Shown in pieces: positions 1 through 64,000 of a stretch of 64,000 nt of DNA. Numbering within the stretch: position 1 is the first letter of the stretch; each line of letters begins with the position of its first letter. The notes under the pieces are model-generated. The model did not search any database and was not told the DNA's origin. It worked only from the letters and a program-made list of their open reading frames with translations. Made by a program: the position numbers and the translations under genes. This DNA comes from a virus. Taxonomy: Duplodnaviria; Heunggongvirae; Uroviricota; Caudoviricetes. The DNA is taken from the IMG/VR virus record IMGVR_UViG_3300022555_000011, positions 19,381-83,380 of that record; one strand, 5' to 3'.

Positions 1-43
1 TGATTCTAATGACTATAAGCTCAATTATGATGAAGACTTATAT

Positions 44-397
44 ATGGATTATAGTGAGGGTGTCATGAAAAAAAGAATACATCAGGTGGCTCTTAAATTT
101 TATTCCAAATCAATTGAAGGATCTTTGGATATTCCAGTTTATAAAATTATGTTTGAAATTAAATTGAAGCCAGTTTCTGAAATAAAATTTCAGAAGGACG
201 ATGATATGTTTGGCTGGAGCTTTGGTGAAAAACCAGTAAAAGTAATTAGATTTGTTAAAAAATGTGGTAAATCTTGTGAGTGGAATGACTTTAGTGGTCG
301 CTTAATAATGAAGAAATCTCAACTTGATAAAATGGACATCGATCTTTTGAAAATTCTAATTAATGAAGAAGGTGGTGAAAAAATCAGAGTAAAATAA
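44..397 (+). CDS. hypothetical protein
   Basis: 117-aa ORF in a tightly packed + strand run; no recognised motif. Confidence 0.55.
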   Translation: MDYSEGVMKKRIHQVALKFYSKSIEGSLDIPVYKIMFEIKLKPVSEIKFQKDDDMFGWSFGEKPVKVIRFVKKCGKSCEWNDFSGRLIMKKSQLDKMDIDLLKILINEEGGEKIRVK

Positions 398-411
398 AAA
401 AAAATTAAATT

Positions 412-729
412 ATGAAAATAGTGAAAACTTTTGAAGGATTTTTGAAAAATTCTTATAATTTTATTAAATTGGTAAATTTGCTTAGAAATTGGCAAAGTAA
501 ATATCAACCAGAAGATTATGATAGAGTTATTTCAAGTGCATTTGAACTCATAGATGATTATGAATTGGAGACTGGTAAACTTTCTCCTCCTTTTACTTTA
601 CCTAATGAACAATTAGGCACAGAGTTTATTACAAAATTTTTCAAAACAGCAGAAGATCATGGTTATGAGATAATTTCTAATCCATCAAATCGTGGTGATG
701 ATTTTACTACATTTAATTTAAAAAAATAA
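412..729 (+). CDS. hypothetical protein with MKxxKTFE leader (putative virion internal protein)
   Basis: Starts MKIVKTFEGF, matching the leader shared by many ORFs in 0.4-14.5 kb. Confidence 0.6.
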   Translation: MKIVKTFEGFLKNSYNFIKLVNLLRNWQSKYQPEDYDRVISSAFELIDDYELETGKLSPPFTLPNEQLGTEFITKFFKTAEDHGYEIISNPSNRGDDFTTFNLKK

Positions 730-737
730 TTATTGAT

Positions 738-1097
738 ATGACAAATATTACAACATCATTCGGGCAATTTCAAGATTCATTAAATGAAGATAAGAAATAT
801 ATTGATAAGGTTACATATTGTCTCACAGGAAGTCCAAAACCTTTATGGCCAACTAAAGCGGATTTTATTTCTGATATGGAAAAATGGGGATATAAATATA
901 CAACTTTAACTAAAGATACTGACATGCTAATAGCCGCAGACGAGGATTTAGGTACATTAAAATGTCAAAAAGCAGAGAAATATGGCATACCAATTTATAG
1001 TTATAATGATGCTTTTAAAAAGAAAGAATTATTATACAAACGAGTTATTAGAGGTAAAAAACTAGAGAATTTAAATAGATTATCTGAAGAAGATTGA
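738..1097 (+). CDS. stand-alone BRCT-domain protein
   Basis: YCLTGS...TKDTDMLIAADEDLGTLKCQKAEKYGIPI resembles the BRCT domain of NAD-dependent ligases. Confidence 0.7.
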   Translation: MTNITTSFGQFQDSLNEDKKYIDKVTYCLTGSPKPLWPTKADFISDMEKWGYKYTTLTKDTDMLIAADEDLGTLKCQKAEKYGIPIYSYNDAFKKKELLYKRVIRGKKLENLNRLSEED

Positions 1098-1098
1098 T

Positions 1099-1124
1099 AA
1101 AAAACACCTTGTTAGGTGTTTTTT
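1099..1124 (+). terminator. intrinsic terminator
   Basis: aaaaaacacct-tgtt-aggtgttttttt stem-loop with U tract. Confidence 0.8.
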
Positions 1125-1147
1125 TATTTTAAAACAATCATTTAGAC

Positions 1148-1182
1148 TTTATTTATTTTATATATACTATAAAATAAATAAA
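1148..1182 (+). promoter_or_regulatory. hairpin with TATATA late-type promoter upstream of LAGLIDADG gene
   Basis: 14-bp inverted repeat tttatttattttat/ataaaataaataaa overlapping tatatatac. Confidence 0.55.
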
Positions 1183-1193
1183 TAATTGAGGCT

Positions 1194-2123
1194 ATGTTAA
1201 GGAAAAAATGGACAGAAGAAGAAGTCGAAAAGTTAAAAAATTCATATCTAAATATGAGTACAAAAGAATTGTCTTTATTTTTAGATAGGACTGAGATTTC
1301 TATTATTGGCAAAATGCAGTTATTGGGTATAAATAGAATGTGGACTAAAAATGAAGATGATATATTAAGAGAGAATTATGGAATAAACAATTATGAGGAT
1401 TATAAATATTTATTACCAAATAGAACATTAAGTTCTCTATTTAATAGAGCACAAGTTTTAAAAATAAAATGTAAAGAAAAAATTAGAAATAATTATAAAT
1501 ATGATGTAAATCATCATTTTTTTAAGGATTTGTCCAATATAAATTGCTATTGGGCTGGATTTATTGCTGCTGATGGTTGGATAAAATCTGATTGTAATTG
1601 CTTAGGTGTAAAATTGGCAAAAAAAGATATAAAACATTTAGAGAAATTTAAATTCGATATTCAATCTAATTCACCTATAAGAGAAAAAAAAGCAAAAATT
1701 GATGAAAAGATTTTTTTACAAAGTGAAATAAATGTTTACTCCAGATATATTGTGCACGATTTATATGATAATTTTAATATAACTCCTAATAAAACTTTTA
1801 CTTTAATACCACCAAATATTGAAAACTTTGAACATAAAATTTCATATATAGTTGGTCTAATTGATGGTGATGGCACGATAGGAAAAAAAACTAATGCAAC
1901 TGATTTGAGAATTTCTTTAGCTGGCAATGAAGAAATTATAAAATGGTGTAAGTCTGTGTTAGTGGATCTTCTTAAATTAAGAAAATCAAAAAAAATTGCG
2001 TATAGTAATAAAATTTATAGCTTTAGTTTAGGTAATAAAAACTCTATAAAATTTATCAATTATGCAAAAAAATTAAATATACCTCATATGGAGAGGAAAT
2101 GGAATAGATATGGATTACAATAA
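1194..2123 (+). CDS. LAGLIDADG homing endonuclease with N-terminal WTEEE repeats
   Basis: YWAGFIAADG and YIVGLIDGDG motifs. Confidence 0.85.
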   Translation: MLRKKWTEEEVEKLKNSYLNMSTKELSLFLDRTEISIIGKMQLLGINRMWTKNEDDILRENYGINNYEDYKYLLPNRTLSSLFNRAQVLKIKCKEKIRNNYKYDVNHHFFKDLSNINCYWAGFIAADGWIKSDCNCLGVKLAKKDIKHLEKFKFDIQSNSPIREKKAKIDEKIFLQSEINVYSRYIVHDLYDNFNITPNKTFTLIPPNIENFEHKISYIVGLIDGDGTIGKKTNATDLRISLAGNEEIIKWCKSVLVDLLKLRKSKKIAYSNKIYSFSLGNKNSIKFINYAKKLNIPHMERKWNRYGLQ

Positions 2124-3132
2124 AGATTATTATAAAATTTTAGAAATTGATAAAAATTCATCTTATGATGAATTGAAAAAACAATATAGAAGTTTATCTA
2201 AATTATATCATCCAGATGTTATGAAGACTGGTGATGAGTTTAAATTCAAAGAAATTAATAACGCATTTGAAGTTTTATCAGATGCTAAAACCAGACAAGA
2301 GTATGATCAACGTAGTCCACATGGAAATTCCTATTCGCCAGGATTTGGTGGATTTCCAGGATTTGAATTTCATTTTAATCAAGGAGGTGGTGATATTCAC
2401 GATATATTTAGCCAATTTTTTGGAGGCGCAAACCCATTTGGAGGCGGATTTAACCCATTTGGTCAAAGAGAACAGTTTAGAGAAGATTTAGATATTAATG
2501 CTATTATAACAATAAATCTAAAACAGATATATTTAAATGAACAATTAAATATAAAATATAAGCGTAAAGTTCATTGCGATAGTTGTAATGGTACAGGCTT
2601 TGATAAAGAGAGTCATTCTGATATGTGCGAAATTTGTAATGGAAGTGGAGTAGATAAAGGAAAAGTTTGTGAGTATTGTAGAGGTGAAGGTAAGATTTAT
2701 GCTGAAACTTGTAAAAAATGTAAAGGTGAAAAGGTGATGTTAATTGATTCAGAAGTTAATTTGGCAAACATTTCTCAATTAAGAGAAAATATACAGAATT
2801 TACATAGAGGTTATGGTCACCAATCAAAATATTATAGAGAAAAGATTGGGAGTTTAATTTTGAATATTAATGTTGATAGGAGTGATGGTTATGAAATATT
2901 GAATGGTTATCAATTGAGGAAAGTATTGGATATTCATTTTCAAGATGCTATTGATGGTTCTGAATTGACACATATTCATGTTGATGGTAATGAAATTAAA
3001 ATTAAATTGCCAGCCAAAACAAAAAATGATGAGGTTTTAAGAATTAGAGAAAAAGGTTTATTAAGACAAGATAATACAAGAGATGATTTATATCTAAAGA
3101 TTAATATAATAATTGATTATAGTAGAATTTAA
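2110..3132 (+). CDS. dnaJ: DnaJ chaperone
   Basis: J domain with HPD, G/F-rich region, four CxxCxGxG-type repeats, C-terminal domain. Confidence 0.92.
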   Translation: MDYNKDYYKILEIDKNSSYDELKKQYRSLSKLYHPDVMKTGDEFKFKEINNAFEVLSDAKTRQEYDQRSPHGNSYSPGFGGFPGFEFHFNQGGGDIHDIFSQFFGGANPFGGGFNPFGQREQFREDLDINAIITINLKQIYLNEQLNIKYKRKVHCDSCNGTGFDKESHSDMCEICNGSGVDKGKVCEYCRGEGKIYAETCKKCKGEKVMLIDSEVNLANISQLRENIQNLHRGYGHQSKYYREKIGSLILNINVDRSDGYEILNGYQLRKVLDIHFQDAIDGSELTHIHVDGNEIKIKLPAKTKNDEVLRIREKGLLRQDNTRDDLYLKINIIIDYSRI

Positions 3133-3395
3133 AAATCTTCAAGACTTTTAACTAAGTCATTTAATTCTAAATTTAGTGTATTTACATATAATTCTAATAT
3201 ATCTGTTGAAAATACAACAGTTGCAATTTCACCTTCATTTAATTGAATTTCACCAACACCTACAACACCAGGTTCAAATCCTTTTATTGTGAATGATCTT
3301 TTGTTTGTTAATTTTTGTACATCAAAAATGGTTTTTTCAAGTTTAGTAATTTTGTCAACGATATTAGCGACAAGAAGTGCATTATCTCTATTCAT
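3129..3395 (-). CDS. hypothetical protein
   Basis: 88-aa ORF preceded by a TATATA motif on the minus strand. Confidence 0.6.
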   Translation of the reverse strand: MNRDNALLVANIVDKITKLEKTIFDVQKLTNKRSFTIKGFEPGVVGVGEIQLNEGEIATVVFSTDILELYVNTLNLELNDLVKSLEDF

Positions 3396-3435
3396 AATAT
3401 TTTTTTATTTTATATATTTAAAAAATAGAGTCTCA

Positions 3436-4149
3436 TCAAATAAATCTCCAGTTGATATAATCTAACGCTTGATAGACTTGTAACATTTTATTCCAATCTT
3501 TGCTTTTTGTTACAACTTGAAATACAAAATCCTTGAATTCTTTTAATCCTTTACTTTCAAATTCTTTTGTCATTTTTTTGCGATTTTCATATGATATTGG
3601 TGTATCTGTAGATTGACCTAATTGTTTTGCCTTGTCAGTTTTTAGATATAATACATATTCTGTACCTTCTCTCATATAATCATTTGCAACTTCTAATGCT
3701 TTATCAAAGGCTTTTTCCCAGTCTGGATTAGTCTTAATAAGATTTATAAAATGTCTTTTTGATTTTAAATCAAAAAAATTTGCTAACTGTTGTTCAGAAA
3801 AATTGTTTTCTTTTGATATTTTAACAAAATTTATAAGATCACTTGGTTTTTTTATTTGATTTATACTTTTATCTTCTACAATTTCTGATTTTGTATTTGA
3901 ATCTAATGGAGGAGGTGTCTGACCTTTTGTCATTCCGCCTAATGTAGCTGCTGTCATTAAGGCTCCAGCTGCAAGATTTTTCTTCCAATCTTCATATAAT
4001 CTAATCTTTGAAAGATTGTTTTCTTCAAAATTTTGTAAATCAATTTTATACTTTTGATCTTTATCTTCTTCATCATCAAAATTATCATAAAATTGAGCTG
4101 TGAAGTTATCAATTTCTTCTGATTCGTTGAATTTTTTTAAGTGTTTCAT
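3436..4149 (-). CDS. leader-bearing protein with internal hydrophobic segment
   Basis: MKHLKKFNES leader; KKNLAAGALMTAATLGGM segment. Confidence 0.65.
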   Translation of the reverse strand: MKHLKKFNESEEIDNFTAQFYDNFDDEEDKDQKYKIDLQNFEENNLSKIRLYEDWKKNLAAGALMTAATLGGMTKGQTPPPLDSNTKSEIVEDKSINQIKKPSDLINFVKISKENNFSEQQLANFFDLKSKRHFINLIKTNPDWEKAFDKALEVANDYMREGTEYVLYLKTDKAKQLGQSTDTPISYENRKKMTKEFESKGLKEFKDFVFQVVTKSKDWNKMLQVYQALDYINWRFI

Positions 4150-4403
4150 AGGTTAAATTTTATTGCTAATTTTTCTTCTCTGGTTAATGGTATTAAATTT
4201 GATTCATATTCCCAAAAACCATCGTCTAGTTTATAATTATTTATATTTCCATCTTTATATCTATCAGTTATCTTATATATTTTATTTTTGACTAATTTTA
4301 TTGCAGAATCTACTTTAACATGATCTTTTAATTTAAATTTATATCTAGTTGTTGGTTCTTTATAATTCTTATCTATAACTTTGATATTTCTTAAATGTTT
4401 CAT
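4146..4403 (-). CDS. small hypothetical protein (MKHL...KFNL family)
   Basis: Overlap-coupled ORF ending AIKFNL. Confidence 0.65.
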   Translation of the reverse strand: MKHLRNIKVIDKNYKEPTTRYKFKLKDHVKVDSAIKLVKNKIYKITDRYKDGNINNYKLDDGFWEYESNLIPLTREEKLAIKFNL

Positions 4404-4735
4404 AAGTTAAATTTTTTAATATTTTTAAGATTCTCAATTTTATCTTTATCTTTTATTGTAAATAATTTGGAAAGAACTTCATTTGATAATCTTCCATTAA
4501 ATCCAGTTAATTTAAATCTATCATATCCATATTTGTCTTTTTTAACTGTTTTTTTACTTCCTTTTTTAACAAATAATTTATCTCCACTAAGAGATAATTC
4601 TCTTGGACACATATATGGTTTTCTAATATAAATATTATGTTTAGCAATTAAAACATCGCCTGGCTCTACAAAATTAAAATCATCTTCAGTTGCTATATAA
4701 TGTTCCGATTCAAAATCTTCAAATAGTGTTATCAT
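4400..4735 (-). CDS. small hypothetical protein (leader + KFNL end)
   Basis: Starts MITLFEDFESE, ends KKFNL; 4-nt overlaps on both sides. Confidence 0.65.
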   Translation of the reverse strand: MITLFEDFESEHYIATEDDFNFVEPGDVLIAKHNIYIRKPYMCPRELSLSGDKLFVKKGSKKTVKKDKYGYDRFKLTGFNGRLSNEVLSKLFTIKDKDKIENLKNIKKFNL

Positions 4736-4983
4736 GGTTTAAAATTTGCAAAAGATTGTAAATTTTTTCTTTTATGTTTTTTGTCTTTTTTTAGATTTGG
4801 TGCTGATTTCATATATGCACCACTAATGGTTTGACCAATATCTCCACTTCCTGCAATAGAATCTGTCGCATTTACTGAGCCAGGAGTAGCAGAAGGTTGA
4901 GCAGCCACAACAGCGCCCATACCACCAGTGTTACCCATAGTTGCTGTAGCATCTTCTTTAATATATTCTTTAAATTTTTTCAT
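4732..4983 (-). CDS. Gly/Ala-rich small protein with MKKFKEYIKE leader
   Basis: Leader closely resembles T4 internal-protein MKTYQEFIAE; basic C-terminus. Confidence 0.65.
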   Translation of the reverse strand: MKKFKEYIKEDATATMGNTGGMGAVVAAQPSATPGSVNATDSIAGSGDIGQTISGAYMKSAPNLKKDKKHKRKNLQSFANFKP

Positions 4984-5869
4984 ATAAATAATTTTTTATT
5001 TTTTCTTCAATATTTTCATTATATTTAATTCTTAATAGATTTATATTGTTGTTAATACAAAAATTTGTTTTTATTTTATCATTCTTTTCTATTTCTGGAG
5101 TATAAAATTTTGTATTTATATTAAAGTGTTGTCTACCATCAAATTCTATTGTTAGATTATATGCTGGTAAATAAAAATCAAAAGGTAATGTTAGTATATT
5201 TTTACAGTTATCAAATCTTTTTTGATTTTCGAAATGAATATTTTCTTTTAATAAAAAATTTATAATTGCAGTCTCACCTTTAGATTTTATCAAACAATCA
5301 CAACCTATTTTACCTTTTAAATGGTTGTCAGCACTTTGTAAGAATGTTTTTCCACATTTTTGACATTTAATTGTAATTTTTGTTCTATTATTTATATATT
5401 CCTGATCTAATATTAAATATTTGTGGTTATATATTATGTTGGATCTATTAATTATTTCATCAATTGTTAATTTTATATTTTTTGCACATTTTGGACAACC
5501 TTGTTTCTGATATAAGTGCTTACCGTATTTTTGAGAGAATTCAGAATTACATTCTTTACAATGAATTTTAAGGTTATTGTCATTTCTTTCTACTATAATA
5601 TATTTGCTATTATTTAGAATATTAGATTTTTCTTGAATTTGATTTATTGTTAATTTACTATTTTTTATTGAGCATAAACATCCTTGTTTACTGTGTATAA
5701 ATTTATTTGAAGATTTTTCAAAATATTTTTTACAATTATTACAAAAAATTTTAAGTTTTTGTCTATCATTTAAGTATTCTTGACACTTATCTATTAAATA
5801 TGTATTATCACCATACAATATATTTGCACTTATTTGAATATTTTCTATTGTGTTCTTAACTCCTTTCAC
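4970..5869 (-). CDS. zinc-ribbon-repeat PD-(D/E)XK/Vsr-like homing endonuclease
   Basis: Repeated CxxC...H...GCPxC units; C-terminal FDFYLPAYNLTIEFDGRQH; GTG start. Confidence 0.75.
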   Translation of the reverse strand: MKGVKNTIENIQISANILYGDNTYLIDKCQEYLNDRQKLKIFCNNCKKYFEKSSNKFIHSKQGCLCSIKNSKLTINQIQEKSNILNNSKYIIVERNDNNLKIHCKECNSEFSQKYGKHLYQKQGCPKCAKNIKLTIDEIINRSNIIYNHKYLILDQEYINNRTKITIKCQKCGKTFLQSADNHLKGKIGCDCLIKSKGETAIINFLLKENIHFENQKRFDNCKNILTLPFDFYLPAYNLTIEFDGRQHFNINTKFYTPEIEKNDKIKTNFCINNNINLLRIKYNENIEEKIKNYLYEKI

Positions 5870-5893
5870 TTTTAAATTATTCTTTGTTATTTT

Positions 5894-6742
5894 TTAATTA
5901 AATAGTAATCCAATTCCTTGTATTGGTTGATTATTAGTTTGATATGTGAATTCTTTATATTCTTTACCTTCTTTTATTTCTTTCCAAAATTTAACCACAC
6001 CTGGGCAAGTACTATCATTTATATCGTGAAACATCACAATTTTAGCATATTGACCAATATTTTCATAGTCTGTTTTTATTCCTTCATAAGAATGATCCCC
6101 ATCAATAAATACCAAATCAAATTTTTCACCTTTGTAATCTTCACTTGTTCCAATATGTAAATTGATATATTTTTTAATATCTTCTGTCATATGTTTATCT
6201 TGTATGTCAACACCTACAGCTTTTAAATTTGGATTTTTTAATTTTAACATTTCTGTTATCAATAAATGAGAACCACCTTTGAATATGCCTACTTCACAAT
6301 ATGTATTTATATTATATTTTAATAATTCTAATATTGCGTCTGCAATTTGTTTAGGTGTTTGAAACATAGCTTCTTCTGTTCTATTATAAACCATATATTT
6401 ATTCCATTCACCATATGCATCTCTATCTTCAACACATAAGCCATAATCACAAACTAGATTTATAATGTCTGTGTCTTTAATAGATTCTAAATTTAAGTTA
6501 GATATATTTTCAACTAATATAGAATTTTTAGTTTTTTTATTTTTGAGATTTTTCTTTGAGTGTTTCATACTTTTGTATGTTTTGAACGTTGGTTCTGAGC
6601 TTGGTGTAAATTGAGTTCCAAATTCACCATTATTGCCAGATTTATAATATCCTCCACGAAATGGTAAAGAAGATATTCCTGCTATTCCTGATGCGTTTCC
6701 TGTGGAAACTTCTGATTCGTTAAATGTTTTTAAATGTTTCAT
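5894..6742 (-). CDS. class I SAM methyltransferase (Methyltransf_24-like) with MKHLKTFNES leader
   Basis: CEVGIFKGGS, VGVDI, FDLVFIDGDHSYE, FHDI motifs after a ~75-aa low-complexity N-terminus. Confidence 0.8.
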   Translation of the reverse strand: MKHLKTFNESEVSTGNASGIAGISSLPFRGGYYKSGNNGEFGTQFTPSSEPTFKTYKSMKHSKKNLKNKKTKNSILVENISNLNLESIKDTDIINLVCDYGLCVEDRDAYGEWNKYMVYNRTEEAMFQTPKQIADAILELLKYNINTYCEVGIFKGGSHLLITEMLKLKNPNLKAVGVDIQDKHMTEDIKKYINLHIGTSEDYKGEKFDLVFIDGDHSYEGIKTDYENIGQYAKIVMFHDINDSTCPGVVKFWKEIKEGKEYKEFTYQTNNQPIQGIGLLFN

Positions 6743-7041
6743 AAATTGTATTTATTTACTTTTGTATCTAATTTATATTGTTTTATTTCTTCTTTTGTTG
6801 CTTTCCTTAATTGATTTGTTTTAAGAAAAAGTTGCAAATTTATATTTGATAATGATGTTATTTTCCATAATAAATCATCTGTATCAGAATATAAATTTTC
6901 TACTCCACTAACTTTAAAAATATCATTTTCATATTTTTCATATCCATATGATCCAAAAATTGGAGATTTATCAATTTTAACAATATCATCCATACTGAAA
7001 GCCATTTCATCTCTAGATTCAAATGTTTTTAAGTATTTCAT
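6739..7041 (-). CDS. small protein, MKYLKTFES leader and KYNL end
   Basis: Leader and C-terminal motif; AATATATA motif directly upstream. Confidence 0.65.
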   Translation of the reverse strand: MKYLKTFESRDEMAFSMDDIVKIDKSPIFGSYGYEKYENDIFKVSGVENLYSDTDDLLWKITSLSNINLQLFLKTNQLRKATKEEIKQYKLDTKVNKYNL

Positions 7042-7119
7042 ATTGATTATATATTAAAATTTAAATCTTTATTTTATAGTAAGATTTATTTTATATATAC
7101 AAGAAAATAATTGACAAGT

Positions 7120-7686
7120 ATGAAAAAATTGTTCGAAGAATATGTTGAATCCGCTGATTATAAAATAGGTGCATTCTTTAAAGAATTAGAAGCTCAAATT
7201 AAGAAGTGGTTCGAAACTGGCTCATTATCCGCACAAGGATGTGAGTTAGATGGTGATATACAGATTTCAAATTATAATCCAATGGAAAAATTTTTAATTT
7301 GTAATTTTGTTGAGCCAGTTCAAGAGGGTGAAGAAGAGGATGGATCATCATTTAGATATCGAATGATATTTATGGTTAGACTTGATCAGATGAAAGGTGC
7401 AGACGCACAAGCACAAGGCGCACAAGCACAAATGGGATCACAACCTGGAGCACAAGGTGGAGAAAGTGCACCACCAGAACAAAAAAATCTAGAAATTAAT
7501 AAAGTCTTATTGAAAATACATCAATTTGATGAAGAAAATGTAGAAAAGGGAGAACTTGTGGAAGAAGTTAAAGTTGAAGATATTAAAGAAGATTTTATAA
7601 TTGATAAACTTGGTCAATTGAAAGATAAATCTGATGATAAAGGTACAGATGAGAATGATCTAAAAGATGATATTTATACAAAATGA
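7120..7686 (+). CDS. acidic protein with MKKLFEEYVES leader
   Basis: ATG at 7120 preferred over TTG at 7111; tatatatac upstream. Confidence 0.65.
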   Translation: MKKLFEEYVESADYKIGAFFKELEAQIKKWFETGSLSAQGCELDGDIQISNYNPMEKFLICNFVEPVQEGEEEDGSSFRYRMIFMVRLDQMKGADAQAQGAQAQMGSQPGAQGGESAPPEQKNLEINKVLLKIHQFDEENVEKGELVEEVKVEDIKEDFIIDKLGQLKDKSDDKGTDENDLKDDIYTK

Positions 7687-8135
7687 TAGTAGTTGCAAAC
7701 ACATTTATGCTTAATATTTTTAAGAAGATTTCTATATTCAAGTTGGATCTAGGCAAAAATCTTATGCCTATTAATAGTGAAAGAGTTGAAATTAAAGATC
7801 CTTTTATGTTGAAGTATATAAATATGACTGGTAAACAGATATTAACTTATGGCTCAATAGGAAAGCTTACTTTTTATCAAGATTTCACATTAGGAAATAC
7901 TGAATTTTATATTTTTAATGAAGATAGTATTTATGGATTAAATTATAGTGAATCAGATTCAAAAATAAGTCCAGAAAACTATTTAGCTGATATTGTGCAG
8001 GAAATAAATGAGAAAGATGGAATTAAAGAAAATCCTGATAAAGTTGATAAGAAAAAAGATCCAGATATAAAATTACCAGCAGATCAATATCTTCAAGAGA
8101 TGATTAAAAAAAGAAAAGAAGAAAATGTCAGATGA
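7683..8135 (+). CDS. hypothetical protein
   Basis: 150-aa ORF overlapping both neighbours. Confidence 0.6.
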   Translation: MIVVANTFMLNIFKKISIFKLDLGKNLMPINSERVEIKDPFMLKYINMTGKQILTYGSIGKLTFYQDFTLGNTEFYIFNEDSIYGLNYSESDSKISPENYLADIVQEINEKDGIKENPDKVDKKKDPDIKLPADQYLQEMIKKRKEENVR

Positions 8136-9096
8136 TAAATCAAATATGGTTATTGATAAACTTATTGTCAATAATCATGCATTGTTGAATAAAACACCAA
8201 ATGGTGAAACTTTATATGGTCCTCCATTTACTGCTTTTGTTGATTATGATAATAAATCAGAATATAAACAGAGTAGAAATAAGACACCAAGTGGTCAGGT
8301 AGTTTTTAATCCTCCTTTTACAAAATTTGTTGACCATGACAATCCATTAGAAAAAGGTGATAGAAATAAAACTCCAAATAATGAAATCTTATATAAAAAC
8401 GCTGAACTTAGTAATAAACTAAAAGATGAAGATGTTTATACAAATATACCATCCAAAAATAAATTAAAAGATCAGGAATTATATAAAAATATATCATCCA
8501 ACAATAAATTGAAAGATGAGGATCTTTACGCAAATGTTGATTCTAAACGTTCATTAAGTGGTGAGGTTTATGTAAATGTTGATTCTAAACGTTCATTAAG
8601 TGGTGATGTTTATGTAAATGTTGATTCTAAAAACACATTGAATAATGAGAGCCTTTATGTAAATTTTGGTTCTAAAAATGATTTGAAAAATGAACAGTTG
8701 TTTGTAAATGTCGATTCTAAAAATGACTTGAAAAATGAAGAATTGTTTGTAAATGTTGGCTCTAAGAATCAATTGAATAATGATGAACTTTTCAAAAATA
8801 CTGAATCTAAAAATACATTAAATAAAGAAATACTATTTGTAAATAAAGATGAAAAACATACTCTTAATGGAGATTCATTATTTGAAAATGTAGGAATAAA
8901 AAGAAAAATGGATGATACTGTATTATATGCTGGTAAGAAAGCTGATAATACATTGAATGGCGAGAATTTATATGCTAATGTTGATGATGCTAATACTAAA
9001 TTGACTAATGAGCAATTATATGATAATAATGTGAAAGATGATAACACTATCAAAGATAATAAGATATTGTATATTAATAGTAATGTCAAAAAATGA
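8125..9096 (+). CDS. tandem-repeat protein (14-16-aa repeats)
   Basis: About 14 copies of N-x-L-x-x-[ED]-x-L-[YF]-x-N-V-x-S-K. Confidence 0.75.
   Translation: MSDDKSNMVIDKLIVNNHALLNKTPNGETLYGPPFTAFVDYDNKSEYKQSRNKTPSGQVVFNPPFTKFVDHDNPLEKGDRNKTPNNEILYKNAELSNKLKDEDVYTNIPSKNKLKDQELYKNISSNNKLKDEDLYANVDSKRSLSGEVYVNVDSKRSLSGDVYVNVDSKNTLNNESLYVNFGSKNDLKNEQLFVNVDSKNDLKNEELFVNVGSKNQLNNDELFKNTESKNTLNKEILFVNKDEKHTLNGDSLFENVGIKRKMDDTVLYAGKKADNTLNGENLYANVDDANTKLTNEQLYDNNVKDDNTIKDNKILYINSNVKK
8532..8631 (+). repeat. 42-bp tandem repeat (about 2.4 copies) inside the repeat protein
   Basis: aaatgttgattctaaacgttcattaagtggtga[g/t]gtttatgt at 8532 and 8574, partial at 8616. Confidence 0.9.
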
Positions 9097-9416
9097 AATA
9101 TTTAAAACAATACGAAAAATTTGAAAATCTTCTTAAATATTCTAAATTAATAAGAGATTATTTTGATTATACTAAAGTGAAGCATGTAAAAATAGATCCA
9201 TTTTTGGTATATAAAGGTCGCACCTATACAGACATATATTTTAATAAAAAAACTAGAGAAATTACAGTTAAAGATTTTTGGAGTCATAAACCAATTGATC
9301 CTGTAATTGATGGAACAATGTTATTAATTAAATTGTATATTTATTTAACAAAAGTTACACCAGAGATAATTCCTTATCAAAAGATGAAAAAGAATGTGGA
9401 TAAATTTAATATTTAA
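9093..9416 (+). CDS. small protein, MKYLKQYEKFEN leader and KFNI end
   Basis: Leader and C-terminal motif. Confidence 0.65.
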   Translation: MKYLKQYEKFENLLKYSKLIRDYFDYTKVKHVKIDPFLVYKGRTYTDIYFNKKTREITVKDFWSHKPIDPVIDGTMLLIKLYIYLTKVTPEIIPYQKMKKNVDKFNI

Positions 9417-9688
9417 CACCAATCAACCATCTGATATTCTTTGCCGTTGAAATATACTGTATCAAAAGTGTCAAATCCAAAATCTTTCAAAAAATGATTT
9501 AATATTTCTGATTTTGTCATTTTAGTTATATCACAATCTTCTAAAAGTTCAACAACATCATTATAAGTGTAGAATGAGTGATCACCTTGTCCGTCATTTA
9601 ATCCAATAATAATTCTGTTTATTTCATCATCGGAAGAAGAATTTAACCATTCATCTGTGATTTTCTTTTTTTCTTTTTCCCAAAGCAT
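9413..9688 (-). CDS. hypothetical protein
   Basis: 91-aa acidic ORF downstream of the Nudix gene. Confidence 0.55.
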   Translation of the reverse strand: MLWEKEKKKITDEWLNSSSDDEINRIIIGLNDGQGDHSFYTYNDVVELLEDCDITKMTKSEILNHFLKDFGFDTFDTVYFNGKEYQMVDWC

Positions 9689-9699
9689 AATATTATGTA

Positions 9700-10365
9700 T
9701 TAATAGTAAATCTTTTTCAAAAATTCATTGTGGTGTGTGAAGGCTAAATCCATTTTGACTGCTCTGTTTAATAGAACCCATTTTCCATTTTTAGCATCGT
9801 CCCCAAATTTTAGTTCTGCTGAATTATTCATATGAAAAATAAATGGATAAGCAAAGAAATTTATTTCTCTTGGATCATTAGTTTTGAATACTCCAAGTGG
9901 CTCTATTCTTTTTATATCATCTAATTTTGCTAATGTTTCTTCTTGCAATTCTCTTTTAGCCGCGTGTTCTGGAGTTTCACCAGCATCAATAAAACCACCA
10001 GGAATAGCCCAACCACGACCATCTGATCTTTCAATTAGATAAACACGACCATCTCTAAATGGAATGGCATCAGCAGCAAAATTAGCAGCATAAATTATTC
10101 TATCACCATCTAATTCAAAATATTTTGTGACTGATTGTTGGTGACCACCAGAATTGACAAAATTTGCGAATTTGTCATCAATTAGTGTTATTTTACCAGC
10201 ATCTTCTTTTGGTAAAAAAAGTGTTCTACCATCTGCTGTAGTATAAAGCCAGTTTCCATTTTCATCCTTATTGATGCCAGTAATAGTGACCAATTTGGTT
10301 AGGTCAAAATTTGAGAGATTTTCTTTCATTAGAAATTTGTTATATTGTTTAAATTTTATTATCAT
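9700..10365 (-). CDS. Nudix hydrolase (ADP-ribose pyrophosphatase-like) with leader
   Basis: Nudix box GGFIDAGETPEHAAKRELQEET; starts MIIKFKQYNKFLMKEN. Confidence 0.88.
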   Translation of the reverse strand: MIIKFKQYNKFLMKENLSNFDLTKLVTITGINKDENGNWLYTTADGRTLFLPKEDAGKITLIDDKFANFVNSGGHQQSVTKYFELDGDRIIYAANFAADAIPFRDGRVYLIERSDGRGWAIPGGFIDAGETPEHAAKRELQEETLAKLDDIKRIEPLGVFKTNDPREINFFAYPFIFHMNNSAELKFGDDAKNGKWVLLNRAVKMDLAFTHHNEFLKKIYY

Positions 10366-10393
10366 ATAAAGATATAAAGATTTTTTTAAATAA

Positions 10394-10427
10394 ATAATTA
10401 TTTTCTTATATATAAGAAAATAATTAT
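10394..10427. repeat. perfect 34-bp palindrome centred on TATATA
   Basis: ataattattttcttata|tataagaaaataattat between divergent Nudix and tnpB genes. Confidence 0.85.
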
Positions 10428-10498
10428 AAAAATAGAAAAATATGACTTTATTTTATTTATATATACATTATACAATAATAAAAAAATAGTATAATAAA

Positions 10499-11689
10499 TT
10501 GAAGATAATTAAATATACATATAAATTTAGGTTAGAACCAACACAAGAACAGGAAATTCTATTAAATAAGCATTTTGGCTCTGTTAGATACGTATATAAT
10601 TATTTTTTGAATCAAAGAAAAGAAGAATACTTAAATAATAAAAAATCAATAACTTATAATCAACAATCAAGTTTTCTAACTCAATTAAAGAAAGATGAAG
10701 AGACAAATTGGCTCAGTGAAATAAATAGTCAGACGTTACAGTATTCTCTTAAATGTTTAGACCAAGCATATCAAAATTTTTTTAACAAAAGAACTCAATT
10801 CCCAAAATTTAAATCAAAGAAAAATAAAAATTCATTTACTTCTCCACAATACGTTAGAGTTAAAAATAATAAATTATTAATTAGAAAATTTAATGAAGGA
10901 ATTGAAATGATAATGGAAAGAAAAATTAAAGGAACAATTAAACATTGTGTTGTAAGCAAAACTACTACTGGAAAATATTTTGTTTCAATTTTAACAGAAC
11001 AAGAATATAAACCAATTCAAAAAACAAATAAATCAGTAGGCATAGATTTAGGAATAAAAGACTTTTTAGTGTTATCTGATGGAACGAAAATCAAGAATCA
11101 CAGATTTCTGAAACATTACGAAGGAATATTAACATTAAATCAAAAGCATCTATCAAGGAAAACAAAAGGATCAAATCGTTATGAAAAACAAAGATTAAAA
11201 GTTGCTAGAATTCATGAAAAAATAACTAATTCTAGAATGGATTTAATTCACAAAACAACTAATAAACTAATTCGTGATTTTGATATAATTTATTTGGAAG
11301 ACTTAAATATTAAAGGAATGATGAAAAATCATAAACTATCAAAAGCAATTAGTGATGTTAGTTGGGGTATATTTATTAATATAATAGAATACAAAGCAGT
11401 ATGGAACGATAAACAAGTTATTCATATTGATAGATTTTTTCCTTCATCCAAAGCCTGTTCTAAATGTGGTTGGATTAACAATAATTTAACTTTAAAAGAT
11501 AGAACTTGGGCTTGTAAGTGTGGTTCTGTTCATGATAGAGATATAAATGCTGCAATAAATATTCTTAACGAAGGATATCGTAAAAATATATCAGATGGAA
11601 CGTCTGATTATGAGCGTGGAGCAAAAATAAGACCAGTTTCGACTGGCGCAAGCAACGAAACGCTTAAAAAGAAGGAACTTGTTTCCTGA
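10499..11689 (+). CDS. tnpB: IS200/IS605-family RNA-guided endonuclease TnpB
   Basis: N-terminal YKFRLEPT HTH; RuvC motifs GIDLG, LEDL, RDINAAINI; zinc finger; no tnpA nearby. Confidence 0.92.
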   Translation: MKIIKYTYKFRLEPTQEQEILLNKHFGSVRYVYNYFLNQRKEEYLNNKKSITYNQQSSFLTQLKKDEETNWLSEINSQTLQYSLKCLDQAYQNFFNKRTQFPKFKSKKNKNSFTSPQYVRVKNNKLLIRKFNEGIEMIMERKIKGTIKHCVVSKTTTGKYFVSILTEQEYKPIQKTNKSVGIDLGIKDFLVLSDGTKIKNHRFLKHYEGILTLNQKHLSRKTKGSNRYEKQRLKVARIHEKITNSRMDLIHKTTNKLIRDFDIIYLEDLNIKGMMKNHKLSKAISDVSWGIFINIIEYKAVWNDKQVIHIDRFFPSSKACSKCGWINNNLTLKDRTWACKCGSVHDRDINAAINILNEGYRKNISDGTSDYERGAKIRPVSTGASNETLKKKELVS

Positions 11690-11735
11690 AACTATTACAG
11701 AAATGTAATAGTAGTTCATAAGTTGTTATCATTAA
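11560..11735 (+). ncRNA. putative TnpB omega/reRNA with right end near 11718 (boundaries approximate)
   Basis: Hairpin ctattac-agaaat-gtaatag then tagttca, resembling an IS605-type right end, just after the tnpB stop. Confidence 0.45.
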
Positions 11736-11746
11736 ATTATTGAATA

Positions 11747-12439
11747 TCAATTAATTAAAGCACTGGTTCCTATTCTATCAACTATACCAGAAAGTTCTTT
11801 TATCTGTGATAAACTTCGAACCCCACCAGAAAACTTTATTTTCATTTCTTCTGGTAATATTTTTCTCATAAATTTAACTTTATCTACTTTAGTTTGGAAA
11901 GAATCATCTTTTGGTAATTTTCCAGTTGATGTCATTACAAAATCCACACTAGTGTCAATACACATATTACAAATTGCTTCAATTTCTTGATAATTTAGAG
12001 CACCTATTTCAATAATTACTTTAATTGTAACACCTTCACGATGACAATATTCTGATAATTTTCCTATTTCCTCTTTTAATTTTTCGTGTTCTTCTTCTTG
12101 TTTAATTAATTTATAATTAACAACAACATCGATTTCTGATGCACCGTTGACAATCGCATTATCAATTTCATCAATTTTTCTCTTTATATCTTCATCACCT
12201 TTTGGAAATCCAATTAATGCTGAAATTTTAATTTCATTCTTTAGAAAAGAATTCGCAGTTGCTATAAATTCTGGTAAAATACAAATAGAATAAAATCCAT
12301 TTTCTTCTGCTTCTTTACACAATTCTTTAATTTTATCGTTACTTAAATTGTCTGATATTTTAGTATAATCAATCAATTTATGATATTGTGCCTTTTCTTT
12401 ATTTTCTAAATATTCAAATATTTTCTTATAAACAACCAT
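11747..12439 (-). CDS. deoC: deoxyribose-phosphate aldolase-like protein lacking the Schiff-base Lys
   Basis: IDYT, GFPKG, GASEIDVV, IKVIIE, FSGGVR, RIGTS motifs; DFVMTSTG in place of DFVKTSTG. Confidence 0.85.
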   Translation of the reverse strand: MVVYKKIFEYLENKEKAQYHKLIDYTKISDNLSNDKIKELCKEAEENGFYSICILPEFIATANSFLKNEIKISALIGFPKGDEDIKRKIDEIDNAIVNGASEIDVVVNYKLIKQEEEHEKLKEEIGKLSEYCHREGVTIKVIIEIGALNYQEIEAICNMCIDTSVDFVMTSTGKLPKDDSFQTKVDKVKFMRKILPEEMKIKFSGGVRSLSQIKELSGIVDRIGTSALIN

Positions 12440-12487
12440 TGTGAGGATCTTTATTTTTTTCTATATATAAAAAAAACTAAATAGATT

Positions 12488-13474
12488 TTGAGACAAAATA
12501 TAAATTATATTGGTTCTAAGTATTCGTTATTAAAGTTTATAGAAGAAAATATAATATTGACAGTCGGTGACTTGTCTAATAAGGTTTTTTGTGATTTATT
12601 TGCTGGCACAAATATAGTTGGTTCTAATTTTAAAGATAAAGTAAAGCAAGTCATATCAAATGATATTGAATATTATAGTTATGTAATAGCAAAAAAATAT
12701 TTAAGCAATAAAAATATTGATTGTGGTAAAGAAATAGAAATATTAAATTCATTAGATGGAATAGAAGGTGATATTTTTAATTACTATTCAGAAAATGGCT
12801 CATCTAAAAGATTATATTTCTCAGAAGAAAATGGTAAAAAAATAGATGCAATTAGACAGAAAATTGAAGAGTGTTGTGATAAAGATTGTTATTACTATTT
12901 ATTAACATTATTACTTGAAGCCGCTGATAAGGTCGCAAATACGACTTCAGTTTATGGCGCATATTTAAAACAAATAAAAAAATCTGCCAGTAAACCTATT
13001 ATTTTAAGAGATATTGAAAATGATATTATTGATGATCAGATTAATATTTGTTATAATGAAGATTCTAATGAATTAGTTAAAAAAATAAAAGGTGATATTT
13101 TATATATTGATACACCTTACAATCATAGACAATATGGTTCTAATTATCATATTTTAAATGCAATTGCAAAATATGATTTTAGTGTTGAGCCAGGTGGAGT
13201 TGTTGGATTAATGGATTATAATAAATCTGATTATAGCTATAAAAGAAAAGTGAAAACTACATTTGAAGATTTAATAAAAAATTCAGATTTTGAACATATT
13301 TTTATTTCATATAATAATGAGGGTATTTTATCTCTTGATTACTTTAAAGATATGTTAGGTAAATACGGTAGACTAATAATTTTTGAAAAAGATTATAAAA
13401 CATATAAAGCAGATAAGAAAAGAAATAATAAATCGGAATTTGTTATAGAATATCTATTCTATTTAAAAAAATAA
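12488..13474 (+). CDS. DNA adenine methyltransferase (D12 class)
   Basis: NYIGSK, DLFAGT and YIDTPYN (DPPY variant); TTG start. Confidence 0.85.
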   Translation: MRQNINYIGSKYSLLKFIEENIILTVGDLSNKVFCDLFAGTNIVGSNFKDKVKQVISNDIEYYSYVIAKKYLSNKNIDCGKEIEILNSLDGIEGDIFNYYSENGSSKRLYFSEENGKKIDAIRQKIEECCDKDCYYYLLTLLLEAADKVANTTSVYGAYLKQIKKSASKPIILRDIENDIIDDQINICYNEDSNELVKKIKGDILYIDTPYNHRQYGSNYHILNAIAKYDFSVEPGGVVGLMDYNKSDYSYKRKVKTTFEDLIKNSDFEHIFISYNNEGILSLDYFKDMLGKYGRLIIFEKDYKTYKADKKRNNKSEFVIEYLFYLKK

Positions 13475-13496
13475 AATCCTGATAAATCAGGATTTT
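13473..13496. terminator. bidirectional terminator between convergent genes
   Basis: aaaatcctga-taaa-tcaggatttt. Confidence 0.8.
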
Positions 13497-13506
13497 GTTT
13501 TATGAA

Positions 13507-13875
13507 TTATTCTGGTCTTCTTTGACTATATCCAGTGTGTGCGCCAGATGCAGCTGCACCCATTGCTTCAAGATCAGTCCACAATGGCCTATATTGTCCA
13601 GCTTTAATATAACCTCTCCAATTATTGTCTGCAGCGGCTTTTAACATAAGCATTCTTTTCTTTTCAATTCTTTCAGGTGTCCATCCAGCTTCAGATGCTT
13701 TTGCTAAATATTCTTCAATATCAGCTTCTATTTTTGCTTTTTTTGATTCTTTATCTTCTCCTGATCTATGACCTGTTGCAAAATTTCTAATGTCTCCACC
13801 AAGTTTACGAGCACCACCCCAGAATTCATTAGTTTCTTCTATTGCGTGGTCTTCAAATGTTTTTAAGTGCTTCAT
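13507..13875 (-). CDS. protein with MKHLKTFED leader
   Basis: Leader; AATATATA motif directly upstream. Confidence 0.7.
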   Translation of the reverse strand: MKHLKTFEDHAIEETNEFWGGARKLGGDIRNFATGHRSGEDKESKKAKIEADIEEYLAKASEAGWTPERIEKKRMLMLKAAADNNWRGYIKAGQYRPLWTDLEAMGAAASGAHTGYSQRRPE

Positions 13876-13955
13876 AATTATATATTTTATTTTTTTTAAT
13901 ATTGTATATATTAAATTTTTTTTTATTTTTTTATTATTCTATATATTAATATTTT

Positions 13956-14537
13956 TTATTCAATTATTTTTAATTTAGCACCTGATCGTATTAATTCTTT
14001 GATACTATCAGTGTTTAAATTTTCTTTAAATTTATCTGTTTTTTTATCTTTATCTTTTAATAACCAATTGTTTCCAGAATTTGATGTTTCATAAGTATAT
14101 GTATTTCCATTAGATGTTAATTCAATAGTTTTTGCTGTTAATTTTTTATAAAAATCTTCAACTTCACCTTTAATTGTATAAATTTCAATTGGATACCATT
14201 TATTATCTTTATAATATTGTAGAATCAAAAAATTTGGATTATCTAAAATTGACTCATTCCTATCATATAGAAAGAAGAATTTCATATCTATATTCTTTCT
14301 TAAGAAATTTTCAATATCCATAGTAGTTTCCATTTCACCTTTTTTAAGATGATCTTTAAATAATTGCTTATTGAAATTTGCATCATCATATAGAAGTTCA
14401 ATTGGCTTGTGCATATATTCATCATTTGATAAATGTATTGTGAAAAAATCACCTTTTTTATCATTGATACTTGATAATAATCCATCAACGTCTGTAGTCA
14501 TAGATTCTTTGATATATTCTAAGAAGTTTTTTATCAT
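13956..14537 (-). CDS. protein with MIKNFLEYIKES leader
   Basis: Leader; AATATATA motif directly upstream. Confidence 0.7.
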   Translation of the reverse strand: MIKNFLEYIKESMTTDVDGLLSSINDKKGDFFTIHLSNDEYMHKPIELLYDDANFNKQLFKDHLKKGEMETTMDIENFLRKNIDMKFFFLYDRNESILDNPNFLILQYYKDNKWYPIEIYTIKGEVEDFYKKLTAKTIELTSNGNTYTYETSNSGNNWLLKDKDKKTDKFKENLNTDSIKELIRSGAKLKIIE

Positions 14538-14589
14538 ATTACTTATATATTAATTTAAACAATCAAAAAATTATTTGATATATATAATA

Positions 14590-15708
14590 ATGGATAAGAA
14601 GAGTATAATAGATTTATCAAATAAGATTCATAATTTTTATTATGATTATGCCAAAGTTGAGGATTCTGGTAAAATGAATAAAATAAAAATTATATGTCCT
14701 ATTCATGGTGAATTTGAACAGAGATTGGATGTTCACCTTAAAGGATCTGGATGCATAAAATGTGGAATAAATAGTAGAAAAAATAATATATTTGAGTTAA
14801 TAAGTAAATTTAATGTAGTACACAACAATAAATATGATTATTCTTTGACTTACTATGTTAATAATAAAAGTAAAATAAAAATTATATGTCCTATTCATGG
14901 TGAATTTGAGCAATCTACATCAAAACATTTATTCGGCTCTGGTTGCAAAAAATGCTCAGTGGATAATTCTAAAAAAAATAGAACTAAATCGAAAGATCAA
15001 TTTATAAAAGAATCAAACAAAAGGCATAATAATAAATATGATTATAGTCTGGTTAATTATGAAAACAATTATAAAAAAATTAAAATTATTTGTCCTGATC
15101 ATGGTGTTTTTGAACAAATTCCAAATAATCATTTATCTGGATCAGGTTGTTTTAAATGTTTTCATATTTATATTAATAATTTTAATACTTTAGATATATT
15201 AGAAATTTTTGATAATTTTAATAATGTACATGGTGATAAATATGATTATTCTTTGGTAGATTATGTGAATGGTGATATAAAAATTAAAATTATCTGCGAG
15301 GTTCATGGTATATTCGAGCAGACCCCAAATAGTCATAAAAATGGTTCTGGCTGTCCTCATTGTGCTAATATAAAAAATAGGTTAAAATATATTGATATTT
15401 TGAAAAGTAGATTTGAATCCAATATACAAATAACTCCAAATTTTAATAAATCTGCTTGTGCCATATTTGATAATATTATGAAAGATAATAATTCATATAT
15501 TCAACACGCTATGAATGATGGTGAATTTTTTATTAAGGAATTAGGATATTGGTTGGATGGTTATGATAAAGTTAATAATATTGTATATGAATTTGACGAA
15601 AAATATCACTTTAAAAAAGGAGTATTATCACCAAAAGATATAATACGACAGATGGAAATAGAAAATTTATTAAAATGCAATTTTATCAGAATAAAAAATA
15701 ATAATTAA
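14590..15708 (+). CDS. zinc-ribbon-repeat (DUF723-like) homing endonuclease
   Basis: Four KYDYS...IICPxHGxFEQ...HxxGSGCxxC repeats; C-terminal LDGYD...EFDEKYH; ATG at 14590 follows TATATA. Confidence 0.75.
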   Translation: MDKKSIIDLSNKIHNFYYDYAKVEDSGKMNKIKIICPIHGEFEQRLDVHLKGSGCIKCGINSRKNNIFELISKFNVVHNNKYDYSLTYYVNNKSKIKIICPIHGEFEQSTSKHLFGSGCKKCSVDNSKKNRTKSKDQFIKESNKRHNNKYDYSLVNYENNYKKIKIICPDHGVFEQIPNNHLSGSGCFKCFHIYINNFNTLDILEIFDNFNNVHGDKYDYSLVDYVNGDIKIKIICEVHGIFEQTPNSHKNGSGCPHCANIKNRLKYIDILKSRFESNIQITPNFNKSACAIFDNIMKDNNSYIQHAMNDGEFFIKELGYWLDGYDKVNNIVYEFDEKYHFKKGVLSPKDIIRQMEIENLLKCNFIRIKNNN

Positions 15709-15711
15709 AAA

Positions 15712-16350
15712 ATGAAAAATCCGTTTGATTATTTTGAGGAAATTTGGGTTATTAATCTGGATTCCAGAACAGATCGTTGGCAACACGCACAAGAGGAATT
15801 TAAGAAAGCTGGAATTTTAGATAAAGTTCAAAGATTTTCTGCAATTAGGGAAGACGATGGTAGAGTTGGTGTTATAAAATCAAACCTGGCTATTGTAAAA
15901 ATGGCAAAACAAAAAAAATTAAAAAATGTCTTAGTTTTTGAAGATGATTTTGAATTTATTGTTGATGATCCTCAAAAGGTACTACAGACATCTATTGATC
16001 AAGCAAAAGGAATAAATTGGCACCTATTTTATTTAGGCGCAAATACACATGAAAAACTAATTAAATTTAAGCCAAATTTAATAGCATTAAGAAACGCATT
16101 TGCAGTTCATTCTATGGCATATAGTAGCCTTGTATATGATTCTTTTATAAATAAGTATGAAGGAATTAAATCTATAAGAACTTTTGATGATATACTTGAT
16201 GTTTATTTAGCCAAAAATATTCAAACAAAAGGTGTTTGTCTTATGGTTAATCCTATGATGACTACACAAATGAATTCTTTTTCTGATATTGAAAAAAGAA
16301 TAGTAGATTACTCTTTCATTGAAGAAAGATATAAAAACAATATAAAATAA
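15712..16350 (+). CDS. glycosyltransferase family 25
   Basis: VINLDSRTDRW and LVFEDD motifs. Confidence 0.82.
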   Translation: MKNPFDYFEEIWVINLDSRTDRWQHAQEEFKKAGILDKVQRFSAIREDDGRVGVIKSNLAIVKMAKQKKLKNVLVFEDDFEFIVDDPQKVLQTSIDQAKGINWHLFYLGANTHEKLIKFKPNLIALRNAFAVHSMAYSSLVYDSFINKYEGIKSIRTFDDILDVYLAKNIQTKGVCLMVNPMMTTQMNSFSDIEKRIVDYSFIEERYKNNIK

Positions 16351-17084
16351 TGACTGACAAAACACTAAAAACACCATTTGTAATTTCTGATCAAACATTA
16401 GATAGAAGAGAAGATATATATGCTTTTTCTGAGTTTGGTAAAATTGTAAATAGATACGTATTAAATGATCAAATATTCTCCGTCGATTTTTGGAAATATT
16501 TGAAAGACAATTATGTTATAAAGCCTGAAAACACTATAGTATATTGTGATCTTCGCTCAGATGTTAAAAATAGAATGGAAAAAAGCTACAAATATATTGT
16601 TAAAGTTGATAAGCCATTTAAAATGATATTTCAATTTTATGATGAAGAAAAAGTTGTAGATGATAAAATATACGAAACTGAAATTGAACAAAAAAATAAA
16701 ATTTCAGAGTTAATGATTCATTTTGACTTTGATGCAATTGATCATGTTGAAAAATTTGTTGAAGATGTTAAGAAAATTATGTATCAACCTGCAGTTAATA
16801 AAACATTTTTCATTATTTCTTCATCTTCAATGGGTTATGAATTAAGAGCAGCAAATATTAAAGAATTTGACGTACAATTAGATTTGAATTATGGTGAGTC
16901 ATTTGTTGAAAAATATGCTGAGATAGTTAATAAATTGAGAAATTTCAAACATGGATTATTTTTATTTCATGGAGAAACTGGTTGTGGGAAATGTGTGGAC
17001 GAATCTACTATTGTTACGTTACGAAATAAAACTACTGGCGAAATAGAAAATATAAATATTTCAGATTTTGAAAAAATAATATGA
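16350..17084 (+). CDS. AAA+ ATPase N-terminal fragment fused to short split-intein N part
   Basis: Walker A stops at GETGCGK, followed by CVDESTIVTL... (intein block A) and a stop. Confidence 0.88.
   Translation: MTDKTLKTPFVISDQTLDRREDIYAFSEFGKIVNRYVLNDQIFSVDFWKYLKDNYVIKPENTIVYCDLRSDVKNRMEKSYKYIVKVDKPFKMIFQFYDEEKVVDDKIYETEIEQKNKISELMIHFDFDAIDHVEKFVEDVKKIMYQPAVNKTFFIISSSSMGYELRAANIKEFDVQLDLNYGESFVEKYAEIVNKLRNFKHGLFLFHGETGCGKCVDESTIVTLRNKTTGEIENINISDFEKII
16992..17081 (+). mobile_element. atypical split intein IntN (30 aa)
   Basis: CVDESTIVTLRNKTTGEIENINISDFEKII. Confidence 0.85.
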
Positions 17085-17099
17085 TGTTTTGCCTGTTCC

Positions 17100-17147
17100 A
17101 CTCATAATATTTTTATATATAGAACAAAAGAATAATTAATTATGAGT
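17100..17147 (+). promoter_or_regulatory. start-codon-sequestering hairpin with TATATATAG in the loop
   Basis: actcataat (17100-17108) pairs with attATGagt (17139-17147). Confidence 0.55.
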
Positions 17148-18122
17148 TTTTATGATATTGAACATTGGATAAAAAAAGGTTTGAGTGAAAATGATGCTAA
17201 GGAAAAAATAAAAGAAATAAAAGAGAAAAATAATAGATTTCGTGTTGAATTTTGGTTAAGGAAAGGATTTACTGAGATTGAATCTAAAGAAAAAATAAGT
17301 GAGATACAAAAAAATAATGCGTCAAAGGTTAATCATAAAACAAAGCCTCAAACAACTAGAATAGATTATTGGATAAGTAAAGGTTATTCTCTTGAAGAAT
17401 CTAAAATAAAATTAAAAGAGAGACAAACTACATTTACATTAGATAAATGTATATTTAAATATGGAGAAATAGAAGGACAAAAAATATTTAGAAATAGGCA
17501 AGAAAAATGGCAAGAGACTTTAAATAAAAATAATGATAAAATTGAACTTAATAAAAAACGTGGTCTATCCAAAGAAAAGTTTATTGAAAAGCATGGTCTA
17601 GAGATGTTTAATAAGAGTGTTGAATTAAAAAAATTTGGAAGTAGTAAAGAAGGTTTGATAGAAAATTATGGTTTAGATTTTTATAATAAGAGAATAAATA
17701 AAACAAAAATTGTATTAAAAAACAGAGGATTTAATAAATATTCAAAAATATCATTAGAATTGTTTTTAGAAATAGAAAAAAATATAGATTTAGATTGTTT
17801 TTACGGTAAAAATGAAAAAATAATACAATTTTATGCTGATGAAAAATATTTTTGCTTCTATGCTGACTTTATGTGTGAAAATAAAATTATAGAATTTTAT
17901 GGTGATTATTTTCATGGTAATCCAGAGGTGTATAATAAAGATAAAATAATTGGTAGTAAATATAAACATTTTTCTGCTGAAGATGCTTGGAAAAAAGATT
18001 CTGATAGAATAAACTTAATTAAAAATCAAGGATATGATATATTAATAATATGGGAAAATGATTATAAAAAAGATAAAGAAAAAATAAAAAATAAATGTGT
18101 AGAATGGATAAAAAATTTATAA
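17142..18122 (+). CDS. free-standing Vsr/PD-(D/E)XK-like endonuclease inside the fractured AAA gene
   Basis: W-x-x-KG-x-x-E-x-E-x-KEK repeats; ADFMCENKIIEFYGDYFH...IWENDY C-terminus. Confidence 0.75.
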   Translation: MSFYDIEHWIKKGLSENDAKEKIKEIKEKNNRFRVEFWLRKGFTEIESKEKISEIQKNNASKVNHKTKPQTTRIDYWISKGYSLEESKIKLKERQTTFTLDKCIFKYGEIEGQKIFRNRQEKWQETLNKNNDKIELNKKRGLSKEKFIEKHGLEMFNKSVELKKFGSSKEGLIENYGLDFYNKRINKTKIVLKNRGFNKYSKISLELFLEIEKNIDLDCFYGKNEKIIQFYADEKYFCFYADFMCENKIIEFYGDYFHGNPEVYNKDKIIGSKYKHFSAEDAWKKDSDRINLIKNQGYDILIIWENDYKKDKEKIKNKCVEWIKNL

Positions 18123-18955
18123 GTTCGAAAAATATTTCAAATTATGAAATATTAACAGAAGATGGATTTAAAGATGTTATAGCATTACATAAAACTATAC
18201 CTTATGATATGTATAATTTAGTTCTTGAAAGTAAAGAGTTAAAATGTGCAGATTTTCATATTGTTTTTTTAGAAACTGGTGAAGAAATTTTTGTTAAAGA
18301 TTTGATTAAAGGTAATAAAATAAAAACTGTTGATGGTGTAGAGGAAGTTTTGGATGTTATAAATTGTGGTTATGAAAAAGAAATGTATGATTTTGAACTT
18401 GGTGGTGATAATTTTAAATATTACACCAATGGAATTTTAAGCCATAATACCACATTAATTAGAAAATTGGTTTCTGAATTAGCTGAAGATAAAACTATTA
18501 TTTATGTTCCATCATATTTTATGGCTGATATTGCTAATCCAGAATTAATTTCATTTATTTCTAAATTTAGAAATTCTGTTCTCTTATTAGAAGATGCTGA
18601 GAGTATTTTAACTGCACCACAAGATGAAAGAACACAAGCTGTCACAAATATATTAAATATTAGTGACGGATTATTGAATGATCATATGGATATGCAAATA
18701 ATTGCAACATTTAATACTGGCAAAAAGAATGTAATTGATGATGCTTTATTACGAAAAGGTAGATTGATGGTTGATTATAAATTTAAGAAACTTACTGCAA
18801 AACAAGCAACTAAACTATCTAAACATATTGGTCAGAATAAAGAATATACTGAGCCTAAATCTCTAGCTGAAATTTATGAGGAAAAAAATAGTGGTAAACA
18901 ATTGGTAGATAATGATGTAAATACACAAAAAATAGGATTTCAATTTACAAAATAA
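18104..18955 (+). CDS. split-intein C part (115 aa) fused to AAA+ ATPase C-terminal fragment
   Basis: Block B KCADFH, block F MYDFEL, block G ILSHN|T; then TTLIRKL, Walker B LLLED, LLRKGRL; ATG 18104 (or 18095). Confidence 0.88.
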   Translation: MDKKFISSKNISNYEILTEDGFKDVIALHKTIPYDMYNLVLESKELKCADFHIVFLETGEEIFVKDLIKGNKIKTVDGVEEVLDVINCGYEKEMYDFELGGDNFKYYTNGILSHNTTLIRKLVSELAEDKTIIYVPSYFMADIANPELISFISKFRNSVLLLEDAESILTAPQDERTQAVTNILNISDGLLNDHMDMQIIATFNTGKKNVIDDALLRKGRLMVDYKFKKLTAKQATKLSKHIGQNKEYTEPKSLAEIYEEKNSGKQLVDNDVNTQKIGFQFTK

Positions 18956-18960
18956 TCTAA

Positions 18961-19005
18961 TTTCTAAAAAAAAGAACTGAAAATTTCAGTTCTTTTTTTT
19001 AGAAA
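18961..19005. terminator. 22-bp near-perfect palindrome, bidirectional terminator
   Basis: tttct(a8)gaactgaaa-a-tttcagttc(t8)agaaa. Confidence 0.8.
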
Positions 19006-19060
19006 AGGTTTTTTTAATTTTGTAGGACTTTTAACTACAAAAGAATTAGACGCATGACTA

Positions 19061-19068
19061 CAAAGATA
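19061..19068 (-). promoter_or_regulatory. Bacteroidota-type -7 box TATCTTTG with no downstream protein gene
   Basis: caaagata on the + strand, facing the 18961-19005 terminator. Confidence 0.35.
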
Positions 19069-19117
19069 TATTAGTTTAATCACACGAAAATAGATATAAT
19101 AATATTATATATCTATT

Positions 19118-19360
19118 ATGAAAGAATTTTTATTTATGTTTCTTATTTTTGTTGCTAACATTAATTGCTTCTCTCAAAGTACAGCATATGCTAATATTTT
19201 TGTGACAATTGTAGAAGCACCAATACAAATTAAAATAACTTCTGATAGTACTGTAGTTAGAAAAGATATTTATATGGCAAGTATGACATCAAAAATGGAT
19301 ACCACATATGTAAATAGAAGGAAAATTGTATTAAATGCTAAATTGATTAATTATAATTAA
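19118..19360 (+). CDS. small secreted/membrane protein
   Basis: Signal-peptide-like N-terminus MKEFLFMFLIFVANINCFSQ. Confidence 0.6.
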   Translation: MKEFLFMFLIFVANINCFSQSTAYANIFVTIVEAPIQIKITSDSTVVRKDIYMASMTSKMDTTYVNRRKIVLNAKLINYN

Positions 19361-19363
19361 TAA

Positions 19364-20341
19364 TTATTTCTTGTTTAATTCCACAATATTTTTAAATTCT
19401 TGTAAAATTCGTGTCTTATTTTCAGATGGTGAATGGTTTATATAATCAATTACCATTTCATTTAATGATAGTGAAGATTCATTTAAGTCTAGAATGTCTT
19501 CTTTATCTTTTAATATTTCATTATCAATATAACTCACATTAGCAATATCATGTTCAGATATTAGCATTTCTATTTTTAATTTGTTGTCAACTAATAGTTT
19601 TTTATTTATATTCAAACTAATGTAATTATTGATAAATGTTTCAACAGGAATATTTAGGTCTGACTCTGTTTCAATGTTTATCTTTTTGAAGTTCGGACTT
19701 AGTTTATTTTGAACAAATTTATCTTTATTCTCATAAACATCTAGAATAATAAATCCTTTTTTATCATCACCTTCAGTGTTGTATGGACCAGCTAAATTTT
19801 TGATATTTGCAGTTACACCGTTTTTATCATAGAATCCATTATAACATTTTTTGTACATTTTTAGCTTGTTTACTATAATGTCTCTTTTTGGTGAGTTTAC
19901 ATAATCAAAGTTAAAGAAACAATAGTCAGATTCAAATTTATCAAGATCCTCAATTTGTGTATTTCTTGGAAGTGCAACAAAACTTTCATCCAATAAAATT
20001 TCTATTCTTTTAGGTTCTTTTATAATTTCAATATTGTCTATATTTTTAAGGATATTTAATGATAGAGTGTCATTTTCTCCTTCTATAATATATACTGGAA
20101 GTATTTTTGATATCTTTTCAAATAAGTCTTGAATGAATTTTAAGACTGTTAAATCAATTGTTTTTGTTTTGCATAGTAGATTACCTAAATGAATTAATAT
20201 ATCATTTGGTTGAGCGTTATTAGTCAAATAAGGCACAAATTCGTTGTAGAAATAGTAGTCCATGTTTTTCAACCATTCTTTTGAAGAAAGATTTTTTGAT
20301 AGGTTTAAGTTTGTATTGCTTATGATGAATATTTTTGACAT
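19364..20341 (-). CDS. degenerate SbcD/Mre11/gp47-like protein
   Basis: Overall gp47-like layout, but IISNTN, HLGNL and EGEND replace DxH, GD and GNHD. Confidence 0.7.
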   Translation of the reverse strand: MSKIFIISNTNLNLSKNLSSKEWLKNMDYYFYNEFVPYLTNNAQPNDILIHLGNLLCKTKTIDLTVLKFIQDLFEKISKILPVYIIEGENDTLSLNILKNIDNIEIIKEPKRIEILLDESFVALPRNTQIEDLDKFESDYCFFNFDYVNSPKRDIIVNKLKMYKKCYNGFYDKNGVTANIKNLAGPYNTEGDDKKGFIILDVYENKDKFVQNKLSPNFKKINIETESDLNIPVETFINNYISLNINKKLLVDNKLKIEMLISEHDIANVSYIDNEILKDKEDILDLNESSLSLNEMVIDYINHSPSENKTRILQEFKNIVELNKK

Positions 20342-20607
20342 ATTTCGTTTAATTTTTTTAATTTTTCCACTCTTTCTTGTTTTTCCGTAATAAAATAATT
20401 TTTATATAAAGAGCCATTTGCGATATTTGTATTTCCATTATTATTTATTTCATCTTTAGATAAATAACATCTAATATTCCAATCATCATATATGTAAAAA
20501 TCATATGGTATATTAGACATTCGTACAAGATTATACCATTTACCAACAGTTAAACTTAATTGACCTCTTTTTACACATAAAACTTTATCAAATTTCTGAA
20601 TGTTCAT
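20320..20607 (-). CDS. hypothetical protein with C-terminal RVEKLKKL motif
   Basis: 95-aa ORF overlapping both neighbours. Confidence 0.6.
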   Translation of the reverse strand: MNIQKFDKVLCVKRGQLSLTVGKWYNLVRMSNIPYDFYIYDDWNIRCYLSKDEINNNGNTNIANGSLYKNYFITEKQERVEKLKKLNEICQKYSS

Positions 20608-20743
20608 TGATTTTTTTCAATTTTTCTCTTCTCTCTTTTTTTTGTATTTCAATACATTGTTTTTTGTATATGTCAAGTATTTCTTTTTGAGATAAGCAAT
20701 GATCATAATGAATAATTTCTGTTATGCCTTCAACATAATTCAT
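20588..20743 (-). CDS. 51-aa protein not in the ORF track (ends ERREKLKKINEHSEI)
   Basis: Manual translation MNYVEGITEII...; ATGA overlap with the upstream RHH-like gene. Confidence 0.6.
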   Translation of the reverse strand: MNYVEGITEIIHYDHCLSQKEILDIYKKQCIEIQKKERREKLKKINEHSEI

Positions 20744-20895
20744 TTTTTATCTTTTTCTTTCCTTATTAAGTGTTCAATATATTTTGATTTTGAAACACCT
20801 TTTTCTTCTAATAATTTATCTAAAATTTCATCTAATTCTTTATTGATAGATAAAGAAATTGCCTTTTTATGGTTCTCAATTTTAGGTCTTCCCAT
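20740..20895 (-). CDS. ribbon-helix-helix (CopG-like) protein, 51 aa, not in the ORF track
   Basis: MGRPKIENHKKAISLSINKELDEILDKLLEEKGVSKSKYIEHLIRKE. Confidence 0.7.
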   Translation of the reverse strand: MGRPKIENHKKAISLSINKELDEILDKLLEEKGVSKSKYIEHLIRKEKDKK

Positions 20896-20991
20896 AGTTT
20901 TTTATTTTTATATAAAATATTTTAATATTTGTTTAAAAATAGAAAAATACGACTTTATTTTATTTATATATACTATAAAAAAGAAATAAAA

Positions 20992-21153
20992 ATGCCAAAA
21001 ATAAAAAAGACAAAGAAGAAAGTTGCCATTACTGTTGATCCTGATATTTATGAATTTTTAACAAATTTTGAAAATAAATCAAAGTATGTTGAGTATTTAA
21101 TATATAAAGATATTAAGGAATGTGGGTTATTAAAAAAAGAAATTATACTATGA
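20992..21153 (+). CDS. ribbon-helix-helix-like protein, 53 aa
   Basis: MPKIKKTKKKVAITVDPDIYEFL...NKSKYVEYLI; TATATA upstream; ATGA overlap with the GIY-YIG gene. Confidence 0.65.
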   Translation: MPKIKKTKKKVAITVDPDIYEFLTNFENKSKYVEYLIYKDIKECGLLKKEIIL

Positions 21154-21884
21154 TTCATTATGTTTATGCTTATTTAGATACAAGAAAGCCTGGTAAATAT
21201 ATTTATGATGATTTAGAATTTGAATATGAGCCATTCTATATTGGTCAAGGTAAAAAATATAGATGTTCAACTGGATTAAAAAATGGCTCTAAATACAAAG
21301 TTCATAAAGTTAATAAAATAATTAAGGATGGATTTTATCCTAAGATAATGAAATTGTATGAAAATCTAAATTTTGAAAATGCTATCAAGTTAGAGATTGA
21401 AATTATTTCAAAGATTGGTAGATGTGATTTACAAAATGGTCCTTTAGTAAATTTAACAAATGGCGGAGAAGGAAAGTTAAATTTTAAAATTACAGAAGAA
21501 ACAAGATTAAAACAGAGATTGGCTAAACTCGGAAAATCACCATCCAATAAAGGTGTATCACCATCAAATGAAACTAAAGAAAAAATATCAAATTCGTTAA
21601 AAGGTGATAAGAATTTTAATTATGGTAAGCATTTTAGTGACGATCATAAAAAAAGACTTTCAGAATCAAATAAAACTCCACAAATTAAACCAGTCTATCA
21701 ATATAATTTAGAAGATTATTTTATAAGAGAATATGATTCAATATTGTTAGCGTCAATAGATAATAAGATAAATAAATCCAGTATAGGTAAATGTTGTAGA
21801 GGTGTGGTTAATAAAGCTGGTGATTATAAATGGAAATTTAAAAATCCAAATGGTAATCATAGAAAAAATAATAATGAATTATGA
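21150..21884 (+). CDS. GIY-YIG homing endonuclease with NUMOD3/NUMOD1-type tail
   Basis: YVYAY...FYIGQG, NLTNGGEG, SxETKxKISxS repeats, VYQYNLE...CCRG...WKF. Confidence 0.8.
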   Translation: MIHYVYAYLDTRKPGKYIYDDLEFEYEPFYIGQGKKYRCSTGLKNGSKYKVHKVNKIIKDGFYPKIMKLYENLNFENAIKLEIEIISKIGRCDLQNGPLVNLTNGGEGKLNFKITEETRLKQRLAKLGKSPSNKGVSPSNETKEKISNSLKGDKNFNYGKHFSDDHKKRLSESNKTPQIKPVYQYNLEDYFIREYDSILLASIDNKINKSSIGKCCRGVVNKAGDYKWKFKNPNGNHRKNNNEL

Positions 21885-22339
21885 TAAATTACTTTGCGTA
21901 TGGCTCTAACATTTCTTCATTTAGAATGTTAAACGAAAGAAATGTAAATTTTATAAGTAGAAAATTTGCAATATTAGAAAATTATAAATTACTATTTAAT
22001 AAGGTTTCTAAAAAAAATTGTTATTTGGGATTTGCAAATGTTGTAGAATCTAATGGAGATGTTGTTGAAGGTGCAATATATGAATTAAGTGACTCTGATA
22101 TTAATATAATTGATAAATTTGAGGGCGCAAATTCTAAACCAAGTCATTATTGTAGAAAAAATGTAGATGTTATTTGTGATGGTAAAATAATTAATGCTAT
22201 TGTTTATGTTGCTAATCCTGATATGATTAGAGAAAATATTAAGCCTGATAAAAGTTATTTAAATTATTTATTGGAAGGTAAAGATATTTTTAGTGATAAA
22301 TATTATAATGACTTAAAATCAACAAAAACATTGGATTGA
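21881..22339 (+). CDS. gamma-glutamylcyclotransferase (AIG2-like)
   Basis: YFAYGSN, VEGAIYEL, IDKFEG, Y..P...YL motifs. Confidence 0.8.
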   Translation: MINYFAYGSNISSFRMLNERNVNFISRKFAILENYKLLFNKVSKKNCYLGFANVVESNGDVVEGAIYELSDSDINIIDKFEGANSKPSHYCRKNVDVICDGKIINAIVYVANPDMIRENIKPDKSYLNYLLEGKDIFSDKYYNDLKSTKTLD

Positions 22340-22401
22340 TTAATAAAATTTTTTATTTTTAATTTTTATATATACTTTTACAACAAATGTTTAAATAAAG
22401 T

Positions 22402-23112
22402 ATGAAAATAACAGCGATAGGGGATATACATGGTAGAGAAACTTGGAAGGATATAGTTACAGACAATCCAAGTTCTCATTTTGTTTTTTTAGGTGATTAT
22501 CTTGATGCCTATGATATTGAAGAAATTTCTGAAGAAGAGAGTGTAGAAAATTTTTATCAATTATTAGATTTTAAAAAAGGAAATTCAAATAAGGTTACTT
22601 TGTTAATTGGTAATCATGATTTTCAATATTTATACTATCCTTTTGGTGCAACAAATGCAATGTCTAAAAAATATTTACCAGAAATTAGAGAAATATTTAG
22701 AGATAATAAAAATCTTTTTCAATTTGCTTATCAAAGAAAAAATTATTTATTTCTTCACGGTGGTTTGACCAATTCTTGGGTTAAAGAGCATCTTGATTAT
22801 TTAACTAAAATTGGACTAAAACCTGACAAAAGTAATATTGGTGAAATAATAGATAAGGCTGGTCAAGAACTAATTGGAAGATATGCTTTGAGTGAAGTTT
22901 CTTATTATAGAAATGGACCTAAATTATATGGTGGACCTCTTTGGTGTGATCATAGAGAGCTTGTTGCTGATAATTTAGATAATTATCATCAAATAACGGG
23001 TCATAATAAATTTTATGAGATAGAAACTTGGAAAGAAGAGGATGATAGTTCTTCTATCACTTTTTGTGATTGTTTATTTAATAAACTTGATAGTTATACA
23101 ATAAATATTTAA
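22402..23112 (+). CDS. calcineurin-like metallophosphoesterase
   Basis: GDIHG, GDYLD, GNHD, HGG and GHN motifs. Confidence 0.88.
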   Translation: MKITAIGDIHGRETWKDIVTDNPSSHFVFLGDYLDAYDIEEISEEESVENFYQLLDFKKGNSNKVTLLIGNHDFQYLYYPFGATNAMSKKYLPEIREIFRDNKNLFQFAYQRKNYLFLHGGLTNSWVKEHLDYLTKIGLKPDKSNIGEIIDKAGQELIGRYALSEVSYYRNGPKLYGGPLWCDHRELVADNLDNYHQITGHNKFYEIETWKEEDDSSSITFCDCLFNKLDSYTINI

Positions 23113-23121
23113 AAATAGACA

Positions 23122-23171
23122 AAAATGACTTTTTGTTTTTAATATATAGTATAAAAACAAAAAGTCATTTT
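23122..23171 (+). promoter_or_regulatory. 20-bp perfect hairpin ending at the ATG, with ATATATAG in the loop
   Basis: aaaatgactttttgttttta / taaaaacaaaaagtcatttt; loop atatatagta. Confidence 0.75.
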
Positions 23172-24035
23172 ATGAAACATTACACAGAAGAAGAAATAGA
23201 ATTTTTAAAAATAAATTATCCAAAATTTGGTGGTTCTTATTGTTCTTTAGAACTTAATAAAACAAAAAATTCTATTTTAGCAAAAACAAAAAGACTTAAT
23301 ATATATCTAAATGATGATATTAAAAGTGAAATTAAAAGAAATAATTCTTTAGGTTGGTATAATAAAATAGATAATGATTCATATAATGTCGGATATGAAC
23401 AATTTAAAAATATAAATACTCCAGAAATTGCGTATATTTTAGGTTTAATTTGGACTGATGGTGATTGTCATAAAAATAAATATCACAATGATATTAGAGT
23501 TGAGATTATAAAAAAAGATTTAGACGAAATTAGATACATTTTTGATAAAGTTGGAAAGTGGGGATATTATAATAGAAAAAGGAAAAATAAAAAAGAAAGC
23601 GCAATTTTAAAAACCTCTAACAGGCCATTATTAGATTATTTATATTCGGTTGATTTTAATAAAAAATCGTTTGCCAGTCCTGATAAAATTTTAGATAGAA
23701 TACCATCAAAATTAAAAATGTATTTTTTTAGAGGAATTATAGATGGCGATGGCTGTTTTTATAATGGCAAAGGTCTTAAATTGTTTTCTGTAACAAGTTC
23801 AATAGAACAAGATTGGAAATATTTGGAAGATTTATTTAATTCATTAAATATTGAATATAAAATAAGAAAAAAAGAACATAAAAATAAAACTGGAAATATT
23901 TCACATTCTTCATTAATTGAAGTTATTGGTATTAATCGTATAATAAAAATTGGAAATTATATTTATAATGGTTTTGATTTGGATAAAATAGGATTAAAAA
24001 GGAAATATGATAAATATTTGTCAATTAAAAATTAA
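23172..24035 (+). CDS. LAGLIDADG homing endonuclease
   Basis: YILGLIWTDG and FFRGIIDGDG; ATG at 23172 (MKHYTEEE). Confidence 0.85.
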   Translation: MKHYTEEEIEFLKINYPKFGGSYCSLELNKTKNSILAKTKRLNIYLNDDIKSEIKRNNSLGWYNKIDNDSYNVGYEQFKNINTPEIAYILGLIWTDGDCHKNKYHNDIRVEIIKKDLDEIRYIFDKVGKWGYYNRKRKNKKESAILKTSNRPLLDYLYSVDFNKKSFASPDKILDRIPSKLKMYFFRGIIDGDGCFYNGKGLKLFSVTSSIEQDWKYLEDLFNSLNIEYKIRKKEHKNKTGNISHSSLIEVIGINRIIKIGNYIYNGFDLDKIGLKRKYDKYLSIKN

Positions 24036-24322
24036 ATATATCCTTCATTTTCTGCTTCTTTTTTTGCGGCTTCTTCTCTTTCTTCTATTGATTTTCTATG
24101 AGAAAGTGCATCTCTTTTTAATTGCTTTGCAGTCTGTATAATTATTTCTAAATTTTGTCTTAATCTAATTGATGCAACTTTATAATCTTTTTTATAAAGT
24201 TTATAATAATCTACTCTACAATGATTTAGTCTTTCAATAATATCCTCTATTGGATTGTTACTGTCATCATATTCGTCTTCTGTTGTAGACGATATTTTTC
24301 CACCTCTTTCATGATTTATCAT
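24032..24322 (-). CDS. possible histone H1-like (Hc1-family) protein
   Basis: DYYKLYKKDYKVASIRLRQNLEII...AKQLKRD resembles the Hc1 KGNKAAGTRARK helix. Confidence 0.45.
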   Translation of the reverse strand: MINHERGGKISSTTEDEYDDSNNPIEDIIERLNHCRVDYYKLYKKDYKVASIRLRQNLEIIIQTAKQLKRDALSHRKSIEEREEAAKKEAENEGYI

Positions 24323-25268
24323 AATACTCTTTTAATAATTTTTCTTTATTAATTGTCACAACACCAACTTCTTCACATACTATTCCACCAGCTAAATTTG
24401 AAATTTTTACAATTTCTTCAATTTCAATATCATTTAATAACATAGAAACAACAGAAATTACAGTGTCGCCTGCGCCTGATACATCAACAACTTGTCTTGC
24501 TGTTCCAGGTATTATCTTATTAATTATTTCATTATCTTTTTTATAAGACACAAAAATTCCATTTTCTGAAAGAGTTATAAATACAATTTCTATTCCTCTT
24601 TCATGTAATATTTTTGATCCATTTTCTAATAAACTCTGTTTATCAGATTCTATTAGATTTAACCCTTCTCTAAGTTCTTTTAGATTTGGTTTAAATAAAT
24701 TCACATTTTTATAAAAAGAAAAGTTGTTTTTCTTTGGATCTACAAGAATTGGAATTTTTAAGAAACCAGCATTAATTGTTATTTTGTTTATAATGTTCTC
24801 ATTTATAACGCCTTTATCATAATCTTGAAATAATATACAATCAATTTTTTGACTAAGTGCTTTATTTATTAATGTTGAAAAATTTTCTTGATCATCTTTA
24901 TTTAATTCAGATTTAATTTCTTCATCAATCCTTAACATTTGATGATTATTACCAATTACTCTAGTTTTATTTGTTGTTATTCTATTCTCTGTTTGATAAA
25001 TATAATCAAATGATATATTCATATTTTTCAATAAATCTAAAAATAATTCACCACTATTATCTTTGCCGATGACTGAACATAAAATTGGTGTTCCACCTAA
25101 GTTTTTTATATTTGCTGCTACGTTAGCTGCACCACCTAATTTATTTTCCTTATTTGTAATATCTATAATTGGAACTGGTGCTTCTGGTGATATTCTTTCT
25201 ACATTACCAAATAGATATGAATCTAACATAACATCACCTATGATTAAAATGTTTTTATTTTTAAACAA
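24309..25268 (-). CDS. rfaE: heptose-7-phosphate kinase (RfaE/HldE domain I, PfkB fold)
   Basis: IGDVMLD...RISPEAPVP, LGGAANVA, QDYDKG, VDPK, KPNLKE, DVSGAGDTV. Confidence 0.9.
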   Translation of the reverse strand: MFKNKNILIIGDVMLDSYLFGNVERISPEAPVPIIDITNKENKLGGAANVAANIKNLGGTPILCSVIGKDNSGELFLDLLKNMNISFDYIYQTENRITTNKTRVIGNNHQMLRIDEEIKSELNKDDQENFSTLINKALSQKIDCILFQDYDKGVINENIINKITINAGFLKIPILVDPKKNNFSFYKNVNLFKPNLKELREGLNLIESDKQSLLENGSKILHERGIEIVFITLSENGIFVSYKKDNEIINKIIPGTARQVVDVSGAGDTVISVVSMLLNDIEIEEIVKISNLAGGIVCEEVGVVTINKEKLLKEYYDKS

Positions 25269-25316
25269 AGTTTATAATGATTTTTTATGTTATATTAAAA
25301 GTTTATAAAAAAGTTT

Positions 25317-27362
25317 TTAACTACATTGAGTTAGCTGTTTTTTTACTTCTGCTAATGTTTCTTTCATAACATCATCTGAGGTTCCAACGTGTTGATTATA
25401 ATAAGACCTTCCAGTTTTTGGTGATGCAATAGATGCCCATTCTTTAGCTAAATTTTCTTGAAACTCATCATCAGATATTTTTCCATTTAGCCATTTATCG
25501 TAACCTCTTTTTTGTTTCAATAATTGAATCGCCATTTTATCTTGTACTTCAGGAGAAAATTTAACGTCATCCCCTAAATTAAGAGCCTTTTGAATATCTG
25601 GTATACTTGTTAATATAATTTGATATTTTCCCATAGGTGTAGATTTTGCGCCATTTTTAAGCATAACATATTGAACTTGTTTTAATTCTCCCAAATTTAA
25701 ATCTGTTATTGGATTAATTTTTCTACTGCCTATATATTCTGGTGTATATTTACCATAAGCATATGTTATATCATACGCACTATTAAATCCATATTTTTTT
25801 GCAAGAGTAAAGGTTGCGCCTTCACCAGTTGAGATTCTATCTAATAATGTTTTTGTCGCTAATTCTACACAAGAAAGATTTCCAAGATAAGCTGACATTT
25901 CTTCTTCTTTTTTATCTGGATTTCCTTTATTATCTAATGGTGTTTCACTTTCATCACTTTTATTTTTTTGATCTGCTTTATTTATTCCTTCACATGGTGT
26001 ATTAATTGAACCTGTTTGTTTTATTGAATAATCTTGACCATTAAGTTGCTGATTACTTGCTAAATTTTGTGTAGAATATAAATTAACATATCCATTAGAT
26101 ACATCGCCTTGTTCGTATTTGGCTTTTAATTGAGCTGTAGTAAATCCAAATCCCATATCAAAATGCCATCTTTCACTTTTTGGACTTCTGAAATGTTTGC
26201 CCCATCTAAATCCCAATGATTCTCCAATTGATCCAACTGTGTCCCAATCTCCATTTTCAGGTTTTACGTCTATCGCCAATCCATAATTATGATAACTAAA
26301 GCCTGGTCTTGCAGCATTTCCCGTGCTTTGTAAATTCTTTTGATTTTCTATTGATCTGTATCCACTGGTAATTATTAATTTTATTCCAGCACCTTGACAT
26401 TTATTTACAAATGCAATTACATATGGCTGTATATCAGGATGTAAATCTTTAATTTTATTTTTTGATTCTTTATTGGATATTCTATTTATTGCGTTTGGAT
26501 CTGTATCGTTTAATTGTATTTTATCTGAAGGTGATGCATTTTTTAATGTTTCACAGGCTTTATCATTTTGTGATTTTATAGATTTTTCTAATTGCATTCT
26601 ATTTGCTTCGTTTATATCAGGTGGTATTGTTAAATCTATATCATTTTTATTGTTTATTACATCAGGTGTTCTAGTAAGTACTTTAACATTACCATTATCT
26701 ACAATTTTTACACTATTAGATACGAAATCTGGTCTTAAAGATGTATATTCTTTGCATAACATACTAAGTCTTGGTTTTATAATACTACCTAGTGCGCTAT
26801 CAATTAATGATCCATTTCTACCCAATTCTGCCACAAATTTATCCATCCATTCAAAAAATCTTGTTCCTAATACTGCGTCTTGATTTGGACGATTAGAATC
26901 TTTTCCTCTTGAGCCTAAATTTAATTTTTGTGATTCATCTTTTAATTCAATATTAATAGAAGTATTATTAATTGTAATTTTATTAAGTAATTGGTCAATT
27001 GTAAATTCTTTACCTTTTATAAATATTTGTGTTGATTCATCAAATAATAATGAAGTAAAATCAACATATTCTTCATCACTTAAACTTTTAAGTTTATTTT
27101 GAAGATTCACATTATAATTTTCAGAATATATGTAATATGGAGAATATAAATCATCAGATAAAAAAAGCACATTTACTAATTTCCCGATTGCTGGAACTTG
27201 AAAATCTTTTCCAGCAATTCCACCCCAAGGATATGCATATGGAATATCTTCTAATGCTATATTGTGATATAGAGTTTGTACCCTTACTTTAATTCTACCT
27301 TTTCTATTTGGATCTTTGTTATCTTCAACTATACCAACGTAAAAATCTCTTTCTAGTTGCAT
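25317..27362 (-). CDS. gp5-like baseplate hub/spike protein with M15 peptidase and lambda-lysozyme-like domains
   Basis: N-terminal GIVEDNKDP..GRIKVRV; TSGYRS..SYHNYGLAIDV..ERWHFD; GKYQI..FSPEVQD..LAKEWASI. Confidence 0.8.
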   Translation of the reverse strand: MQLERDFYVGIVEDNKDPNRKGRIKVRVQTLYHNIALEDIPYAYPWGGIAGKDFQVPAIGKLVNVLFLSDDLYSPYYIYSENYNVNLQNKLKSLSDEEYVDFTSLLFDESTQIFIKGKEFTIDQLLNKITINNTSINIELKDESQKLNLGSRGKDSNRPNQDAVLGTRFFEWMDKFVAELGRNGSLIDSALGSIIKPRLSMLCKEYTSLRPDFVSNSVKIVDNGNVKVLTRTPDVINNKNDIDLTIPPDINEANRMQLEKSIKSQNDKACETLKNASPSDKIQLNDTDPNAINRISNKESKNKIKDLHPDIQPYVIAFVNKCQGAGIKLIITSGYRSIENQKNLQSTGNAARPGFSYHNYGLAIDVKPENGDWDTVGSIGESLGFRWGKHFRSPKSERWHFDMGFGFTTAQLKAKYEQGDVSNGYVNLYSTQNLASNQQLNGQDYSIKQTGSINTPCEGINKADQKNKSDESETPLDNKGNPDKKEEEMSAYLGNLSCVELATKTLLDRISTGEGATFTLAKKYGFNSAYDITYAYGKYTPEYIGSRKINPITDLNLGELKQVQYVMLKNGAKSTPMGKYQIILTSIPDIQKALNLGDDVKFSPEVQDKMAIQLLKQKRGYDKWLNGKISDDEFQENLAKEWASIASPKTGRSYYNQHVGTSDDVMKETLAEVKKQLTQCS

Positions 27363-27378
27363 TTATTTTATTTTATTT

Positions 27379-28908
27379 TTAAAAATTAGCAGCGTTTCTT
27401 GTTGCATTTTCTAAATCAGTTAATAATCCAGAACCAACAGTTTTCCCAAAGTTTTTCAGACTTGTACGATCATTAAAATCTGGATTATATACATTATCTG
27501 GTTCTATTTTATTTAAACCTGTTGAATTTCTAAATTGTGTTAAAAGGTTATTTACAGTATTTCCTCTAACATCTCTCAATTTTGCTTCAAGACTATCTAA
27601 ATAGTTAAGACTATTATTGGCAACTGTTTGTGCAGCTTTACCTAATAATTGATTTGTAAATCCTTTCTTTTGTGGTGGTGTAGAATTTATTCTATCTAAG
27701 TCATTATAATATTCTTGTTTAGTGTTACTATAAAAATCATCTGACCAAGGATTTATTTGTGTCATAGCATTTCCATTATTAGATGGATATAAGAGTGGAA
27801 ATTCACTCCAACGAGTTACAGACTTATAATAAATGTCAAAAGATAAAGTTTGTGGTGTATTTGGTATAGTACCACCATACCCACCTATTACCATTTCATC
27901 TTCATAATTTCTACTTTGTTCAAAATTAAAATTACAATCATGTAGGGTATATACAATTTGAGATTTTGGCGATATTGTATTTTTTATTTGATTTTGTGGA
28001 TCAAAGTTGCTATTATTTTTTTCTGGAATAGTAAAATTTCTAATATCATTTATTTTGATTGTCATATCAAATCTTATCAAATTTTCTGGAAACATATGTC
28101 TTTGATTTTTATAACTATAAATAATATTATTATATAATTCTGATAAATACCAAGCTATCATTGATACATCTTCGTTTAGAGTTATTGTGATTTTATCAGC
28201 TTCATCTTTAGTATTATAATTAATGAATTTATTGTTTAACTTTTCTAACCCTTTAATTTTTGTAATATAATATGCTTTGTTAAAAAAATTCCTATTTTTG
28301 TTTTCATTTAAATCTTTTTCAAATATTTTGAAAAAAACATTTCTAAATTCTGTCCAAAGATTTCCCCTATTTTCATATCCTATTGAATCTATTTCTTTTC
28401 CATAGTGATTAATAAAATACATTAAACTATTTTTAGAATCAGAAGTTGAAAAAAATGGAGAATTTTCATCAAAGAATAATTCAAATGCTGGAATAAATGG
28501 ATCTTCATACCAAAAATCATTTCCTCTAAATCCTGCTTGTGAATACAATCCTTTTTTAAAAGTGTTTGTATCTTCATCATATTCTTGAATCATATTTGCT
28601 TTCATTTGAGTGCCGTCATCATAATACCAAAGTTGCTCAGGTTTAGAATCTGATGTGTGATAAGGATCATAATCATCTAATTTCTTATCTTCAATACCAA
28701 AGGCTTGTTTGACCAATCCTTTATTAATATTTAAAGAGTTTGCTAATGCTTCAATAGCACTATCTTGAGCATATCCTTTAATATATCTGGCAGAGTTTGT
28801 CGCTTTCTTTTTAAAAGAACCAATTAATGAACTTTTTGAAAAATCACCAGAACCTAAAGAACTTGATAATTGTTCACCATTTAGAATATTTTTGTAACTT
28901 AGTCCCAT
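27379..28908 (-). CDS. probable virion/baseplate structural protein
   Basis: Position within the baseplate operon; no firm motif. Confidence 0.5.
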   Translation of the reverse strand: MGLSYKNILNGEQLSSSLGSGDFSKSSLIGSFKKKATNSARYIKGYAQDSAIEALANSLNINKGLVKQAFGIEDKKLDDYDPYHTSDSKPEQLWYYDDGTQMKANMIQEYDEDTNTFKKGLYSQAGFRGNDFWYEDPFIPAFELFFDENSPFFSTSDSKNSLMYFINHYGKEIDSIGYENRGNLWTEFRNVFFKIFEKDLNENKNRNFFNKAYYITKIKGLEKLNNKFINYNTKDEADKITITLNEDVSMIAWYLSELYNNIIYSYKNQRHMFPENLIRFDMTIKINDIRNFTIPEKNNSNFDPQNQIKNTISPKSQIVYTLHDCNFNFEQSRNYEDEMVIGGYGGTIPNTPQTLSFDIYYKSVTRWSEFPLLYPSNNGNAMTQINPWSDDFYSNTKQEYYNDLDRINSTPPQKKGFTNQLLGKAAQTVANNSLNYLDSLEAKLRDVRGNTVNNLLTQFRNSTGLNKIEPDNVYNPDFNDRTSLKNFGKTVGSGLLTDLENATRNAANF

Positions 28909-28917
28909 ATTTTTTTA

Positions 28918-30321
28918 TTATTTTACTAATGTTCTGAAACCGCTCTTTTCGTCATTTCCAGCACCATAATTAACACTTAATTCTCTTCTTTGAAGTGTTA
29001 TTTCTTGTTCGACACCACCGCTTCTTTTGTATAAATAATTTATTCCAGTTACAAACCAGTAACCAGATAATCTAGTGTTTATATTATTTATAGATGATTT
29101 AGTATTTGCAGCCTGTGAAAATAAATCATCTGGATTATATATTTCAACTTTAATGTTTTGAAATCTTTTAATAGAAAAATTAACTTGATTTAATGTTACT
29201 ATCATTTTCATTTTTTCCATACCATCTAAATGAAATTTGTTTGCAACTTTAGCTAATGAATAATATTTGTGAACATTATTATCAGTGTCAATTTTACCAG
29301 TAAAGTATTCATCATTTACATTCTCTTCATATATTTTTGAATTTCTATCAGTTAAGTCTTTTAATTCCTCATGCTCAGTTTTAAGTTCTTTTATAAATTC
29401 TTTATATACTGTATTATTACTTTTATCATACCAAGTGGATGATACTTGATAAAATCTTTCTAAATTTACTTTATATGATTGATTGACCAAATTAAATTTA
29501 CTTATATAACTATTTGTCATATGAAAAGCCGTGTTATTAGTTAAATATAAATTTACATTTCTTTCTTCATCATTTTTTATGGTTTGTGGATTTGTTATAG
29601 TGCCTTTTTCTTCTTTATTGAAATAGTTCATTTCTAATTGAATATCAACATAATTTATATTATATTGGAAATCAATAAATGTCCATACAAATGAATCTTT
29701 TGAAATAAAAGAATATTTAGTAACGTCTTTAATAAATTCTGGATAAGTATCGCTACAATTTATCCAAGTCATACTATCATTACTTGATTTAACATTAGAT
29801 GCAAATCCTAAATTCAAATCAAATGCCATTTGTTTTATTACGTCATAGCTTGTGCCTTTTTTTGATTCATACCTTGTATAAAATAATTCATCCACATCTA
29901 ATATTCCTTTAATTAAATAATTAAAATAATTTTTTTGACTATCATTTTTTACTGTTTCATATGATGTTATTCTAAAATCCATCCTTATTGGCATAGTATT
30001 TTCAGAAGTTGATTTAACAAAAATACTTAGAACCATATCGTGATCGTATGGATATAAGTCATTAAATAATATGCCTTTTGAATCATCGCAACATAGTTCA
30101 ATTTCTGGTAAAAACTTACTATTATGTAGTTTTATATAAATAATATCTTTGGGATCAACAGTTGTACCAATTGTTGTACCTGTATTTGAATCTACCTTAC
30201 TTATAAATACATATGGCACATAATTAAAAGACTGTACCGCAATATCAGCAGATGTAGGATCATTTAATTGAAGGCTTAATTCTTTAAGTTTTATTTTAGC
30301 TTTTTCTATGACTGTTATCAT
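28918..30321 (-). CDS. probable baseplate hub (gp27-like) protein
   Basis: Position between gp53-like and gp5-like genes; C-terminal LSGYWFVTGINY...QEITL. Confidence 0.55.
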   Translation of the reverse strand: MITVIEKAKIKLKELSLQLNDPTSADIAVQSFNYVPYVFISKVDSNTGTTIGTTVDPKDIIYIKLHNSKFLPEIELCCDDSKGILFNDLYPYDHDMVLSIFVKSTSENTMPIRMDFRITSYETVKNDSQKNYFNYLIKGILDVDELFYTRYESKKGTSYDVIKQMAFDLNLGFASNVKSSNDSMTWINCSDTYPEFIKDVTKYSFISKDSFVWTFIDFQYNINYVDIQLEMNYFNKEEKGTITNPQTIKNDEERNVNLYLTNNTAFHMTNSYISKFNLVNQSYKVNLERFYQVSSTWYDKSNNTVYKEFIKELKTEHEELKDLTDRNSKIYEENVNDEYFTGKIDTDNNVHKYYSLAKVANKFHLDGMEKMKMIVTLNQVNFSIKRFQNIKVEIYNPDDLFSQAANTKSSINNINTRLSGYWFVTGINYLYKRSGGVEQEITLQRRELSVNYGAGNDEKSGFRTLVK

Positions 30322-30806
30322 TGAAATGAATTTATTATTTGAATTTTATTATCTTTTGTCACTTTAACTTGTTGTAAATTAGAAGGTTTTACTGTAGGTG
30401 GTAAATTTTGATCAGATGTGCCAAAATTTAAATTATTTTGATTTTGATTTGATTTAATTAAATTTTGTCTGGCAACATTTTTTAGATTTTGTAAATCATC
30501 TATTGTATATAATTTTTGCAAGTTATCAACTTGACAAAAGTAAATATATTGACCCTCTTTAACTGAATATGGACTAATTATATCATTTAATACCATTAGT
30601 TCTTCAATATAACTTGATGATCCATAAATATAATCTGATATTCTATCTAATCTCATTTCAAATTCTCTTGGAACAATATATATTTGAAGAGTCATATTTT
30701 TAGAATTATTGACTACATTTTTTTGAAATAAATCGAAAAGATTATCCTGATTAGGGTCTCTTTTTATTTTATTATTTGCTGTATTATCAAAGGATAGTAT
30801 TTCCAT
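30318..30806 (-). CDS. gp53-like baseplate wedge protein (LysM-like)
   Basis: YIV...MRLDRISDYIYGS...LMVLNDIISPYSVKEGQYI. Confidence 0.7.
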   Translation of the reverse strand: MEILSFDNTANNKIKRDPNQDNLFDLFQKNVVNNSKNMTLQIYIVPREFEMRLDRISDYIYGSSSYIEELMVLNDIISPYSVKEGQYIYFCQVDNLQKLYTIDDLQNLKNVARQNLIKSNQNQNNLNFGTSDQNLPPTVKPSNLQQVKVTKDNKIQIINSFQ

Positions 30807-30821
30807 CTTTTATATTATTTT

Positions 30822-32756
30822 TTAAAATCCTCTAGCCATTTGTCTTTGAATATATGAACTATTATTTGAGTTTGCAATATGTCTAGCAGCATATGCTGCT
30901 GTTTCTGCTGGACTAAATGTTGTATCTGCTGTTGTTGTTGCATTTTGTGCCGCATTTTTATTCCCCATAAGTTGTGCACTTTGATTAGAAAAAACCGAAC
31001 CACCTTTAGGCTCCATTGATTGAATATTTTCTGAAGCTTTTTTATTTACCTCTGGTATTGAATTTACTGTTTCTGTGCCAGGAGGAGGTGTATTATAAGT
31101 TCTTCTAAATGTATTATTAAACATTCTCATTAATTCTTGTTTACCTAAAGGTCTTGAAAATCTACAACCAAATGTAGCTTTTAATCTTTGTGGTTGATCA
31201 TTAAATCCCATTTCATTACTAGTTTCTATGCTACAAGTACTTACAATTATATGATTTGATGCAAACCAAGGTGAATATGGATTACCTAAAGTTAAATACC
31301 AAGGTGTTGAACTTATTTTACCACCAACCATTAATTCTAAAGATCCTCTTAATTTAAATCTGTTTATAGATAGTGTGCTTGTTAAAATAGATTGTAAAAA
31401 TGGTGCAATAAAATCTATTGCACCATCAATTTTCTGTTTTGCTCCATTAAAAACAGATTCTGTTTTAGAACTTGTGCCATCTTGATAAAATTTGTCTAAT
31501 GCGGCTTGTTTTGATTCTTTTTCTTCAGGTTTAGCATTTTCTACTTCTTTTTTTAATCTAGTTTCTTCTGCAGTTCTATCTTTATTTGACTGTTCTGTTT
31601 TAGCAGAATCATTTTTTGCTTTTTCCAAATTTTCCTTCATTTTTTGATAAGTGTCCGTAAAGAATTTTGTTATTACTTCCCAAAATCCAACTAAGATTTT
31701 AGCTACCATATCCCACCATGCATTCAGATTATTACCTTTACCACTTGATGCATCTCTGGCACTTTTTATTATAGGTGAATTGTCGCCCCAATAAAATACC
31801 ATATTTGATGTTCCCATTGTCATAAGATTATCCATTATATCTAACATTGCTGAGCCAGGATCAACATCTCCCAATAATTTTTGTTCATAATTTGTTTCTA
31901 ATTCAAAAGTAAAATCTGAAGTAAGGTTCTGACTTTCTGGATCTCTCCATGGACCTTGAAGTAAAAGATTAGGATTTCCAACTGGTATATTATTAAGACC
32001 CCAAGAATTAGATGTTGTTGCGCCATTTGCGCCTTTATCGGTATTTGTTAAACTATTAGAAGTTGGATGTAAAAATGCATTTGGATCAAAATTTTCATAT
32101 GTTTCATCTGTAGTTTCATCCACTCCACTTTTATCTAATAAGTGTGCTCTATTATAAAGTTCAAATAACATACCTTGTGCAAAATCTGGTATTGGAACTA
32201 ATGCTGTGCCTTCTGCTCCACCCATAGCTTTTTTAATAATATCATTTAATACTTGATCAAATCTTCTATCAATTGTTGTCCAAGTTTCACTAAAATTAAT
32301 TTTACCAAAGTTATCAGTAGGTTTAATCCAACCAATTACAGTTGAAATTGGCTCAATTTTCATTTCATTTAAGTCTTCTAACACGAAACAACCTTCTGGA
32401 AATCTTCTGAGAATAGCCATTCTGTTTATTGGGTAAACTCCTAATTCTCTTAGATATGCTAAATCTGCAGCGTTTATTCTTAACCCTGCGCCAGGATTTC
32501 CTTGAACTTTATCAAAATCCCTTATAAGCTGTATATATGGATTAATTGATATATTTTCATTTTTATAAACTGTTGTGTTAAGATATGATTTTATTTTATT
32601 TGTTCCTGAACCAGATCCATCTTTTGTTTTATATACAACATATTTAGAATTATCAAAAATGTTACGTTTGTTGTCAAAATTATCTAGTTGAGAATTTACA
32701 TCTTCTCTATTAGTAATATTACTAAATAAAAAATCCATTTCAGAATAATGTGCCAT
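30822..32756 (-). CDS. probable baseplate/tail structural protein
   Basis: First gene of the baseplate operon, TATATA upstream; WYLTLGNPYSP...FNDQP. Confidence 0.5.
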   Translation of the reverse strand: MAHYSEMDFLFSNITNREDVNSQLDNFDNKRNIFDNSKYVVYKTKDGSGSGTNKIKSYLNTTVYKNENISINPYIQLIRDFDKVQGNPGAGLRINAADLAYLRELGVYPINRMAILRRFPEGCFVLEDLNEMKIEPISTVIGWIKPTDNFGKINFSETWTTIDRRFDQVLNDIIKKAMGGAEGTALVPIPDFAQGMLFELYNRAHLLDKSGVDETTDETYENFDPNAFLHPTSNSLTNTDKGANGATTSNSWGLNNIPVGNPNLLLQGPWRDPESQNLTSDFTFELETNYEQKLLGDVDPGSAMLDIMDNLMTMGTSNMVFYWGDNSPIIKSARDASSGKGNNLNAWWDMVAKILVGFWEVITKFFTDTYQKMKENLEKAKNDSAKTEQSNKDRTAEETRLKKEVENAKPEEKESKQAALDKFYQDGTSSKTESVFNGAKQKIDGAIDFIAPFLQSILTSTLSINRFKLRGSLELMVGGKISSTPWYLTLGNPYSPWFASNHIIVSTCSIETSNEMGFNDQPQRLKATFGCRFSRPLGKQELMRMFNNTFRRTYNTPPPGTETVNSIPEVNKKASENIQSMEPKGGSVFSNQSAQLMGNKNAAQNATTTADTTFSPAETAAYAARHIANSNNSSYIQRQMARGF

Positions 32757-32814
32757 ATTTAATTTATATAGTTTTACTTTATATATAAAAAAAATATTCC
32801 TCTGAAATAGAATT

Positions 32815-33216
32815 TTAGTAGTCTCTAATTATTTGAATGGCATCAAATAGTGATATATTAGATAGAAGATTTTCATACATTTTTTGATTGTCTTTGAAAT
32901 CTTCAAAAAAGAAGAGTAGATTGAAATTAATTTTACCAATTAAATTTTCTTTAATTTGAAAAATATCATCAATTTCTAATGTATTTATTTTATTTAAGTT
33001 TGGTATATAGTACACGTCTTTATTTTTCCTAATTGTTTGAGTTATTTTCGTATAAATTATAAGATTGAAATATTCTCGCCATTCAGTCACATCTTCTAGA
33101 CCATGATCATCTAATTGCTGTTTTATATCTATAATTGTCTTATTTCGTACCTTGTTTATCTTAATATATTTGTCCAATTTTTTTCTATTTTTAACGAAAA
33201 CTATGTAAAATTCCAT
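32815..33216 (-). CDS. hypothetical protein
   Basis: 133-aa ORF with TATATA upstream. Confidence 0.6.
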   Translation of the reverse strand: MEFYIVFVKNRKKLDKYIKINKVRNKTIIDIKQQLDDHGLEDVTEWREYFNLIIYTKITQTIRKNKDVYYIPNLNKINTLEIDDIFQIKENLIGKINFNLLFFFEDFKDNQKMYENLLSNISLFDAIQIIRDY

Positions 33217-33317
33217 ATTTTAGATTGTATTTTGGAATTATATATATTTTCAATTGGGTTCTAAATTTATTATATAAACTTTTTATTATAACTTTAAACT
33301 AATTTTTAATTAGGTAC

Positions 33318-33332
33318 TATAATAACTTAGAA
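33318..33332 (+). promoter_or_regulatory. TATAATAACTTAGAA motif (copy 1)
   Basis: Identical 15-mer at 35029-35043; both have AAACT[AT] 16 nt upstream. Confidence 0.45.
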
Positions 33333-33355
33333 TTTTAAAAAATAATACTAAAATT

Positions 33356-33619
33356 ATGGAATTTGAAGTAGAAGTAAAAGTAGTAGAAGAACCAATTATT
33401 AGTGATATAATAATGCCAGAGGAAAAACCTGATGAATTTATAGAATTTGATGAAGAACTGATCAAAGAGTTAGGTTATAAATCTTTAAGATATAGTATAA
33501 AAACATTTGATCACAGATTGATTTTGACTTCTGTAGATGACGAAGATATAGTTGTACCTAATGAATTGGTGGAAGATAAGTTGAAAGAATTATTGAATAT
33601 ACTACATAGTAAAAAATAA
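33356..33619 (+). CDS. 87-aa hypothetical protein, paralog of 34685-34948
   Basis: Starts MEFEVEVKVVEEPIIS. Confidence 0.7.
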   Translation: MEFEVEVKVVEEPIISDIIMPEEKPDEFIEFDEELIKELGYKSLRYSIKTFDHRLILTSVDDEDIVVPNELVEDKLKELLNILHSKK

Positions 33620-33894
33620 TTATTAAAAAACGTATTCTTGATTGTGTTGTTGATAGTAGAAAAAATATAGAATTGTCATTTATATCACCTGACGATTGGG
33701 ATGACAGGTTAAACAGAATGAAATGTTTAAGAGAAAAATATAAAGATATAATACCTGTTGATATTATAATAATGGAACAATGTGAAAATTATTTAGATTT
33801 AATTGAAAGTGAGAATTATGAAATGTGTAATAAATATATTTTTATATAACTCACACTCATTTGTGAAAGTGTTGAATTAAAAAAAATTAAAATT

Positions 33895-34431
33895 ATGTTA
33901 GAAAGATTAAAAAAATTAAATTATGTATCAGTTAAAGAAACTGATAATTTAGAAAAATTATCTATGTTAGTTGTTGAAGAAGATAATAATGTATATTCTA
34001 AAACTGTATCAGCGGACATTTTTGAAATTGATAATTTGGAAAATATCCCTGAATTTATTGAAAAGTCTTTTGTTCAAAAAGTTGAAAGTCTTATTAAGCA
34101 CAAAAAAACAATAGAGTATAAAGATATTAAAGAATCAATCAATCAATGTTTTGATGAATTGAAGCCTTTAAATGAAAAATTTCACAATGAGGATAAATTT
34201 ATTATAACTTCTAAAAATATAGAAATTAAAAATTTACAAAATATTTCAGTTATTGTGTCTGAGTATTTAGATAATAAGATTATAATTGGTTATAAAACAC
34301 AAGTAGATCAACCAGGAATAATTGTAATAACAAATGAAAATGGATTAAGTGATAAAAATAATATACAAATAGCAATAATTGATATTGGATTTTATCCTGA
34401 AAAAGCATACTATATACTAAAAATAAAATGA
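33895..34431 (+). CDS. hypothetical protein
   Basis: 178-aa ORF. Confidence 0.6.
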   Translation: MLERLKKLNYVSVKETDNLEKLSMLVVEEDNNVYSKTVSADIFEIDNLENIPEFIEKSFVQKVESLIKHKKTIEYKDIKESINQCFDELKPLNEKFHNEDKFIITSKNIEIKNLQNISVIVSEYLDNKIIIGYKTQVDQPGIIVITNENGLSDKNNIQIAIIDIGFYPEKAYYILKIK

Positions 34432-34455
34432 AAATAGAATGAAAATAGGGGATAA

Positions 34456-34653
34456 AATACTTGTATAGAATTTGATGGTATCCAACATTATGAATCTGTT
34501 AAATGGTTTGGTGGTGAAGAAACATTAAAAAATATAAAAATACGTGATAAAATAAAAACTGAATATTGTATAAATAATAATATTCAGTTAATTAGAATAA
34601 AATATGATGATAATTTAGAGGATAAACTGACTAAATTATTATTGAAAAATTAA
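34456..34653 (+). pseudogene. C-terminal remnant of a PD-(D/E)XK/Vsr-like endonuclease
   Basis: TCIEFDGIQHYES...RDKIKTEYCINNNIQLIRIKYDD, similar to the end of 4970-5869; no start codon, in-frame stop just upstream. Confidence 0.75.
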
Positions 34654-34684
34654 ACAAAAATAAAACAAAAATAAAACAAAAATT

Positions 34685-34948
34685 ATGGAATTTGAAGTAG
34701 AAGTAAAAGTAATAGAAGAGCCGATTATTAGTGAAATAATACTACCAGAGGAGCATCCTGATGTGATTATTGATTTTGATAATGAAATGTCTAAAGAATT
34801 AGGTTATAAATCTTTTAGATATAATGTAAATATATCTAATTATAGATTAATTTTTACAACGATTAATGACGAAGAAATAGTTGTGCCTAATGAACTTGTT
34901 GAAATAAAATTAAAAGAAGTTTTAGATATATTACATAGTAAGATGTAG
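34685..34948 (+). CDS. 87-aa hypothetical protein, paralog of 33356-33619
   Basis: Starts MEFEVEVKVIEEPIIS. Confidence 0.7.
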   Translation: MEFEVEVKVIEEPIISEIILPEEHPDVIIDFDNEMSKELGYKSFRYNVNISNYRLIFTTINDEEIVVPNELVEIKLKEVLDILHSKM

Positions 34949-35028
34949 AATTTTTATTAGATGTAATTATATAAATACACTTGTGTGGATTTTTTATTTT
35001 AAAAAAAAACTTTTAATAATAATTTAAT

Positions 35029-35043
35029 TATAATAACTTAGAA
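35029..35043 (+). promoter_or_regulatory. TATAATAACTTAGAA motif (copy 2), upstream of recA-N
   Basis: Identical to 33318-33332. Confidence 0.45.
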
Positions 35044-35072
35044 CAAATCTAAATAAAAATAATTAAACTAAT

Positions 35073-36041
35073 ATGGCAAAGACAACAAAACCATCACAAA
35101 AAAAATCAAATGATTTTGATTTCTCAAAAATATCTACACTTATAGAGAATATTTCAAAGAAAGATATAATTTCAATTGAAGATTTTGAGAAAGAAAAAAC
35201 ATTTATTTCAACAGGCATTCATATCGTAGATGCACTTTTATCAAAAAGTATTTTAAAAGGTGGAATACCTAATAACAAAATCACAATTATCGCTGGTCCA
35301 AAACAAACTGGTAAATCATTTATCTCTTTAAATATAGCAAGAAATGCACAAAAGATGGGGTATAATATTGTATGGATTGATACAGAATATTCTATTGAAA
35401 AAGCTGATTTTGATATGTATGGTATTGATACTTCAGACGCTAACAAATTTATGTTGATTAGAACTAATATCGTTGAGAAGATAAAAATGTTTATGATGTC
35501 GTTTTTAGATGCTTTGCAAAAATTAAAAGACACAGGAGTTGATGTGTCAAAAACTATATTCTTCTTAGATTCCATTGGTATGTTATCCAGTGAAAAGGAA
35601 AAAGAAGATACACTCAAATTGAATGTCAAACAAGATATGACACGTGCAAAACAAATCAAATCTCTTGTTAGACTTATTACAAATGATTTAGGATATTTGA
35701 ATATTCCATTAGTAGCAACAAACCACGTTTATTTATGTTTAACTGCTGGACATAAAGTAATAAAGGCTGATGGTAATTCAGAATTAATAGAGAATTTAAT
35801 GATAGGTGATTCTATACAAACATTAGAAGGAAATAAAACTATTGTAAAAACTGTTGAATATCCTAAAAGTCCAATAATTCAAATAACATTGGAAACTGGT
35901 GAGAAAATTAAATGCACTCCACAACATAGATTTTTAGTAAAACCTGATTGGGTTAGCGACGAAAATAATGATTGTTGGAAAAAGGCGGAAGATTTAACTG
36001 ATAAAGATATAATTTTAGCGGTTGATGAAACTATTAAATAA
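35073..36041 (+). CDS. recA: UvsX/RecA recombinase N-terminal fragment + split-intein N part (101 aa, 35736-36038)
   Basis: Walker A GPKQTGKS, WIDTE, FFLDSIG, VATNHVYL then CLTAGHKV...CTPQH (blocks A and B). Confidence 0.9.
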   Translation: MAKTTKPSQKKSNDFDFSKISTLIENISKKDIISIEDFEKEKTFISTGIHIVDALLSKSILKGGIPNNKITIIAGPKQTGKSFISLNIARNAQKMGYNIVWIDTEYSIEKADFDMYGIDTSDANKFMLIRTNIVEKIKMFMMSFLDALQKLKDTGVDVSKTIFFLDSIGMLSSEKEKEDTLKLNVKQDMTRAKQIKSLVRLITNDLGYLNIPLVATNHVYLCLTAGHKVIKADGNSELIENLMIGDSIQTLEGNKTIVKTVEYPKSPIIQITLETGEKIKCTPQHRFLVKPDWVSDENNDCWKKAEDLTDKDIILAVDETIK

Positions 36042-36099
36042 ACTTTATTAGTGGAAATAAACGAGTTTTTTATTTTTATATATAGAATAAAAAAAGATT

Positions 36100-37329
36100 A
36101 TGGAATTAATAGAAAAAATTAAAAATAGTAAAAGTATGTCTGGCATCATTAGAATGATTAATGGTGATGATAAATTAAATGATATTGTTATAGATAGAAC
36201 AAAGTATTTAAATGATGCTTCTATACATGAAAGGTTATTTAATATAAAAAATGATTTTTTTGATAATACTGTTTGTTCCATATGTAATGTAAGTTTTTTA
36301 GAATGGAATGTTAAATATAATAAATATAAAAATACTTGTTCTCATAAAGAATGTAAAACAAAATTTTTGATGATAAATAAAGATCCAGAGTCAGAAAAAT
36401 TAAGAAGAGAAAAAATAAGCGAAACACAAAAAAATAAAACTGAAGAAGAAAAACAAATAATTTTAGACAAGATTAAAAAAACAAATATTAAAAAATTTGG
36501 TAAAGATTCTTATGCAAAAACACAAAAATTTAAAAATGATATGATTGATAAATATGGATATATTAGTGCATTTGAATTGAAAGAAACCCATGATAAGTCA
36601 AAATTAACTTTACTTAAAAAATATAATTGTGATCACAATTCTAAGATAGATGAAGTGAAAAATAATAAAAAAATTACATATTTAAATAATTATGGTGTTG
36701 ATAACCCCACAAAATCTATAGTTGTAAAAGATAAAATTATAAAAACAAATAATGAAAAGTATGGTGGCAACTCACCTATGAATAATGATGAAGTGAAAGA
36801 AAAAGCAAGAGAAACATATCAATCAAATTATATTGATAATGAATTAAAAATGAATGAGTTGGTTTCCAGAAGAGAAGATACGATGTTTAAAAAGTATGGT
36901 GTTAATTATTGGATACAAGATAGTAAAAACTTAGATAAATTAGTTAAAAAAACAACTTATAAAAAATATCTTATACATGATAAAGAATATTTTTTGCAAG
37001 GATATGAAGATTGTGTTCTATTTGATATTTTATTAAAAAAGTATGATATTAATGATATTTGTATTTTTAATGATGATATAGAAAAATACACAGGTAAAAT
37101 ATATTATAGAGTTGAAAATAAAAAACACAAATATTATCCAGATTTTTATATAATAAGTGAGAATAAAATATATGAAGTTAAATCTGAATATACGTATAAT
37201 TCAGATATTATTATAAATACTCTAAAAAAAGATGCTTGCATTAATAACGGAATAGATTTTGAGTTTATTATATTGTCTAAAAAAGAATATAATAAATGGA
37301 AAAATAATAAAAATAATAAAAATATATGA
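36100..37329 (+). CDS. free-standing PD-(D/E)XK-type endonuclease inside fractured recA
   Basis: KYGVDNP-type repeats; C-terminal YYPDFYI...IYEVKS. Confidence 0.75.
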   Translation: MELIEKIKNSKSMSGIIRMINGDDKLNDIVIDRTKYLNDASIHERLFNIKNDFFDNTVCSICNVSFLEWNVKYNKYKNTCSHKECKTKFLMINKDPESEKLRREKISETQKNKTEEEKQIILDKIKKTNIKKFGKDSYAKTQKFKNDMIDKYGYISAFELKETHDKSKLTLLKKYNCDHNSKIDEVKNNKKITYLNNYGVDNPTKSIVVKDKIIKTNNEKYGGNSPMNNDEVKEKARETYQSNYIDNELKMNELVSRREDTMFKKYGVNYWIQDSKNLDKLVKKTTYKKYLIHDKEYFLQGYEDCVLFDILLKKYDINDICIFNDDIEKYTGKIYYRVENKKHKYYPDFYIISENKIYEVKSEYTYNSDIIINTLKKDACINNGIDFEFIILSKKEYNKWKNNKNNKNI

Positions 37330-38036
37330 AAAATTTTAAAGAAATTAGAGTATCTAAAGTAGAATATTTAGATGAATTAGAAACTACATATGATATTCAA
37401 GTAGAAGGTGTGCATCATTATATATTAGAAGGTGGTATAGTTTCGCATAATACTCAAGACATGTTTCCACAAACTATTATGTCTGGTGGTGAAGGTTTAT
37501 ATTATGCTGCTAGTGTTATTTTATTATTGAGTGACGCAAAATTAAAAACTGGTGAAGAAGATGAAATGGATCTTGGTAGATCAGGTTCAATTATCACCGC
37601 TCGTTCAGCAAAAAATAGATTGGCAAAACCAAAGAAAGTTAAATTTGAAATTGATCATAGTAAAGGTATTAACCCTTATAAGGGATTAGATTTATTCTGC
37701 ACTTTTGAAAATTTCCCTAAAATTGGTGTTGCTCAGGTTAAGAAAGAAGTTGACAAAGAGACTGGAGAAATTACATACAAACCTTCTAATCGTTGGTATG
37801 TTAGACATTTAGATAAAACATTATCAGCAAACCAAATTTTTAATAGAAAAGTTTTTAATCCAGAAGTATTAAAGGCTATGGAACCAATAATTTATGATTA
37901 TTTCAAATATCCATCATATGATGAGTGTCTTAGGGAATTGGAAGATATTGACGAGAGATTAAATGAAATTGAAGATAAGGATATGTTATCTTCAGAAGAA
38001 TTTAATCTTGAAGATGACGCAAATCTCTTCAATTAA
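37326..38036 (+). CDS. recA: split-intein C part (42 aa, 37326-37451) + UvsX/RecA C-terminal fragment
   Basis: TYDIQVEGVHHYILEGGIVSHN|TQDMFPQTIMSGGEGLYYAAS...KNR. Confidence 0.9.
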   Translation: MKNFKEIRVSKVEYLDELETTYDIQVEGVHHYILEGGIVSHNTQDMFPQTIMSGGEGLYYAASVILLLSDAKLKTGEEDEMDLGRSGSIITARSAKNRLAKPKKVKFEIDHSKGINPYKGLDLFCTFENFPKIGVAQVKKEVDKETGEITYKPSNRWYVRHLDKTLSANQIFNRKVFNPEVLKAMEPIIYDYFKYPSYDECLRELEDIDERLNEIEDKDMLSSEEFNLEDDANLFN

Positions 38037-38078
38037 GTTTGAAATTCGAACTTTTCCAAAAAATAATATAATACTCAT

Positions 38079-39425
38079 ATGTCGGAAGCGATGAATACGA
38101 ATATGGAAAAGCATTTCTTTATCTATATTTTAGATACACCAGATCAATTTTCCAAAGTAGAACCTTACTTTTTTAATAATTCAGATATACAGTTTGTTTA
38201 TACTGTAATCAGAGAAGAATATTTAAGAAGTGAGAGTCATATTGTACCAAGTACACAACAAATAGTAGCAATGGTCAAATTAGCTGATCAAGAAAATAAA
38301 ATAAGTAGTGCAGTTTTAAAAATACTACTTCAATCAGATAACGGTGATATAAGTCAAGAATGGTTGTTACCAAGATTTAAAGCTTGGAAAATTGAGAAAC
38401 AATTAAATGGTGATATGTTAAAAACCATTGATATGGTTCGAAATATTAAAGGCGAAATAAACTATGATACCGTGGTTGAAGTTGCTCAAAAAATAAAAGG
38501 AATTTTTGGTAATGTAATGATGGTTGATGATGATGACAGTGATTTAGGAGATGACTTTGACGATCCAGAATCACATAAACAGTTAATCAGTAAAAACAGC
38601 ATTCACACAGGCTGGCCTTGTATAGATTCAATATTAGGTGGTGGCTGGAGTAAATGCACATTAAATGTTATTATGGGTGAAACTAACGTTGGTAAATCAA
38701 TGTGGTTACACAATATTGCTACAAATGCAGCAAATGCTGGAGCTAATGTGTTAGTTATTACATTAGAAATGGCAACAAGAAAAGTAATGAAAAGATTGGG
38801 TTCTATGAGACTTAAAATTAATTCAGATGAATATGATGAAAAGTCAAAAGATGCAGTCTTTATGAAACAAAGATTAAATAATTTAAAATCTCAGGGATTT
38901 GGTGGCGGAGGATTGTTCGATTCTCAACCAGGCAAGATTTTTGTTAAAAAATACAATACAAGTGATTGTACTGTAACTGATATAGATAACTATATCAAAA
39001 AATTTGAAGAAGTTAAAAGGCTTAAAGTAGGAATGGTAATTGTGGATTATATAAATATTATGTCCATTGAAAAAGGCTTTGATATCACTAATATGCTTTA
39101 CTTAAAGGGAAAACACTTAGCAGAAGGCTTAAGAAGAATTGGAGATAAATATGAATGTGCAGTTGTTACTGCAACACAAACTGATAAAGCAGTTTGGGGA
39201 GCATCTGATATTAAATTGGGTGATATTCCTGAAAGTAAGGCTATTGCAGATACAGCAGACTCGGTTTGGGGTATTATTAGAAATCCAGAAATGAAACGTA
39301 ATAATATCTATAGATTAAAAATATTAAAATTAAGAGATGGTGAACACCATGAAGAACAAGTTAGATTTGATTTTAATACTAAATTTTTAACTATGGAAAA
39401 CGATCAATTGGTTGGTGCTAAATAA
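38079..39425 (+). CDS. dnaB: replicative DNA helicase (DnaB/T4 gp41-like)
   Basis: GETNVGKS, ITLEM, IVDYI, TATQ, LKLRDG motifs. Confidence 0.9.
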   Translation: MSEAMNTNMEKHFFIYILDTPDQFSKVEPYFFNNSDIQFVYTVIREEYLRSESHIVPSTQQIVAMVKLADQENKISSAVLKILLQSDNGDISQEWLLPRFKAWKIEKQLNGDMLKTIDMVRNIKGEINYDTVVEVAQKIKGIFGNVMMVDDDDSDLGDDFDDPESHKQLISKNSIHTGWPCIDSILGGGWSKCTLNVIMGETNVGKSMWLHNIATNAANAGANVLVITLEMATRKVMKRLGSMRLKINSDEYDEKSKDAVFMKQRLNNLKSQGFGGGGLFDSQPGKIFVKKYNTSDCTVTDIDNYIKKFEEVKRLKVGMVIVDYINIMSIEKGFDITNMLYLKGKHLAEGLRRIGDKYECAVVTATQTDKAVWGASDIKLGDIPESKAIADTADSVWGIIRNPEMKRNNIYRLKILKLRDGEHHEEQVRFDFNTKFLTMENDQLVGAK

Positions 39426-39446
39426 TATCTAAAAATAATATTATGT

Positions 39447-40127
39447 ATGACACAAAGGAAGAATTTAGATTTAGATGATGATTTAGAAAATAATTTAGAT
39501 GAGGAATTAGGTGCAGACTTTATTGATGATGTTATTATAGATGAAGAATTTGGTAACGGAGATATTGTAGAATCTATTGAGTCTGATGAAGATATAGATG
39601 ATGATTCTGAAGAAGATGTGATGTTTAAGTTTAATACAAATAATCATAAACTTGAAGGAAAACACTCATTAACAAGAGATACAATATTTAAAGGTAAACT
39701 TGATGACAATTCTGAACAATCCGATTATTTTAGTGGTAATCAGGAAGAATCTTATAGTTATGATGGATTACCAATAGAAGTTGGCTCTAATTATGAATTT
39801 GAAAGTAAATATCATGAAGAATATGTTGGTAGACTTAATTTATCAAGAGATGTTTATGATTTATTAAACGAAAAAACAGAGTTGGATTTTTCTTCAAATA
39901 GAAGAAAACCCAATAAACAAGCATTTAACGACTATTATAAGATGTTGTTGGATAATATTGGCAAAGAATATACTAAATCAGAAATCTTTGTCGAATTATC
40001 TTATTATTTTACAGATAACATATTCAATATGTTTAAGTTATTAGATAAAGAATATGCAACACAAATTATAGTAGAGCTAAAACAAAGTGGATATTTGAGT
40101 CATCTCAGTAATATCAACTTCATATAA
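39447..40127 (+). CDS. acidic hypothetical protein
   Basis: 226-aa D/E-rich ORF between helicase and RNR. Confidence 0.65.
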   Translation: MTQRKNLDLDDDLENNLDEELGADFIDDVIIDEEFGNGDIVESIESDEDIDDDSEEDVMFKFNTNNHKLEGKHSLTRDTIFKGKLDDNSEQSDYFSGNQEESYSYDGLPIEVGSNYEFESKYHEEYVGRLNLSRDVYDLLNEKTELDFSSNRRKPNKQAFNDYYKMLLDNIGKEYTKSEIFVELSYYFTDNIFNMFKLLDKEYATQIIVELKQSGYLSHLSNINFI

Positions 40128-40144
40128 AAAATAAAAGAAATAAC

Positions 40145-41008
40145 ATGGCTTTTTTTAAGAGAGACGAAGCATACTACGCATCATTAAAATATTTTAAGGG
40201 AGATACTTTAGCATCTGATGTATGGGTTAATAAATATGCGTTAAAAGACACAAAAAGTGGCGAGACTGTTTATTACGAACGTACGCCAGATGATATGCAT
40301 TGGAGACTTGCAAGAGAAATACATAGGATAGAAGCTAAATACCAAAATCCTTTATCAGAACAATTTTTATTTGATTTGATGAAAGATTTTAAGTATATAA
40401 TTCCACAAGGCTCTCCAATGTCAGGTATTGGAAATAATAGACAAGTTGTATCATTATCAAATTGTTTTGTTATAGGTAATCCTTCTGATTCATATGGTTC
40501 AATTATGCAAGTTGATGAAGAACAAATTCAACTTATGAAACGTAGAGGTGGTGTTGGACATGACCTTTCTCATATTAGACCTGCTGGAATGCCAGTTAAA
40601 AATTCAGCATTAACTTCAACAGGACTTGTACCTTTTATGAATAGATATTCTAATTCTACAAATGAAGTGGCTCAAGGTGGTAGGCGAGGCGCATTAATGT
40701 TAACTTGTTTTTCGCCTGATACATTTGTTCTTACAGATTATGGATGGGATCAAATAAAGAATGTTATAAATAAAATAAAATCTGGAATTGAAATTAAATC
40801 TTGGACACATGATGGGTTTAAGAATATTTTAGATATTCAAGAATTTAAAAATAGAGATGTTTATGAAATAGAATGTGAAAATGATAAGATCATAATTGTT
40901 ACTCCAGATCATGAATTTGTTGTAAGAAATATGAATTCAGGTGAGGAATATTTGAAGGCTATAATTGACGTAGATGTATTAATAGAAGAATTAATATTTT
41001 ATTTTTAA
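40145..41008 (+). CDS. nrdJ: class II ribonucleotide reductase N-terminal fragment + split-intein N part (100 aa, 40706-41005)
   Basis: SLSNCF, GGVGHDLS.IRP, RRGALMLT then CFSPDTFV...TPDH. Confidence 0.9.
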   Translation: MAFFKRDEAYYASLKYFKGDTLASDVWVNKYALKDTKSGETVYYERTPDDMHWRLAREIHRIEAKYQNPLSEQFLFDLMKDFKYIIPQGSPMSGIGNNRQVVSLSNCFVIGNPSDSYGSIMQVDEEQIQLMKRRGGVGHDLSHIRPAGMPVKNSALTSTGLVPFMNRYSNSTNEVAQGGRRGALMLTCFSPDTFVLTDYGWDQIKNVINKIKSGIEIKSWTHDGFKNILDIQEFKNRDVYEIECENDKIIIVTPDHEFVVRNMNSGEEYLKAIIDVDVLIEELIFYF

Positions 41009-41078
41009 TTTTATTTTCATTTTTCCAGTTTTTTTATTTTATATATACAAATAAAACATCCAGATGAAAATAAAATTA
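41006..41078 (+). promoter_or_regulatory. 15-bp hairpin sequestering the endonuclease ATG, TATATATAC between the arms
   Basis: taattttattttcat (41006-41020) pairs with ATGaaaataaaatta (41064-41078). Confidence 0.7.
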
Positions 41079-42053
41079 TTAAAAATTGAGGAGGACAGAA
41101 GAAGAATATTGTATAAAATAGATCAAGAAGAGTACATCATTAATGGTAAGATATTTAAAGTAAAAAAAAGCACTGCTAATCTTAGTAGTTATTTAAATTC
41201 TATTGATAGTTCATTAATTAAAATTTTAAATTTATCAGTAGATTGTAAATGTAAAAATTGTTTAGAGTATATTACTAGAAATAGATTTGAAAGAAATGTT
41301 TTTATTGCATATAAATTTTGCAATGAGTGTGATAAAAGAAATGTTTTGAATAAATATAATATTGTTAAGTGTATATGTTGTAATAAAGAAATTTTATATA
41401 AAGATATTAAATATTCTACTTGTGGAAATAAAAAATGTTTAGAAGAATATAGAAATATTATAAATAATAAAATAAAAGAAACACATTGGACTTTAAATGA
41501 TCACAAAAATGATATAACGATTAAAAAATCTATAAAAAGAAAAGAAAATGATATTAAATTTTGTAGAAAATATGTGGCTTGGAATAAAGATAAAACTGGA
41601 ATATATTCTAAAGAGACAATTGAAAAATTAAGAAATGCTGCCATTAATCAAATGAAAAATGGTAAAATTAAAAAAACAGGAATTGAGACAATTTTTGAAG
41701 AATTATTAAAATCTAATAATATTGATTATACATACTCGTTTATATATGAAAATAGGCAATTTGATTTTATTATAAAAGATTATAATATTGTTGTTGAAAT
41801 TCAGGGGGATTACTGGCATTCTAATCCTAAATTTTGGGATGTTTATGATAATGATAAAACAAAAAAGAAATTGTATGAGACTCAGATAATGAAAATAAAA
41901 GATGATGTAATTAAAAAGAATATTATAGAAAGATCAAAATATGATTTTGTTTCATTTTGGGAATATGATATTCATAATAATATTTCAGAAGTTGAAAAAA
42001 CTTTATTTGAATTAATTAATAAAAATAAAATTAAAAATGGAAAAAACTTATAG
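41064..42053 (+). CDS. free-standing Vsr/DUF559-like endonuclease inside fractured nrdJ
   Basis: Zn-ribbon N-terminus; IETIFEELL...FDFII...EIQGDYWH...FWEYDI. Confidence 0.78.
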   Translation: MKIKLLKIEEDRRRILYKIDQEEYIINGKIFKVKKSTANLSSYLNSIDSSLIKILNLSVDCKCKNCLEYITRNRFERNVFIAYKFCNECDKRNVLNKYNIVKCICCNKEILYKDIKYSTCGNKKCLEEYRNIINNKIKETHWTLNDHKNDITIKKSIKRKENDIKFCRKYVAWNKDKTGIYSKETIEKLRNAAINQMKNGKIKKTGIETIFEELLKSNNIDYTYSFIYENRQFDFIIKDYNIVVEIQGDYWHSNPKFWDVYDNDKTKKKLYETQIMKIKDDVIKKNIIERSKYDFVSFWEYDIHNNISEVEKTLFELINKNKIKNGKNL

Positions 42054-45000
42054 TAAAATACGTAAAATAACAAAAAAAGGTAAAAGTGATGTATATGATT
42101 TTACGGTGGAAGACACACATAGAATATTGGCAAATAATTTTTATACTTCAAATTGCTCCGTAAAACATCCAGATTCTGAAAGTTTTATTGATGCAAAATT
42201 AGAAGATGGTAAAGTAACTGGTGCAAATATTTCAGTTAAAATTGCAGATGACTTTATGGAAGCCGCATTAAATGCTAAAATGTACACACAATTATTTCCA
42301 ATAGATTCAAAAAATCCTATTCATACTAAAGAAATTGATGCTCAAAAATTGTGGAAGAAAATTATTCATAATGCCTGGAAATCTGCGGAGCCAGGTGTTT
42401 TATTTTGGGATACAGTAATGAGAGAATCTGTGCCAGATTGTTATCAAGATTATGGCTTTACAACAATTTCAACAAATCCTTGCATTATTGGTGATTCTTT
42501 AATTGCTGTTGCTGATGGTAGAAATGCAGTTTCTATAAGACAATTAACAGAAGAAGGTAAAGATATTCCAGTATATAGTACAAATAGTGAAGGTAAAATT
42601 GAAATAAAATGGGGTAGAAATCCTAGATTGACTGGAAAAAATAAAGAAGTATGGAAATTAACTTTAGATGATGATTCTGTTTTTGTCGCAACCCCAGATC
42701 ATAGAGTTTATTTGAATAATAATACATATAAAGAATTAAAAGATTTGTTACCAGGTGAATCAATATCATCTTTTTATTCTTTTAATTCTAATAAGGGATA
42801 TAGACAAATTGCACAAACTGGTGATAAAATGATCGGAGGTAGATATAGAAATAGAAGACAGTATAGACTTATTCATGAGTTTCATAAAGGTAAAGACATT
42901 GATTATAAATTGTTTAATATACATCATAAAGATTTCGATAATCAAAATGATATGATAGATAATTTAGAATTGATGACGAGAGATGATCATAAATTTTTAC
43001 ATTCTGGAAGAATTAAAGGTAAAAATAATCCATATTTTAGAATGACTGATGAATGGAAAGCTAATTTTGCTTCACATCCAGGAGAAAAGAATTCTAAATA
43101 TATTAATGTTTCTAATGATGAAATGATAATTCATGGTAGAGAATTATTTAAACAGGAAGGAAAATTTACAGCACGAGGATGGATTAAGTATTCAAAAGAA
43201 CATAATTTGCCACAATCATTATGGAACGAATTTAGATTTAAGACATTTGCAGATTTTAAAAACCAAGTAGTAAATAATCATAAAGTTGTGAGTGTTGAAT
43301 TTTTTGGATATGATGATGTATATAATATTACAGTTGATGATAATCACAATTATAATGTTATTACAAAAACTGAGGATGATAGATATATAACATCAGGTGG
43401 AATTTGCGTAAAAAATTGTGGAGAAATAACTCTTTGTCCTTATGATTCTTGTAGATTATTGGCTATAAACCTTTATAGTTTTGTAGATGAACCTTTTACA
43501 AAAAATGCAAAATTTAATTGGGATAAATTCAAGGAATATGTTGTTTATGCTGAAAGGATTATGGATGATATTATTGATCTTGAGATAGAAAAAATTAATA
43601 TGATCTTGGATAAAATTGCATCAGATCCAGAAAATGAAGAAACTAAAAGAGTTGAAAGAGAAACTTGGATTAAGATTATGAATATGACTTTAAATGGTCG
43701 TAGAACTGGTTTGGGTGTAACTGCTGAAGGTGATATGTTAGCTGCTCTTGGCTTAAGATATGGTACACCAGATGCAACAGATTTTTCAACAGAAGTTCAT
43801 AAAGTATTGGCGATAAATGCTTATAAATCATCTGCAATTATGGCAAAAGAACGTGGCTCATTCCCTATTTATGATTATGAAAGAGAAGTTAGTAATCCTT
43901 TTGTTCAAAGATTAAAAGATGCTGATCCAGAATTAGATATGATGTTAAAACAATATGGTAGAAGAAATATTGCACTTTTGACTATTGCACCAACAGGAAC
44001 AGTTTCACTAATGACACAAACAACTTCAGGTATCGAACCTGCATACTTGGTTTCTTATAGAAGAAGAAGAAAGATTAATCCTACTGATAAAGGTGGTAGA
44101 GTTGATTTTATAGATGCAGAAGGTGTAAAATGGGAAGAATATAATGTCTTTCATCATAAGTTTGAAGTTTGGTTAGAGGTTAACGGTTATAATATTGATG
44201 AAGTAAAAGCAATGAAAGATTCTGAATTAAAATTAATTATTGAAAAATCTCCATACTATAAAGCAACTTCTAATGATGTTGACTGGGTTGAAAAGGTTAG
44301 AATGCAAGGTATGATTCAAAAATATGTTGACCATTCTATTTCAGTAACAGTTAACTTGCCTAATAATGTAACTGAAGAAATTGTTTCTAAAGTATATGAA
44401 ATGGGCTGGAAGTCTGGATGTAAAGGTATGACAGTTTATCGTGATGGTTCTCGTCAAGGAGTTATTATGTCAAATGAAGGAACAACTCAAAATGTTGTTA
44501 AAGAAGTACAAGAGAACAACGCAAAACCAAGACCAAAAAGACTTGAATGTGAAGTTGTTAGATTTACTAATAATAAAGAAAAATGGGTTGGTGTTCTTGG
44601 ATTGATGGTTGATGAAAAAGGTCAAAAATATCCTTATGAGATATTCACTGGATTACTTGATGAATTTTATATTCCTCCTAGTATTGAAAAAGGTGAAATT
44701 ATTAAGCATAAAGAAGATGGTGAAAAAAGTAGATATGATTTTGTTTACAAGGACAAAGATGGTTATAATGTTACAATGGAAGGCTTAAATAGAGCTTTTA
44801 ACAGAGAATTTTGGAACACAAGTAAACTATTGTCAGCATTTTTAAGACATAGAATACACCTTCCTAGTGTGATTAATCTTATTGATAGTTTACAAATGAA
44901 TTTAGATAATGAAGCAGCTTTTGGTACTTGGAAATCTGGTGTGAAAAGAATTATTAAGAAATATATAAATTCTATCGTTGTTGGCGAATCTTGTCCAGAA

Positions 45001-45084
45001 TGTGGAGCTACAGGACATGATTTAGTGTATGAAAATGGCTGTAAGACTTGTAAGGCGTGCGGTTGGGCGAAATGTTCAGATTAA
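42037..45084 (+). CDS. nrdJ: split-intein C part (39 aa) + class II RNR C-terminal fragment containing a second intein
   Basis: VYDFTVEDTHRILANNFYTSN|CSVKHPD; NP|intein|CGE; RRTGLG, IAPTGT; C-terminal Zn ribbon. Confidence 0.92.
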   Translation: MEKTYSKIRKITKKGKSDVYDFTVEDTHRILANNFYTSNCSVKHPDSESFIDAKLEDGKVTGANISVKIADDFMEAALNAKMYTQLFPIDSKNPIHTKEIDAQKLWKKIIHNAWKSAEPGVLFWDTVMRESVPDCYQDYGFTTISTNPCIIGDSLIAVADGRNAVSIRQLTEEGKDIPVYSTNSEGKIEIKWGRNPRLTGKNKEVWKLTLDDDSVFVATPDHRVYLNNNTYKELKDLLPGESISSFYSFNSNKGYRQIAQTGDKMIGGRYRNRRQYRLIHEFHKGKDIDYKLFNIHHKDFDNQNDMIDNLELMTRDDHKFLHSGRIKGKNNPYFRMTDEWKANFASHPGEKNSKYINVSNDEMIIHGRELFKQEGKFTARGWIKYSKEHNLPQSLWNEFRFKTFADFKNQVVNNHKVVSVEFFGYDDVYNITVDDNHNYNVITKTEDDRYITSGGICVKNCGEITLCPYDSCRLLAINLYSFVDEPFTKNAKFNWDKFKEYVVYAERIMDDIIDLEIEKINMILDKIASDPENEETKRVERETWIKIMNMTLNGRRTGLGVTAEGDMLAALGLRYGTPDATDFSTEVHKVLAINAYKSSAIMAKERGSFPIYDYEREVSNPFVQRLKDADPELDMMLKQYGRRNIALLTIAPTGTVSLMTQTTSGIEPAYLVSYRRRRKINPTDKGGRVDFIDAEGVKWEEYNVFHHKFEVWLEVNGYNIDEVKAMKDSELKLIIEKSPYYKATSNDVDWVEKVRMQGMIQKYVDHSISVTVNLPNNVTEEIVSKVYEMGWKSGCKGMTVYRDGSRQGVIMSNEGTTQNVVKEVQENNAKPRPKRLECEVVRFTNNKEKWVGVLGLMVDEKGQKYPYEIFTGLLDEFYIPPSIEKGEIIKHKEDGEKSRYDFVYKDKDGYNVTMEGLNRAFNREFWNTSKLLSAFLRHRIHLPSVINLIDSLQMNLDNEAAFGTWKSGVKRIIKKYINSIVVGESCPECGATGHDLVYENGCKTCKACGWAKCSD
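42481..43416 (+). mobile_element. contiguous intein (312 aa) with HNH endonuclease at the RNR catalytic NP|CGE site
   Basis: Starts CIIGDSLI; TPDH; IHHKDFDNQNDMIDNL; ends VYNITVDDNHN...CVKN|C. Confidence 0.9.
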
Positions 45085-45091
45085 TTAAAAA

Positions 45092-45170
45092 TAAACCACA
45101 TATTTCACATTTAAGACAACCATATTTTTATATATAGAATATGAGAAAAAAATGTGAAATATGTGGTTTA
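45092..45170 (+). promoter_or_regulatory. 21-bp perfect hairpin spanning the promoter and start of the endonuclease gene
   Basis: taaaccacatatttcacattt (45092-45112) pairs with aaatgtgaaatatgtggttta (45150-45170); tatatatag at 45129. Confidence 0.75.
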
Positions 45171-46160
45171 GATTTTTCATATACAACAGGAAAATTTACA
45201 ATTCATTTAAATGAAGAACATAATATCTCTTTAAGAGATTATATTATTCAATATGAGTTAAGTGGACAAACACCAAAATGTAAATGTGGCTATTGTGATG
45301 ATGATGCACCTTTTTTTAGAGGTAAATTTCTTGATAGAATTGGTAAACATCAAAAATATGAATGGTTGAAATATCAGTATATTAAAAAATATGGTACACC
45401 AAAATGTGAAGTGTGCGGTGATGATGTTAAATGGAATAGAGATGTCCCGAATAGATATTGTTCACCAAAATGTTTTCCAAATAGATGGAACCAAGAAAAA
45501 ATAGATATTACTGTTAAAGAAAGATATAATGTAAATAATGTTTCTTTTTTAGATGATGTTAAAAATAAAATATCTAATAGTAATAAAGAAAATTATAAAT
45601 ATAATAAAAAAGAAATAGTAGAAAAATTTTCTACTACTTGTTTGGATAGATTTGGTGTTGATTTTCCAGTTAAATCTTCTGATGTTCAAGATAAAATGAA
45701 AATAACATATTTTAAAAATTTAGGAGTTGATCATCCGTCTAAATTATTAATAAATAGACAGAATTCAAGTAAAAGAATGATAAAGAATAATTATGAATTT
45801 AATTTCACTAATTGTTATAATATCAAAAGATATAAAGAAACTGAATTGTATTATCAAAGTTTATATGAATATCATTTTTTAGAATATTGTGAAAAAAAGA
45901 ATATTATTGATAGAGTTAAAAATGGAAATATTTATAATTTTTTACCAGAAGAATCTGATTATGGATTTAGAACTATTACAGATTTTTGTATAGATGATAT
46001 TGAGATAGAAATAAAATCAACATATATTTTAGAAAAACAAGGTGGTGATTTTGTTATAGATATAAAAAGAAGAGCTGTTGAAAGTACAGGTAAAAAATAC
46101 TTATTAATTCTGGATAAAAAATATTCAGAATTTGAAAAATTAATTAACAATAATGAATGA
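45141..46160 (+). CDS. free-standing PD-(D/E)XK-type endonuclease
   Basis: Zn ribbons, GVDHPS-type repeats; C-terminal TDFCIDDIEIEIKS. Confidence 0.7.
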   Translation: MRKKCEICGLDFSYTTGKFTIHLNEEHNISLRDYIIQYELSGQTPKCKCGYCDDDAPFFRGKFLDRIGKHQKYEWLKYQYIKKYGTPKCEVCGDDVKWNRDVPNRYCSPKCFPNRWNQEKIDITVKERYNVNNVSFLDDVKNKISNSNKENYKYNKKEIVEKFSTTCLDRFGVDFPVKSSDVQDKMKITYFKNLGVDHPSKLLINRQNSSKRMIKNNYEFNFTNCYNIKRYKETELYYQSLYEYHFLEYCEKKNIIDRVKNGNIYNFLPEESDYGFRTITDFCIDDIEIEIKSTYILEKQGGDFVIDIKRRAVESTGKKYLLILDKKYSEFEKLINNNE

Positions 46161-46338
46161 TATTTATGAATATAAAGGAAACCAATATAGAATATTTGCA
46201 GAATCTAAAATGAAAGTTGATGGTGTGTGGATAAAGTGTATTATTTATCAAACTCTTTATTATAATGAAGATGGTTGGATATGGGTTAGAAATAGTGAAG
46301 AGTTTTTTAAACTATTTAAAAGAGTTGAAGAGAAATGA
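46153..46338 (+). CDS. DUF1653-like protein
   Basis: YKGNQY...IIYQTLY...WVRNSEEF. Confidence 0.65.
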   Translation: MNDIYEYKGNQYRIFAESKMKVDGVWIKCIIYQTLYYNEDGWIWVRNSEEFFKLFKRVEEK

Positions 46339-47519
46339 TGGAAATAAACTTTGTTACTAGATTTAAGGAAGATTATATATTTTTAGATATTGTTGGTCTT
46401 TCTGGTGATACAAGAGAATTTTTTGTAGAATATATTGATTTGAACACTAATGAAGTTATATATTCAGATATGCTTAAAATAAACTACTGGTCAAAAATAA
46501 ATTCTAATCCATCTATGAATATTTTGATTAGAGTTACATCAGAAAATCAAATAGTTTTTGAAAGAAGACAAGATCAGAAATTTAATAGAGTCTATATTAA
46601 AATTGGCTCAAATTCTTTGGGTGATAATATAGCTTGGATGTCTTGTATTGAAGAGTATAAAAAATTAAATAATGTAGATGTCGTTGTTTATTCAAATCAT
46701 AGGCATTTATTTGATAAGGCATATCCAGATTTTATTTTTACTGATATAGTAAATCCAGATTATATTAATGATGTTGATAAGAAAATTAAAATTGATTATG
46801 GTCCAGAATTATATAGAATAAATAATATTCCAGCATCAGATCAATGGTTTATAGATACTGAGAAATATGATAATAATTTGGATTATTTTGATTATAGAAA
46901 ATACGCTTTACAATCAATAGCAAATATAACTTTAAATATTCCTGATATAGAATATGTTTCAAAGATAAATATACCAGAAGATAATGGTCCAAAAGTTAAA
47001 GGTAAATATGTTGTTGTTGCAATTCAATCTACATCTCAACTTAAATATTGGAATAATCCATTTGGTTGGGAAAGAGTTTTTGATTTTTTAGGAAGAAATG
47101 GCTACAAAATTGTTTTAATTGATAAGAATAAAAATTTTGGTGTACTTGGAAGTTTTAACCAAGCACCAAAATCTAAATATGTCATAGACAAAACTGGGAA
47201 TTTTCCATTATCTGAAAGGATTACTGATATTAAGTATGCTGATATGATGATTACAATTAGTTCAGGCTTAGCTTGGGTTTCATGGGCTGTTGGTACTCCA
47301 GTAGTTATGATTAGTGGCTTTACAAAACCTTTTTTGGAGTTTAAATCTAATTGTGTCAGAATACATAATCCTAATGTTTGTAATGGTTGCTGGAATGATC
47401 CATTAATAACTTATGATGCAGCTAATTGGTTATTTTGTCCAAGAAAACAAGATTTTATATGTTCTAAAGCTATACAACCAAAAGATGTTATTGATGGATT
47501 TAGAAAATTAATGAAATAA
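46335..47519 (+). CDS. Aah/TibC-like (strand-loop-strand) heptosyltransferase, GT9-related
   Basis: SLGDNIAW, QSTSQLKYWNNPFGW, ISSGLAWVSWA, ISGFT, CNGCW...CP...C. Confidence 0.78.
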   Translation: MMEINFVTRFKEDYIFLDIVGLSGDTREFFVEYIDLNTNEVIYSDMLKINYWSKINSNPSMNILIRVTSENQIVFERRQDQKFNRVYIKIGSNSLGDNIAWMSCIEEYKKLNNVDVVVYSNHRHLFDKAYPDFIFTDIVNPDYINDVDKKIKIDYGPELYRINNIPASDQWFIDTEKYDNNLDYFDYRKYALQSIANITLNIPDIEYVSKINIPEDNGPKVKGKYVVVAIQSTSQLKYWNNPFGWERVFDFLGRNGYKIVLIDKNKNFGVLGSFNQAPKSKYVIDKTGNFPLSERITDIKYADMMITISSGLAWVSWAVGTPVVMISGFTKPFLEFKSNCVRIHNPNVCNGCWNDPLITYDAANWLFCPRKQDFICSKAIQPKDVIDGFRKLMK

Positions 47520-47522
47520 AAA

Positions 47523-47548
47523 AAAGTCTAACTTGTTAGTTAGACTTT
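47523..47548. terminator. bidirectional terminator
   Basis: aaagtctaact-tgtt-agttagacttt. Confidence 0.8.
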
Positions 47549-47554
47549 ATTTTA

Positions 47555-48850
47555 TTACTTCTTATCATCATCATCAACGTGTTTGAAGATGGCATCACGG
47601 AATTTGTTAAATGCTTTAGATGCAAGGAATTTTTCAGCCATTTTATTTTCTTTGCCGTCCTCAGCCAAATTGTATTCAGTATCAAGTACGTGAAGTAGGT
47701 AACCTACAATTTCATCATCTGAAATAGTTCCAAGGAACTTTGTAAGGTTTTCAACTTGTTTGATTTTAAGTTGAGCAATTCTACGTTCTTTCATATTTGC
47801 AAGAAGTTCTGATTTCTTGTCTCTGTTGAAAGTTTTAACATCACTTTCAATTTCATCATACCTATCAAGTACATCATCCAATGTAATTTTCAAAGTATCT
47901 TCACAGTAACGAATAAATCTAACATTAGAAGAACCAACATAACCATGACCAATTTCTTTAATGTCATTGATCCAAGTTCTAACATTAGGGAACTTTTTGA
48001 ATAGTTTTGGTTGACCTGTGTATTCATCCATAACCTCTCTAATTACATCTACACCATTTTCTTTAATCATATCCTTCTTAGTTACCCATTCACCAAAGTT
48101 TTCAAAGATATAATCAGATAGGAATGTCCAAGAACGAGGAGTTGCATAAGCTTTACTTGTTCTGTTTGTAGTATTACGTTCATCTGGTTTCTTGTAATAG
48201 TGCTCAGTGTGAGTTTTCAAGAATTGAACAATAACAGGGCAAACGTTTTCGTTTGCATATCTTTCAACCCATTCAGGAAATGGAAGAGTATGTTCAATGT
48301 GAATCAAACGGTTGTTAAGAGCCTGGTCAAATTCTTCTACATCAGTACCATCTTCTTCACCAAGGTTACCTGATGCACACATCATGACATTATCATTGAA
48401 TTTGAAGAATGCACCAATTTCTCTTTCAAGAAGCATCTGAAGAGCGGCATTACGAACTGACAATGTTGAACGGTTTAACTCTTCAAAGTGAATAATAGTT
48501 GGCTTAGTGTTAGCCATGTAAGCCCATTTAGGTGCTACGTGGGATAACATTTTTTGCATTTTGCCATTAACTTCTTCTTCGCCAATGGTTGGGAACAAAC
48601 CAACGTCAGTTTCGTCTACCATTGAAAGACGAATGTCAAAATATTGACAACCCATTTGTTTTGCAACTGACCTCATAATTGCAGATTTTGCATATCCTGG
48701 AGGTGAAGAGATATAAAGAACACCACTTTTAGCGTTCATCATTTTGTAATACTTCTTCTCACGGTCAGAAAGATTTTCAAACCCAGTAGGAAATTTACTT
48801 GCTGGTTCAAAATTGATTCCTTTTGGAAGATTTAGATTCGTTTTAGCCAT
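47555..48850 (-). CDS. MoxR-like AAA+ ATPase
   Basis: SPPGYAKS, DIRLS, FEELNR, ASGN, ALNNR, TPRSW. Confidence 0.85.
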   Translation of the reverse strand: MAKTNLNLPKGINFEPASKFPTGFENLSDREKKYYKMMNAKSGVLYISSPPGYAKSAIMRSVAKQMGCQYFDIRLSMVDETDVGLFPTIGEEEVNGKMQKMLSHVAPKWAYMANTKPTIIHFEELNRSTLSVRNAALQMLLEREIGAFFKFNDNVMMCASGNLGEEDGTDVEEFDQALNNRLIHIEHTLPFPEWVERYANENVCPVIVQFLKTHTEHYYKKPDERNTTNRTSKAYATPRSWTFLSDYIFENFGEWVTKKDMIKENGVDVIREVMDEYTGQPKLFKKFPNVRTWINDIKEIGHGYVGSSNVRFIRYCEDTLKITLDDVLDRYDEIESDVKTFNRDKKSELLANMKERRIAQLKIKQVENLTKFLGTISDDEIVGYLLHVLDTEYNLAEDGKENKMAEKFLASKAFNKFRDAIFKHVDDDDKK

Positions 48851-48936
48851 AATTTTTATTTAATTTTATTTTTACTTCTTTATTAGATTATAAATATACA
48901 CCTACTTTTTGATATAAAAAAATTGTATAGATAATT

Positions 48937-50316
48937 TTAATTAAAATTATCTAACATATTTGGAACATAAACAAATCCTTCTTGTTCCATACTTTTAATG
49001 ATATCCTCTTTTGTTTTTGATTCAGAATCATTAACTTCCCACATTGCTTCCATCATTTCAGAATCACCAAATATTCCTGCTCTGTTAAGAGCATCAATAA
49101 CATTTTGTGATAAACTGTGAGAACCTAATTGATCATCTAAATAAGTAGCACCATCTTCAAATAATGCAATAATTGATGGCATTTCTTCTTCTGGAGACAC
49201 CATAACATCAAAACACCAGTCACTTGGATTTGTTTGTTTTTTCTTCATTTCTTCGTCGTTATTATTGTTAATATTAAAATCATCTTCACCATCAGAAAGG
49301 ATTTGTCCAAATTCTAATTTTTCCTCTTTATCATTTGATTTTTCCTTGTTTATTTTATCCAAATATTCCTTTTCTCTTTTTTTCTTATTTTCTTTGAAAA
49401 TTGGAACCAGATAATCAATAACATATTCAAACCTATCAGTTTCGTTTTTATATATCCATTCTGGAATTGATTTAGTGTCAATATCATATAATTGAGCTAA
49501 AACATCGTAATCAGAAAGTATTCTTGGGCATGTAATACTATCATCAATTTCAACAGCATCTTCAGTAATTAATTCTGTTTTTTCAAACCTTAATGTTGCA
49601 GTATATGATCTTTCATTATCAGTAAGATAAACATTCATTCTATCTTCTAGTAGTGAACAAAGTTCTATTTTACAAATGAATGGTTTATCATTAATTTTAA
49701 TCCAAGATTCTTCGTTAATGAGACTCCCAACAATTTTTTCTAATTCAGATGTGAAATCAAAATCTCTCTTTTCGAATTCGATAACACCTTCAAAATATTC
49801 TTGTAATAATTTCACCAAATTATTATTGTATGCTAAAAGCATTTCTTCTCTTTTGTTCTTTGATTCTTGGTGTTGTTTAATGAAATCTTCCATCAATTCT
49901 TTTTGATGTAAATCATATTCTGCTTTTTTTGCTTCTGCATAAGCTTCTGGGTCTTTATTATATAATAAAGAATCTTGAACTTCTAAAATTCTATATTCTC
50001 CTTTTACAGTTTCAATAAAGTTAGAAAAATCTTGATCTTCTGAAATTTTATTATTGAGTTTTCTTTTTAATTCAGCAGTATCAAATTCTTTTGTCCAGAA
50101 TATAGCAGGTGCAAATTTTTCAATTTCAACTGAACATTCTTTTATTAATTCTTGAACAATTGCAGTTGGTGAAAATTCTAATGTTTCCTGATCCAATGAT
50201 TCTCCATTCTTCATTAAATATAGAAGATGTCCATTTGGATCTATAGTTCTAACAAGATGATAATTATAAGTTTCATCTTGTGAGAATAATTTAAGTAAAT
50301 TTTGTCTTTTTCCCAT
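48937..50316 (-). CDS. acidic hypothetical protein
   Basis: 459-aa ORF with upstream TATATTTG promoter. Confidence 0.7.
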   Translation of the reverse strand: MGKRQNLLKLFSQDETYNYHLVRTIDPNGHLLYLMKNGESLDQETLEFSPTAIVQELIKECSVEIEKFAPAIFWTKEFDTAELKRKLNNKISEDQDFSNFIETVKGEYRILEVQDSLLYNKDPEAYAEAKKAEYDLHQKELMEDFIKQHQESKNKREEMLLAYNNNLVKLLQEYFEGVIEFEKRDFDFTSELEKIVGSLINEESWIKINDKPFICKIELCSLLEDRMNVYLTDNERSYTATLRFEKTELITEDAVEIDDSITCPRILSDYDVLAQLYDIDTKSIPEWIYKNETDRFEYVIDYLVPIFKENKKKREKEYLDKINKEKSNDKEEKLEFGQILSDGEDDFNINNNNDEEMKKKQTNPSDWCFDVMVSPEEEMPSIIALFEDGATYLDDQLGSHSLSQNVIDALNRAGIFGDSEMMEAMWEVNDSESKTKEDIIKSMEQEGFVYVPNMLDNFN

Positions 50317-50351
50317 TATTATTTTTTAATATGTGGTTTTTATTTATAATT

Positions 50352-50382
50352 CAAATATAAACATTATTTATAAATAAAAAAA
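50352..50382 (-). promoter_or_regulatory. Bacteroidota-type promoter TTTTTTTAT-N14-TATATTTG
   Basis: Same layout at 53372-53402 and 55318-55348. Confidence 0.65.
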
Positions 50383-50450
50383 ATTGAAAATAATTATCTT
50401 TTTATATCTTTTTTTATCTTTTTGACCTTATATATTTTATATATAGTAAT

Positions 50451-50600
50451 ATGAGAAAGTTAAAAAATATGAAAATAGACGAAAACTTGCATACTGATTT
50501 GAAAAAATATGCAAAAGAAAATTCACTAAAATTAAATGATTGGGTTGAAAAAATTATTAAAAAAGAGTTTGAAAAAATAAAAGATAGAAATGATAATTGA
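50451..50600 (+). CDS. 49-aa ribbon-helix-helix-like protein not in the ORF track
   Basis: MRKLKNMKIDENLHTDLKKYAKENSLKLNDWVEKIIKKE; tatatatag upstream; overlaps the next gene. Confidence 0.65.
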   Translation: MRKLKNMKIDENLHTDLKKYAKENSLKLNDWVEKIIKKEFEKIKDRNDN

Positions 50601-51396
50601 AGAGTATGTTAATGTTGGTGTGAATTCTAGAAATAAAAATCATTTTATATCTTTAGGTTATAATGCTATTGTTGGTATAGATATGATGGTATTATCTATA
50701 CATTTATGTAAAAATAGTAATTCTTTAATAAAAGCGAAATGTGCGGATTGTGGCTGTGAAACAAATATAAAAATGAGAACATATACAAAATCTTTAAAAT
50801 CGCATGATTATTACTGTTGTAAAAAATGTTCAATAAATAAGAATATAAAAACAAATAAAGAAAAATATGGAGTTGAACATACATTTCAAAACAAAGAATT
50901 ATTAGATAAACGAAAAGAAAATAATATAGATAAATATGGTGTTGATAGTGTTTTTAAGTTAAATGATGTTAAAGAAAAAATTAAGAAAACAAATTTAGAA
51001 AGATATGGATTTGAAAGTGCCAGTCAAAGCGATGCTGTCATTGAAAAAATGAAAAATACTAGAATAAAAATTGGCATACAATTGTCAGATAATTTACTTT
51101 CAGATTTTATTTTATATAAAAGAAATGTCAATAGAATTACTAATAGAAATAAAAAAGCACTATTATTAGAATGGAATGGTTTAGATTATTATGACAATGA
51201 GGATATAAGGAGTAATTTTATTTTACGTGGACAAGATCCAAATTATCCTTCTCTTGATCATAAAATTTCTATTTGGTATGGTTATCAAAAAGAAATATCA
51301 CCTGAGATTATAGGTGATATTTCTAATTTGTGCTTTACAAAGAACTCTATAAATTCTACTAAGAATATAAAGATTGAATCCGAATTTAAATATTAA
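50590..51396 (+). CDS. free-standing HNH-like homing endonuclease
   Basis: KEKYGV repeats; C-terminal SLDHKIS...NL...N..K. Confidence 0.65.
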   Translation: MIIEEYVNVGVNSRNKNHFISLGYNAIVGIDMMVLSIHLCKNSNSLIKAKCADCGCETNIKMRTYTKSLKSHDYYCCKKCSINKNIKTNKEKYGVEHTFQNKELLDKRKENNIDKYGVDSVFKLNDVKEKIKKTNLERYGFESASQSDAVIEKMKNTRIKIGIQLSDNLLSDFILYKRNVNRITNRNKKALLLEWNGLDYYDNEDIRSNFILRGQDPNYPSLDHKISIWYGYQKEISPEIIGDISNLCFTKNSINSTKNIKIESEFKY

Positions 51397-53057
51397 TCTT
51401 GTTTATCAATATGCTCAATCTGCTTAATTTTACCATTATCAAATGCAATTGGACATTTACCATCTGTGGATAAAATCAAAGTTTTTGTTCTAATTCCTTG
51501 AAAATCTAACGAATCTGTACATCCGTCAGTTAAAATTACAGTGTTGAATATGCTTATTTTATTTTTTTTATCTGCAATAAATTTTAATGCTGGAGTTAAA
51601 GTTGTACCGCCAAGACCAAAAATTTTCATTTTTTCTAGTTCTTTTTTACAAGTAATTTTATATACTTTTTTTACTTCTGTGTCTATTTGAACTAAATTCA
51701 TTTCAATATCGTTTTGGAAAATGTAGGATAATACTTTTTCGAAGCTACCTGACATCGAACCACTTGTGTCTAATATGACGTTAATTTCATTTTTATATTT
51801 CTTATTACCTTTAAGTCCTTCAATTCCTCTACGATTTGGACGAACAATGGTTTTTGATTTTTTAGAACCAAAAATATGACTACTCATAGTCCTTTTAATT
51901 TCTTTCAAATAGTCCCTTCTAGTTTTACGAAGTTTGTTAAGAATAGCTTCAACTTCACCAGATGATAAACCACGGTTTTTTAACTTGGTCATAATACCTT
52001 CAACAATTTCTCTTTTCAATTCTTGAGGTATGTCGTCTGGTAAGTGTGAATCAAGTGTATTCTGTTCTTCTCTTTCTTCACCTTCAAAAATAGTATCAAG
52101 TGAATAACATTCAGAATCATTTTTACCATATTTACCATATCTTGGTTTACCTGATGTGTCTTTGTCACCCTGACGAGATTGATTATTCTCATTCTCATGA
52201 CCACAGTTAGGACACTTGTTACCTTGACCTTCACCATCACCATCTTCATCACTATCTTGGTCACCACCTTGACCACCTTTACCTTGTTTTTCTTTATTTT
52301 TTCCGTCTGAACCTGATTTTCCTCCACCTTGACCTTTACCGTCTTTTCCTTCTTTGTCACCTTTACCTTTGCCTTGACCTTCTTTGTCACCTTGACCTTC
52401 TCCTTCTTGATCACCTTCACCTCCACCATCTCCAGGTTGATCACCTGGCTGAGGCATTGGCTGTCCACAATTAGGACATTTTCCAGCTTGCTTTCTCATT
52501 TGCTGAATTTTGTCCTTATTTTTTTCTTGCCATTCTCTTCTTTTATTTACATACCATTCATATAAATCTTCAAAAATAGCTTCACCTTTATATTCTTTTG
52601 GAATCATAAGTGCACTATTATTATCAAACATATCCTTAGGAACAGAAATGAATGGTTTTGGTCCTGAGCCAAGACCACCTTGTTTCATAATTTCATCAAC
52701 AATGATTTGATTTATAATCATATCTTGTACAATGTTAGCCGCTTTTAAGTCATAACCAACACTTCTTTTTACGTGATCAAACAAAATGTGGAATTCTTCG
52801 TGAATTAAAAGAAAATTGACTGCGGATTGAACAAGACTATCCATGAATTTTCTATCCCAATAGAAGTTCATACCAGCAGATGTGACATTTACACCTGCTG
52901 TTTTGATATAAGGATTGTTTTTTGATTCAAAAAAGTTGATGAAAAGAGCAAATTCACCATAATAAGGTAGGTTACCAGTTGCCATCATAGCTACGACAGC
53001 TTCAGTAAGCTTTTCGTGCATTTGACCTGGTATGACATGCTTGTAAAAATCTAACAT
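51393..53057 (-). CDS. DUF2201-like metallopeptidase + vWA-domain protein (MoxR partner)
   Basis: HEEFH zincin-like motif, G/K/D-rich linker flanked by CPNC, MIDAS DTSGSM, TDG. Confidence 0.85.
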   Translation of the reverse strand: MLDFYKHVIPGQMHEKLTEAVVAMMATGNLPYYGEFALFINFFESKNNPYIKTAGVNVTSAGMNFYWDRKFMDSLVQSAVNFLLIHEEFHILFDHVKRSVGYDLKAANIVQDMIINQIIVDEIMKQGGLGSGPKPFISVPKDMFDNNSALMIPKEYKGEAIFEDLYEWYVNKRREWQEKNKDKIQQMRKQAGKCPNCGQPMPQPGDQPGDGGGEGDQEGEGQGDKEGQGKGKGDKEGKDGKGQGGGKSGSDGKNKEKQGKGGQGGDQDSDEDGDGEGQGNKCPNCGHENENNQSRQGDKDTSGKPRYGKYGKNDSECYSLDTIFEGEEREEQNTLDSHLPDDIPQELKREIVEGIMTKLKNRGLSSGEVEAILNKLRKTRRDYLKEIKRTMSSHIFGSKKSKTIVRPNRRGIEGLKGNKKYKNEINVILDTSGSMSGSFEKVLSYIFQNDIEMNLVQIDTEVKKVYKITCKKELEKMKIFGLGGTTLTPALKFIADKKNKISIFNTVILTDGCTDSLDFQGIRTKTLILSTDGKCPIAFDNGKIKQIEHIDKQD

Positions 53058-53071
53058 ATTTTATTTATTTT

Positions 53072-53356
53072 TTATTTTTTATTTTTTAACCAAACTAAGA
53101 ATAATACAAAAAATAATGTAATTGGTAAAAAAACATTTGAATTTACTTGTATTGTTTTTTTCAACCCCCACATTTTATATTCTTTTACTAATAAATCACC
53201 AATTTTTACTGCATAAACTTTAGTTGTATCAATTTGTGCACTAATTGGTTCAGCACTTTTTCTGGCTTTTTCAACATCAATATACTGATTCTTAGAAAAA
53301 ACCGAAAATGAAAACATCATTAATAATAAAACAAATATTGTCTTTTTCATAGTCAC
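53072..53356 (-). CDS. small membrane protein
   Basis: N-terminal signal peptide and C-terminal TM helix. Confidence 0.6.
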   Translation of the reverse strand: MTMKKTIFVLLLMMFSFSVFSKNQYIDVEKARKSAEPISAQIDTTKVYAVKIGDLLVKEYKMWGLKKTIQVNSNVFLPITLFFVLFLVWLKNKK

Positions 53357-53371
53357 ATATTTTATTGACTA

Positions 53372-53402
53372 CAAATATAGTATATTTTACTGAATAAAAA
53401 AA
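53372..53402 (-). promoter_or_regulatory. Bacteroidota-type promoter TTTTTTTAT-N14-TATATTTG
   Basis: Directly upstream of 53356. Confidence 0.65.
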
Positions 53403-54134
53403 TTAAAATGTAGGAATTAATTTTTTTGTCTTCCAGTAGTAAGTAAGTGAGTATCCACCAATTAGACCACCAAGGTGAGCAAAGTGACCTACACCAAATC
53501 CATATGATGGATTTATTAATGATAGTAGACCAAATCCAAGTGATAATGCACCAAAACCATAAACGAAATTTTTCATTTTCATTGGAATAATGAACATAAA
53601 TAGAACTTCTGTTTCAGGTGCAATAAAAACAAATGCTGATACTAAACCACAGAGAGCGCCAGATGCTCCAACTGCTGGACCTGTTCCTAAAAACATCCAA
53701 AGTAATGCTGAAGATAATCCACTTATGAAATATAACTTTAGGAATTTATTTGTACCTATAATTTGCTCAAGTTGATTGCCAAATTGCCATAACACAAACA
53801 TATTAAATAATATGTGTAAAAATCCAGCATGTAAAAACATTGATGTTATTGGTTGCCAAATTGCAAAATTTGGATCTTGAATATTGAAGAGTGCAAATGC
53901 GTTCATATTTATAAAATATGTACCAAGGAATAATATTACATTGGCAAGAATTAAATTTCTTACTGAATTAGTTGATAATACAATAGATGTAAATTTATAA
54001 ATATTTTCTCTTCTTTTTTGAGTTTTTTTCTTTTTTTCTGAAAACTCTATTCTTTCAGGTGTATTGAATAGTTCTTTTATTTTTTCTTTGTTTAAAGAAA
54101 AATCATAACCAGCGATTGGTCTTTCTTCTTTCAT
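53403..54134 (-). CDS. rhomboid intramembrane serine protease
   Basis: FLHAGFLHILFNM, GASG, AHLGG, multiple TM helices. Confidence 0.92.
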   Translation of the reverse strand: MKEERPIAGYDFSLNKEKIKELFNTPERIEFSEKKKKTQKRRENIYKFTSIVLSTNSVRNLILANVILFLGTYFINMNAFALFNIQDPNFAIWQPITSMFLHAGFLHILFNMFVLWQFGNQLEQIIGTNKFLKLYFISGLSSALLWMFLGTGPAVGASGALCGLVSAFVFIAPETEVLFMFIIPMKMKNFVYGFGALSLGFGLLSLINPSYGFGVGHFAHLGGLIGGYSLTYYWKTKKLIPTF

Positions 54135-54140
54135 TTTTTA

Positions 54141-54341
54141 TCATTTTAAAATGTTACACTTAGCTTCTGGATCTTTTCTACCACCTTGCTGACCATATTT
54201 ACATTCATCACAATCTATTAATGAATGATATTCACAGTCATATTCAACTGGATCTAGTGGGTGATTACATTGATAACTTTTACACTTTGGGTGCTTATTT
54301 TTTTCTCCTAATAGCCATACTATATTAGTCTTCTCTTTCAT
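54141..54341 (-). CDS. small Cys-rich protein
   Basis: 66 aa with six Cys. Confidence 0.55.
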   Translation of the reverse strand: MKEKTNIVWLLGEKNKHPKCKSYQCNHPLDPVEYDCEYHSLIDCDECKYGQQGGRKDPEAKCNILK

Positions 54342-54603
54342 ATTTTGTTGAGAATTTATACATTTTGCTTAATTCAACATGTCTTTTAATATCTTTCCAG
54401 TTTAATTTCATTTTCTTTTCTGTATCATTATCTAATTGTCCACCTATTAATAATTCAATTAATACTACAGTGTCTAGATAATTTTTGATATGAAGAAAGA
54501 TGGCATATAAATACCATCTTTGTCTCCACATCTTTACATGCCATTTAGAAGATTCATAAGATATTATGTTCTTCTTCTTCGTCTTCTGCTCCATTGTGAT
54601 CAA
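54325..54603 (-). CDS. hypothetical protein
   Basis: 92-aa ORF overlapping both neighbours. Confidence 0.55.
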   Translation of the reverse strand: MITMEQKTKKKNIISYESSKWHVKMWRQRWYLYAIFLHIKNYLDTVVLIELLIGGQLDNDTEKKMKLNWKDIKRHVELSKMYKFSTKYERED

Positions 54604-55207
54604 TTTCTTGGAATTTTTTCTGTACTCTCTTTTTAATGATATTTCTACCTTTTTTAATTTGAGATTTAATAGTTGAAAGGTTTATATTCAACTCTTCAGA
54701 AATTTCTTTATAAGCCATTCCTTCAATTTCTCGCATGATTAGAACTTTCTTATACTTAGAATCCTTTTCAGGTAAGTTATAAATAGTTTCTTTAATGAAA
54801 TTAGCCTTCTTGACAAATATGTTATATTCATCAATGTGTCGTTTACCATCATCATATGGAATAATATTTGACAGATTGAAATTTTCTGCCATTTCTTTAT
54901 CCAAAGAATTGGTTGGAAGCCTCTCGCCGTCTTTATGAGCTTTTTTAACAATATTTTCAGCGATCTTGTAAATCCAAGTATTTACTTGCGCACCACCTTC
55001 GTCTGGTCTCTTATAAGTACTTATATTCAATAGTGCTTGAATAAAAGCATCTTCTACATGATCTTCCGCAACATCTTGATCTTTGGTGTATTTTGCAATA
55101 TACCACATTAATCTTGGTTTGTAGTTTTTGTAGAAGTTTTGAAAATTAGTACCCGTGCGTTCCTCGAATTGTATTTCGAGTTCATTCATTGTTTCTTTTT
55201 CTTTCAT
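54554..55207 (-). CDS. ECF-type RNA polymerase sigma factor
   Basis: Region 2 AEDHVEDAFIQ...NTWIYKIA; region 4 REIEGMAYKEISEELNINLSTIKSQI. Confidence 0.9.
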   Translation of the reverse strand: MKEKETMNELEIQFEERTGTNFQNFYKNYKPRLMWYIAKYTKDQDVAEDHVEDAFIQALLNISTYKRPDEGGAQVNTWIYKIAENIVKKAHKDGERLPTNSLDKEMAENFNLSNIIPYDDGKRHIDEYNIFVKKANFIKETIYNLPEKDSKYKKVLIMREIEGMAYKEISEELNINLSTIKSQIKKGRNIIKKRVQKKFQEIDHNGAEDEEEEHNIL

Positions 55208-55317
55208 AGATATAATTTAGAACATTTATATAGTAAATAAGTCATTCTTTGTTTACTACATTTATTAAAATAATTTAATTCTTAATGATAAAATCACATT
55301 GATTTTTCTTTGTATAT

Positions 55318-55348
55318 CAAATATAACTAAATTATTAGAATAAAAAAA
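55318..55348 (-). promoter_or_regulatory. Bacteroidota-type promoter TTTTTTTAT-N14-TATATTTG
   Basis: About 110 nt upstream of the sigma gene. Confidence 0.6.
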
Positions 55349-55402
55349 ATGCTCTGAACTCTATTCTACTCTTTTTGGAACAAAAGGTTTCAAAAATAAA
55401 AA

Positions 55403-55431
55403 AAGGTGGTGCTAAACCATAGCACCACCTT
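55403..55431 (-). terminator. intrinsic terminator
   Basis: aaggtggtgcta-aacca-tagcaccacctt with a T tract on the minus strand. Confidence 0.85.
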
Positions 55432-55458
55432 GTCATTACAAACAATCAACATTAAAAA

Positions 55459-55719
55459 CTATTTTACTAATACATCAATTAATACTTGTAATTGAGATTC
55501 ATTTATTTCAACAATACTTGTATCATAAATTTTATCTCCTTCTGGATCTTCCTTGTAGTAAGAATACGTTTGCAAATCAACTTCACAATCTTGATCTCCG
55601 AATATTGTTGCCCAATGTGAAATTACACATTCACCATCTTCATCACCAACATTTATTTCTTTGTAATAGCCATATCCTTTCTTAACATAGCCATTCTTTA
55701 ATATTACATCTTTTAGCAT
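55459..55719 (-). CDS. hypothetical protein
   Basis: 86-aa ORF. Confidence 0.6.
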   Translation of the reverse strand: MLKDVILKNGYVKKGYGYYKEINVGDEDGECVISHWATIFGDQDCEVDLQTYSYYKEDPEGDKIYDTSIVEINESQLQVLIDVLVK

Positions 55720-55847
55720 TTTTTACAAATTTTATAGTCATTATTAATTAGCCATTGAAAAATTTCACCAATTAGTTGGTTATTAACATTAACTGTGTGA
55801 TCATCACAACAATCATCACAAACTGTTTGAATATCTTGTTCTTCCAT
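55713..55847 (-). CDS. 44-aa Cys-containing protein
   Basis: Start moved to MEEQDIQ (55847) to avoid overlap with 55852-56712. Confidence 0.45.
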   Translation of the reverse strand: MEEQDIQTVCDDCCDDHTVNVNNQLIGEIFQWLINNDYKICKKC

Positions 55848-55851
55848 TTTA

Positions 55852-56712
55852 TTAATTTTTAATTGAGTCAAGTGCTTCAATAACCCTTCTGCTCTCTCTT
55901 GCGATAACTGAGGTGCTACTATCTTTGAATAATTCAATGTATGCTGAGTACAAAACTTTGGCATTCAATGTGATGTCTTCTACTTTGTTGATGTCAGCGG
56001 CAGTAAGATTGCTCAAAGTTGAATAATTTTTTCTGAAACCATATTCATACATCAGTCTTTTACCAAGTGCTGCAAGTTTCAATTCAACGCTTTTTACAAC
56101 TTTGCCATTCTTGTCAAAAAGAATTGACTTTGCAAATTCGACGATTGTTACTTCTTTGTTTTTCAAATCTTCAATAGTTTTGATATGAAAATCAATGTTC
56201 ATATTGAAGTTAATCAAATTGTCAGAGAAGGATTTAATTTTGTCTGGCAAAGATGATTTGTAGTGCTTGTTGCTGAAACTTGTCAAAATTGTGGTTGATG
56301 TTGCTCTTTTGCCTTTTTCAATTTTAACCAAACCAACATTCATTGAAAGAGCTTTAGATTTGTCAGTTGAGTTGACAATATTGATGGTTTTTTCATACCT
56401 TTCATTGTCGATGTATAATTCATCACCAACTAAATTGATTTCTTGCTCACCACTTGCGATTTTAAGTCTGTAAACTTCAGGTGTGAAATATTTTTGAATT
56501 TCAGACAAAATTGATTTTGAAAAATTGGTGAAATCAAAATTGTAATAGATTTTAGAAACTTCTACTCTACAAATTTCACGACCATCATACCTTGTAACCA
56601 AAAAACCATCTTCAATCTGATTGTCGAATTTGTCGAGGTCATCGTTCAATTTAACTGAATCAAATACTTTTGTAACTGCAACTGTTCTGTTTGGGAAGTA
56701 AAATCTTTTCAT
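55852..56712 (-). CDS. hypothetical protein, possibly DUF932-like
   Basis: IVNSTDKSKALSMNVGL resembles the DUF932 NSHDGS region; own TATCTTTG promoter. Confidence 0.5.
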   Translation of the reverse strand: MKRFYFPNRTVAVTKVFDSVKLNDDLDKFDNQIEDGFLVTRYDGREICRVEVSKIYYNFDFTNFSKSILSEIQKYFTPEVYRLKIASGEQEINLVGDELYIDNERYEKTINIVNSTDKSKALSMNVGLVKIEKGKRATSTTILTSFSNKHYKSSLPDKIKSFSDNLINFNMNIDFHIKTIEDLKNKEVTIVEFAKSILFDKNGKVVKSVELKLAALGKRLMYEYGFRKNYSTLSNLTAADINKVEDITLNAKVLYSAYIELFKDSSTSVIARESRRVIEALDSIKN

Positions 56713-56745
56713 AATGAATTGTGTGTTTGTTTTTATTTGACTCTA

Positions 56746-56776
56746 CAAAGATAGTGGTTTAAATTGATACTACCAA
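56746..56776 (-). promoter_or_regulatory. Bacteroidota primary-sigma promoter TTG-N20-TATCTTTG
   Basis: Matches the -33 TTG / -7 TAnnTTTG consensus, 34 nt upstream of ATG 56712. Confidence 0.65.
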
Positions 56777-56916
56777 GGAATTACTAACTTATCTTGCATG
56801 TTTTTTGACTTTTTTTCAAAAAATCTTATTAATATATAAAGATGTAAAAAAGACAATAAAATGATTTTTTACAGAAAAAAATTTAATATATATACCATAA
56901 AAATAATTTTTTAATT

Positions 56917-59900
56917 ATGCCAATCAAAGACAAAGATTTCGGAAAATACAACAGACCAGATGTCTACATAGAAGAGATTGATAGTAGTATCATAGAACTT
57001 CCAGTACAGAACGTTCTAGTAAATTTAGTTCCTGGTTTTTCCAAAAAGGGACCTTTTAACGCACCAATTTATGTTACAAATCCTAACGATTTTACTGCAA
57101 TTTTTGGTGATGATGATAGAAGGTTAGAAAATAAAGGCTCATTTTTTCATAAAACAGTAAAACAAATGTTGAAAAATGGTCCTGTTTGGGCTTTAAATCT
57201 CTTAGCCACAAACCCAAATAGAGACAAGGTTGACTGGCAATCTATCTCAGTATCTTCTCAATATCAAAACGGTGATGTCACAAGATCAGCTTATGAGTCA
57301 TTTTTTAACCGTCAAGATTTCTGGGAGAGAGATTCTGACGCATTCTTAAATGTAGTTAAAGCTAACAATTTTGGTGTTCAAGATAATCAAAAACTTTTCC
57401 ACATTACAAATATGGGTGATAAAGATATTACTGTATTTATGTTTAAATCTAGTATTACTGGATTTGATGTAACAGCAGAAGAATGGTATGGCGATAGAAC
57501 AAAAGTTCCACCATATATTGATTATAGAGAATGGATTTCAGATTACCTAGTTGAGGTAGTTGTAGTTGCTGGTGATTGGTCAGATTATAAAACTTTGAGC
57601 AATGATACTACATTTAGTAAATACTTCAATAGAAATGGTTTAATGAAAACACAAGTTAATAACTTTCTTAATGAGAGAACAGTAACTGTTTTAGGTAAAT
57701 ATGATGTTTCTTTAATTCCATATTTCAAAGATATTAATAATAGAGATATGTATATAAAGAGTATTATTAATAATAATACTGATACAACTGGTTTATTCTG
57801 TACATATAATGAAGATTCATTATTAGAAGCAGATTTTAAACTTGGTAATCTTGATATTATAGGTGATGTTATTGTAGGAGAAGATATTAGTAATATTAAA
57901 TTTATGTCATATGAAGCAACTCTTAAAGAAACATTAACATATGCTCAAAAATATCTAGATTCAAGCAATAATGTTATAACTAACAATGTTGATAGTTTAT
58001 TGCCATCAGTATTTCCAAATAGAACTGGAATTTATACTAATGGAAGTACTTTTGGTATTTCTTTTGATTCTGGTGTTACATTAAGCGGTGGAAGTATAGG
58101 AAGTACAATTCTTGTTGGATTTTTAGGATCAGCATCAGCACATTTTGTTTTGAATGGTGTTGTTACAACAGGATTTACAGGTGATATAGTCACATTGAGT
58201 GCTATATCATATGCAACTGGTTCAAGATATGATGTACTTTATCTTACAAGTGATAAAAAAGTTAATATTTTGTATGGCGCTGCTTCTAATACCACAACAG
58301 GAGCAAAACAACCAGATTATACTTTTAGCTTAGATAGTACAATAATTTTAGGTTACGTTAAACTTGTAAATTCAAGTGAAAATTATACTTTGAATTATTA
58401 CCCAGTAACTGTTGATACAACTGGATATCTTCCTTTGAATCAAATTCCTGGATATGGAGTTAAAGCAGATGGTAGTGGATATGATACATTGGGAACATAT
58501 GTAAAAGTCGAATTTACTGGAACATCAGGTAAAACTGGAACATATAATGATTATGGCTATTTAAGAGCTATGCAAGCTTTTAATGAAATGTATGATAAAA
58601 CCACAACTCAAAGTGTCATGGTTCAATATTCTGGATTAACATCATTGACATTTATGGATGGTATTAAAGTGCCAGTCACTTCAATAATGCCAATAGACGC
58701 AACTTCAACTTCAAATGCAAGTATTAAAATTTATGTTGTCGATGCAATTAAATGTGCAACAAGTGATACATTCTTACTTTATTATGTGGATGATGAATTT
58801 TTATTCAGCAATATAGGTGACACAAATACATTAATAACTAGATATACAGTTGCTGGTGATACACTTTTACCTTTAAAAGGTGTTGTTGCAACTTATTCAC
58901 AATTGTATCAAGATTATTATAATGGTATAATAAATAATTTAGATTATTTCTATGAAAATAATAATAGTGGTGGTACAACTAAGATTTTCTTAAAAATGTT
59001 TTTAGATCAAAACAATGTGTTGACAGTTAATTTCTTATCAACTGTAAATCCTGATACTCAATATAGCATATCTTATTCAAATTGGGAAAATTTATATTTA
59101 TTTGAATTGGATATTCATTCAAATAGATCAAATTGGGAACAATCAGTTGAAATTGAAGATTGGTTTGGTGATGATCTTAATACTTGCCAACAAATTTGGG
59201 TGAATAAGAATAGATATTCTGAAATTACTAAAGGTAGTTTCTTAGCAGCTTATTATGATGTTGCTTATTACGAACCACCAAGTGGACAAGGCTATTTAGA
59301 TGGTGCTGTACCAAGGAAATTGACTAGAATTATTAATGTTAAGAATGATCCAAATAATGTTGATCTTAAAATTCTTTATACAGATGCACCTATTATGATT
59401 TCAAATTATAATATTTCTGTAACAGGCGGAACACTTGTTGATTATCAAACATTTACATACCCATCAATTGATGCTTATGTTGATGAATATAAAGCCTTGA
59501 AAATTTCTCCTTTTGTTGTACACACAGACTCTATTCCTAATGGTACAGATGCAAGACAAAACTCTATTCTTAATATTATTGGTATGGATACTAACCTTGC
59601 AAAAGGATTAGCAGACAAAAATAAAATTTCTTGGAGATACCTTGTAGATTCATTTGGCTTAGGACTTGTTCCAATGGACGGATTTGGATCAAAACAACAA
59701 TTAGCTGACCTTTGTGGTATGAAATTGAATTGCCTTGGATTTATTAATATGCCAAGTGCAAAAATATTCAGAGAATCAACTAATCCTTCATTTGTTAATG
59801 ATGATGGTTCACTTAACCTTGCATATGTAAAAGCAGGTGCTGATGAAAGCAAGAATCCAGATTTTTATTACCAATTTGCACAAAAACATGGACAAATTGA

Positions 59901-60552
59901 TGGTAGAAGCACAGTAGGATATTTCTTCCCATATATCAGAATTTATGACAATGGTATTCCTAAATGGGTTCCACCATCATCATATGCCGCAACTACTTAT
60001 ATGCAAAAATTCACCTCTAATGTTGCAGGAATGTTACCTTGGACAATTTGTGCAGGTATCACTAATGGTAGAATCCAAAATATCACTAAAACTGAAATGG
60101 ATTTCACTAATACTGATCTTTCTAACTTACATCAAATGAACGCAAACCCAATTGTTTACAAAATAAACAATGGATATTGTATCAATGATGAAGCAACAGC
60201 ACAAGTATTTCCATACAGTTCACTTAGCTTCTTACATTCAAGAGAAGTACTTATTGAACTTGAAAATAGACTTTATGATATGTTATTAAGATATCAGTGG
60301 AGTTTCAATACACCTGAAATTAGAGCAGAGATTAAATATCGTGCTGACAAAATCTGTAAGGATATGTTAGATAATGATGCTTTCTATGATTTCTGGAATG
60401 TATGTGATGCAACTAATAATACTGATTATGTAATAGATTTACAGATGGGTGTGCTTGACACATATGTGGAAATTATTAAAGGCATGGGAATTATTGTAAA
60501 TAATATTACAATCATGAAAAAGGGTGATATTCAGTCTATGGGCTTCAAATAA
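56917..60552 (+). CDS. contractile tail sheath protein (T4 gp18-like, 1211 aa)
   Basis: N-terminal RPDVYIEEID...GFSKKGPFN; C-terminal WVPPS..AGITNG..ANPI..VREVLIELE. Confidence 0.9.
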   Translation: MPIKDKDFGKYNRPDVYIEEIDSSIIELPVQNVLVNLVPGFSKKGPFNAPIYVTNPNDFTAIFGDDDRRLENKGSFFHKTVKQMLKNGPVWALNLLATNPNRDKVDWQSISVSSQYQNGDVTRSAYESFFNRQDFWERDSDAFLNVVKANNFGVQDNQKLFHITNMGDKDITVFMFKSSITGFDVTAEEWYGDRTKVPPYIDYREWISDYLVEVVVVAGDWSDYKTLSNDTTFSKYFNRNGLMKTQVNNFLNERTVTVLGKYDVSLIPYFKDINNRDMYIKSIINNNTDTTGLFCTYNEDSLLEADFKLGNLDIIGDVIVGEDISNIKFMSYEATLKETLTYAQKYLDSSNNVITNNVDSLLPSVFPNRTGIYTNGSTFGISFDSGVTLSGGSIGSTILVGFLGSASAHFVLNGVVTTGFTGDIVTLSAISYATGSRYDVLYLTSDKKVNILYGAASNTTTGAKQPDYTFSLDSTIILGYVKLVNSSENYTLNYYPVTVDTTGYLPLNQIPGYGVKADGSGYDTLGTYVKVEFTGTSGKTGTYNDYGYLRAMQAFNEMYDKTTTQSVMVQYSGLTSLTFMDGIKVPVTSIMPIDATSTSNASIKIYVVDAIKCATSDTFLLYYVDDEFLFSNIGDTNTLITRYTVAGDTLLPLKGVVATYSQLYQDYYNGIINNLDYFYENNNSGGTTKIFLKMFLDQNNVLTVNFLSTVNPDTQYSISYSNWENLYLFELDIHSNRSNWEQSVEIEDWFGDDLNTCQQIWVNKNRYSEITKGSFLAAYYDVAYYEPPSGQGYLDGAVPRKLTRIINVKNDPNNVDLKILYTDAPIMISNYNISVTGGTLVDYQTFTYPSIDAYVDEYKALKISPFVVHTDSIPNGTDARQNSILNIIGMDTNLAKGLADKNKISWRYLVDSFGLGLVPMDGFGSKQQLADLCGMKLNCLGFINMPSAKIFRESTNPSFVNDDGSLNLAYVKAGADESKNPDFYYQFAQKHGQIDGRSTVGYFFPYIRIYDNGIPKWVPPSSYAATTYMQKFTSNVAGMLPWTICAGITNGRIQNITKTEMDFTNTDLSNLHQMNANPIVYKINNGYCINDEATAQVFPYSSLSFLHSREVLIELENRLYDMLLRYQWSFNTPEIRAEIKYRADKICKDMLDNDAFYDFWNVCDATNNTDYVIDLQMGVLDTYVEIIKGMGIIVNNITIMKKGDIQSMGFK

Positions 60553-60567
60553 TCAATATATTAGATT

Positions 60568-60607
60568 AAATAAGAAAAGGAAGGATTTATTCTTCCTTTT
60601 CTTATTT
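60568..60607 (+). terminator. intrinsic terminator after the sheath gene
   Basis: aaataagaaaaggaag-gatttatt-cttccttttcttattt. Confidence 0.85.
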
Positions 60608-60657
60608 TAAATAAACTTCATATTTTTTTATTTATATATAAGGAATAAAAGATACTT

Positions 60658-62241
60658 ATGATGAATATGAATGTAGAGATAATAAAGAAAGAAAATGGTC
60701 CTTCTGGTAGGATGTATGTTGAAAAATATGTTAAAAATAATTATACAGAAATTTATGAAGATATTATAAAATTTTGTGAAGAAAAATTAAATGATTTACC
60801 TTTTAAAGAGAAAGTTTATCATTATGTTAACAATGTTTTAGATGCAGTTTATTGTAATAATCCAAATTGCAATGAATTAGTTAAATTTAAGAATTCAACT
60901 ATAGGATATTATAAATATTGTTCAAATAAGTGTGTTAGTAGAGATCCTGGTATAAAAAAAGAAAAAGAAGACAAGTCGTATGAAAAATATGGCACTAAAG
61001 CTCCTGGGATGAATAAAGATGTAAAAGAAAAAATGATAAAAACAAATAACGAAAAGTATGGTCATAATAGTCCTTTACAAAATAAAGAAATTAAAGATAA
61101 AGCAATAAAAACCTTAGTTAAAAATTATGGGGTTGATAATCCTGGTAAATCAGAAATTTTAGTAGAAAGAAGAATACAAAGTTTTAGTAGAAGTATGAAA
61201 AATAAATACCTAGAAATATTAAAACCTTATGGTATTAAAGATATTGATTATAAAAATAAAATTATGTATTTTAATTGCTCTGAGTGTAGAAATGATTTTG
61301 ATTTGCATTTAGATCTTTTTCATAATAGAAAAATAACAAGTACTATATTATGTACACATTGCAATCCAATAGATTCTCATATATCAGGCCAAGAAATACA
61401 ATTACAACAATTTATTAAGAATAATTATAGTGGAAATATTCTTTTTAATAATAGAGTACTATTAAAACCTTATGAATTAGACGTATATTTACCAGATTTA
61501 AAATTGGGATTTGAATTTAATGGTTTATTTTACCATAGTGAAAAATGTGTAGAAAGTAATTATCATTTGAAAAAAACAGAATTGTCTGAAAGTAATGGTA
61601 TTAAATTAATACAAATATTTGAGGATGATTGGACATATAAACAGGATATTATAAAATCAATGATTATGAATCATATAATGAAAAACGATAAAATATATGC
61701 TAGAAAAACAGAAATTAAAGAAATAGATGATACTGAATTATTAAGAAATTTTTTGGAAACAAATCATATTCAAGGATTTATTGGCGCACAAGTGAAAATT
61801 GGATTATTTTATAATAACGAATTAGTCTCTTTAATGACTTTTGGTAAACAAAGAAAAAATATGGGAATTAAAAGTTTACCCGATACATATGAATTGTTAA
61901 GATTCTGCAATAAATTAAATACAACTGTGATTGGAGGAGCGTCTAAATTATTTAATTATTTTATTAAAAATTATAATCCAAATGAAATTATCACATATGC
62001 AAATAGATTTTTTAGTAAAGGTGATTTATATAAACAATTAGGATTTGAATTTGTGCATAAAACTCAACCGAATTATTATTATATAATAAATAAATTAAGA
62101 AAAAACAGGTTTAATTTTAGAAAAGATGTTCTTGTTAAAGATGGCTTTGATAAAAATAAAACAGAAAGAGAAATAATGTTGGAAAGAAAAATTTATAGAA
62201 TATATGACTCGGGTCAATTGAAATTTATTTGGAAAAAATAA
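60658..62241 (+). CDS. Hef-like homing endonuclease
   Basis: KYG repeats, [21 protein letters not shown]; C-terminal NHIQG...MTFG...ELLRFC...GGASKL; true start may be 60661 or 60667. Confidence 0.72.
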
Positions 62242-62270
62242 AAAAAGGGAGAATTAATTCTTCCTTTTTT
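62241..62270 (+). terminator. intrinsic terminator
   Basis: aaaaaagggagaatt-aattcttcctttttt. Confidence 0.65.
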
Positions 62271-62380
62271 TGTGCCAAAACAAAAACAAATCTATTTAGA
62301 ATTATTATAAATAAGAAAAGAAATTTAAAAATAATTGAATATTGTCATAGATGGGCTCGTCGGATTTTTATATATAGAAT

Positions 62381-63193
62381 ATGGAAACAACTTATATTTA
62401 TATCTTAAAAGATCCAATAACTTATGATGTTCGTTATGTTGGCAAATCTAATAATCCAAAAAGAAGATTAATGTCACATATGAGAAAAAACAAAGATTTA
62501 GGAACTCATAAGAGAAATTGGATAAATTCACTTAATTCCAAACCTATATTGGAAATTATTAAAGAAGTTCCAAAAAAAGAATGGCAAGAATATGAAAAAT
62601 ATTATATAGAATATTATATATCACTTGGTTGTAATTTGGTAAATTGGGGTGATGGTGGTGAGGGATTAACTTATGGTAATCAAACATCATTTAAAAAAGG
62701 TCATAGTGGAAGAAAAGTTGTTGCTATAACAAAAGACGGAGAATTGTTCAAAGAATTTGATAGTGGAAAAATGCTATCAGAGTATTTTGATAAAGTTGGA
62801 AATGGTGGATTTTATCAAGTTTTAAAAAAGAATAGACGGTTTTTTGTTGGTTATAATTATTTGTATTATGATGAGTATATAAATATGAGTGATGAGGATA
62901 TGAAAAAACATCTTGATTGGTTAAATAATTATGCAGATAAGAGAGAAATCGGTATACAGAATGGATTTAAAAAGGGTCGTAAAACTTGGCATGGCGCTAA
63001 ATTAAACCTTGATATAATACATAATGGAAAGCAAGTTGAACAGTATTCATTAACTGGCGAATTTATTAAACTTTGGAAAAATACCGCAGTTGCTTGTAGA
63101 GAATTAAATATGTCACGGGGCTGTGTGAGTAATTGTGCAAATAATAAAGTAAATACTGCTGGTGGATTTAAATGGAAATATAAAAATAAATAA
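62381..63193 (+). CDS. GIY-YIG homing endonuclease with NUMOD-type tail
   Basis: YIYILKDP...RYVGKS..PKRRL..H, GDGGEG, VEQYSL...CAN...GGFKW. Confidence 0.82.
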   Translation: METTYIYILKDPITYDVRYVGKSNNPKRRLMSHMRKNKDLGTHKRNWINSLNSKPILEIIKEVPKKEWQEYEKYYIEYYISLGCNLVNWGDGGEGLTYGNQTSFKKGHSGRKVVAITKDGELFKEFDSGKMLSEYFDKVGNGGFYQVLKKNRRFFVGYNYLYYDEYINMSDEDMKKHLDWLNNYADKREIGIQNGFKKGRKTWHGAKLNLDIIHNGKQVEQYSLTGEFIKLWKNTAVACRELNMSRGCVSNCANNKVNTAGGFKWKYKNK

Positions 63194-63200
63194 AACAATT

Positions 63201-63809
63201 ATGGAAGTTTCAATCGAAGGAACAGTGGGTTCGGGAAAATCCACCTTTGGTAAATTCTTATCAGAGAAAATTAATATAAAATTATATGAAGAATTAGTGA
63301 ATAGTGATACACCAGTATTATTAGATAAATTTTATAAAAAACAAAAAAGATGGTCATTTGCATTACAAATTCATTTTCTAAATGAAAGATTTAGAATGAT
63401 TAAAGAAATTAATAAATTAGAAAGTGGAATTCTTGATAGAAGTATATATGGTGATAGTATTTTTGCACAACTTCTTCACGAAGATGATAAGATGTCAAAA
63501 GAAGAGTATAATACTTATAAAACATTACTTAATAATATGTTAGAACATGTAGAGCCACCACAATTAATGATATATTTAAAATGCTCAACCGAAACAGCAA
63601 TTCAAAGAATAGCAACAAGAAATAGAGGAATAGAATCTGAAGTTCCAATTAATTATTGGATGAGACTAAATGATAAATACGAATCTTGGTTTAATGAATA
63701 TAATTTATCAGAAAAATTATGTCTTAATGTTGATCATTTTAATGTCTTTGATGAAAAAGAACGAGAGGGATATCTAAATATTATTGTTAATAAAATAAAA
63801 ATATTTTGA
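63201..63809 (+). CDS. deoxynucleoside kinase
   Basis: IEGTVGSGKST, WSFALQIHFL..R, DRSIYGD, RIATRNR; ATG 63201. Confidence 0.9.
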   Translation: MEVSIEGTVGSGKSTFGKFLSEKINIKLYEELVNSDTPVLLDKFYKKQKRWSFALQIHFLNERFRMIKEINKLESGILDRSIYGDSIFAQLLHEDDKMSKEEYNTYKTLLNNMLEHVEPPQLMIYLKCSTETAIQRIATRNRGIESEVPINYWMRLNDKYESWFNEYNLSEKLCLNVDHFNVFDEKEREGYLNIIVNKIKIF

Positions 63810-64000
63810 CTATAAAGATGTTTGATGTATTTTTTCCAATTTTTGTTTTCTAATTTCAGAAATAGTTAAAAACCAATCTTTTGGACATAAGCAATACTCA
63901 GAATTATCATCATAAAAAAAATACCAATCTAAGTATAATTCATTATCTTTTGTTACTACATTATATATTTTATTAATGGTTAAACCTTCTTTATAATTAT
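63810..64000 (-). CDS. partial hypothetical protein (5' end outside window), ends EIRKQKLEKIHQTSL
   Basis: Manual translation; open to the window edge; resembles the 20320-20607 family. Confidence 0.55.
   Translation of the reverse strand, partial: NYKEGLTINKIYNVVTKDNELYLDWYFFYDDNSEYCLCPKDWFLTISEIRKQKLEKIHQTSL

Follow-up and report, generated by a model that had tools for sequence, protein, structure and literature searches.

The window, i.e., the whole 64,000-nucleotide stretch of phage DNA that we analysed, carries a uvsX gene in two pieces on its + strand. The first open reading frame, uvsX-N (35073–36041, 322 aa plus a stop), encodes an N-extein fused to an intein N-fragment (IntN) and terminates with TAA (36039–36041). 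A 58-nt spacer (36042–36099) separates it from a free-standing endonuclease gene (36100–37329, 409 aa), which lies in another reading frame and belongs to DUF7487 and phrog_3339. The TGA of this gene overlaps the start ATG (37326) of the third frame as ATGA. The third frame, uvsX-C (37326–38036, 236 aa plus a stop), encodes an intein C-fragment (IntC) fused to the C-extein. This three-gene layout is far beyond chance.

The uvsX-N product matches the UvsX-like recombinases of phrog_97 (6.4e-47, residues 1–220) as well as the Pfam profiles RecA, KaiC-ATPase and Intein_splicing. Its N-extein (residues 1–221, 35073–35735) bears the Walker A motif GPKQTGKS, ends in NHVYL, resembles the solved UvsX chains 9GBG (1.4e-25), 7Z3M and 3IO5, and is 81–96% identical to uvsX of 22 IMG/VR contigs. 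The C-extein (194 aa, 37452–38033) begins TQDMFPQTIMSGGEG, with Thr+1 at 37452–37454, and adjoins the N-extein in intein-free alleles; uvsX-C matches 3IO5 from YETQEMF onward (1.1e-8), and the two extein halves thus match solved UvsX structures over adjoining ranges. Together they display the hallmarks of UvsX/RecA, namely a RecA-fold ATPase with Walker A and, ahead of loop L2, the NH/Q switch residue. Just as had been predicted from the sequence, the RecA-like part of uvsX-N ends in VATNHVYL and is followed by 101 aa starting with CLTAGH up to the stop, and the first 42 aa of uvsX-C end in ...IVSHN and are followed by TQDMFPQTIMSGG.

IntN (101 aa, 35736–36038) opens with Cys1 (35736–35738), contains block B as T61-P-Q-H64 (35916–35927), has a Hint match, and scores 37.3 bits against Intein_splicing (cut-off 35.8; E 2.9e-9; profile positions 35–94 of 155). 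IntC (42 aa, 37326–37451), with the block F sequence YDIQVEGVHHY and a block G ending in H41-N42 (37446–37451), covers positions 121–155 of the profile with 20.8 bits (E 3.5e-4); that it misses the cut-off is unsurprising for a piece of 42 aa. The two fragments are therefore complementary on the profile, and all class-1 residues are present (Cys1, TPQH, HN and Thr+1). Judged by these motifs, the element is a canonical class-1 mini-intein split into two genes, in other words, a “fractured gene”. Structure prediction placed IntN and IntC in a complex with an ipSAE of 0.61 (best control 0.00), a pass that may only mirror likeness to known split inteins, since solved complexes of these exist. The mark of 0.61 is reached by 51 of 78 solved complexes vs. 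2 of 108 mismatches; the prediction runs agreed in at least 92% of contacts, with a partner pLDDT of at least 68. Charge complementarity occurs in some fast split inteins; here IntN and IntC each carry a net negative charge (−5 and −4) and thus do without it, a point against the splicing reading that also sets them apart from Npu DnaE and gp41-1.

The place of the insertion is defined by alleles that lack it. The exteins abut base for base, with no insert, in 17 related IMG/VR contigs, where the uninterrupted uvsX reads NH[VIT]YL|[TS]QDMF at the predicted junction; when three intein-free huge phages from GenBank are added, the junction reads NH[VIT]YL|[TS]Q/M/L D..., so that intein-free relatives have Thr or Ser at the +1 place. 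Moreover, a lake-metagenome contig (run X6) joins position 35735 to 37455 with only ACA (Thr) in between. An intein-free allele matches T4 UvsX (3IO5) over residues 46–363 (1.1e-33), without a gap through NHVYLTQDMF/NHTYETQEMF, and intein-free alleles align just as gaplessly with E. coli RecA through L2. The original prediction had proposed a fractured uvsX whose spliced junction, NHVYLTQDMF, would resemble NHTYETQEMF of T4 UvsX at L2. Both proposals were borne out, the former by the Pfam intein and UvsX matches and by the 17 contigs, the latter by the gapless alignment and by the native sequence of the intein-free alleles. The predicted intein lies between Leu221 and Thr222, at the N-terminal edge of the DNA-binding loop L2. 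Numbered by the construct offset of 3IO5 and by the known His195, the site would correspond to E198|T199 of T4 UvsX. Loop L2 of the T4 protein comprises residues 198–211 (PMC10144138).

The spacer carries the motif TTTATATATAG (36075–36085) in a weak A/U hairpin. It is conserved in relatives and travels with the nuclease gene, being found in contigs L010, L021 and L022 even at 58% identity of the nuclease protein. The motif occurs nine times in the window (1.3 expected), in each case shortly before the start of an ORF; sigma-70-type promoters showed no excess over chance. The hairpin folds no better than shuffled sequences (z = −1.79) and only one of its pairs covaries; a start hairpin sequestering the nuclease start codon was rejected on the basis of this z value.

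The 409-aa endonuclease gene that had been noted between the halves proved to encode a PD-(D/E)xK protein, with matches to Pfam DUF7487 (2.6e-34, 119.5 bits, cut-off 27) and to phrog_3339, annotated as “homing endonuclease” (6.8e-12). Its AlphaFold2 model (mean pLDDT 92.6) comprises a CxxC...C...C cluster at residues 59–85, seven helical “KYG” repeats of about 23 aa (residues ~115–270; spacing 19, 23, 23, 23, 22 and 23), and a C-terminal nuclease domain (residues ~268–409, 36901–37326) recognised by conserved residues and fold. The putative catalytic motif consists of E303 (37006–37008), P347-D348 (D348 at 37141–37143) and E359-V-K361 (E359 at 37174–37176, K361 at 37180–37182). Across 49 homologues, no substitution occurs at D348 or E359, and conservation at E303 and K361 is 90% or more. 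The fold of the nuclease domain gave middling matches to TnsA (Z 7.8, rmsd 4.5, 136 aligned residues), Vsr (Z 5.9) and I-Bth0305I (3R3P, Z 5.3), and Foldseek against the PDB and Swiss-Prot models returned weak rows only, all of them PD-(D/E)xK nucleases. By sequence, only noise was obtained against solved structures at E up to 1. The fold search with the repeat array alone gave nothing convincing (best Z 5.2 over 42 residues); one weak row (Z 4.4) was the STPR DNA-binding domain, which has 23-residue repeats. The DUF7487 family is purely viral, being distributed among tailed phages and giant viruses, and in some of its clusters 11–14% of the members also match DUF559 or Vsr profiles. The literature searched contained neither a characterised DUF7487 member nor a paper describing the family. 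A tentative suggestion, which we consider somewhat improbable, is that DUF7487 could be a structural family of homing endonucleases that has gone unrecognised, in which the Cys cluster and the seven KYG repeats would aim the PD-(D/E)xK domain, reading DNA repeat by repeat. A neighbouring gene for RNR is also fractured; the nuclease inside it has a weak Vsr match and is unrelated to the DUF7487 nuclease (E 1.8).

The cassette is scattered among the relatives. On the extein tree, the intein alleles are not monophyletic (a single clade was rejected, AU p = 1.9e-52), and the presence of the intein requires five changes. The filled allele of L021 differs from the empty alleles of L023 and L025 by about 5%, the same as L023 from L025. 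Between the window and L010, the exteins have reached a synonymous divergence of 0.95, compared with a lower 0.30 for the intein and 0.38 for the nuclease gene. In a single lake metagenome, the already mentioned run X6, the contig with the empty junction occurs along with other contigs covering IntN and the nuclease gene. Filled and empty alleles thus coexist as a presence/absence polymorphism at one exact site. Among the public runs listed for the locus, no RNA run was found to hold it. In other relatives, the mini-intein is either in one piece or split around a nuclease gene in decay. Homologues of the nuclease (P0012 and P0045), down to 41% identity, also lie between a RecA_N+Intein ORF and an IntC ORF, and a more distant one (P0065, 32% identity) stands free among tail genes.

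Taken together, the data make it highly probable that the locus is a fractured uvsX with a trans-splicing split intein and a homing DUF7487 nuclease. The endonuclease gene splits the mini-intein between blocks B and F, which is the usual point of endonuclease insertion in inteins. The 322-aa N-extein-IntN and the 236-aa IntC-C-extein products would associate via their intein halves and would probably trans-splice into a UvsX of 415 residues with the native junction NHVYL-TQDMF. The nuclease, whose gene appears to bear its own phage promoter-like motif, would most likely cut the intein-free uvsX of co-infecting relatives near the insertion site, and repair would copy the entire cassette into the cut allele, i.e., homing. 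Since the stop codon of the nuclease gene and the start codon of uvsX-C share bases, translation of uvsX-C may be coupled to that of the nuclease. A conjecture weaker still than the one on the DUF7487 repeats is that the timing of recombinase assembly may thereby be tied to nuclease expression. Splicing, the cleavage with its target, and the translational coupling are the parts of this mechanism that we infer.

The most serious alternative, which we nevertheless consider unlikely, is that the intein splices while the nuclease is inactive in homing, being in decay or serving another role, e.g., supplying the promoter and the start context of uvsX-C, so that the patchiness reflects repeated precise loss. 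This would agree with contig L015, where only a 59-aa remnant of the nuclease accompanies the split intein, and with L027, which has none. In addition, the sequence next to the junction shows no trace of co-conversion: identity to all relatives is a flat mosaic of 78–88%, and even the closest allele without the insert shares only 88% of its DNA sequence, so that no recent homing event has been caught. The unrooted intein tree permits either direction between the one-piece allele and the split ones, and one gain explains the former as well as one loss. However, the window encodes the nuclease without truncation and with every conserved catalytic and Cys residue intact, its gene is under purifying selection (dN/dS 0.24–0.38), and the linkage of its orthologues to fractured uvsX extends down to the 41% identity given above. 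Moreover, inteins are rarely lost from DNA in a precise manner, yet the tree calls for at least four changes.

Much less probable is that the intein halves merely hold the UvsX pieces together as a non-covalent heterodimer that does not splice. The predicted IntN/IntC complex speaks for association rather than chemistry, and a documented precedent exists in the NrdA of Aeromonas phage Aeh1, which is split by a homing endonuclease gene and whose fragments assemble without splicing (PMC3045599). Three observations speak against such a heterodimer here. First, none of the six intein alleles departs from Cys1, TPxH, HN and Thr+1 (Cys1 directly after NHVYL, and ...IVSHN|T at the C-terminal junction), although IntN diverges by up to 31%; the intein is under purifying selection (dN/dS 0.06–0.33). 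Second, the break is inside L2, such that an unspliced domain of 143 residues would occupy the DNA-binding face. Third, L027 holds the intein in one piece within a single 572-aa frame, which could yield UvsX by splicing only.

It is hardly credible that uvsX is simply broken and that the phage uses another recombinase. The record covers about 21% of the estimated genome, and a second recombinase gene may therefore lie elsewhere, but none was found in the 147-kb record, the halves contain neither frameshifts nor internal stops, and the exteins of intein-bearing alleles are under purifying selection as strong as that of the rest (dN/dS 0.06–0.18). Finally, an assembly artefact, or an intron removed at the RNA level, can practically be dismissed, as the same layout occurs on the independent contigs L010, L021, L022, L037 and L039 from several samples and sources and in lake metagenomes of several studies, and no Rfam model, be it of group I introns or of other RNA families, matched the region 34900–38200 (E up to 1).

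With its probably trans-splicing intein and putative homing nuclease, the fractured uvsX provides a further position at which inteins enter phage UvsX: it occupies the beginning of L2, the site in phages TG1 and Lak-B lying at the L2 end. Such a position agrees with the rule by which inteins settle in the best-conserved functional motifs. Furthermore, the locus ties DUF7487, a family confined to viruses and so far uncharacterised, to the homing of inteins. The lake-phage contigs form a natural series for the study of how free-standing endonucleases split inteins, comprising the empty site, the mini-intein in one piece, and split inteins whose nuclease gene is either intact or decayed. Of practical interest are the intein pair, which is canonically split and has Cys1 and Thr+1, and the nuclease as a candidate for site-specific cleavage. 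The general understanding of split inteins is unchanged by the finding.

When compared to known systems, the intein resembles Npu DnaE and gp41-1 (4KL5, 6QAZ) in split position and fragment sizes (IntN ~100 aa with Cys1, IntC ~40 aa), whereas sequence similarity is low and the +1 residue is Thr instead of Cys or Ser; the one-piece allele of L027 matches the solved Npu DnaE/gp41-1 chains weakly (gp41-1, 1.2e-3). The layout itself has been known since 2009, when Dassa et al. (PMC2677866) described fractured genes of this kind for gp41, IMPDH, DnaE, NrdA, NrdJ, ligase and terminase in ocean metagenomes. In those loci as in ours, the endonuclease gene runs with its 3′ end into the beginning of the gene for the second half, a promoter-like element lies in a 5′ stretch that may fold into a hairpin, phages are the main setting, and some alleles lack the endonuclease gene. 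In contrast, uvsX is absent from that list of host genes and appears there only as a neighbouring ORF, the endonuclease here is a DUF7487 protein with a canonical PD...ExK, apparently instead of a GIY-YIG or Vsr-like (I-Bth0305I) enzyme, and the locus belongs to a huge freshwater phage.

Fractured uvsX genes are present in GenBank in Yersinia phage vB_YenM_TG1 (NC_028820: gp044/GIY-YIG gp043/gp042) and in Prevotella phage Lak-B5 (MK250024, read with TAG as Q). They share with our locus the host gene, the three-gene layout and an intein in L2, and TG1 has the ATGA-type overlap as well. Their inteins, however, sit 14 residues further downstream, where L2 ends on its C-terminal side (...IMGGG|C...HN|TGILYS in TG1 and ...QAMG|C...HN|SGIVY in Lak-B5), their IntN is only about 30% identical to ours, and the endonucleases differ, being GIY-YIG in TG1, an unrelated 463-aa ORF in Lak-B5 and DUF7487 here. 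The literature searched contained no paper describing either of these two genes and no description of a UvsX split intein at the L2-start site. The VidaL split intein may be catalogued under a UvsX host.

The original prediction also stressed that the element sits in the very enzyme on which its homing relies. It does sit in uvsX, but the idea is not new: 56 RecA inteins occur in bacteria, e.g., in Mycobacterium tuberculosis RecA (PMC4760082), I-Bth0305I is a homing endonuclease encoded in a group I intron of recA (PMC3239194), and T4 SegA cuts uvsX, its homing depending on UvsX (PMC2988022). The RecA inteins and the recA intron, and most likely the element described here, are mobile self-splicing elements with a homing endonuclease, residing in the recombinase that homing needs. 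The RecA inteins are one-piece proteins with an internal LAGLIDADG endonuclease and the intron is RNA; our element, in contrast, has a split intein and a separate gene for the endonuclease. What is new in the case of this phage uvsX is thus the insertion site at the start of L2 and the DUF7487 family of the nuclease.

The uvsX gene of the window is a real split-intein gene and very probably a functional one. It comprises three ORFs, all of which agree exactly with the original prediction. The uvsX-N gene (35073-36041) encodes in its residues 1-221 the N-terminal part of the recombinase, ending in NHVYL, followed by 101 residues starting with CLTAGH (the intein half IntN); the middle gene (36100-37329) encodes a product of 409 residues; and uvsX-C (37326-38036) begins with 42 residues ending in IVSHN (IntC), followed by TQDMFPQTIMSGG. 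The middle ORF stop and the uvsX-C start overlap in ATGA. Pfam aligns the uvsX-N tail with the Intein_splicing profile at positions 35-94 (37.3 bits, above the cut-off of 35.8) and the uvsX-C head at positions 121-155. Both UvsX parts (exteins) gave matches to solved UvsX structures, in ranges that adjoin each other; PHROGs labels them as UvsX-like recombinase and the middle gene as homing endonuclease. Upstream of uvsX, two paralogous 87-aa ORFs (33356-33619 and 34685-34948), both starting with MEFEVEVKV and ending with ILHSK, are situated around a 178-aa ORF.

Scanning IMG/VR identified 23 related loci; in 17 of these, the N- and C-exteins abut base for base, forming the peptide NH[VIT]YL/[TS]QDMF. 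One-piece uvsX is also present in three more distant huge GenBank phages, where NHTYL is followed by TQDLF, SMDLF or SLDLY. The alignment of one intein-free allele with T4 UvsX (3IO5) is gapless through NHVYLTQDMF/NHTYETQEMF, which bears out the predicted correspondence of these peptides at loop L2; the same allele also aligns with E. coli RecA through NQIRMKIGVMF. The insertion site would lie shortly after the His equivalent to the RecA Gln194 switch. Given that the T4 loop L2 comprises residues 198-211 (PMC10144138), the alignment with T4 UvsX places the insertion at the N-terminal edge of L2.

The intein bears the complete set of class-1 residues (Cys1, T61-P-Q-H64, block F YDIQVEGVHHY, His41-Asn42 and Thr+1), invariant in all six intein-bearing alleles at IntN identities down to 69%. 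Its fragments, 101 and 42 residues, match those of canonically split inteins in size, and both carry an acidic net charge. The one-piece allele of the related locus L027 gave weak matches to solved mini-inteins, including gp41-1 and DnaE. IntN and IntC are predicted to bind each other with an ipSAE of 0.61 (best control 0.00). This value was attained for 51 of the 78 solved complexes and for 2 of the 108 mismatches, but solved split-intein complexes exist, so that this score may only reflect likeness to them; contacts agreed by at least 92% between runs, and the partner pLDDT was at least 68.

The 409-residue nuclease matches Pfam DUF7487 (2.6e-34). AlphaFold2 modelled the protein confidently (mean pLDDT 92.6), and residues ~268-409 of this predicted model adopt a restriction-endonuclease-like fold, with middling similarity to TnsA (Z 7.8), Vsr (Z 5.9) and I-Bth0305I (Z 5.3); the Foldseek matches were weak. 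D348 and E359 are the same in all 49 homologues compared, and E303, K361 and cysteines 59, 62, 80 and 85 are nearly invariant. The Cys cluster is separated from the nuclease domain by seven tandem repeats of ~23 residues, each with a terminal KYG-like turn, for which fold comparison revealed no convincing solved counterpart. The ESM Atlas clusters sharing the nuclease fold are viral throughout. Homologues at 61% and 41% identity are again located between a RecA_N+Intein ORF and an IntC ORF, and one at 32% is free-standing among tail genes; thus, one sub-clade of a broad phage family is specialised on this uvsX intein. Other DUF7487 genes are direct neighbours of uvsX rather than inserts in it: one immediately follows uvsX-C in Lak-B5 (L036, 6539-7759), and one, encoding a 542-aa protein, immediately precedes uvsX-N in an ENA contig (L037, 332-1960), an arrangement reminiscent of T4 segA beside uvsX.

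The 58-nt spacer 5′ of the nuclease gene is conserved together with it, also where the protein identity drops to 58%. It contains TTTATATATAG, found 9 times in the window vs. 1.3 expected, every copy lying from a few to ~20 bases 5′ of an ORF start. The form TTTATATATA[AG] occurs at 12461, 17112, 32778, 36075, 45127, 50436, 60631 and 62367, just upstream of many ORF starts, and in at least two fractured genes it precedes the nuclease gene. The motif probably represents a promoter class of the phage's own type, judging by its analogy to T4 late promoters and to the elements reported in PMC2677866. A fold test found no significant hairpin around it.

The same window harbors two further fractured genes, one of which encodes ribonucleotide reductase (40145-45084): its N-part with IntN (40145-41008) is followed by a 329-aa ORF (41064-42053), a nuclease with a weak Vsr match that is unrelated to the uvsX nuclease, and by a 1015-aa ORF (42037-45084) comprising IntC, the rest of the reductase and a complete HNH-containing intein. 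The gp41-like helicase gene beside uvsX (38079-39425; GETNVGKSMWLHN) is uninterrupted in the window; in the relatives L012 (6298-9267) and L020 (6284-8211) it is fractured within the P-loop by an atypically split intein (IntN ~33 aa, IntC ~117 aa). In L012 the halves enclose a gene for a Vsr-like nuclease of 372 aa, in L020 none. At a more distant fractured uvsX locus (L039, 4468-5625), the downstream gene encodes 385 aa vs. 236 aa in the window and may include an additional domain or another insert.

Most related loci have an empty site. L027 bears a one-piece mini-intein of ~142 residues inside a single 572-residue frame; the window, L010, L021 and L022 carry the split intein with the nuclease gene; and in L015 the intein is also split, but the nuclease gene is cut down to a 59-residue remnant. 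The fractured allele of L010 contains an additional 128-aa ORF (4454-4837) between IntN and the conserved 5′ element of the nuclease gene. The five alleles with the intein require five changes in the maximum-likelihood extein tree, and grouping them together was rejected (AU p = 1.9e-52); the filled L021 is as close to the empty L023 and L025 as these are to each other. Purifying selection acts on every part, with dN/dS values of 0.06-0.33 in the intein, 0.24-0.38 in the nuclease and 0.06-0.18 in the exteins. The window and L010 have diverged much less at synonymous sites in the intein (0.30) and the nuclease gene (0.38) than in the exteins (0.95), which fits transfer of the cassette between uvsX genes that had already diverged. 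In the lake metagenome run X6, one contig joins 35735 to 37455 with a lone Thr codon between, and other contigs cover IntN and the nuclease gene, indicating that filled and empty alleles coexist there. No fresh co-conversion tract was visible when the window and L021 were compared with relatives. The unrooted intein tree is compatible both with an ancestral one-piece form and with re-fusion.

The window covers bases 19381-83380 of a 147-kb IMG/VR virus record that is ~21% complete according to CheckV, with a G+C content of ~25%. The nearest UvsX sequences (61% identity) belong to two 735-kb records labelled "uncultured phage", LR756501 and LR756503, those of other huge phages being more distant, and DNA near-identical to the window is present in freshwater and lake metagenomes from several studies; on these grounds, the record is a piece of the genome of a huge freshwater phage.

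RecA inteins (PMC4760082), a recA intron that carries a homing endonuclease (PMC3239194) and the cutting of uvsX by T4 SegA (PMC2988022) have been published; our literature search found no paper describing a split intein at this position of UvsX, nor one on DUF7487. The window uvsX shares the layout of the fractured genes that Dassa et al. described in 2009 (PMC2677866). Their host genes do not include uvsX, and the nuclease of the window uvsX does not appear to belong to their Vsr-like family. Fractured uvsX is already present in public genomes: in Yersinia phage vB_YenM_TG1, a GIY-YIG gene separates uvsX-N+IntN from IntC+uvsX-C, and Lak-B5 has the same layout with a 463-residue ORF in the middle. 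In both, the intein site lies 14 residues downstream of that in the window, at the opposite end of L2. Thus, while the overall layout is already known, the insertion site and the associated nuclease family are new.

Follow-up and report, generated by a model that had tools for sequence, protein, structure and literature searches.

An nrdJ gene of a huge uncultured phage that probably depends on both trans- and cis-splicing to yield a class II ribonucleotide reductase

How could a single active ribonucleotide reductase (RNR) be produced from a gene that is broken in two and, in its second part, interrupted once more? The question is raised by a locus in the DNA of an uncultured virus, analysed here as a stretch of 64,000 nucleotides (the window), in which an earlier note, made from the sequence alone, had read a class II RNR that needs both trans- and cis-splicing. 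We consider it likely, with a probability of about 80%, that this nrdJ belongs to a huge, AT-rich phage and is a "fractured" class II RNR gene with two independent mobile elements inside. A mature NrdJ would then require one trans-splicing and one cis-splicing event, a reading that draws support from uninterrupted alleles, conserved splicing residues, a model of the intein complex and the score of an intein-free relative on an NrdJ equivalog model. All features that the note had named were recovered at its coordinates. The locus is real and, judged by sequence comparisons and structure predictions, very probably functional.

The reductase and its uninterrupted alleles

All features described below lie on the plus strand. 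The enzyme is encoded by two open reading frames, an N-half (40145-41008; 287 aa, a 187-aa extein followed by the 100-aa N-terminal intein half, IntN) and a C-half (42037-45084; 1015 aa, in the order IntC, extein, HNH intein, extein). The N-extein (40145..40705) matches Pfam Ribonuc_red_lgN/lgC, ends in GGRRGALMLT and was aligned with T. maritima NrdJ (PDB 1xjk), the best solved relative. The middle extein (42154..42480; 109 aa), also aligned with 1xjk, runs from the +1 Cys of CSVKHPD to ISTNP, and the C-extein (43417..45084; 555 aa plus stop) starts at the thiyl-radical Cys, CGEITLCPYDSC, and has a Cys-rich CxxC...CxxC tail. Without both inteins, the sequence is a class II reductase of 851 aa. 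By itself, the C-extein scores 308.6 bits on TIGR02504 (NrdJ_Z) over model positions 282-604, and an intein-free allele (L007, 89-93% identical) reaches 539.9 bits against a cut-off of 399.95 on this model, compared with 199.4 bits against a cut-off of 341 on the class I model. Equivalents of T. maritima Cys134, located in the N-extein, and of Asn320, Cys322, Glu324 and Cys333 are all present in the alignment to 1xjk. The Cys of DSC corresponds to Cys333 and that of NPCGE to Cys322, which bears out the earlier proposal that the +1 Cys of the second intein is the thiyl-radical Cys.

Four related loci (L005-L008) contain one uninterrupted nrdJ, in which the counterparts of the three extein parts (93%, 92%, and 89% identical, the first at the very start of the gene) abut without a gap, and LR745206 has a single intact 883-aa nrdJ ORF. 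Therefore, both inserts are exact and in frame. As in other fractured genes, the N-half and the C-half together cover one enzyme, with no extein residue missing or repeated.

The source being a metagenome assembly, the contig might be a chimera that joins pieces of different nrdJ alleles. This is barely credible, as independent assemblies of two ENA samples (L027 and L028) contain this N-half at 96-100% identity behind the same upstream genes, and loci with N-half, endonuclease and C-half in collinear order turn up repeatedly in JGI, ENA, Logan and NCBI assemblies.

It might also be supposed that the gene is decaying or non-functional, overrun by selfish elements, and that dNTPs are supplied by the host RNR or by a second phage RNR encoded elsewhere in the genome. 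Another RNR, which the earlier note had named as the possible substitute, was looked for and not found in the 147-kb record; this record is about 21% of the estimated genome, which lends the idea some weight, as do the shortened form of the HNH intein and the nrdA genes of Campylobacter phages, which are full of inteins and were suggested to be degenerating (PMC3653736). However, all four reading frames of the locus are open, each catalytic extein residue checked is intact, the exteins remain 89-93% identical to intact alleles, and the architecture persists among relatives down to about 40% extein identity. Further, nrdJ is the only RNR in two related megaphage records (LR745206, 634 kb; LR756500, 462 kb), in one of which it is fractured. 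Decay is thus unlikely, and we continue with a functional, fractured gene.

Two inteins at separate sites

The split intein lies, as the earlier note had it, at RRGALMLT/CSVKHPD (the slash marks the insertion point). IntN (40706..41008; 100 aa plus stop) begins with Cys1 directly after extein residue 187, carries block B T-P-D-H at intein residues 66-69 and closes with an acidic/hydrophobic tail, EELIFYF. IntC (42037..42153; 39 aa, end THRILANNFYTSN) terminates in TSN before CSVKHPD, and its start overlaps the 3' end of the preceding endonuclease gene by 17 nt in a different frame. The arrangement that marks a fractured gene is present: an upstream ORF with block A Cys1 and block B T..H, and a downstream ORF with the IntC Asn followed by Cys. 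The split site falls between the equivalents of T. maritima NrdJ Ile214 and Leu215, directly after specificity loop 2, at a position occupied by Cys in many intein-free relatives and by Val, Ile or Leu in bacterial NrdJ.

Homologues of the N-half of about 285 aa, with a homologous IntN at the LMLT/C site, form 81 clusters. Among 22 diverged N-halves, C188, T253, H256, EEYLK and EEL.F show little or no variation, and the IntC core FTV...HRI.AN.FYTSN/C is invariant in seven loci whose exteins are 38-60% identical to those of the window. Across homologous loci, IntN (47-75% identity) is about as conserved as the N-extein (48-71%). These conserved splicing residues and the IntC core suggest that the split intein is under selection. 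At the divergences of the relatives at hand, synonymous sites are saturated.

IntN and IntC are predicted to form a complex with a score of 0.82 (0.02 for the best of three controls), although this pass may partly mirror likeness to known structures, because split-intein complexes have already been solved. Of 80 solved complexes, 58 reach the pass mark, as do 2 of 110 mismatched pairs, and the model runs have at least 81% of contacts in common, with a partner pLDDT of at least 68. In a comparison with PDB sequences, IntN resembled no solved intein significantly (best E 0.23) and is therefore not assignable by sequence to the split-intein families of NrdJ-1, gp41-1 or DnaE.

The second element is a contiguous 312-aa HNH intein (42481..43416), inserted at NP/CGE and ending in KN, in agreement with the earlier note. 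It begins with CIIGD, enters at NP/C and exits at VKN/CGE, directly before the Cys of NPCGE, the site most often used by inteins in RNRs. Its Cys1, block B T-P-D-H, HNH motif, block F DVYNITVDDNH and terminal VKN are all in place, with blocks A, B, F and G intact as in class 1 inteins. Profile scores support the assignment (Pfam Intein_splicing E 3.3e-12; TIGR01445 33.7 bits against a cut-off of 24.5; HNH_3 24.9 bits against a cut-off of 24.8). The intein is missing from L005-L008, while homologous inteins of 460-467 aa occupy the same NP/C site in L009, L026, L029 and L033, and a further homologue was found there in L035 by tblastn. Compared with these 460-480-aa relatives, the intein of the window is a short form without their zinc-ribbon module of about 150 aa, and its endonuclease may no longer be homing.

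Two points of the earlier reading had to be given up. The inteins are not nested, the split-intein and HNH-intein sites being separate and 109 extein residues apart. Nor is their combination unusual: an NP/C intein is found in 33 of the 59 homologous C-half clusters (25 of these 33 being of the HNH type seen here), and the combination recurs in loci L029, L033 and L035, and at other split sites in L009 and L026. Some relatives would even require three splicing events. An intein of L026 that was considered for the split-intein site itself was rejected, being a contiguous LAGLIDADG intein inserted 10 residues upstream (VAQ/SGRRGA).

The penultimate His of inteins (block G:6), which is usual but not obligatory, normally aids Asn cyclisation. 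It is missing from both inteins, with Ser in TSN, as the earlier note had pointed out, and Lys in VKN, and the prior for fast splicing is therefore reduced. The non-His ends are conserved within both intein families, the relatives of the HNH intein ending in Gln-Asn, Leu-Asn or Arg-Gln, and the splicing of inteins lacking this His is documented (Chen, Benner and Perler, 2000, cited in PMC4031507).

An IntC without penultimate His would also fit a different arrangement, in which the two halves make an active two-chain reductase with no covalent ligation and the intein halves act as a docking module only, like the short element-derived peptides in the mobE-split NrdA of phage Aeh1. That a split phage RNR can assemble non-covalently has been documented (Friedrich et al., 2007; PMC3045599), and the predicted binding of IntN to IntC would serve docking as well. 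However, residues needed for splicing and not for docking (Cys1, the block B Thr and His, the terminal Asn, and the +1 Cys) are invariant family-wide, and an unspliced HINT domain of about 140 residues would stay beside specificity loop 2. Moreover, the HNH intein would have to splice in cis in any case, because it parts Asn-Pro from the thiyl-radical Cys. We therefore regard a two-chain enzyme as improbable and retain covalent joining by trans-splicing.

Endonuclease genes and their hairpins

Between the intein halves lies a free-standing gene (41064..42053; 329 aa) with a Cys-rich N-terminal region and a C-terminal nuclease domain, which matches the earlier description of a Vsr-like endonuclease. 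It is Vsr-like by fold, and a true Vsr repair enzyme was ruled out, as its scores lie below the curated cut-offs of both Pfam Vsr (PF03852; E 3.8e-4, 20.7 bits, cut-off 27) and TIGR00632 (E 6.8e-5, 23.1 bits, cut-off 97.85). A single-sequence search against PDB gave chance zinc-ribbon matches only, and the relationship was reached by profile and fold searches. The profile search matched E. coli Vsr (1cw0, E 0.0022), and the fold search with the predicted model gave I-Bth0305I (3r3p, TM by target 0.82) and 1cw0 as the best hits (E 2e-3, probability 1.00). The invariant residues are D234, E245, G248, D249, W251, H252, W299, E300 and D302. Taken together, the modelled fold, the conserved acidic and His residues and the place in a mobile intervening sequence indicate that the protein probably belongs to the Vsr-like (I-Bth0305I-type) homing endonuclease family.

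An RNA hairpin (41006..41078) with a 17-bp stem (41006-41022 / 41062-41078) covers the start codon of this gene; its MFE is -13.9 kcal/mol (z -3.5, equalled by none of 200 shuffles) and its loop contains a late-promoter-like motif, TATATATAC. Such a hairpin at the 5' end of the endonuclease gene is a reported feature of fractured genes (PMC2677866). L029, L031 and L033 have comparable hairpins, with TATATATA in the loop, that are weak by mononucleotide-shuffle z, and nothing convincing was seen before the endonuclease start in the distant relatives L034 and L035.

The further endonuclease gene that the earlier note saw right after nrdJ is present as well. It is of the DUF7487 type (45141..46160; 339 aa; Pfam DUF7487 E 1.1e-11; phrog_3339 'homing endonuclease' E 2.1e-15), and its start is enclosed by a 21-bp hairpin (45092..45170; loop TATATATAG; MFE -30.8 kcal/mol, z -7.9). 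In L014, L018 and L023, a copy with 63% identity likewise follows nrdJ at this place; in L006, L007 and L009, no match to it was found after nrdJ, and none appears in the L009 ORF list. An Rfam scan of the whole window yielded no family, and therefore no group I intron is involved. A sigma-70 promoter and terminator scan of 39900-46400 gave nothing above shuffles, AT-rich DNA making such a scan uninformative.

Maturation, significance and known systems

We propose the following route. In the first element, the split intein after specificity loop 2, the Vsr-like endonuclease gene would sit where the endonuclease domain of an intein normally sits; the second would be the one-piece HNH intein directly before the thiyl-radical Cys of NPCGE. 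Translation would yield two polypeptides, one of 287 aa (N-extein-IntN) and one of 1015 aa (IntC-extein-HNH intein-extein). Self-excision of the HNH intein in cis would follow the class 1 mechanism, with a thioester formed at Cys1, transfer to the +1 Cys and cyclisation of the Asn, and would restore STNP-CGEITL, after which IntN and IntC might associate and trans-splice, joining RRGALMLT to CSVKHPD. The resulting 851-aa NrdJ would take its Cys134 equivalent from the first gene and its Cys322 and Cys333 equivalents from the second. During co-infection, the endonucleases would carry the elements into empty alleles, their own translation probably being limited by the hairpins that hide their start codons, as in Aeh1 mobE.

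A bolder idea is that the two inteins are not only selfish passengers but a post-translational gate on dNTP synthesis, conditional splicing being kept by selection in this phage clade. With cysteine nucleophiles at the thiyl-radical Cys and just after loop 2, maturation of what is the sole RNR known for the phage could be governed by the redox state or by when the two halves are expressed relative to each other. We hold this to be a long shot; if true, the split-site Cys of many intein-free relatives would be a record of repeated gain and loss of the gate.

Fractured genes have been the source of the fastest natural split inteins used by protein chemists (gp41-1, NrdJ-1, and IMPDH-1). The split-intein family of the window, for which we found no description in the literature searched, comprises at least 81 N-half clusters with a conserved non-canonical TSN end, a +1 Cys and no detectable sequence similarity to solved inteins, and could supply new orthogonal ligation tools. 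In huge AT-rich phages, nrdJ is a hot spot for inteins: there are no fewer than five insertion sites, and its alleles would need one, two or three splicing events. It thus appears to be a natural system well suited to work on the homing cycle.

The single locus is ordinary in that published examples exist for its architecture, for its endonuclease family and for insertion at the thiyl Cys. The split dnaE of Trichodesmium erythraeum reportedly contains multiple inteins (Liu and Yang, 2003, J Biol Chem 278:26315), and the GOS DnaE-1 locus combines a split intein with an extra in-frame intein. In Trichodesmium, as in the two events proposed here, trans-splicing plus cis-splicing gives one protein. 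Cyanobacterial split dnaE, however, encodes DNA polymerase III alpha in unlinked halves with no endonuclease gene between them, whereas the nrdJ halves of the window are linked and enclose one. Other RNR inteins directly N-terminal to the thiyl-radical Cys, contiguous or, in NrdA, also split, occupy the same position as the 312-aa intein, which differs by its HNH nuclease and by a Lys-Asn instead of a His-Asn end.

For the Vsr-like endonuclease, the closest structural match of the model is I-Bth0305I (PDB 3R3P; Taylor et al.), with which it shares the conserved signature D...E..GD.WH...WE.D. The gene for I-Bth0305I lies within a group I intron of recA, whereas the gene described here is free-standing between intein halves, and its product has a different Cys-rich N-terminal region and no sequence match to I-Bth0305I by single-sequence search. 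In Aeromonas phage Aeh1, a phage RNR large-subunit gene, nrdA, is likewise split by a homing endonuclease gene, mobE, whose translation is restrained by a hairpin, as suggested for the genes here; Aeh1, in contrast to the window, has no intein, and the halves come together non-covalently (Friedrich et al., 2007; Crona et al., 2011, PMC3045599).

The closest precedents are NrdJ-1 and NrdJ-2 from the Global Ocean Sampling metagenome (Dassa, London, Stoddard, Schueler-Furman and Pietrokovski, 2009, PMC2677866), likewise class II RNRs broken by a split intein, so the earlier remark that fractured nrdJ genes are known from phage metagenomes was apt. According to that paper, they share with the window a free-standing endonuclease gene between the halves, a hairpin before its start, an overlap of its 3' end with the start of the downstream half, and a phage origin. 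This layout has been published since 2009 and is frequent among related phages. By contrast, no second intein is reported for the NrdJ-1/2 loci in the text consulted, and the published split site lies downstream of LMLT/C, which is 109 extein residues before the thiyl-radical Cys; with a different insertion point, the split intein of the window is not an allele of NrdJ-1/NrdJ-2. Compared with the published NrdJ-1/2 site, the split here falls elsewhere, right behind specificity loop 2.

Two interruptions in the window nrdJ

The source is a 147-kb IMG/VR virus record with an estimated completeness of 21% (CheckV), the G+C content of the window is about 25%, and the nearest named relatives are uncultured 'megaphage' records of 460–735 kb. 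Positions 40145–46160 are occupied by four open reading frames (ORFs) on the same strand. The first (40145–41008, 287 aa) is the nrdJ N-half, comprising 187 ribonucleotide reductase (RNR) residues that end in GGRRGALMLT, followed by a 100-residue N-intein (IntN) with Cys as its first residue and the T-P-D-H of block B. An endonuclease-like ORF (41064–42053, 329 aa) is followed by the nrdJ C-half (42037–45084, 1015 aa), whose first 39 residues form a C-intein (IntC) ending in FYTSN, immediately before CSVKHPD. Within the C-half, a 312-residue insert (42481–43416) has the borders STNP/CIIGD and CVKN/CGEITL (slashes mark insertion points), matches the Pfam intein splicing domain (E 3.3e-12) as well as HNH_3, and scores over the cut-off of TIGR01445. 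The fourth ORF (45141–46160, 339 aa) encodes a DUF7487 endonuclease. The coordinates and counts of the earlier note were all correct.

Each insert is a mobile element with exact borders. Scanning of viral contigs turned up 22 related loci; in L005–L008 (L-numbers denote related nrdJ loci on other contigs), the three extein parts adjoin without gaps in a single ORF and are 93%, 92%, and 89% identical to those of the window, and in LR745206 nrdJ is a single intact ORF of 883 aa. Without both inteins, the window NrdJ has 851 aa. Against TIGR02504, the NrdJ equivalog model (cut-off 399.95), the uninterrupted L007 allele reaches 539.9 bits, compared with only 199 bits for the class I model (cut-off 341).

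The closest solved relative is NrdJ of Thermotoga maritima. In the alignment, the Cys of NPCGE corresponds to Cys322, the thiyl-radical residue, and the downstream DSC cysteine to Cys333, while the equivalent of Cys134 is located in the N-half; the catalytic residues are thus divided between both genes. The split intein is inserted between Ile214 and Leu215, directly after the loop with Lys202, Gln203, and Arg207 (specificity loop 2), and the HNH intein parts Asn-Pro from the radical Cys. Neither precursor can be active in the form in which it is made. Non-covalent assembly of the two halves into an enzyme is, in our view, improbable. We favor the claim of the earlier note that trans- and cis-splicing are both needed for one active NrdJ, which is supported in silico, at a probability of about 0.8, by the gap-free empty alleles, the conserved splicing residues, and the model of the intein complex.

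Apart from the two nrdJ pieces, no RNR was found in the source record, nor a class III enzyme. Among the relatives there are two long megaphage genome records, LR745206 (634 kb) and LR756500 (462 kb). Both likewise have nrdJ as their sole RNR, and the LR756500 copy is also fractured, at APTG/C. That nrdJ is the only RNR in all three records suggests, without proving, a dependence of the phage on spliced NrdJ.

A split-intein family at LMLT/C

A word-indexed search, queried with the IntN region, yielded 81 clusters of N-halves of about 285 aa in which a homologous IntN occupies the same position, with identities as low as 50%. Across 22 aligned N-halves, there is little or no variation in Cys1, W-T-H, V-T-x-D-H, EEYLK, and EEL.F. 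We fetched and mapped the genomic contexts of seven homologous loci, and in all complete ones the order is N-half, homologous endonuclease (35–61% identical), and C-half. The IntC core (FTV...HRI.AN.FYTSN/C) is invariant although the exteins of those loci are only 38–60% identical to those of the window, and therefore the absence of a penultimate His is a conserved trait of the family rather than a defect of the window copy. IntN (47–75% identity) is about as conserved as the neighboring extein (48–71%), pointing to purifying selection for splicing. We consider it unlikely that the window nrdJ is a decaying gene.

In structure prediction, the complex of IntC with IntN (plus 10 extein residues) scored 0.82, and the highest-scoring of three controls 0.02; 58 of 80 solved complexes and 2 of 110 mismatched pairs attain the pass mark. 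At least 81% of the contacts were common to the runs, with a partner pLDDT of at least 68. As solved split-intein complexes exist, the prediction may in part reflect their known fold. By sequence, however, IntN had no significant match among solved inteins (best E 0.23).

IntN alone, used as the query of an exhaustive search, retrieved contiguous mini-inteins that distant RNRs carry at the same site (protein cluster representatives P0228 and P0233), as well as related N-inteins at the C-termini of other proteins. This fits the model of Dassa et al. (PMC2677866), in which a mini-intein is invaded by a free-standing endonuclease gene.

Among the close relatives L005–L009 and L011–L024, most intein-free nrdJ alleles have a Cys at the +1 position of the split intein (LML[TS]-C-S; 42154–42156 in the window). 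Val, Ile, or Leu takes its place in more distant phage alleles and in the most frequent versions of the motif among the 120 homologues listed, some of which are labelled bacterial. A Cys at an empty site could be the scar of past intein occupancy followed by precise loss.

Endonucleases and neighboring genes

Vsr sequence matches of the 329-aa endonuclease are weak and under curated cut-offs. A profile built from 11 homologues matches E. coli Vsr (1cw0) over the C-terminal 125 residues (E 0.0022), and the best PDB matches of its AlphaFold2 model (mean pLDDT 76.7) are I-Bth0305I (3r3p, TM by target 0.82) and Vsr (1cw0). D234, E245, G248, D249, W251, H252, W299, E300, and D302 are invariant in the homologues. 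A 17-bp hairpin (41006–41022/41062–41078), with TATATATAC in its loop, covers the start codon. The start of the downstream DUF7487 gene also sits in a very stable hairpin, of 21 bp (MFE −30.8 kcal/mol, z −7.9).

The presence of this DUF7487 gene (45092–46160 with its hairpin) varies among relatives. Copies 63% identical occur at the same place in L014, L018, and L023 (9636–10634), and a possibly frameshifted copy in L021 (6328–7125) matches in two overlapping parts. No match was found after nrdJ in L006, L007, or L009, and the gene is absent from the ORF list of L009.

A second fractured gene of the window, uvsX/recA (35073–38036), consists of an N-half with an N-intein (35073–36041), a DUF7487 endonuclease gene (36100–37329, 409 aa), and a C-intein with the RecA C-half (37326–38036; junction GGIVSHN/TQDM). 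RecA is intact (402 aa) in L029 and fractured in L027 and L031. Just upstream, two paralogous 87-aa ORFs (33356–33619 and 34685–34948) with near-identical N-termini (MEFEVEVKV.EEPIIS) and C-termini flank a 178-aa ORF.

Inteins at NP/C and known systems

Homologous inteins of 460–467 aa occupy the same NP/C site in L009, L026, L029, and L033, and tblastn located a homologous HNH intein there in L035. The window HNH intein retains its HNH motif as well as blocks A, B, F, and G, but lacks a module of about 150 aa that contains a CxxC...C..C zinc ribbon and lies between the HNH domain and block F in the 460–480-aa relatives (compared with L029, 9429–10808). The short form, ending in C[VI]KN, recurs in clusters P0096, P0098, P0106, P0109, and P0148. 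A penultimate His is absent from every HNH-type intein compared, with termini including QEN, QLN, TRQ, and VKN. NP/C also hosts other intein types of about 130–370 aa (e.g., 162 and 362 aa) ending in VHN (L031, L022).

We classified 59 cluster representatives of C-halves that start with a window-type IntC: 26 have no insert at NP/C, 25 have the window-type HNH intein, and 8 have a different type. An intein at NP/C in 33 of 59 refutes the view of the earlier note that the combination is unusual. The layout of the window recurs in L029/L030, L035 (an NCBI assembly), and L033, and an assembly artefact is scarcely credible. In L033 (7001–13940), nrdJ is spread over three genes and contains one HNH intein and two split inteins, each of the latter accompanied by a Vsr-like endonuclease gene; the second split intein, at APTG/C, means that two trans-splicing events and one cis-splicing event are needed. 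L009 combines the HNH intein with the APTG/C split, and L026 (6995–13843) has two contiguous inteins (LAGLIDADG at VAQ/SGRRGA, HNH at NP/C) and a split one at APAG/C. In P0205, a contiguous and a split intein are merely 10 residues apart.

Three C-half homologues (P0113, P0117, P0120) end near C-extein residue 312 and continue in a tail of about 110 aa, which suggests one more nrdJ split-intein site. P0095 (NCBI/nr), a homologous 1164-aa IntC-NrdJ-HNH intein C-half, is named 'HNH endonuclease [Trichloromonas sp.]'; a phage contig seems to have been assigned to a bacterial MAG here and its protein named after the intein's nuclease.

The split dnaE genes of Trichodesmium erythraeum reportedly encode multiple inteins, a precedent for mixed splicing. 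Another is the GOS DnaE-1 locus with its extra in-frame intein. Dassa et al. describe the NP/C position as the most frequent contiguous-intein site of class I and II RNRs. The interest of the window locus is modest, since its architecture is already published and common in this phage group. Some value lies in a split-intein family with a conserved TSN/C junction, apparently undescribed. Hairpins with a late-promoter motif, of the same kind as in the window, are known from fractured genes and Aeh1 mobE. The published NrdJ-1/2 are split one residue after the thiyl Cys; the window gene is split elsewhere, at LMLT/C, as far as could be found in the literature a new allele.
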